A stretch of 25,705 bases of DNA from Planctomycetota bacterium (GCA_044355055.1 JBIKYW010000001.1:1-25705); one strand, 5' to 3'; shown: positions 1 to 25,705, counted from the first letter of the stretch. A program made the numbers and translations. The notes: generated by a model not told the origin, from the letters alone.

Positions 1-149
1 TTCGGGGCACCGGTCACGACCGTCACACGATGACCGAGCCGAACCCACTCGCGGGCGTGCTCGTGCAATCGCGTCGCAGGCGCGTTGGTCTCGGGGGCGA
101 AGTTGTCCGAGATGAACAAGATGTTCAGCGAGCGCTTCGAGTGTGTCAT
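1..149 (-). CDS. Glycosyltransferase family 4 (WbuB-like), N-terminal fragment; continues beyond the left edge of the window
   Basis: Not in the ORF track. Manual translation from ATG at 149 gives MTHSKRSLNILFISDNFAPETNAPATRLHEHAREWVRLGHRVTVVTGAP, a typical WbuB-type GT4 N-terminus. The start overlaps the upstream stop (ATGA, 146-149). Confidence 0.85.
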   Translation of the reverse strand, partial: MTHSKRSLNILFISDNFAPETNAPATRLHEHAREWVRLGHRVTVVTGAP

Positions 150-1303
150 GGGCGATGTGCCTCGGTTCGCATGGCCGTGGGGAGCGCGGGAGTGATCGCG
201 TCGTGGCTCAGCGAAGACTTGCTCGCAGGTAGAGGGATGCCTGCAAGCTGGGAGAGCCAGCCTTCCACGCGCGCTGCAGCCTCCTCCGCGGAATGCTCGC
301 GACCGCTCGAGAGCGCGCCGTCGCGGAGCTCTGTGAAGAGACTGGGCTCCTCGGCGAGTCGACGCATGGCGTTGGCGAGACCTTCGACGTCGCGGGGCTC
401 GACCAGCAGCCCGTTCACCGCATGCTGCACGAGCTCCGGAAGCGCCCGCCAACGTGTCGCGACGACCGGAAGACCGTGCTGAAAGGCCTCGATGATGGAG
501 CCCGGTAAGCCCTCTCCAGAGTGATACGTCGGCAAAACGAGGGCATCGTGCTCGGCCAGTAGATCGGAGACATCGCTCGGCGCGACATCGCCGATCCAGC
601 GCGCTCGCGTGGAGCTGCGAAGGAGCGCGACGTCGGTACCGGGCATTGCCGGACCCGCGATGGTCAGCGAGCAGTCGTCCGGAAGTCGCTCGATCGCCGC
701 AAGCGCCTCGCCATAGCCCTTCTCGGGTCGCAGCTGGGCGAGCATCAGGAACTTGCGGCAGCTTGGACTCGCGCGTGGGGCCCGAGACGGAAGTACGCGG
801 GAAGTCGGAAGGTGACGGACTTCGCTGAGCGCCCCGAGCGACTCGCAGAGTGCGCGCGTTTGAAGCAGGACGAGCTCCGCCCGCAAGACTGTGTTCCGCG
901 CGAGCCAGCGCAGCGGCATGCTCTTCGAAGCCAGAGCCTCATCGAGACCGCCCCCGAAAGCACGCGCGATCAGCGGCCGTCCGACGGCCTTTGCAGCGAC
1001 GCTGACCACGGAACCTCCAAGCAGGAAACCGTCGGACGACGCGTTGAACATGATGACATCGTTGGTGCGCCCGAGGCGGTACACCCGTGCTGCGATGCGA
1101 ATGGCGTGCAGGCCGTCGACCAGCCAGCGCTCCCACGCTCGCTTGTGTCCTCGCACGCGAGTGGTGTCGATGATCTCCAAGTCGACGTGTCCGCGCGCAC
1201 GCAGTCGCTCGCCGAGTTGTTGGAATGAGACCTGCGTGCCACCGATGGCGGTTCCCGCCCGCGGAAGAGGTCCCACCAGCAACGCTCGGACACGCCGCGT
1301 CAT
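146..1303 (-). CDS. Glycosyltransferase family 4 (GT-B fold), 385 aa
   Basis: C-terminal part of track ORF 146..2059. Start reassigned to ATG 1303 (MTRRVRALLVGPLP...GGTQVS), which overlaps the amidotransferase stop (ATGA). GT4 motifs: LAQLRPEKG, LVLPTYHSGEGLPGSIIEA (EX7E), GLPVVAT, NGLLV. Confidence 0.9.
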   Translation of the reverse strand: MTRRVRALLVGPLPRAGTAIGGTQVSFQQLGERLRARGHVDLEIIDTTRVRGHKRAWERWLVDGLHAIRIAARVYRLGRTNDVIMFNASSDGFLLGGSVVSVAAKAVGRPLIARAFGGGLDEALASKSMPLRWLARNTVLRAELVLLQTRALCESLGALSEVRHLPTSRVLPSRAPRASPSCRKFLMLAQLRPEKGYGEALAAIERLPDDCSLTIAGPAMPGTDVALLRSSTRARWIGDVAPSDVSDLLAEHDALVLPTYHSGEGLPGSIIEAFQHGLPVVATRWRALPELVQHAVNGLLVEPRDVEGLANAMRRLAEEPSLFTELRDGALSSGREHSAEEAAARVEGWLSQLAGIPLPASKSSLSHDAITPALPTAMRTEAHRP

Positions 1304-3216
1304 GCTGCGACTCCGTAGCGCTGCATCCAACGACCCAGAGAAGCGAGCATCCAAGCCCTGTTCGCCACGTTGCCTTCGCTGAGCCCTGAGCCCTCCTGTG
1401 ACAGAGATCGCGCCTGCTCGAGCGTGCGGCGAAGCTCGCTCTCGCGGAACAGTCCAGCAGCGGGCGTGCCGGGGGCATACAGTGCTTCCAAAAGCTGCCA
1501 GAACTCGTCGTTGAACCAACGATGGAGCGGAAGGCTGAAGCCCTGCTTGCGATGGGAATACACGCACTCGGGCAGCAAGTCTCGGCCCGCTTCGCGCAGG
1601 AGGTACTTGCCTGTCTTGCCGTGGATCTTGTGATCGAGGGGCAAGCGCAGAGCGAACTCGACGACGCGCGGATCGAGAAGCGGCGGCCGCACTTCGAGGC
1701 TCGCCGCCATGCTCATGCGATCGACCTTGGGGAGAATCGCCCCGGGCATGAAGCCGCGGAGCAGAACCAGCATGACGAGCTCCTCGGGCTCGAGGCGCTC
1801 GATGACCTCGGGCTCGAGGTCGACGTCGCGCCGCAGCAGCGCACCGGCGTGAGGATGCGTGCAAAGCCGACTCAGCTCTTCGGGTTGCCACAGCGCACGG
1901 GAACGCCGGAATTGCTCCAGCGGAGAATGCATCGACAAATCGAGGCCCTTGCGTGCTCGCCGTGCCCGTTCCTTCAGCTCGCCTTGCAACAGGGGCGAGA
2001 CGCGCGCGAGCACCGCCGAGCCGACGCGGCGCAGCGGCGCCGGCGTGGTTTCGGACCAAAAGCGCATGCGTGCTGCCCAGAACATGTGGTCGTAGCCGCC
2101 GAAGAGCTCGTCACCGCCGTCGCCAGAGAGCGCGACCTTCACGTGGCGGGCCGCCAGTTGGCACACGGCCAGCGTCGGAATGCACGACGTGTCGCCGAGC
2201 GGCTGACCGACATGGTCGAGAATGGTGTCGAGGAGCGCGGGCGCGAACTCACCCGCCGAGATGCGCAGCTCGTGGTGCTCGGTTCCCAAGTGACGTGCGA
2301 CTTCGCGAGCGAGCGCCGACTCGTCGTAGCGCGGATCGTCGAAGCCGATGGAGAACGACTGGAGTCGGCTGCCGGACTCACGCGAGGCTCGAGCTGCGAA
2401 CGCTGCGACCGTGCTGGAGTCGATGCCGCCGGAAAGAAACACGCCGACCGGCACATCGGCGACCATCTGCGAACGAATCGTCGAGTCGAGGCGTGAGCGG
2501 AGCTCCGCCAAGGCCTCTGCCTCCGGCATCGTTCCGGGCTTCATTTCCAGCTTGTGATACGCACCGATCTCGATCTTGCCATCGCGCCACTTGAGCCAGT
2601 GCCCCGGCTGAAGTTGCTTCACGCCCTCGAGCAGCGTCCAAGGATCTGCGATGTAGCGATCGACGAGCAGCATCTCGAGCGAGCGGTGGTCGAGCTTGCG
2701 CGGGACGTCGGGATGCGCGAGCAGGCTGCGCAACTCGGAGGAGAACACGAGCTCGCCTCGGGGGCCGAGCCAGTAGAAGAGCGGCTTGATTCCGAGCGGA
2801 TCGCGGGCGAGCACGACGCTCCCGTCGCGACGGTCGGCGATGGCGAAGGCGAACATGCCTTGGACGCGCTGCAGAGCTCGTGGGCCAAACTCGATCCACG
2901 CTCGAAGCAGAACCTCAGTGTCCGAGCGAGTGTGGAAGGGATGGCCCTTGGCCCGCAACTCGTCTCGAAGCGCGCCGCAGTCGTAGAGCTCGCCGTTGTA
3001 GACGAGGGTGTGGTGTCCCTCCGTGCTCGTCATGGGCTGGTGCCCATCGCGTAGATCCACGATCGAGAGCCGCCGCATCGCGAGGGCTGCGAAGCCGGTG
3101 TCCGCCGCGCCACCCTCGTCCGGTCCACGATGGTGGAGCGCTGCGTTCATTTCGTGCGCGATGTCGAGCTTTCCAAAGCGCCCAACCGTGTGGACGTAGC
3201 CGTTGATACCGCACAT
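1300..3216 (-). CDS. asnB: Asparagine synthase (glutamine-hydrolysing)-family amidotransferase, probably acting on a polysaccharide, 638 aa
   Basis: Start reassigned to ATG 3216, giving the Ntn N-terminus MCGI. Motifs HRGPD, RRLSIVD, YNGELY, RDPLGIKPL, LSGGIDSS, SGDGGDELFGGY, DRMSMAASLEVRPP, RKQGF. Confidence 0.93.
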   Translation of the reverse strand: MCGINGYVHTVGRFGKLDIAHEMNAALHHRGPDEGGAADTGFAALAMRRLSIVDLRDGHQPMTSTEGHHTLVYNGELYDCGALRDELRAKGHPFHTRSDTEVLLRAWIEFGPRALQRVQGMFAFAIADRRDGSVVLARDPLGIKPLFYWLGPRGELVFSSELRSLLAHPDVPRKLDHRSLEMLLVDRYIADPWTLLEGVKQLQPGHWLKWRDGKIEIGAYHKLEMKPGTMPEAEALAELRSRLDSTIRSQMVADVPVGVFLSGGIDSSTVAAFAARASRESGSRLQSFSIGFDDPRYDESALAREVARHLGTEHHELRISAGEFAPALLDTILDHVGQPLGDTSCIPTLAVCQLAARHVKVALSGDGGDELFGGYDHMFWAARMRFWSETTPAPLRRVGSAVLARVSPLLQGELKERARRARKGLDLSMHSPLEQFRRSRALWQPEELSRLCTHPHAGALLRRDVDLEPEVIERLEPEELVMLVLLRGFMPGAILPKVDRMSMAASLEVRPPLLDPRVVEFALRLPLDHKIHGKTGKYLLREAGRDLLPECVYSHRKQGFSLPLHRWFNDEFWQLLEALYAPGTPAAGLFRESELRRTLEQARSLSQEGSGLSEGNVANRAWMLASLGRWMQRYGVAA

Positions 3217-3217
3217 C

Positions 3218-4567
3218 TCAGGCACCCTCCGCGCGCGGCTGGATCCGGCCGCGACGCATGGCCAAGGCAAGTGTCTCGCCGACGAGCGCGAGCGGGATGA
3301 CGACGAGAGAGATCATGAAGGCCTGCTTGAAGAGCGTTCCGAACTCGTTGCGATGTTGCATCGCCACGTAGAAGACGAAGTAGGGGAGGAGTCGCGCGAC
3401 GAGTCCGTCTGGGCGGAGATCGCGCCGTTGTTCGAGCCACGTGAGCAGTAGTCCGATCGCGCAGCCGAAGAGCGCGGGGCCCACGAGCGAACCGAAGTTC
3501 AGCCAAGCCTCGGCAACGAGGCTGAACGCAGTTCCGCCGCCGCGCGCGGCGAGGTCCGCATAGTTCGAGCGCACGAACTGTTCGCTCAGATAGAGTGGTC
3601 GATCGGGATAGAGGCCGCGCGGCAGGCAGGCTGCGACGCCATCGAGGAGGCTTGCTCCGCCAAGCTCTGCCGCTTCCCGCTCGCGCAGGACCTCGCCCGC
3701 CGTGATGAAGGGATGCGAGAGCTCGGATCCGCCGACCGCCGCCGCGAGAACGAGCTCGCCTTGGGCTTCCAACCGACCGAGCGCTTCGGAGAAGTCACCG
3801 CGGTACACCCCGCGCAAGAGCGCAAACGACTCGAGGGCTGCGTACAGCGCGACACCCGCGATCACCATCCACGGTCGAATGGATCGCAGTTGGAAGTTGC
3901 GCCGAAGTGCAAGAATCGAGGTGTAGCCGAGCACCAAGACAACGGCGTTGGTGCGCACGGAAATGAAGGCGACACTCCAGATGGCGATGGCCGCCGCGAT
4001 TGGCAGAAAGAGGTTCCTCGTCGTGCGCGGGAGGGCGGAGCCTTCGATCCACAGGCAGCCGACGATCATGATCGGCATGCCGAGCTGGAGCGGGCCGAGG
4101 CCGCGGCCGAGCAGGTACTTCAGGGCGTAGTCCTCTCGGTCCGTGAGCGCCGAGAACCCGACCTGTTGGGCATAGGCCGCGTAGAGCGCTAGACCGACGG
4201 CGACGAGCGCCGCGCCCGTAATCAGGTCACGCGTCCCGGCGGCTGTTGAGGGTTCGGCGGCCCTTGGCGCGAGCCAACGCAGCTGGGACGCGAGGAAGAT
4301 TGCGAGGAGCAATCCTGCGGCAAATGCCACGTACTGCGCTTGGGTGGCAAGCACGATCGCGGGCGAGAGCAGATCGAGGTTGCGCCAGCTCGAGGGTTCG
4401 ACGAGCGTCGAGGCCAGTGGATAGAAGCTGCCCACGAGCGCGGTCACGATGAGCGCCAGCGTCGGCAGGAAGAGCGGCGAATGAGTGCGCAGTCGCCAGA
4501 GGGCTGCGACGACGAGGCTCCAGATGGCGAGCACCAGCACCACCGTCATCGGTTCGAGCGAGCTCAT
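3218..4567 (-). CDS. Polytopic membrane protein, probable O-antigen/polysaccharide polymerase (Wzy-like), 449 aa
   Basis: Many hydrophobic segments plus a large late loop ending GGGTAFSLVAEAWLNFG, like the Wzy/O-antigen-ligase 'E.Y.NFG' pattern. Start at ATG 4567 overlaps the flippase stop (ATGA). Lies next to a flippase and GTs. Confidence 0.7.
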   Translation of the reverse strand: MSSLEPMTVVLVLAIWSLVVAALWRLRTHSPLFLPTLALIVTALVGSFYPLASTLVEPSSWRNLDLLSPAIVLATQAQYVAFAAGLLLAIFLASQLRWLAPRAAEPSTAAGTRDLITGAALVAVGLALYAAYAQQVGFSALTDREDYALKYLLGRGLGPLQLGMPIMIVGCLWIEGSALPRTTRNLFLPIAAAIAIWSVAFISVRTNAVVLVLGYTSILALRRNFQLRSIRPWMVIAGVALYAALESFALLRGVYRGDFSEALGRLEAQGELVLAAAVGGSELSHPFITAGEVLREREAAELGGASLLDGVAACLPRGLYPDRPLYLSEQFVRSNYADLAARGGGTAFSLVAEAWLNFGSLVGPALFGCAIGLLLTWLEQRRDLRPDGLVARLLPYFVFYVAMQHRNEFGTLFKQAFMISLVVIPLALVGETLALAMRRGRIQPRAEGA

Positions 4568-5955
4568 GCCAGCTCTCCGAAGCGGACGAGGCACAGCATC
4601 GCCAAGATGGCGAGCATCGCCGCAGCGATGGCGAGTCGTCTGGGAACCGCGAGTTCAGACGGAAGGCGCTTCGCTTCGACGACGATCAACTGCAATTCTG
4701 CCACTCTCGAGCAGAGGTAGGCGATCAAGGCGCCCAGAGCTCCGTGCAACGGGATCGTGATCACTCCGACGGCCAACATGACGACGGCCGCGCGCTGATA
4801 GGCCCGCCGTGTCGTCGCGAAGTCGCCCTGCGCGCGCTGCCACGGCGTGATGAGGAATCCGAACGTGTGAACAAAGACGCCGACCAGCATCAGAACGAAG
4901 AGCGGACGGCTGGCCACGAAGGCAGGACCGAGAAGCTGTCCGAGCAGCACATCGTCGAATGCGAGCAGCCCGAGCAAGCCGATGAAATAAGCGCATACGA
5001 CGAGACTGGCGAGCTGTACGAAGCGGCGTGCAGCGTGCAGCTTGCCGTGCATGGCGATCTGAGTGGCCAGCGTTGGGTAGAGCATTGCGGCGAGGGCCGA
5101 ACTCACGACATGCACGCGCGTCGCGATGTCGTAGGCGCCGCAGTACATGCCGAGTTCTTCTGCCGTCGTCGTGCGTTCCAGCAACACTCGGTCGATCGAG
5201 ACGATCGCGCTCGACGCCAGCGTGAAGCCGAGGAGGTCGATGACAGCGCTGCGATAGCGCTCGAGTTCCGGCGAAGCCCTCAGTGTGCTCCAGCCCGTGA
5301 GACGGCCCCACAGCGGGCCCGTCGACGGCTGTGGCGCGTCCTCGCGGGGCAGCTTGCTTGCGAGCCAGTGATAGGACAACCAAACGATCAGTGCGGCCGC
5401 GACGAAGGGAAGCGCCCAAGTGAGCGGGCCCGCGTGGAAGAGCGAGAGTGCTGCGACTCCGACGAACGCGCCTGCCCAGGCGAAGTTGCGGAGTGCGGTC
5501 ACGGTTCCAGCTCGCCCGGCTACGGCAATCCGCGCGTAGTTGCGGGAGCCGAGACCATGGAGCAGGGTGACGAGCGCCAGCGCGGCCGCTGCGATCGGAT
5601 GGAGCAAGAACGGTCCCACGAGGAGCGCGAGTCCGACGAGCAAGACCGTGGTGAAGCGCGCCAGCGCGTCGAGGTCCTCCCGCCGCGACGTGCCGTGTGA
5701 TTGCTCGTGGATCAGGAGCTGGCGCGCAACGTCCTGATAGGTCACAACCCCCAGCAGGGTCACATAGAGCGAGAACTCGCCGTAGGCGCCCGGACCCAGC
5801 TCTCGACCGAGGATCGGCAGCGCACCCAGACCCGCTGCGGCGAGCGCGGCTTGGCTCGCCAACACCTGTCCCGTTCCCAGCGCCAGCATCGAACGCAGGC
5901 TGCGCGGCTGCGCGGGAGCCGGTCCGGCAGGCAGGGGATGCGGAGAAGCGCTCAT
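4564..5955 (-). CDS. Polysaccharide flippase (Wzx/MOP superfamily), 463 aa
   Basis: C-terminal part of track ORF 4564..6552, start reassigned to ATG 5955. Motifs LPILGRELGPGAYGEF, IDRVLL...EELGMYCGAY, LYPTLA, IPLHGALGA, and many TM segments. Confidence 0.85.
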   Translation of the reverse strand: MSASPHPLPAGPAPAQPRSLRSMLALGTGQVLASQAALAAAGLGALPILGRELGPGAYGEFSLYVTLLGVVTYQDVARQLLIHEQSHGTSRREDLDALARFTTVLLVGLALLVGPFLLHPIAAAALALVTLLHGLGSRNYARIAVAGRAGTVTALRNFAWAGAFVGVAALSLFHAGPLTWALPFVAAALIVWLSYHWLASKLPREDAPQPSTGPLWGRLTGWSTLRASPELERYRSAVIDLLGFTLASSAIVSIDRVLLERTTTAEELGMYCGAYDIATRVHVVSSALAAMLYPTLATQIAMHGKLHAARRFVQLASLVVCAYFIGLLGLLAFDDVLLGQLLGPAFVASRPLFVLMLVGVFVHTFGFLITPWQRAQGDFATTRRAYQRAAVVMLAVGVITIPLHGALGALIAYLCSRVAELQLIVVEAKRLPSELAVPRRLAIAAAMLAILAMLCLVRFGELA

Positions 5956-6063
5956 GACGACGGAGGACGCGCACCGCCGGGGTGCGCAGGACTTTCCACC
6001 GGATCGACCCGCTCTCGGCTTCGCTTGAGCCGTCCAGAGCCTTCGGGGCGTGCGGCGCCGTGT

Positions 6064-6095
6064 TGCAGTTCTGACGTCCCAGTCATGGAACTGCA
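6064..6095. promoter_or_regulatory. Imperfect inverted repeat in the divergent promoter region between the flippase and the sugar transferase
   Basis: TGCAGTTC-TGAC-[GTCCCA]-GTCA-(TG)-GAACTGCA: 12 paired bases with a 2-nt bulge, in the 227-bp intergenic region 5956-6182. Confidence 0.35.
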
Positions 6096-6182
6096 CCGCG
6101 CGCTCAGGCCCGGAGCGCCCCTCAGCCGAAACCCACTCTGCTCCCCCGCGCTCCGCACCACGCTTCGCCCTCGCACCCTTCC

Positions 6183-6941
6183 ATGCCTCGTCTCCACGAG
6201 ACTCAAGCTCAGTCGTTGCCGCTTCGGGAGCTCTTCGCCGTCGAGCCGTCGTCCAAGTTGGCCGCCAACGGTTCGTCTCCGTCTCGGGCGACTGCGCCGG
6301 ACTGGAGCGCGCTCGAGCCGCGCAGTGCGTGGTACCGCCTCGGCCGACCGGCGCTCGACGCCAGTCTGCTCGTGGCGACGCTGCCGCTCGCGATCCCACT
6401 GACGTGTGCAGTCGCCTGCGCGAGCGCCGTCGCATTCGGCTCGGTCCGTCGGGTGTTCTTCGTGCAGCCGCGCGCTGGCCACCGCGGGCGGATCTTCCAG
6501 CTCGTGAAGTTCCGAACCATGAGCGAGCCGAAGGGCACGACCTTCGAAGCATGGAGCACCGGCGATCGGGCGCGCGTGACGCCCTTCGGCCGATTCTTGC
6601 GCAGCACGCACTTGGACGAGCTCCCGCAGCTCTACAACGTCCTGCGCGGCGAGATGAGCTTCATCGGGCCGCGGCCTGAGATGGTCGAGGTCGAGGCTTG
6701 GGCCTCGGACCAGATCCCTGGCTTTACCGAACGACTCGCGATCAAGCCGGGCATCACCGGGCTCGCCCAAGTCACGCAGGGCTACACGCCGCGCGACGTC
6801 GATGCGTATCGGCGCAAGCTCGCCATCAACCGCGAGTACCTCGCGACGCTCTCGATGTCGCGCGATCTTGGGATTGTGGTACGCACGGCGCTGTGGATGC
6901 TCCGTGGCCGAGGCTGGAAGTGGCGCACGGGCTCGAAGTGA
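6183..6941 (+). CDS. Bacterial sugar transferase (initiating polyprenyl-phosphate phosphoglycosyltransferase, WcaJ/PglC/CpsE-like), 252 aa
   Basis: Hallmark motifs FFVQPRAGHRGRIFQLVKFRTM, RVTPFGRFLRSTHLDELPQLYNVLRGEMSFIGPRPE, KPGITGLAQV. Confidence 0.93.
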   Translation: MPRLHETQAQSLPLRELFAVEPSSKLAANGSSPSRATAPDWSALEPRSAWYRLGRPALDASLLVATLPLAIPLTCAVACASAVAFGSVRRVFFVQPRAGHRGRIFQLVKFRTMSEPKGTTFEAWSTGDRARVTPFGRFLRSTHLDELPQLYNVLRGEMSFIGPRPEMVEVEAWASDQIPGFTERLAIKPGITGLAQVTQGYTPRDVDAYRRKLAINREYLATLSMSRDLGIVVRTALWMLRGRGWKWRTGSK

Positions 6942-6998
6942 GCCGAATCTCCACGCACGCCGAGCCGCATCCGTAGCCTTGCGCTACGCTGCAGGGCG

Positions 6999-8924
6999 AT
7001 GGTTGTCGCCGACCCTGCTCCCCGCTGCATCAGCGTGGTCGTGCCCGTCTACAACGAGCGCGAGAACATCGCTGCGTGCCTGCGCGGGCTCGCACGCTCG
7101 CTCGCGGGCGAGCCGCACGAGCTGCTCGTCGTGTACGACTTCGACGAAGACACGACGCTCGAGGGCATCCGCGCGATGGCGGACGTGCCTCCGACGCTGC
7201 GGCTCGTGCGCAATCGCATCGGCAAGGGCGCGGCGAATGCGATTCGGGCTGGCTTCGCCGCCGCGCAGGGCGACGTGGTGGTCACCACCATGGCGGACCT
7301 GAGCGATCCGCCGGAGAAGATCCTCGAGCTCGCGCGCAAGATGCGCGAGAGCGGGGCGGCGGTCGTTGCGGGCTCGCGCTACATGCCAGGCGGTTCGCAG
7401 GAAGGCGGCCCGATCGTGAAGCGAACGCTGTCGCGCGTCGCGGGCCTGTCGCTGCACTGGTTCGCGGGCATCGCGACGCACGACGCGACCAACAACTTCA
7501 AGGCCTATCGTCGCGACTTCCTTCGGAGCATCAAAGTCGAGGCCCAGGGCGCGTTCGACATCGGCCTCGAGCTCAGCATCAAAGCTCACCTCCACGAAGC
7601 CGGCGTCGCCGAGGTTCCAACCTCGTGGCGTGACCGCAGCGCGGGTGAGAGCCGTTTCAAGGTTTGGGCGTGGGCACCGAAGTACCTGCGCTGGTACGTC
7701 GCTGCGATGGCGGAGCCCGCGCTCGTGTGGCTCACGTGGCTCGCTCTGGCGCTCTGGCTCTTTTCAGCGGCCACCTGGAGTTTCCACGGCTCCGCGGGGG
7801 ATCTCGGGCTGTCGTGCATCGCCGCGGGCTTGGGTGCGTCGGCGATCCTGCTCGCGCGACGAATCCGTGGCCGCATGCGCTGGTGGGACGGTGTACTCGC
7901 ATTGCCGTGGACGAACCCGCGCCATGCCGATGCTCTCGAGATCGGGAACGCCAAGCTCGCACTCGGGCTCGCGCTGATCTCGACCGCGCTCTTCCTTGTG
8001 CTCGGCTGCGGGCCGAAGCGTTGCTTGCGAGCGCTCGCGCGGCTCGCCCGAGCGACGGTCTCGATTCAAGGCCTGCAGCTCGCGGCGGCACTCGCGTTCG
8101 CGGTCGTCTTCTGGATTCGCGCACCGGACTCAGGCGTCGATGTGCGATTCGCCCAGCCCGGTCCGCTGTGGTCCCTGCTCACGGCGAGCGGTGAACCGCT
8201 CTCGGAATGGAATCGTGCCGTGCTTTGGGACGGCCTTGTTCGTGGCGCGAGCGCGCTCGTGATCGGGCTCGCGCTGATGACGCTCGGCAAGCGCATCGAA
8301 GCCATCTTCGGAGCCGCGCTGCTGCTTCTCGTGCCGCTCGGACACGACACCCTCGGCGTGCTCACCTGCCTCGCTGCGGGAGTGATGGGCATTCGCAACG
8401 CTCACTCCGGCTGGATGCGCGCGCTTTGCATGACGGTGCTCGCGGCGCTGGCATTCACGAAGGCCATGTTCTTCCCGCTGTGTGTCGCAGCGGCGACGGC
8501 CATCGTCGTCGAACCGTTGCTGCACCGTTCGTGGTGGAGCGCTTCGGTACGCGCGCTCTACTTCGCCGCAGCGATCACGGGTGCATGGATCTTCGCGAGC
8601 ACGCTCGACACCACGCGGCTCGTAGAGCTGCAGCCGGGGCCCATCCGCGCACTCCATGGAGCTTGGTTTGTCGTGCTCTTCGCCTGGGCTCTCGCTGCGT
8701 GGCCTTCCAAGCGCTCCGGCGAGTGCGTCCTCGGTCTCGCGTTGCTGCTCGTTCTGACGCTGGGACTTGCGTCGGGAGTCCCGTCGTTTGGCGTCGACGA
8801 GAGCTACGTCGCGTGCGCAGCGCTGCTCACGCCGATCGAGGTGCGGGATCACCCGGCGTGGCGCAAGGCGCTCGTGCGCGCCGCACCCGCACTGATCGCC
8901 TTGCTCCCGCTGGCGTCTCGCTAG
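6999..8924 (+). CDS. GT2 (DPM1/ArnC/GtrB-like polyprenol-phosphate glycosyltransferase) fused to a ~400-aa polytopic membrane domain, 641 aa
   Basis: N-terminal ~240 aa: ISVVVPVYNERENI, VVYDFDED, GKGAANAIRAG, MADLSDPPE, VAGSRYMPGG, DATNNFKAYRR, EVPTSWRDRSAGESRF. The remainder is highly hydrophobic. Its stop overlaps the convergent gene's stop (CTAG, 8921-8924). Confidence 0.8.
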   Translation: MVVADPAPRCISVVVPVYNERENIAACLRGLARSLAGEPHELLVVYDFDEDTTLEGIRAMADVPPTLRLVRNRIGKGAANAIRAGFAAAQGDVVVTTMADLSDPPEKILELARKMRESGAAVVAGSRYMPGGSQEGGPIVKRTLSRVAGLSLHWFAGIATHDATNNFKAYRRDFLRSIKVEAQGAFDIGLELSIKAHLHEAGVAEVPTSWRDRSAGESRFKVWAWAPKYLRWYVAAMAEPALVWLTWLALALWLFSAATWSFHGSAGDLGLSCIAAGLGASAILLARRIRGRMRWWDGVLALPWTNPRHADALEIGNAKLALGLALISTALFLVLGCGPKRCLRALARLARATVSIQGLQLAAALAFAVVFWIRAPDSGVDVRFAQPGPLWSLLTASGEPLSEWNRAVLWDGLVRGASALVIGLALMTLGKRIEAIFGAALLLLVPLGHDTLGVLTCLAAGVMGIRNAHSGWMRALCMTVLAALAFTKAMFFPLCVAAATAIVVEPLLHRSWWSASVRALYFAAAITGAWIFASTLDTTRLVELQPGPIRALHGAWFVVLFAWALAAWPSKRSGECVLGLALLLVLTLGLASGVPSFGVDESYVACAALLTPIEVRDHPAWRKALVRAAPALIALLPLASR

Positions 8925-9946
8925 ATCGTCCCGGCCGCGATGGCCTCGCGGATCCACGGGATGACTTCGTCGAGCACGGTATCGAGCGGCGTGGTGGCCT
9001 CGAAGCCGAGCAGGCGCTTCGCCTTGTCGGTGTTCGGCACGCGGTGCTGCACGTCGTGCGCGAAGCCGGGGTCGCTGACGTAGCGGAACGGCTTCGTCGG
9101 ACCGTGGACTTTCTTCCAGATCATCTCCGCCAGCTCGAGCACGGTCGTCGCGCGCGGCGTCGAGACGTTGAAGTCCTCGTCGAGCGCCGCCGGATGCTCC
9201 ATGCACACACGGATTCCGCGCGCGACGTCGCCCCCGTAGGTGTAGCAGCGCACTTGCTGGCCATCGCCGAGGATGTGCAGCGGATCCTGTCCGCGCAGGA
9301 CTTTTTGCACGATGTCCGGCACGACGTGGCTGAGCGCGAGCTTGACGTTGCCGCTCATGACCTCGTGCTCGCCGAGTGCGCGGCTCTCGCCGACGCCGAC
9401 GCAGTTGAAGGGCCGCACGATCGTCGTCGGCAGGCCGTACTGCTCGCGCGCGCCCTTCGCAAAGTACTCACAGGCGAGCTTTTGGAAGCCGTAGGTCGAG
9501 AACGGCGGGGGACAGCGCAGCTGCTCGCCCTCGGGGGTGGGGAAGACCGTCGCATTCTCGTACACCATCGACGACGAGAGCAGCGTGACCTTCTGCAGAC
9601 GCCCGCCATTCTTGCGTGTCGCGATCGCCGCGTCGTACGCGCCGGCGATGATGCGCTCGTTCTCGGCGATCAGGTCGTAGGCGTAGGTGTGGAAGTACGA
9701 GATGCCGCCGATCATCGCGGCCGCGGCGACGAAGTGGTCGCAGTCGGCGAGGAGCCGCGTGAGCAGCTCCACGTCCTTCGCGTTGCCTTCGACGAGCCGG
9801 AAGCGCGGGTGGCGGTCGTAGCTCTTCGCGACGCGGCCGTACTTCGAGAAGTTGTCGAGCCCGACGACGTCGTGGCCGTGGGCGAGAAGCTCCTCGACGA
9901 GGTAGCCGCAGATGAAGCCGTTGGAGCCGGTGACGAGGACCTTCAT
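8921..9946 (-). CDS. NAD-dependent nucleotide-sugar epimerase/dehydratase/decarboxylase (extended SDR), 341 aa
   Basis: MKVLVTGSNGFICG Rossmann motif, LSSSMVY, YGFQK (YxxxK), RPFNCVG, GDGQQVRCYTY. Start coupled to the upstream stop (ATGA 9943-9946). Confidence 0.92.
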   Translation of the reverse strand: MKVLVTGSNGFICGYLVEELLAHGHDVVGLDNFSKYGRVAKSYDRHPRFRLVEGNAKDVELLTRLLADCDHFVAAAAMIGGISYFHTYAYDLIAENERIIAGAYDAAIATRKNGGRLQKVTLLSSSMVYENATVFPTPEGEQLRCPPPFSTYGFQKLACEYFAKGAREQYGLPTTIVRPFNCVGVGESRALGEHEVMSGNVKLALSHVVPDIVQKVLRGQDPLHILGDGQQVRCYTYGGDVARGIRVCMEHPAALDEDFNVSTPRATTVLELAEMIWKKVHGPTKPFRYVSDPGFAHDVQHRVPNTDKAKRLLGFEATTPLDTVLDEVIPWIREAIAAGTI

Positions 9947-11130
9947 ACGACAGAGATTCCGACCTTCGTGATGTTCCAGATGTCGAGGACCGTCTTGCCC
10001 TTGAAGTCGGTCGAGCGGTACTCCGTGTGCGGAGTGCCGATGAACAGGAGCTCGCAGCGCGCGATGGCCTCGTCGGTGCTCACGAAGCGCTCGTCAGCGA
10101 CGAACGGATCGCTGCAGAGGACCTCGCGGCACTCGCGCTCCAAGATCTTCTTGAGCTTGTAGGCGAGCGATTCACGCGGGTCGTCGCTGTCGCCCTTGAA
10201 GGCCATGCCCAGGATGCCGACGCTCATCTCGCGCAGCGGCCAGCGCAGCAGAGCGCGCCGCACGAGGTAGTTCGGCAGACCTTCGTTCACGAGCATCGCC
10301 GAGTGACCGAGGAAGAACGCGTTGTTGTGGAACGACGCGATCTGCATCGTGTCCTTGAACAGGCACGGCCCCGCGGCGAAACCGGCCTTCGGAAAGGCCT
10401 TGGCGCGCGGGTACTTCTCCGTCATCGCGCGGTGGATCTCGTAGAAGTCGAGTCCATGCTCGTTCGCGATCATGAAGAACTGGTTCGCGGTCGCGAACTG
10501 GATGTAGCGCCACGTGTTGTTGAAGAGCTTGGTGAGCTCCGCCGCGCGCGGCTGCATCTCGATCACGTCCGGCGTGAGCGTTCGGAAGAGCTCGGCCGCG
10601 CGCTCCTTCGCGCGCTCGCTCGTGCCCGAGACGATTTGCGGCAGAGTCGAGATCTCTTCGAGCGCCACTCCCTCGGCCACGCGCTCAGGGCAGAACGCGA
10701 CGTCGACCTCGATACCCTCGCGCTCGAGCGCCGCCGCGATGCGCTCCGTCGTTCCGGGGTACACGGTGCTGCGCAGCACCAAGAGCTGCCCCTTGCGCAG
10801 GAACGTGCGGTCGGCCGCGATCAGGTCGTCGTAGACCTCGAAGCGCGGATTCAGGTGCTCGTCGAGCGGCGTGCCGATGACCGTGATCACGATCTCGGCC
10901 GTCTCCAAGCAGCTCTTGTCCGTCGTGCACGTGAACGAGCCATCGGCCAGCACCTTGGGCAGCAGCTCATCCGCGCCCTTGTCCGCGAAGGGCATCCGCC
11001 CCGCGTTCGTCTCCGCGACCTTCTTCGCGTCGATGTCGAGCCCGACCACGCGGTGCCCCGCGCGCGCGAGCGCGAGCCCGAGCGGCAGGCCAACGTGCCC
11101 GCAGCCCCCGATGATGACGATCTTGCTCAT
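9943..11130 (-). CDS. Nucleotide-sugar dehydrogenase (UDP-Glc/GDP-Man/UDP-ManNAc dehydrogenase family), 395 aa
   Basis: Start reassigned to ATG 11130 (MSKIVIIGGCGHVGLP). Motifs IGTP, LRSTVYPGTT, CPERVAEG, AELTKL, GPCLFKD (catalytic Cys), LGMAFKGDSDDPRES. Confidence 0.92.
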   Translation of the reverse strand: MSKIVIIGGCGHVGLPLGLALARAGHRVVGLDIDAKKVAETNAGRMPFADKGADELLPKVLADGSFTCTTDKSCLETAEIVITVIGTPLDEHLNPRFEVYDDLIAADRTFLRKGQLLVLRSTVYPGTTERIAAALEREGIEVDVAFCPERVAEGVALEEISTLPQIVSGTSERAKERAAELFRTLTPDVIEMQPRAAELTKLFNNTWRYIQFATANQFFMIANEHGLDFYEIHRAMTEKYPRAKAFPKAGFAAGPCLFKDTMQIASFHNNAFFLGHSAMLVNEGLPNYLVRRALLRWPLREMSVGILGMAFKGDSDDPRESLAYKLKKILERECREVLCSDPFVADERFVSTDEAIARCELLFIGTPHTEYRSTDFKGKTVLDIWNITKVGISVV

Positions 11131-11189
11131 GGATCCGCGCTCCATCCTACGAGGTTCTCCATACTGCCGGGTCTCCGCATTCTGCGTGG

Positions 11190-11545
11190 GGCGGCAGAGC
11201 GTCCTGGGAGATCGACCGCCCCGCGAAGATTTTGCTGGATCGAGCGAGCCCCGCGCTCGTCGGCCGCGCTCGTGACCTCGATTTTCCTGCTCTCCGTACG
11301 AGTCGCGACCACCTTCTGCGGGTCTACGTGGAGGACCTTGGCCTCACCGAGCGCTTGCGCGTGGCCAGCGGGCCGTTTCTCACTCGCGGCGCGGCTTCGA
11401 AGGGGTTCTTGCTTCGATCCCGATGTCGCGGGCGTACGACCGCTCCTAGTTCGCCAGCCTGCACGCCGACGAACTCCGTGCGCTGCGCGCTGAGTTCGTG
11501 GCAAAGCGTCTCGAACTCGGGCATTCACTCGGAGATCACCCTTGA
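11190..11545 (+). pseudogene. Possible decayed gene remnant (one frameshift and one internal stop); family not recognised
   Basis: Removing one copy of the tandem GCGGC (11386-11390/11391-11395) joins two protein-like frames: ...WEIDRPAKILLDRASPALVGRARDLDFPALRTSRDHLLRVYVEDLGLTERLRVASGPFLTRGFEGVLASIPMSRAYDRS*FASLHADELRALRAEFVAKRLELGHSLGDHP*. The internal TAG is at 11447-11449. Confidence 0.3.
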
Positions 11546-11661
11546 GGCACGCGCGAAGTCGCGCGTGTGACTTCCGACGGCCATCGCCTCGTTTCTGGCC
11601 AGCGGCGTGAGTCCGCCTCGGTGCTTGCAAGCGCTCAGCCCCGAGCGCAGCAGTCCACCGT

Positions 11662-12756
11662 TCAGTCGCAGATCCAGCGCATCAGATCTTCGATGCCGCG
11701 CACGCGACGCCGATCCATCCACGCGAGCAGCGGCGCGCATAGGATGAGGAACGCGAGCGCCAGCGCGAGGGCCGGTCCAGCTGCCAGCGCCTGTTGCCAG
11801 TACTGCGTCGTCTCCTCGCCGCGCGCCATCGCGAGCCACCACAGCGGCCACAGGTGCACGACGTGGTGGAGCACGTAGAGCGTAAAGGCGTGGCGGCTGT
11901 AGCGGCCGATCCAGACGGAGAGGCGCGGCCGAGCTTCGGCTCTGGGCGAGTCGAGCCAGAGCCACGCTGCAGCGAAGAAGAGGAGCGTGACGCCGAGCGT
12001 ACCGGTGACGAACTCGGGCGTCGCCGGATAGTTGGTCCAGCCTCCGAGCCAGCGGCCGACGAATCCCGCGCGCAGGTCGGGCCACAGAGCCTCGAGCGCA
12101 AGGGCGGCGAGGCTCGTGGCGAGCAGAGCGGCTCCGAGCTTTGCGCACCACGAGATCCGGCGCGACTGCGCGCCGTTCGCGAACAACACGCTGCCCACGA
12201 TGAAGCCGAGCAGCGGGTAGCACAGCCACGGAAGCAACGGGAAGTAGGCGCTGACCACCATCCCACTGAGAACGTCGGAGAGCGTCGGATCGTGCTCGAA
12301 GTAGCCCGCGCTCCAGAACGCGGCGTAGTCGACGGCCACGCGCGCGGCCGGGCTGATCGCGAACAGGACGGCGCAGGCCCAAGCGCAAGCCGTCAGGCTG
12401 ACGCCGCGTGCCCACTCGAGCATCAAGTAGCCGAAACCGATGAACGTCAGCACGTCCCAGTTGAAGACGTCCTGCGGCATCCAAACCAGCACGTTGAACA
12501 AGAGGCCCGCACCGACGAGGAACAGCCCGCGCCGGACGGTACGGACCCGGATGCGCTCGTCGCTCGCGCCGCGCTCGACCTGACCGTCGAGCCACAGCCG
12601 GTAGCTCAGGCCCGAGAGAAAGGTGAACAGCGGAGCGCCGAAGCCCGAGATCGTCGGTACGACTCCGGAGAGGTTCTCGACGAAGTGCACGACCACCATG
12701 ATCGCGATCGCGGTGGTGCGGACGAGGTCGACGGACTTGATGCGCGCGCTAGTCAA
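11662..12756 (-). CDS. DUF1624/heparan-alpha-glucosaminide N-acetyltransferase-like membrane protein (putative acyltransferase), 364 aa
   Basis: N-terminus RIKSVDLVRTTAIAIMVVVH matches the R..S.D..R..A...M...H signature. Also APLFTFLSGLS, RRGLFL, D(V)LTFIG, YFPLLPW, G..S..(F)TLYVLH, and many TM helices. TTG start overlaps the upstream gene end by 8 nt. Confidence 0.8.
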   Translation of the reverse strand: MTSARIKSVDLVRTTAIAIMVVVHFVENLSGVVPTISGFGAPLFTFLSGLSYRLWLDGQVERGASDERIRVRTVRRGLFLVGAGLLFNVLVWMPQDVFNWDVLTFIGFGYLMLEWARGVSLTACAWACAVLFAISPAARVAVDYAAFWSAGYFEHDPTLSDVLSGMVVSAYFPLLPWLCYPLLGFIVGSVLFANGAQSRRISWCAKLGAALLATSLAALALEALWPDLRAGFVGRWLGGWTNYPATPEFVTGTLGVTLLFFAAAWLWLDSPRAEARPRLSVWIGRYSRHAFTLYVLHHVVHLWPLWWLAMARGEETTQYWQQALAAGPALALALAFLILCAPLLAWMDRRRVRGIEDLMRWICD

Positions 12757-13615
12757 GGCTCCCTCTGCCGAGCATCTCGAGGATCCACAGCACCGTCTGA
12801 GCCGAGAGCAGCACGATGATGATCCATTCGAGCGTGTGCCCGCGACGCGCGAGGGCGAACTCGGTCAGTCGCTGGCCGCACAGCTCGAACACCCGCTCTT
12901 GGGCTTCGAGCCGCGAGCTCGTCGCCTCGAGGCGCTCGGCGAGGCGCAACCGCTCGCGCAGCCGCTCGCCCACTTGGCTCGCCAGAGTCGGAGGATAGAC
13001 CTGCGGCGCAAGGATGCGCGGGGACACGCGCGCCAGGCGGCTGCGCAGGTCGACGAGGGCGACGAAACGTGCCGACAGCTCCGCGCGACGGTGCAGCGCG
13101 CGCTCGTCGAACTCGAAGGCCAGCGGTGCCGCTTGGCGGACCTCTCCCCAGCCGCGCTCGATCGCCATCTCGAGTTCGCGCAGCTCGTGCTCGACGCACG
13201 CGCTCTCGAGCGCCGCGCGCGCGATCAACTCCAGACGCTCGGGACTGGCGCAGACCGCGAGCGCGCGCTCCGTGAGCACCAGCACGGCACCCGGCAGCTG
13301 CAGCACCGTGCCCGGCGTGAGGGGAGTGGCGAAGCGCTCGTTCAAGGCGTCGCGAAGCTCGTGCGCCCACTCGAGCTGCTCGCCTTCGTCGGCGGGCACG
13401 AGCAGCAGGTGCAGCGCGATCTCGGCGTCGTCGAGCGGAGCGAACTCCGCGAGCGTCCGCGGCGCCCGTGTGGCGCGCTCGATCGGCTTGCGATCGCCGG
13501 CTCCGCTCGCCCCTAGGCTCGCAGCCGCGGGGTCGGACAGCGGCACCATGGCGAGCGCCAGCCACCGCGTACCGGGTGAAAAGGAACGCGGAGCCGGTCG
13601 AGTGGGGGAGCTCAT
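12749..13615 (-). CDS. Hypothetical protein with an RMD1/DUF155-like (CorA-like) helical C-terminus and terminal TM helix, 288 aa
   Basis: C-terminal part of track ORF 12749..14980. ATG 13615 overlaps the oxidase stop (ATGA). Helical region ending RGHTLEWIIIVLLSAQTVLWIL resembles the 'LEWIII.LI' end of RMD1/DUF155 proteins. Confidence 0.6.
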   Translation of the reverse strand: MSSPTRPAPRSFSPGTRWLALAMVPLSDPAAASLGASGAGDRKPIERATRAPRTLAEFAPLDDAEIALHLLLVPADEGEQLEWAHELRDALNERFATPLTPGTVLQLPGAVLVLTERALAVCASPERLELIARAALESACVEHELRELEMAIERGWGEVRQAAPLAFEFDERALHRRAELSARFVALVDLRSRLARVSPRILAPQVYPPTLASQVGERLRERLRLAERLEATSSRLEAQERVFELCGQRLTEFALARRGHTLEWIIIVLLSAQTVLWILEMLGRGSLD

Positions 13616-15063
13616 GATGTTGGGAAAGGCGTGTCGGCGCGGGCTGCCAAGTTGCGGGGCGCGCCGTCCCGCGGGCTCGACTGGGCGGCGTGGCCCGTCT
13701 CGAGCCGCAGCGCGAGCGCGTGGGCGACGTAGTGCGCCGACTCCAGTACGCCGTTCAGGGTCGAGTCGAACAAGTAGTCCCCGACGATGTACAGGCTCGG
13801 TCCAGCGGGACCGCAAGGAGCGTGGCGGCGCTCGAGCGGCGCTGGGACCCGCCCGCCCGGCAGCGCGCTCACGCTGCCGATCCAGCGGTGCACACGGCCC
13901 TCGAGGAAGTGGGGGCGGGCTGCGTCGAACGGTGCGGGCAGCGCGTCGAGGGCGCGCTCGACGAGCTGCTCGTCGGGGAGCTCGGCGTGCTGCCGCGCCG
14001 CGTCGCCGCCGAGCAGCCAGCCGAGCACGCCATAGGGCGCTTCCGGGCGGCGCGCGGACTCGTCGTACAGGCAGGCGCCGCCGAACTGGTCGCTCATTCC
14101 GAAGGACTCGTCGAAGGCCGAGCGCCACGGAGCGCAGGAGAACAACAGCGAGATGCGCAGGTAGTTGGCTGGGTGGTCGTAGTGCGCGACATGCCGTCGC
14201 AGTGCGCCGTGCAGCGGCTCGCCCTCGAAGCGCACTTGGCCGAGGCGATCGTGCGGCAGCGCGAGCACGACGTGGTCGAACTCGCGCTCGACCGCGCCGG
14301 CCGGTGAGCGGAAGCCCAGACGCAGTCGCGCGGAGTCGCCCGTCGACACGCTCTCGAGGGTCCAGCTTCGTTGCACGCGGGTGCGCAGGCGCGCCGCCAC
14401 TTCGTGCACGATGCGCTCGTTGCCGCCCTCGATCGCGTACAGGCGCATGTACGCCGGGTCGTTCATCAGATAGTTCTGCAGCCCGTAGCGCAGGTTGGTC
14501 TGGTGCGGCTCCGCCGCCAAGTCGGAGTGGATCAGGTTCTCGATGTAGCGGCGTGCGAGCGGCTCCTCGATGCGCTCGAGCCAGTGCGCGAACTGCGCCG
14601 GAGTCGACTCGTCGGCGAAGCTCTCGGGGAGGTCGGAGTCGTAGAACTGCCGCGGGCTCATCCAGCCGCGCGCCGCGCGGTCGAAGGCCTCGAGCGCGCG
14701 CTGCGCTGCGGCCCCGCCCCGCTCGCGCAGGTCCTCGAGCGTCGAGTAGCGCACGCCGTCGAGCCACACCGAGCCGCCGCCCATGGAGGTGGTGGTCAGG
14801 CCGAGCTCGCTCACCAGCTCGCGCAGCGGGTCCTCGTCGACGGGGGAGTTGTCGTACAGCTCCGCCGCTCCGGCCTCGTAGGGCGCGTCGATGCTGGCAA
14901 AACGCGCCGTCCGCAGCTTGCCGCCGAGGCGCTCGCTCGCTTCGAAGAGAGTCGCCTCGAAGGGCTGCGTCGCGAAGCACTCGAGGCGCTGGGCCGTGAA
15001 CAGCCCGCCCGGTCCACCGCCCACGATGGCCACCCGTGCCACCGGATCCCGCTCTCGTCCCAT
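13612..15063 (-). CDS. FAD-dependent oxidoreductase, flavin amine-oxidase family, 483 aa
   Basis: VAIVGGGPGGLFTA (GxGxxG), FEASERLGGKLRT, EAGAAEL, IEGGNERIV, FDHVVLALP, C-terminal YIVGDYLFDSTLNGVLESA. Confidence 0.85.
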   Translation of the reverse strand: MGRERDPVARVAIVGGGPGGLFTAQRLECFATQPFEATLFEASERLGGKLRTARFASIDAPYEAGAAELYDNSPVDEDPLRELVSELGLTTTSMGGGSVWLDGVRYSTLEDLRERGGAAAQRALEAFDRAARGWMSPRQFYDSDLPESFADESTPAQFAHWLERIEEPLARRYIENLIHSDLAAEPHQTNLRYGLQNYLMNDPAYMRLYAIEGGNERIVHEVAARLRTRVQRSWTLESVSTGDSARLRLGFRSPAGAVEREFDHVVLALPHDRLGQVRFEGEPLHGALRRHVAHYDHPANYLRISLLFSCAPWRSAFDESFGMSDQFGGACLYDESARRPEAPYGVLGWLLGGDAARQHAELPDEQLVERALDALPAPFDAARPHFLEGRVHRWIGSVSALPGGRVPAPLERRHAPCGPAGPSLYIVGDYLFDSTLNGVLESAHYVAHALALRLETGHAAQSSPRDGAPRNLAARADTPFPTS

Positions 15064-15372
15064 CAGCGAGAGGATCCCGTTGCGCGTGCTGAGACCTGTG
15101 GCAAGAGACGGCGGCAGAGGTTCACGCCCGACACAACACCTCGCTCCGGCCAGAGTTCCGGCTTTCCCGGAAAGGCGCGCCTGCGCCGCCGGTCCGAGGT
15201 GGCATCCTCGAGCGCTCCCCGCCCCAAGTCATGTTGACCGGATCGCAGGCACTCCTCGCCCCGACCGCAGGATCCATGCAATCGTGCGGGCGGTGCAAAT
15301 CGCGCCGGCGCTCGACCGGCGGCGGCTGCGCACGCACGCTCGGTCGGCGCCTCGCAACGGCTTTCTGTCGCG

Positions 15373-18300
15373 TCACTTAGGAGGGTGAAGTGGTGAAGCA
15401 GAAAGGCGCAGAGCCCTGGAGGGGCGGAGCCCGAGGTAGGAGTCCCGGAACTCCGGCGTGGAGTTGTCGCGGTACGCCGAGCGCGCGAGCGAGGCGGCGT
15501 TGAGGAAGCTGACGCCGCGGGACACGCGGAAGGAGGAGCCGGACCATGGCGACAAGGGATCCTTGCCGACCCGCTTGCCATAGAATCCCGAGTCGTAGCC
15601 GTCCAAGCACCACTCCCAAACGTTGCCCGCCACTTCGTGCAGCCCGAAACCATTTCCGGGGTAGCTGGGGTTGCCCACGACGCAGTGCACGACGCTGCCA
15701 TCCTCCAGATCGGGCCAGTCGGCAATATCTGGCCAAGTTGCGCCCGCCTTCTTCGCCGTCTGGTCAGCCAAGTTCACCTTGCCCCGCAGGCTCTCGCGCT
15801 CAGGCCCCGTCCACCAAGGCGTCGACGTACCGCCGCGCGCCCCACACTCCCACTGCGCCTCGCTCGGCAGCGACAGGCCCAAGCTAGCCAGCAGTTCAAA
15901 GCACATCGGCCAGCTCACCTGCTCAACCGGATGCTGTAGCGACGGAGCTAATCCGCCCGGCGGTTTGTAGTAACTCGGGTTGGTCGCCGCGATCCGTTGC
16001 CACTGGCCCTGCGTCATCTCGTACTTCGAAAGGAAGTACGGGCTCAGCTCCACCTCGTGCACCGGGCCTTCGTCGTTCGAGGCGGCGGGGTCGTGGTTCT
16101 GCGCGCCCGGCTTGTTCTGCGCGCCCATCCAGAACTTCCCGCCAGGGATCAGCACGAACACCAAGCCCGTCTCCTCGGTCAGCACGAGCTTGCCGTCCGC
16201 GCCGCGCACAGCCGGCTCGCCCGTCTGCACGTGCGCGAACTCCCACAACTGCGAGACCGGGTCCATCCCGATTGGCAGCAAGCCAAGCTGCGGCAGGATC
16301 TCCAGTCCGCCGTACTTCGGCGAAGCCTTGATCGCGGCGATCGCCTCATCCCACAGGCGCTTTGCCTCAGGTCCGTCCACGCTGCGCTCGCCGATCGTTT
16401 GCGCGAACTCATAGCGCTTGGCCACGCCCCAGCCGAAGGGCTCTGCCAGCACGTCGTTCATCAGCCCCGTCTTCGGGTCGCCCAGCTTCTCCAGGTCGCC
16501 GACCAGCTTCGACAGCGAACGGTTCCACCACTCCTGCTCCGGATAGTCGAACTCGTAGGTGCGACGCTCGTCCACCTGCGTCGTCAGTGCGGCGACTTCC
16601 TCCGCCAGCTTGTCGCGCTCCTCGCGGCGTTTCGATGCCTCGTCCCCGCGCCAGGCGGCGACCGCCTTCTCCAGGTCGGCGGCCGACTCCTTCAGCGCGT
16701 CGCCACCCGGTTCCGACAGCGCCGTGCGCACCTCCGACAACGCTGCGTCGAAGCGGCCCACCCGGAACAGCGCCCATGCCAGCGTGTCGCGGATGCCAGA
16801 ACGTTCCTCCTCGCTCGCCGCGTCCACTGCGCGACGCGCCAGCAAGAGCGCGCGCACTTCCTCGCCGTAGACCGGCTTTGCCGGATCCACCAGTGGCCAA
16901 GCGAGCGAGTTCAGCGCGTCGGCGTCCGTAGGCAGCGACTCCTGCGCCAGCTCCGCTTCGACGCTGGCCTCGCTCGGCCAAGGCTCGTCGCCCAACATCC
17001 GCGAGCGCCACAACAGCTCCGCCTCTTTCGTTTGAAGCTCCGCGTACTTCGGATGCGACTCGCGCTCCGCCTGGATCTCGGCCTCGCTCAGCGGCTTCGC
17101 CTGTTGCCGCAACTCCGCGAGCTTCGCCTTGTGCTCTGCGAGGCTCGGGCGCTTCTTGAGGCCCTTCGCTTCGTGCGCCGCACGCCCGTCGATCAACTCG
17201 TTCGCGCGCCGCAGCCAGTCTTCATACGCCGGGATAATCTCCGGATGCGCCGGCCACAGCTTCGCCGCCTCCGCCACCAAGTCGTCGTGATCCTTCTGCG
17301 CCGACAGCGACAGCACGTCGTTCGCTTTTTGCGTCGCCTCGTCGCGCGCGAGCTGCGCGGCGGTAGCGTTGCGTTGCGCTTCCTCGGCGTTGCGTTGCGC
17401 TTCCTCGGCGTTCTTGTTCGCCAGCACCAAGTTGTCCTTCGCCGCGATCTCACCCGCCTCGGCGCGCTGGGTCTGCGCCGCAAGGTCGACGTTCGACTTC
17501 TCCAGCTCGTTCGCCGTCCGCACCTGCTGCACCAAGAGCCCCGAGATCACCGCCAGCGCGATCGTTCCCACCGCCGCCGCCGAGCTCGGGCCGGGATTGC
17601 GCCGCGCCCACTTCACGACCCGCACCAGCGTGCTCGGCGGCCGCGCGTGGATCGGCTCGTCCGCCAAGTGCCGCCGCAGGTCCGCCGCGAATTCCGCCAT
17701 CGTCGGGTAGCGGCGATCGGGATCCTTCTCCAGCGCCTTGCCGCAGATGATCGACAGCTCGCGCGGGCACTGCGAGCGCACCTTCGACGGCTCCGGCGGC
17801 TCGAAGAACAGGATCTTCTGGCTGATCTGGTGCGTCGTGTCGCCCTCGAACGGGCGGCGCAGGCTGAGCAGCTCGTAGAGCACCACGCCCAGGCTGAAGA
17901 TGTCCGTGCGGTGGTCGAGCCCGATGCGCTTCGCCGTCACCTGCTCGGGGCTCATGTACGCGTATGTCCCCGCGAACTCGCCCGTCACCGAGAGGAACGA
18001 GTCGTCGCTCACCCGCGCGAGGCCGAAGTCCGTGAGCTTCGGAGTGTCGTCGCGCGCGATCAGGATGTTCTGCGGCTTGATGTCGCGGTGGATCACGCCC
18101 GCTTGGTGCGCGGCTTCGAGGCCCTCGGCGAGGGCGGCCACCAGCTCCGCCGCGCGCCGGTAGTAGCCCTCGGGCGTGCGATCCTCGGCGCGCAGCTCGT
18201 CGAGGAAGTCCTTGAGCGTCCACGAGCCTTCGACCAGCTCTTGCGCGATCCACGCCGGATCGCCAGAGCCGTTGAAGGCCAGCGTGCGCACGATGCACGG

Positions 18301-18771
18301 ATGCGAGAGGCGGCCGCCCGCGCGCGCCTCGCGCTCGAAGCGCTCCAGCGAGCGCGCGTCCACGCGGTCCGGACGCACGAACTTGAGCGCGACCGGTCGG
18401 CGCAGCTTCTCGTCGTACGCCTCCCACACCTGCCCCATGCCGCCCTCGGCGAGGAAGCGGCGCAGCACGAAGTGCGCCACGCGCTGGCCCTCGCTGAACT
18501 TGCCGCTGGAGCCGCTCGGATCCGCACGGCGATCGCGGTCCGTGCTGCGGCCGAAGAAGCCCTTGCCTTGGAGCGCGCGCTTCGAGCGCAGCCAGCCTTC
18601 GAGCAGCGCACGCACGTGTGCTCGCAGCGTTGCATCGGCGAGCTCGCCCTGCGTCGGAGCCCAAGCATCGAACGACTCGAGCGCTCCGTCCGGCTGCTCT
18701 TCCAAGAAGCGCGCCAGCCAGCTCTGCGTCCGATCGTGCGAGTCTTGCGGATCTTGCGGGCTCTTGGCCAT
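15373..18771 (-). CDS. Hanks-type Ser/Thr protein kinase - coiled-coil/TPR-like - FGE-sulfatase (SUMF1, C-type lectin fold) multidomain protein, 1132 aa
   Basis: Kinase: LAEGGMGQVW, VALK, HRDIKPQNIL, DFGLAR, GTYAYMSPEQ, DIFSLGVVLYE. One TM helix (AVGTIALAVISGLLV). TPR-like: ALNSLAW...DTLAWALFRVGRFDAAL. FGE domain: IPGGKFWMG, SKYEMTQGQW, HPVEQVSW, LPSEAQWE, NGFGLHEVAGNVWEWC, RVSRG..F...RSAYR. Confidence 0.93.
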   Translation of the reverse strand: MAKSPQDPQDSHDRTQSWLARFLEEQPDGALESFDAWAPTQGELADATLRAHVRALLEGWLRSKRALQGKGFFGRSTDRDRRADPSGSSGKFSEGQRVAHFVLRRFLAEGGMGQVWEAYDEKLRRPVALKFVRPDRVDARSLERFEREARAGGRLSHPCIVRTLAFNGSGDPAWIAQELVEGSWTLKDFLDELRAEDRTPEGYYRRAAELVAALAEGLEAAHQAGVIHRDIKPQNILIARDDTPKLTDFGLARVSDDSFLSVTGEFAGTYAYMSPEQVTAKRIGLDHRTDIFSLGVVLYELLSLRRPFEGDTTHQISQKILFFEPPEPSKVRSQCPRELSIICGKALEKDPDRRYPTMAEFAADLRRHLADEPIHARPPSTLVRVVKWARRNPGPSSAAAVGTIALAVISGLLVQQVRTANELEKSNVDLAAQTQRAEAGEIAAKDNLVLANKNAEEAQRNAEEAQRNATAAQLARDEATQKANDVLSLSAQKDHDDLVAEAAKLWPAHPEIIPAYEDWLRRANELIDGRAAHEAKGLKKRPSLAEHKAKLAELRQQAKPLSEAEIQAERESHPKYAELQTKEAELLWRSRMLGDEPWPSEASVEAELAQESLPTDADALNSLAWPLVDPAKPVYGEEVRALLLARRAVDAASEEERSGIRDTLAWALFRVGRFDAALSEVRTALSEPGGDALKESAADLEKAVAAWRGDEASKRREERDKLAEEVAALTTQVDERRTYEFDYPEQEWWNRSLSKLVGDLEKLGDPKTGLMNDVLAEPFGWGVAKRYEFAQTIGERSVDGPEAKRLWDEAIAAIKASPKYGGLEILPQLGLLPIGMDPVSQLWEFAHVQTGEPAVRGADGKLVLTEETGLVFVLIPGGKFWMGAQNKPGAQNHDPAASNDEGPVHEVELSPYFLSKYEMTQGQWQRIAATNPSYYKPPGGLAPSLQHPVEQVSWPMCFELLASLGLSLPSEAQWECGARGGTSTPWWTGPERESLRGKVNLADQTAKKAGATWPDIADWPDLEDGSVVHCVVGNPSYPGNGFGLHEVAGNVWEWCLDGYDSGFYGKRVGKDPLSPWSGSSFRVSRGVSFLNAASLARSAYRDNSTPEFRDSYLGLRPSRALRLSASPLHPPK
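17366..17412. repeat. Exact 21-bp tandem repeat (2.2 copies) within the kinase gene, encoding NAEEAQR-NAEEAQR-NA
   Basis: GCGTTGCGTTGCGCTTCCTCG at 17366-17386 and 17387-17407, plus GCGTT at 17408-17412. Confidence 0.9.
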
Positions 18772-18888
18772 GGGGAGAATCGCGCGGGTCAGGTGGGGGA
18801 AGCCCCGACTCTCCGCGCGACGGAAGTCTCACCACCATCCCCCGAGCGCGTCAACGCCCACCCCATCCTTGTGCTCTTGCGGCCGGAT

Positions 18889-18949
18889 CCCCGCGCCCCG
18901 CCGCGCTCACGCGTCGACGGCGGGCACGTAGTCCTTGGCGCCGGGGTCG
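18889..18949. repeat. 61-bp direct repeat, copy 1 (displaced 3' end of the radical SAM gene; att-like)
   Basis: CCCCGCGCCCCGCCGCGCTCACGCGTCGACGGCGGGCACGTAGTCCTTGGCGCCGGGGTCG, identical to 19682-19742. The flanking bases differ on both sides. Confidence 0.95.
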
Positions 18950-18992
18950 CCGCAGCGATCTTGAGTTTCAGTCTCGCAGTCCAGCGCTCGGG

Positions 18993-18998
18993 TACCAT
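18993..18998 (+). promoter_or_regulatory. Possible -10 element (TACCAT) for a leaderless or near-leaderless TA transcript
   Basis: TAnnnT hexamer ends 9 nt before the DUF433 ATG (19008). No Shine-Dalgarno sequence is visible and no convincing -35. Confidence 0.25.
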
Positions 18999-19007
18999 GA
19001 CTCCATT

Positions 19008-19247
19008 ATGGTCGCGACCGAGCTCCTGCGGCGTATCACGCACGACCCCAACGTCATGGGAGGTCGGCCCTGCCTTCGCGGCATGCGCGTCGCGGTGGGG
19101 ACGGTGGTCGGTCTACTTGGTGCGGGCCGCACCATGGAAGAAGTTCTCGCCGCGTATCCGTACCTCGAGCGTGAGGACATCTTTGCAGCGTTGACGTTCG
19201 CCGCTTGGCGTTCGCAGGAACTCGAAGTGCCTCTCCAGGCTTCGTGA
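19008..19247 (+). CDS. DUF433-family antitoxin, 79 aa
   Basis: C-terminal part of track ORF 18618..19247, start reassigned to ATG 19008. Sequence RITHDPNVMGGRPCLRGMRVAVGTVVGLLGAGRTMEEVLAAYPYLEREDIFAALTFA is a typical DUF433 pattern. Confidence 0.93.
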   Translation: MVATELLRRITHDPNVMGGRPCLRGMRVAVGTVVGLLGAGRTMEEVLAAYPYLEREDIFAALTFAAWRSQELEVPLQAS

Positions 19248-19618
19248 AGGTCCTGATCGACATGAATCTGACCCCAGAGTGGGTCGGGTTTCTTGCGAGT
19301 CACTCCATAGAGGCCGTTCACTGGTCCAAGATCGGGGCGGCCACGGCGGCCGACGCGGTGCTGCTGGCGTAGGCTCGTGAGCACGGTCACGTGATCCTGA
19401 CCCATGACCTCGACTTTGGAGTAGTGCTCGCGCTCGCAGGAATGTCCGGTCCGAGCGTCCTGCAGATTCGGACTGACGACGTCATGCCCGCTGCGATTGG
19501 CGAGCGCGTCGTCGCCGTCCTGCGTGAGTTTGCGGTCGAGTTCGAACTAGGCTCCTTGGCGACGCTCGACTGTGCGAGCCATCGACTTCGATGGCTCCCG
19601 ATTCGAACCCGCTCTTGA
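19244..19618 (+). pseudogene. DUF5615/PIN-like (VapC45-type) toxin interrupted by an in-frame TAG at codon 43
   Basis: GTG start overlaps the antitoxin stop (GTGA). Translation MKVLIDMNLTPEWVGFLASHSIEAVHWSKIGAATAADAVLLA*AREHGHVILTHDLDFGVVLALAGMSGPSVLQIRTDD...LRWLPIRTRS. TAG at 19370-19372. Confidence 0.88.
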
Positions 19619-19681
19619 GCGCCTCGGACCCGACTCGCCCGGACACGCACGCCGCACTCGTGTGGTTTCGCTACATGGCTA

Positions 19682-19742
19682 CCCCGCGCCCCGCCGCGCT
19701 CACGCGTCGACGGCGGGCACGTAGTCCTTGGCGCCGGGGTCG
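19682..19742. repeat. 61-bp direct repeat, copy 2 (functional 3' end of the radical SAM gene plus 18 nt downstream)
   Basis: Covers the codons for DPGAKDYVPAVDA, the stop (19700-19702) and 18 nt beyond it. Identical to 18889-18949. Confidence 0.95.
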
Positions 19743-21268
19743 AGCTGGCCGGTGGCGCGGACGTAGAGGTCGAAGAGCTTTTGTTCGAGCGGGAAGCCGT
19801 AGCGGTGCTTCCTGAGGCGCCAGCCGGCGATCTGCGCGAGCGTCTCGCGCATCCATGCGGGGCCTTCGTGGATCTTGCGGTCGTAGATGGCGCTCGTGTT
19901 GTTGTAGAGGCGCCACGTCTCGCGCACGTCGTCGGGGAGCGGCGTGTTGTGCGCGTTGTACTTGTACTCGAAGCACTTGCCCCACTCGTGGAAGTCCTTC
20001 GGCGGGACGTAGCCGTCCTTCACGGCGGTGGCGAAGTCTTCGGTGCCGGGGATCGGGCGGAAGGGATAGACCTCGGAGCCCGCGGTGGGGAAGAGGTACT
20101 TCACTCCGGCGGCGACGCGCAGGGTCTCGCGCATCGATTCCGGCGTCTCGCCGGGATACCCGATGATCCAGAACGTGCCGGGCGTGATGCCGCGGCGGTA
20201 GAGCTCGCCGATCGCGTAGGGGATGTTGGAGAGCTTGATTTCCTTCTTGATGCGCTCCTGCATCGCGGCGGTGCCCGTCTCGGCGCCGAGCCACAAGAGG
20301 TGGCAGCGCGAGTCGCGCAGGAGGTCGAGCGTCTCTTGCTTGTAGCGCGCGATGGTCTCGATCTCGATCGTGCCGTTCCAATGGATCGGCACCTTCAAGT
20401 CGATCAGCTTCTCGCAGAAGGCCTTGGTGCGCTTCTCCGCGACGCCCCAGTTGGCGTCTTGGAAGCGCAGCACGTCGAACTTGAAGCGCTGCTGCAGCTC
20501 CGCGATTTCCTCGGCGAGCGCCTCGCCGGGGATCGCCTTGTAGCGCTTGCCGGTGACGAGCGGCGAGCAGCAGAACGTGCACGGCTCGGGGCAGCCGAAG
20601 CTGGAGAAGTGGCTGAAGGCGCGCGGCGGCCGCTCCGGCGTCCACTTGCCCGGCAGCGGGAAGCGGTGGCGCACCTTCATGCGCGTGGGCTTGGTCTGGA
20701 GCTCGGCGTAGCGCTCGTATTCGAGCAGGTGCCACGGCACCTTCCCGAACTTGTCGAAGCCGACGACCTCGCGGTGGTCGGTGTACACGACGCGCCCGTC
20801 GCGCCACAGCGCGAGACCCGGCACGCTGTCGAGCGGCTCGCCCGCGTCGAGCGCGCGCACGACCTCGTCGAAGGTGAGCTCGCCCTGACCGATGCCGACG
20901 GCGTCCGCGATCCCGTGCTCGAAGTACATCTCGGGGATGACGCTCGGGAACCAGCCGCCCCAGATGATCGGGAGCTTGGGGAAGCGCTCGCGCACGGCCT
21001 TGGCGACGACGTAGCCGTCGTAGACCTGATAGCCGAGGATGCACGAGCTCGCGAAGCACAGCGCGCCGTCGCACGCTTCGAGCACCTTGTCGAGGTACTT
21101 GGGCTCGATCATCGCGTCGATCAGCACCACCTCGAAGCCGTTGGCCACGGGGCCGATCGCGATCTGCAAGAGCTCGAGCGGCAAGAGGTCGGCGCTGAAG
21201 ACCTCCCCACGGGTCGGGTCGGCCCGGTGGGGGAGGAACAGGACGACCTTGCGGCGGCGCTGGATCAT
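19700..21268 (-). CDS. Cobalamin (B12)-binding radical SAM protein (class B methyltransferase-like), 522 aa
   Basis: N-terminal B12 domain (LPLELLQIA...GFEVVLID, IIWGGWFPS, GQGELTF), CxxxCxxC motif GCPEPCTFC, FQDANW, LGAETG, IIGYPGETPE, PIPGTE. Confidence 0.92.
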   Translation of the reverse strand: MIQRRRKVVLFLPHRADPTRGEVFSADLLPLELLQIAIGPVANGFEVVLIDAMIEPKYLDKVLEACDGALCFASSCILGYQVYDGYVVAKAVRERFPKLPIIWGGWFPSVIPEMYFEHGIADAVGIGQGELTFDEVVRALDAGEPLDSVPGLALWRDGRVVYTDHREVVGFDKFGKVPWHLLEYERYAELQTKPTRMKVRHRFPLPGKWTPERPPRAFSHFSSFGCPEPCTFCCSPLVTGKRYKAIPGEALAEEIAELQQRFKFDVLRFQDANWGVAEKRTKAFCEKLIDLKVPIHWNGTIEIETIARYKQETLDLLRDSRCHLLWLGAETGTAAMQERIKKEIKLSNIPYAIGELYRRGITPGTFWIIGYPGETPESMRETLRVAAGVKYLFPTAGSEVYPFRPIPGTEDFATAVKDGYVPPKDFHEWGKCFEYKYNAHNTPLPDDVRETWRLYNNTSAIYDRKIHEGPAWMRETLAQIAGWRLRKHRYGFPLEQKLFDLYVRATGQLDPGAKDYVPAVDA

Positions 21269-21421
21269 GGCTCGGGGGCCCGAACTCTCACGGGCACGTA
21301 ACAGTATGCCCGACGGCGGTTCGGTGCGGGGGTATCGGACGAAGACTGCCCCCGGGCACAGGGCATTCCTTTCCGGGCCGCAGGGCTTCCCGACCCTGCC
21401 CGCTGGGCCCGTGGCGGCGCC

Positions 21422-22639
21422 CTACTGGGCCCCGTAGGTCGCGAGCACCCACTCCGACCACGACTTGTCGAACTCGGAGTAGCTCATCCCGAGGTGCTCC
21501 TTGAAGTACTCACGGTGCGCCTCGGGCAGGTTCGAGCCGTCGGGGATGCGCTGGGCATTCAGTCGCCCCTTGAGCGCGCCGCAGAACTTCTGGAACTCCG
21601 CGGGCTTCGCTTTCACGAGGTACTGGACCATCGACCACGTCGCGTAGTGGCGGTCGAGCGTCAGGTCCGAGTACTCCTTCATGCTCATCAGCTCCGCCAT
21701 GCGCGGCGCTTTCTCGCCCGCGACGAGCTTGCGCACTTCGGGCTCCCACTTCTCCTTGCGCGTGGTCTGCGCGATGCCGCCCTCGGCCGAGTCGAAGGAA
21801 TTGAAGCGCGGTCCGATCTCGCGCTCGACCATGTGCGCGAGTCCTTCGCGCAGCCAGATCGGCGTGTCGTAGCTGTAGTGCTTGTAGCCGTCGAACAGGT
21901 TGATCGCGAGGTTGAAGCCGAGGTGTCCGTGCAAGCCCTCGTCTTCGCGCAGTCCCTCCTCGGCGCAGTGAATGGTCACCGAGAGCGTGTCGAGCGCCGT
22001 CATGTTCCAGCGCTGCGTCTTCTTCGTGAGCAGTCCGAACTGGTTCTGGAGGTAGCCCGTGAGGTTCGCCTCTGCGGGCACGATCAGCACCTCGTACTTG
22101 CCGCTCTGACCGAGATACGGCCCTGTGCCGAGGTAGGGCCCCGTGCCGTCGTAGAGCGTGCCCTTCGGCGGGAACTTCGTGTCCTTCACGCCGAGGATCT
22201 CCTGCATCCGCGCGTAGATGTCCTCGCAGCGCTGCGCGTACAGGTGGGAGCGCAGCCACGGGTCGAGGATCTTCGACTTCGGGTCGACGTCGGGGAGCAC
22301 CGCCTGCAAGCGCGTGAGCTCGCCGCGAATCTTCTCCTTCTCCTCCTGCTTCACCTTGTGAGGCGCGAGCGCGATCCCGATCTCGAAGTGCTCGGTCTCG
22401 ATCCACCTGATCTCGCAGGTCGGGAGCACGCCGTCGACCTTGCGCGTCGACTCTTCCTTGCCGAAGGCGAAGTCGCCGTGGCTCACGACGCCGGCCTTCT
22501 CCATCAGGGCCTTGTCGCCCTTGCACCACGGGCACAGGCTCGGGTCGTTCTTGCGCAGGTCCTTCGACTGCGCCGAGGCGGGCAGGAGTGCTGCGCCGAA
22601 GAGCGCGAGCACGAGAGCGAGGGGGCGCAGGATCTGCAT
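21422..22639 (-). CDS. Exported hypothetical protein with a peptidase MA/gluzincin-like C-terminal half, 405 aa
   Basis: Signal peptide MQILRPLALVLALFGAALLPASAQ. P.WLREGLA motif and a later Y..SWSMVQYL segment are typical of peptidase-MA-like proteins, but no HExxH is seen. Confidence 0.7.
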   Translation of the reverse strand: MQILRPLALVLALFGAALLPASAQSKDLRKNDPSLCPWCKGDKALMEKAGVVSHGDFAFGKEESTRKVDGVLPTCEIRWIETEHFEIGIALAPHKVKQEEKEKIRGELTRLQAVLPDVDPKSKILDPWLRSHLYAQRCEDIYARMQEILGVKDTKFPPKGTLYDGTGPYLGTGPYLGQSGKYEVLIVPAEANLTGYLQNQFGLLTKKTQRWNMTALDTLSVTIHCAEEGLREDEGLHGHLGFNLAINLFDGYKHYSYDTPIWLREGLAHMVEREIGPRFNSFDSAEGGIAQTTRKEKWEPEVRKLVAGEKAPRMAELMSMKEYSDLTLDRHYATWSMVQYLVKAKPAEFQKFCGALKGRLNAQRIPDGSNLPEAHREYFKEHLGMSYSEFDKSWSEWVLATYGAQ

Positions 22640-22655
22640 GGCGTCGTGCCGCGGC

Positions 22656-23570
22656 CTAGCCGCCCTCCTTCCACTTCTTCGCGAGCTCGATGGCCTCGAA
22701 CACGGGCAGGTTCGCGATCGGAAGGTCGCCGTCGACGATGCCGCGCATGGCGTTGATCGCCGCGATGCGGATCGAGTTGTCGGTGTTGTCGAGGTAGGGC
22801 TTCACCTGCGCGAGCGCATCCTTCGTGCCGCAGCCCGCCAGGAGGTTGAGCGCCGCGACCTTCTGCTTGCGGTCCTCCTTCGCGAGCAGCTCGACTGCGA
22901 ACTTCGTCGACTCGCCGTCGCGCACGCCGTCGAGCGCTGCGCGGATCTCGGCGCCTTTCTTGCCCCAGTCCGCGACCGCCGTGCGCGCGATCACGTCGAG
23001 GCCCGCGTGCGAACCCGCCGACGTCGCGCACAGCGCCGCTGCGTAGACCTCGCCCTGCGCGCCGTCGTCCTTCGTCTCCTTTTCCGCGGCGATCTTGGCT
23101 TTCGCGAGTGCGTCCTCGGCGCTCTTTTGCAACGCGTTGTCGGGGAACGCTGCGCAGCGCGACAGCGCCCACGTGCGCACCTCGCGCGACTTGTCCGCAA
23201 AGAACGGCGCGAGCAGCCGCGTGTGCTCCGCGCCGGTGACGTGGTCGAGCACGGCCTCGATGCGCAGACGTGCCTCGACGTTGCGCTCCTTGCCCATCGC
23301 CGCGAGCAGCGAGGGCGCCACCATCGGCCCCGCGGCGGTGAGCGCGGCGTCCGCTTGCTCTGCCATCTCCGGTGTGCCCGCCTTGCGCAGCCGCTCCACG
23401 TCGGTCTTCACCGTAGCTGCCTTGTCGCCCGGGATCGCGGGCCACTCGGTCGCGTGAGTGACTTCGACCTTGGCGTTCGGCTTCGCCGCATCGCCCTTCT
23501 GCTTGAACAGTGGATCCTGCGCGGAGGCGCAGGGCAGCGTGAGGAGAGCGGCGACGAGGAGGTGCTTCAA
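22656..23570 (-). CDS. Exported HEAT-repeat protein, 304 aa
   Basis: Probable TTG start at 23570 overlapping the upstream stop (TTGA), giving signal peptide MKHLLVAALLTLPCASAQ. HEAT-like units: FFADKSREVRTWAL, LAKEDRKQKVAALNLLAG, YLDNTDNSIRIAAINAMRGI. Confidence 0.75.
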   Translation of the reverse strand: MKHLLVAALLTLPCASAQDPLFKQKGDAAKPNAKVEVTHATEWPAIPGDKAATVKTDVERLRKAGTPEMAEQADAALTAAGPMVAPSLLAAMGKERNVEARLRIEAVLDHVTGAEHTRLLAPFFADKSREVRTWALSRCAAFPDNALQKSAEDALAKAKIAAEKETKDDGAQGEVYAAALCATSAGSHAGLDVIARTAVADWGKKGAEIRAALDGVRDGESTKFAVELLAKEDRKQKVAALNLLAGCGTKDALAQVKPYLDNTDNSIRIAAINAMRGIVDGDLPIANLPVFEAIELAKKWKEGG

Positions 23571-24250
23571 CGCTTGCGGCCTTGCATGCGGTGGAGGAGC
23601 GCTGCTGGCGCGATGTCGGCCCACGCAGGGTCGACGACCGTCAGCTGGTGCTCATCGTACGCACTGTCCACGCGTTGCTTGACCGTCTCGGGCGGAAGCC
23701 AGTGAAAGAGGAAGGCTTCGAGCTTGACGGTGGTCGCCATCGGCACGGGCGCTTCGGTGCGGCCGAGGCGGCGCAGCACGATGAAGGCGCCGACCTCTTC
23801 GATCGGCTCGCTCCATTCGTTGTCGGGCAGGTCGAGGGCCACGCCCCAAGGCAGGATGCCGAGCTCGCCGAAGCCGCCTTCGAGCACCTCGCCGATCGTT
23901 CCGTCGGGTCGCACGGGGCCCGTGAAGGTGCCCGCCGCGAGGGAGTCGCGCAGCGTCCGAGCTTCGGACTTGGCCTTGGCGTGGGCCTCGGGGTCGAGCA
24001 GGCGCGCGACATGCCGCGGTAGGACGATATTGGTCAGCGCGAGGCGGCGCAGGTGGTTGGGGCTCGCCGCGGGTTCGAGGCGCTCGACGTAGACGCTGGC
24101 TTCGTCGACTTCGTGGGCCTCGATTGCGTGCTCACCGTCGAGCGCGAAGGCTACGCAGGAAGCGAACTGGGGCGCGGGCGGCGCCGTGGGTGCGTCGGAG
24201 CAGGCGACGGCGAGGAGCGCCGCCGCCGCGAGCGCGAGGGGGGAGCGCAC
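23567..24250 (-). CDS. Putative lipoprotein with a degenerate parvulin/PpiC-like C-terminal segment, 227 aa
   Basis: Lipobox in MRSPLALAAAALLAVA-C. Segment ELGILPWGVALDLPDNEWSEPIEEVGAFIVLRRL resembles the parvulin 'L..GE.S.P+....G+H++' pattern. Confidence 0.65.
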   Translation of the reverse strand: MRSPLALAAAALLAVACSDAPTAPPAPQFASCVAFALDGEHAIEAHEVDEASVYVERLEPAASPNHLRRLALTNIVLPRHVARLLDPEAHAKAKSEARTLRDSLAAGTFTGPVRPDGTIGEVLEGGFGELGILPWGVALDLPDNEWSEPIEEVGAFIVLRRLGRTEAPVPMATTVKLEAFLFHWLPPETVKQRVDSAYDEHQLTVVDPAWADIAPAALLHRMQGRKR

Positions 24251-24261
24251 GGAGTCTCTTC

Positions 24262-24957
24262 CTAGGCTTCGAGGCGGACGTCGAAGCGGCTGACGAACTG
24301 CAGCGAGCGCGAGGTGAGGAACTCGTAGGTCTCGAGCACGTGCTGCTCGAGCGGCTCGAGCCCGCGCGCGACGAGCACGGGCGGGAAGGAGGCCTGATTC
24401 TCGAGGAACAGGGAGCGCGGGTCGCCGTGGAAGGACTCGATTCGCAGCGCGTGGGCGTTGGGCTGGGTCTCGTTGGGCGGGAAGACAAGGCGCAGGCCGT
24501 AGAGCTGCGGCGCGCGCCCGAAGTCCTCGACCTCGTCGGAGAAGCTGAACATGCCCTCTTTCATGTACTCGCGCGAGTCGCGGAAGCAGCGCGGGTTGGC
24601 GAGCATGCGCAGCGTCACCTGATGCGCGGTCAGGACTTGGATGCCGAGCAGCTCGCAGGCGGTCTGCGAGATGCGGCGCACGCGCTGGGCGAACTCCTCG
24701 ACGGTCATCGCCGAGAGTTCCTCGCGGAACACCATGCGGTCGCTGGCGAAGCTGACCGACGAGATCGCGCCCGGTCGGGCGGCGGGGTTGGAGAGCGCGG
24801 CGCCGTCTTGCAGGACCGCGAAGTCGGTGTAGGCGGGGTGGCCCTGCTCGAAGAGCTGGTTGTGCAGGCGCTGGAGCCGATTGGGGTCGGGCTCGATGAG
24901 CGGGTGGAGGAGCTCACTCTGCAGGGCGATCGTGCGGGGTGCGTAGTGGAGGTCCAT
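24262..24957 (-). CDS. Hypothetical cytoplasmic protein, 231 aa
   Basis: Protein-like composition with strong GC3 codon bias. First gene of a co-oriented four-gene run. No family motif recognised. Confidence 0.7.
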   Translation of the reverse strand: MDLHYAPRTIALQSELLHPLIEPDPNRLQRLHNQLFEQGHPAYTDFAVLQDGAALSNPAARPGAISSVSFASDRMVFREELSAMTVEEFAQRVRRISQTACELLGIQVLTAHQVTLRMLANPRCFRDSREYMKEGMFSFSDEVEDFGRAPQLYGLRLVFPPNETQPNAHALRIESFHGDPRSLFLENQASFPPVLVARGLEPLEQHVLETYEFLTSRSLQFVSRFDVRLEA

Positions 24958-25199
24958 CGAGAGCTAGTTTAGGACGCCTTCGACGACTCCCAAGGACGGC
25001 TTTTCCCGTCGGGCGGGGGTGCGGCGGGGGCCTGGGGGCCCAGCGCTGGGCCTCGCGGGCGGAAAATACCCCTCGTTCGTTAACCTTCTCGGCCCGCGGG
25101 CCGTAATCAGCCCGCCGGGCCGCATCCGCGGTCCAGCCGTTCGACTGACACCCTCCGAAGCGGGTCCCGCCCGGGCCCCGATCCCCCGAAATCCGACCC

Positions 25200-25705
25200 A
25201 TGCTGTCGCACCTCGGCCTCTGTCTGCTCGCCCTCGCCCCGCAGGGCGCCCCCGCCTCGATCCAGCCCGCCGCCGCGGGCGCCAAGGTCGCTCTCGCAGC
25301 GCCGGCCCAGAACGGCGGCTCGCTGTTCGGGGAGCCCGTGGTCGTGCACGGCCGCCGCATCACCGACGACGAGATCAAGCGCTTCCTGTGCGCCAGCGTC
25401 GGCGCCCGCGACTTCGACACCTTCAAGTTCACGATCCTCGTCGACGAGGAGCTGCAAAAGCGCCGCGAGGCCGGCGAGTCCGCGGAGAAGCTCGCGAGCT
25501 ACGAGGTCAGCGACGCCGAGCTCGACGCCCGCATCGAGCGCGAGCGCAGCGACTTCAACCTGCGCTACCCGACCCTCGACTTTGCGCTCGAAGTCGGCCG
25601 CGCCGAGCTCTCGCTCGGACTGTTCCGCGAGCGCCTGCGCCAGACGATGCGCTTCGACCGCGTGTTTCGCCCCGAGAACCCCGCGGACTGGCCGGAGATC
25701 ACCAA
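25200..25705 (+). CDS. Exported SurA/PrsA-like chaperone or foldase, N-terminal fragment; continues beyond the right edge
   Basis: Not in the ORF track (no stop in window). ATG 25200 gives MLSHLGLCLLALAPQGAPAS (signal peptide)...PVVVHGRRITDDEIKRFL...EVSDAELDARIERER...FRERLRQTMRFDRVF, similar to the SurA N-terminal 'V+VNG..IT..E+' and 'VSD.E+D..I' motifs. Confidence 0.7.
   Translation, partial: MLSHLGLCLLALAPQGAPASIQPAAAGAKVALAAPAQNGGSLFGEPVVVHGRRITDDEIKRFLCASVGARDFDTFKFTILVDEELQKRREAGESAEKLASYEVSDAELDARIERERSDFNLRYPTLDFALEVGRAELSLGLFRERLRQTMRFDRVFRPENPADWPEIT

What the first reader, a model, noticed from the sequence alone, without database searches (positions are those of the whole stretch)
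18889..19742. Recombinase-free mini-island: TA cassette integrated at the 3' end of a radical SAM gene with a 61-bp att-like duplication
Seen: a perfect 61-bp direct repeat (18889-18949 and 19682-19742) brackets 732 bp holding only a DUF433 antitoxin and a DUF5615/PIN-like toxin. The repeat is the last 13 codons, the stop and 18 downstream nt of the B12 radical SAM gene, so one copy completes the gene and the other is an orphan tail in front of the kinase gene. Established: this 'gene restored, displaced tail at the far end' layout is how tyrosine-integrase elements insert into tRNA genes and some protein-gene 3' ends. Inference: this is either a very small non-autonomous element (793-bp excised circle) mobilised in trans, or the collapsed relic of a larger island that uses a radical SAM gene as attB. 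The repeat can also fold back on itself (CCCGCCG/CGGCGGG inner stem, CCCCG/CGGGG outer arms), which may matter for recombination, although GC-rich DNA pairs easily.
Basis: partly seen in the sequence, partly recalled or inferred. Interest (0 to 1): 0.8.

Follow-up and report, generated by a model that had tools for sequence, protein, structure and literature searches.

The report
Toxin-antitoxin cassette with duplicated gene tail
A 732-bp toxin-antitoxin gene pair sits behind a radical-SAM gene between two identical 61-bp copies of that gene's end, and lake metagenomes hold both this form and a form lacking exactly these 793 bp, so it is a real come-and-go cassette without a recombinase gene of its own, of a kind that the papers I found describe only for restriction-modification genes.

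Summary
A perfect 61-nt direct repeat (18889-18949 and 19682-19742) brackets a DUF433/DUF5615 (VapBC-type) pair. One copy completes the B12-radical-SAM gene. The other is an orphan tail in front of the kinase gene.

It is not an assembly artefact. At least ten independent JGI/ENA assemblies carry the same structure. At least five others, with the identical rSAM protein, carry the empty site, exactly 793 bp shorter with one repeat copy.

The integrase/att reading is not supported:
- No recombinase gene lies on any rSAM-locus contig in the 8 genomes of the genus.
- The repeat does not fold better than shuffled sequence.
- Related cassettes sit at the ends of different genes, with duplications of 30-389 nt that have different boundaries and no shared end motifs.

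The best fit is "insertion with long target duplication", described for restriction-modification genes, here with a toxin-antitoxin cargo. About 28% of the DUF433 loci sampled in this order show it, against 7% of the ParE and PIN loci. Host homologous recombination between the repeats is the likely route of loss and re-entry; this is inferred.

The window's toxin carries a TGG>TAG stop. The same rSAM tail also flanks a kinase-DGR block in relatives. Earlier notes of this scan report the same signature on other DNA.

The parts
18889..18949 (.). Orphan copy (R-left) of the rSAM 3' end: 40 nt of coding sequence, the stop codon and 18 nt downstream. It adjoins the kinase upstream region.
   Evidence: it is the single copy left in the empty alleles
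18950..19007 (+). 5' flank of the cassette (58 nt). It carries the GGGTACCATGAC-CCAT motif that also precedes the DUF433 gene of G004, so it is the probable promoter/operator region.
   Evidence: sequence comparison; the function is inferred
19008..19247 (+). Antitoxin gene, DUF433/COG2442 (79 aa), intact.
   Evidence: the exact protein occurs in at least 8 other assemblies
19244..19618 (+). Toxin gene, DUF5615/PIN_10 (124 codons), with a 4-nt overlap with the antitoxin gene. It is broken by an in-frame TAG.
19370..19372 (+). TAG stop at the codon that reads TGG (Trp) in G002, G005 and all sister-lineage contigs.
   Evidence: (19371 A>G in runs X2 and X8)
19619..19681 (+). 3' flank of the cassette (63 nt).
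19682..19742 (.). Repeat copy (R-right) that forms the true 3' end of the rSAM gene.
19700..21268 (-). B12-binding radical SAM gene (522 aa), the target whose tail is duplicated.
18772..18888 (-). Kinase upstream region. In the empty alleles it follows the single repeat copy directly, leaving 135 nt between the rSAM stop and the kinase start.
15373..18771 (-). Ser/Thr kinase fused to an FGE-sulfatase/CLec domain. It is the neighbour on the orphan-tail side and a DGR target, with its variable region at 15413-15541.

Best explanation
The 793-bp unit (the 732-bp VapBC-type DUF433/DUF5615 cassette plus one 61-bp repeat copy) is an 'insertion with long target duplication' at the 3' end of the radical-SAM gene.

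Shown:
- The cassette carries only the toxin-antitoxin pair with short flanks.
- The target's last 61 bp stand on both sides, so the gene stays whole.
- The natural population holds the occupied allele and a precisely empty allele.
- The same R-T-R unit, with the same repeat boundaries, stands next to two different left-hand neighbours.
- The toxin of this lineage is knocked out by a nonsense codon.

Inferred:
- No dedicated recombinase is involved.
- The first insertion came from recombination anchored in rSAM homology. The candidates are one-sided homologous plus illegitimate joining, or single-crossover entry of a circularised fragment that carried the gene tail.
- Afterwards the two 61-bp copies serve as substrate for host RecA-type recombination. 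That removes the unit precisely (empty site plus a 793-bp circle). It also lets DNA carrying cassette plus repeat re-enter any genome that has the rSAM tail.
- The rSAM tail thus acts as portable homology. The locus behaves as a small array of cassettes (the TA pair, the kinase-DGR block) separated by tail copies.
For: - Structure and uniqueness of the repeat.
- Occupied allele in independent assemblies: L106, L107, L109, L111 and the eight contigs L214-L221, three of them from the same records.
- Empty allele, exactly 793 nt shorter with one repeat copy: L108, L110, L112, L113, L115 and L229, L231, L233.
- In three of four lake metagenomes the cassette's depth is about half that of its flanks, and about 0.7 in the fourth.
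- Empty site with direct rSAM-kinase adjacency in species G007.
- Same unit and same repeat edge beside the kinase upstream region (window, L224, L226, L227) or beside a 5'-truncated second DUF433 gene (G002:C2, L222).
- No recombinase nearby, in the own genome beyond two tyrosine-recombinase hits, or on any rSAM-locus contig of the genus.
- Related DUF433 cassettes are bracketed by duplications of 30-389 nt. These are the ends of different host genes: topoisomerase VI-A, MetH, a DSHCT helicase, a response regulator, a FabI-like reductase and RadA.
- Frequency: 15 of 53 DUF433 loci against 4 of 60 ParE/PIN loci, Fisher p = 0.0025. About 0.7% of the own genome lies inside any such repeat pair.
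- Empty sites for the MetH example in G170 and G132.
- Cassette ends share no motif.
- Published precedent for restriction-modification genes, with repeats spanning the start or stop of neighbouring genes: PMC2853133.
Against: - The mechanism of the first insertion is not observed. Neither the 793-bp circle nor any recombination intermediate was seen.
- Precise excision and re-entry at a fixed repeat are equally what a site-specific recombinase acting in trans would give.
- The genome is an 85%-complete MAG, so a recombinase gene could be unassembled.
- Occupied and empty haplotypes differ by 6-11 SNPs in the 856 nt next to the repeat and by their DGR variable region. The direction of change, gain or loss, is therefore not settled.
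- The enrichment of DUF433 over classical PIN loci alone is only marginal (p = 0.06), and related genomes are not independent samples.
- A purely generic homologous-recombination route does not by itself explain why DUF433 pairs show the signature more often than ParE pairs.
Confidence: 0.6

Rival explanations
1. A non-autonomous element is mobilised in trans by a site-specific recombinase (a tyrosine integrase, or the host Xer pair) that recognises a core inside the 61-bp repeat. This is the first reader's att-like model, comparable to cis-mobilisable elements left behind by integrative elements.
For: - Precise occupied and empty alleles.
- Identical unit boundaries in two genomic backgrounds.
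- The rSAM tail is reused by several cargos.
- The gene is restored at one end, as with integrase islands in the 3' ends of genes (general knowledge).
Against: - No integrase lies in the window or on any rSAM-locus contig of 8 genus genomes.
- The own genome shows only two tyrosine-recombinase hits and no serine recombinase.
- The repeat occurs nowhere else in the genome.
- G005's homologous cassette at the same gene has other repeat boundaries.
- Sister cassettes use unrelated genes, with duplications of 30-389 nt.
- Cassette ends share no motif.
- The repeat has no significant structure.
Confidence: 0.15
2. The cassette drives its own insertion. The PIN-like DUF5615 nuclease, guided by the DNA-binding DUF433 protein, would cause breaks at the ends of genes, and repair of those breaks would copy the cassette in with a long duplication. 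This parallels the double-strand-break idea proposed for restriction-modification units.
For: - DUF433/DUF5615 loci carry the signature more often than ParE loci (15/53 against 1/30, p = 0.007).
- The signature occurs across phyla: Chloroflexi and Verrucomicrobiota.
- Furuta et al. suggest DNA breakage as the property common to restriction-modification units that insert this way (PMC2853133).
Against: - PIN-COG2442 pairs behave as ordinary VapBC toxin-antitoxin systems where tested (VapBC10, PMC3834315).
- Non-TA cargo shows the same scars in this genome: an AAA_14/DUF4143 ATPase gene and an unknown ORF. So does the kinase-DGR block in relatives.
- The difference from classical PIN loci is not significant (p = 0.06).
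- There are no conserved cassette ends.
Confidence: 0.1
3. The cassette is the remnant edge of a larger island that once spanned the TA pair, the kinase and a DGR between rSAM-tail copies. The 61-bp repeat would be what later deletions left behind.
For: - In G002:C66 and L223 a 160-nt orphan rSAM tail follows kinase-HRDC-bAvd-RT-TR and runs into the cassette.
- In G007 a tail fragment of about 355 nt lies behind the same block.
- The window has the kinase with its variable region but no RT.
Against: - In this population the segregating unit is exactly the cassette plus one repeat. The kinase is present in both alleles.
- Phasing across the 178-nt and 732-nt repeats is ambiguous in k=141 assemblies, so the larger arrangement is not secure.
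- No island-type genes (integrase, transfer genes) were seen.
Confidence: 0.1
4. The repeat is an assembly artefact of a fragmented metagenome-assembled genome.
For: The window is one contig of a 587-contig MAG, and related MAGs break their contigs inside the rSAM tail.
Against: - At least ten independent assemblies from JGI and ENA reproduce R-T-R, including k=141 contigs that span the 61-nt repeat.
- In run X1 the two copies differ at one base (G at 18895, C at 19688), and each copy joins its own flank.
- G002's copies differ at two bases.
Confidence: 0.01

Closest known systems
Insertion with long target duplication of restriction-modification gene units (Nobusato et al. 2000, Gene 259:99; Furuta et al. 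2010, NAR, PMC2853133)
   Same: - A small addiction-type gene unit with no transposase or integrase.
- It is flanked by direct repeats longer than 30 bp that are a single copy at the empty site of a related genome.
- The repeats are long and variable in length, and often span the stop or start of the neighbouring gene.
- Flanking repeats are more frequent than at other genes.
   Different: - The cargo is a type II toxin-antitoxin pair (PIN-COG2442), not a restriction-modification system.
- Here both alleles are seen inside one natural population.
- The same unit is seen in two backgrounds.
- The same gene tail separates several cassettes.
- I found no paper reporting this for toxin-antitoxin pairs. 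That search covers open-access texts only.
Integrase-borne islands and prophages in the 3' ends of genes, and their integrase-less derivatives (e14 in icd of E. coli; cis-mobilisable elements of streptococcal ICEs). Recalled from general knowledge, not read here.
   Same: The gene is restored at one junction, a displaced tail sits at the other, and a precise empty site exists.
   Different: - There is no integrase here or at this site in relatives.
- Duplication boundaries differ between related cassettes.
- The host genes are unrelated.
- There is no common core.
VapBC10 of Synechocystis and the PIN-COG2442 class (Ning et al. 2013, PMC3834315; Makarova et al. 2009, PMC2701414)
   Same: A DUF433/COG2442 DNA-binding antitoxin gene lies upstream of, and overlaps, a PIN-like toxin gene. 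The class is abundant and mobile.
   Different: The window's toxin has a premature stop. The mode of insertion was not addressed in those papers.
Integron gene cassettes and attC arrays
   Same: Small, mostly single-function cassettes, often toxin-antitoxin pairs, are separated by repeated sites. Arrays exist: L093 has four copies of a gene head between three cassettes.
   Different: The repeated site is a piece of a host gene, not an attC. There is no integron integrase and no GTTRRRY core.
Minimal mobile elements of Neisseria (recalled from general knowledge)
   Same: A spot between conserved genes holds different cassettes in different strains, exchanged by homologous recombination without element-encoded enzymes.
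   Different: Those elements do not duplicate the end of the flanking gene.

Membership tests
Insertion with long target duplication (criteria of Furuta et al. 2010) | Direct repeats longer than 30 bp flank the insert | tested here: met
   61/61 nt
Insertion with long target duplication (criteria of Furuta et al. 2010) | A related genome has the empty site with a single copy of the repeat | tested here: met
   L108, L110, L112, L113, L115, L229, L231 and L233 hold one copy and are 793 nt shorter. G007:C396 shows direct rSAM-kinase adjacency.
Insertion with long target duplication (criteria of Furuta et al. 2010) | The insert is shorter than 20 kb and holds no transposase, integrase or other mobile element | tested here: met
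   The 732 nt hold only DUF433 and DUF5615.
Insertion with long target duplication (criteria of Furuta et al. 2010) | The repeat is not a multicopy genomic repeat | tested here: met
   Two copies in 3.53 Mb, both at this locus.
Insertion with long target duplication (criteria of Furuta et al. 2010) | The cargo is a restriction-modification unit, as originally described | tested here: not met
   The cargo is a toxin-antitoxin pair. This is why I file it as a variant rather than a member.
Site-specific (tyrosine/serine recombinase) integrative element or its non-autonomous derivative | A recombinase gene in the element, or in a related element at the same site | tested here: not met
   None in the window and none on the rSAM-locus contigs of 8 genus genomes.
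Site-specific (tyrosine/serine recombinase) integrative element or its non-autonomous derivative | Related elements share a common att core with fixed boundaries | tested here: not met
   G005's repeat starts at the stop codon and reaches about 57-60 nt into the gene, against -40..+18 here. Other cassettes use other genes.
Site-specific (tyrosine/serine recombinase) integrative element or its non-autonomous derivative | Recombinase-dependent excision to a circle | not testable with these tools
   Only Logan k=31 contigs were available for read-level work. No circle junction can be told apart from the chromosomal junctions.
VapBC-type PIN-COG2442 toxin-antitoxin system | A DUF433/COG2442 antitoxin gene directly upstream of a PIN-like toxin gene | tested here: met
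   PF04255 at E 6e-23; PF18480 at E 3e-17 and PF18478 at E 2e-6; the two genes overlap in GTGA.
VapBC-type PIN-COG2442 toxin-antitoxin system | An intact toxin reading frame | tested here: not met
   TAG at 19370-19372. The frame is intact (124 aa) in the sister lineage.
VapBC-type PIN-COG2442 toxin-antitoxin system | Toxicity that the antitoxin neutralises | not testable with these tools
   Shown for VapBC10 only (PMC3834315).
Integron cassette | An attC site with inverse-core and core motifs, and an integron integrase | tested here: not met
   The repeat is rSAM coding sequence plus 18 nt. It has no GTTRRRY (read), does not fold better than shuffles, and no integrase is nearby.

The most novel reading that the evidence does not exclude
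Ends of conserved genes serve as portable homology for arrays of cassettes that need no recombinase of their own. In this lineage a toxin-antitoxin pair and a roughly 6-kb kinase-DGR block, each bounded by copies of the rSAM tail, would be cut out, re-inserted and re-ordered by host recombination alone, much as an integron works but without integrase or attC. DUF433/DUF5615 pairs would be the specialised, most frequent riders of this route across phyla, and possibly its drivers.
Probability: 0.25. Interest if true: 0.8.

Novelty: new variant of a known kind. Interest (0 to 1): 0.58.

Why it matters
How chromosomal toxin-antitoxin pairs spread without any mobility gene is an old open point. This locus gives a clean natural experiment:
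- occupied and precisely empty alleles occur in the same lake populations;
- the same unit stands in two genomic backgrounds;
- the toxin is disarmed in one lineage and intact in the sister lineage;
- the signature is shared by about a quarter of related cassettes, at unrelated genes and in other phyla.

This extends 'insertion with long target duplication' from restriction-modification units to toxin-antitoxin pairs, and apparently to a DGR-kinase block. It makes the route testable: recA dependence, circle formation, and whether the toxin affects retention. It also warns annotators that short orphan gene tails next to small accessory genes are insertion scars, not pseudogenes of independent origin.

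Tried and rejected
1. An exact-pattern scan of JGI metagenome contigs with 51 nt of the repeat found nothing. The exact-protein look-ups worked instead.

2. Read-level test. Only Logan k=31 contigs were available. They cannot bridge a 61-nt repeat, so they gave depth ratios and copy-specific SNPs but no phasing and no circle test.

3. Hairpin in the repeat: not better than shuffles. No terminator-like or promoter-like site was found by the simple scans.

4. I first read the mostly synonymous differences between intact and orphan tails (G005: 3 synonymous, 1 not; L066: 6 synonymous, 2 not) as proof that the tails came from two lineages. I withdrew this. In the MetH case the two copies are each other's closest relatives (96%), so purifying selection on the intact copy after an in-place duplication explains the pattern equally well.

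5. I predicted that empty alleles would occur only where the toxin is broken, because an intact toxin would penalise loss. This was not borne out. Empty alleles also occur with the sister lineage's rSAM protein (L229, L231, L233).

6. Conserved cassette termini or inverted repeats: none found.

7. The cassette family is not tied to rSAM. The nearest antitoxin relatives in other genera (72-77% aa) lie in other contexts.

8. I tried to derive the window's kinase-to-oxidase junction from the DGR-bearing arrangement. No informative homology was found.

Full report
**1. The observation**

The window is a whole 25.7-kb contig of a 587-contig, 85%-complete MAG from lake water. A perfect 61-nt direct repeat, R, lies at 18889-18949 and 19682-19742. 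These are its only two copies in the genome. The 732 nt between them occur once.

R comprises 18 nt downstream of the stop, the stop codon and the last 40 coding nt of a B12-binding radical-SAM gene (19700-21268, minus strand). The right copy completes that gene. The left copy is an orphan, 117 nt upstream of a Ser/Thr-kinase/FGE-sulfatase gene (15373-18771, minus strand).

The interior, T, holds a DUF433 antitoxin gene (19008-19247) and a DUF5615/PIN_10 toxin gene (19244-19618). They overlap by 4 nt and have flanks of 58 and 63 nt. The toxin frame is cut by TAG at 19370-19372. G002, G005 and every sister-lineage contig read TGG there.

The fold-back proposed for R is no better than shuffled sequence (z = -0.5 and -0.3).

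**2. Real, and polymorphic**

Exact-protein look-ups in public assemblies gave the decisive result.

With the identical rSAM protein, four contigs from four samples carry R-T-R-kinase at 99.9% identity, with two perfect R copies (L106, L107, L109, L111). Five others carry rSAM followed after 135 nt by the kinase, with one R copy and exactly 793 nt less (L108, L110, L112, L113, L115). The samples come from JGI and from ENA MEGAHIT k141 assemblies.

The exact antitoxin protein occurs on at least eight contigs, all in the same context and all with the split toxin.

Contigs built at k=141 span a 61-nt repeat. In run X1 the two copies differ at one base, and each joins its own flank. An assembly artefact is therefore excluded.

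In four lake metagenomes the cassette's depth is 0.45-0.72 of its flanks, as expected if both alleles coexist.

The empty haplotypes form their own lineage. They share 6-11 SNPs in the 856 nt beside R and carry another DGR variable region. The rSAM side is identical by construction of the look-up.

The sister lineage has antitoxin variant P0005 and an intact 124-aa toxin. Empty alleles occur with the sister lineage's rSAM protein too (L229, L231, L233). Presence or absence of the cassette is thus not confined to the amber-toxin lineage, and the direction of change (gain or loss) is not settled. Species G002 shares R-T-R with the same junctions and comparable divergence (98.1% in T against 97.9-99.1% in the flanks). 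This favours old presence with repeated precise loss.

**3. The same unit in two backgrounds**

In G002:C2 and L222 the orphan R abuts a 5'-truncated second DUF433 gene plus an AbiEii-like nucleotidyltransferase, then the UDP-glucose dehydrogenase and epimerase genes. It does not abut the kinase upstream region. Homology to the window ends within 1-2 nt of R's outer edge.

Both junctions are shorter than k=141 and are therefore read-supported. A unit of cassette plus one R that enters by recombination within R gives exactly this result. Replacement through two flanking homologies would not.

**4. The site is a hot spot, and the tail is reused**

Among the 8 species of the genus:
- G000 and G002 have R-T-R.
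- G005 has a homologous pair (87% and 78% aa, 75% nt). Its own orphan tail starts at the stop codon and reaches about 57-60 nt into the gene, so its boundaries differ.
- G004 and G001 carry very different DUF433 pairs (40% and 34% aa) right after the stop, without a duplication.
- G007 has the empty rSAM-kinase adjacency.
- G003 and G006 have neither.

In G002:C66, L223 and G007:C434 the kinase is followed by HRDC, bAvd, a reverse transcriptase and a template repeat. An orphan rSAM 3' fragment of 160 nt or about 355 nt comes next. The kinase-DGR block is thus also bounded by rSAM-tail copies.

Phasing across the 178-nt and 732-nt repeats is ambiguous at k=141. The exact order in the sister lineage (cassette behind the full gene, behind the orphan tail, or both) remains open.

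**4a. No recombinase**

None lies in the window. The own genome shows two Phage_integrase hits and no resolvase. None of the integrase hits in the 8 genus genomes lies on a contig that holds the rSAM locus.

**5. A general signature of this cassette family**

I searched loci of about 3.2 kb, each centred on a DUF433 gene, against themselves.
- In the family sample, 9 of 26 loci have a direct repeat of 52-279 nt bracketing the gene.
- In an independent Pfam-based sample of the order, 8 of 30 do, with repeats of 30-389 nt.
- Among the nearest relatives in other phyla, 3 of 17 do: Chloroflexi and two Verrucomicrobiota.

Every repeat of 50 nt or more found in these loci brackets the DUF433 gene.

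The repeats are the ends of different neighbouring genes: topoisomerase VI-A, MetH, a DSHCT helicase, a response regulator, a FabI-like reductase, RadA and others. Often they start at the stop codon.

One Verrucomicrobiota locus, L093, has four copies of the first 100 nt or so of a gene. They separate three cassettes: the TA pair, an unknown ORF and an IS200-like gene.

For the MetH case, relatives hold the empty site (G170, G132) and the cassette without the orphan tail (G159, G169).

Controls:
- ParE loci: 1 of 30.
- Classical PIN loci: 3 of 30.
- About 0.7% of the own genome lies inside any such repeat pair. Two of those pairs are again accessory genes next to a duplicated gene tail.
- Pooled: 15/53 against 4/60, Fisher p = 0.0025. 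Against PIN alone, p = 0.06.

Related genomes are not independent, so these figures are indicative. Cassette ends share no motif, and the nearest relatives of this cassette lie in other contexts.

**6. Interpretation**

The features are:
- variable length and boundaries of the duplications;
- unrelated targets;
- no recombinase and no end motifs;
- precise empty sites;
- reuse of the same tail by several cassettes.

Together these match 'insertion with long target duplication', described by Kobayashi's group for restriction-modification units. In that work the flanking repeats are over-represented and often span a neighbouring gene's start or stop (PMC2853133). They do not match an integrase att site.

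The cargo belongs to the PIN-COG2442 VapBC class. That class was predicted by Makarova et al. (PMC2701414) and shown to be a working toxin-antitoxin system for VapBC10 (PMC3834315). I found no paper reporting this insertion mode for toxin-antitoxin pairs.

Earlier notes of this scan describe the same signature for DUF433/DUF5615 pairs at atpG, at a tRNA gene and at other gene ends in other genomes. They agree with this reading but are not independent evidence.

Shown: the anatomy, the two alleles, the two backgrounds, the broken toxin and the enrichment.

Inferred: the first insertion used rSAM homology on one side with illegitimate joining or single-crossover entry of a circle. The 61-bp copies now allow RecA-type precise loss and re-entry.

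**7. What did not hold**

- The synonymous-difference argument for a foreign origin of one tail copy.
- The expectation that an intact toxin prevents loss.
- The hairpin.

**8. Verdict**

This is a real, well-documented, polymorphic toxin-antitoxin cassette with no recombinase gene and a 61-bp target duplication. It is a new variant (TA cargo, a cassette-array-like locus) of a known kind of insertion. The integrase reading is not supported.

Noticed in passing
window 15413-15541 (kinase C-terminus); L035:1687-3812; L034:364-1889; L223:4789-6914: The kinase is a DGR target. Relatives carry HRDC, bAvd, a reverse transcriptase and a template repeat downstream of it. In the 124-nt core, 17 of 18 TR-VR mismatches lie at TR adenines. 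The own genome has the variable region but no RT, Avd or TR. Occupied and empty haplotypes carry different variable regions, with 15 differences.
   Followed up: partly
window 19370-19372: An amber codon replaces Trp in the toxin while the antitoxin stays intact. It is fixed in all contigs with this antitoxin variant. The sister variant has the intact 124-aa toxin.
   Followed up: yes
window 17366-17407: A perfect 21-nt tandem duplication inside the kinase's coiled-coil region (family D10). The surrounding 17449-18032 region is the most polymorphic part of the gene among otherwise identical contigs.
   Followed up: no
G000:C316 (L086:1-1504) and G000:C350 (L083:780-2642): Two more accessory genes in the same genome sit next to a duplicated gene tail. 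One is an AAA_14/DUF4143 ATPase gene beside the tricorn-protease tail (42-nt repeat). The other is an unknown 461-aa ORF beside an AMP-binding enzyme tail (134-nt repeat).
   Followed up: partly
L093:2330-5213 (Verrucomicrobiota MAG): Four copies of the first 100 nt or so of a gene, each starting with ATG, separate three cassettes downstream of a PNKP gene: DUF433/DUF5615, an unknown ORF and an IS200-like Y1 transposase gene.
   Followed up: partly
L024:5097-6394 (G002:C2); L222:5739-6525: A second DUF433 gene, cut at its 5' end exactly at the outer edge of the orphan repeat, is followed by an AbiEii-like nucleotidyltransferase gene.
   Followed up: partly
L225:1996-4188: One metagenome contig fuses the first 147 codons of the kinase to an FtsX-like permease, with the junction at window position 18331. 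This is either a rearrangement or a chimeric contig.
   Followed up: no
G000:C91 (L087:1-127 and 4669-4795): A 4.8-kb contig carrying multicopper oxidase and SCO1/cytochrome c genes begins and ends with the same 127 nt. This may mark a circle, a tandem repeat or an assembly end effect.
   Followed up: no
window 15064-15372: The 309-nt spacer between the kinase and the amine-oxidase gene marks where relatives carry the DGR genes and an orphan rSAM tail. No trace of either is left here.
   Followed up: partly
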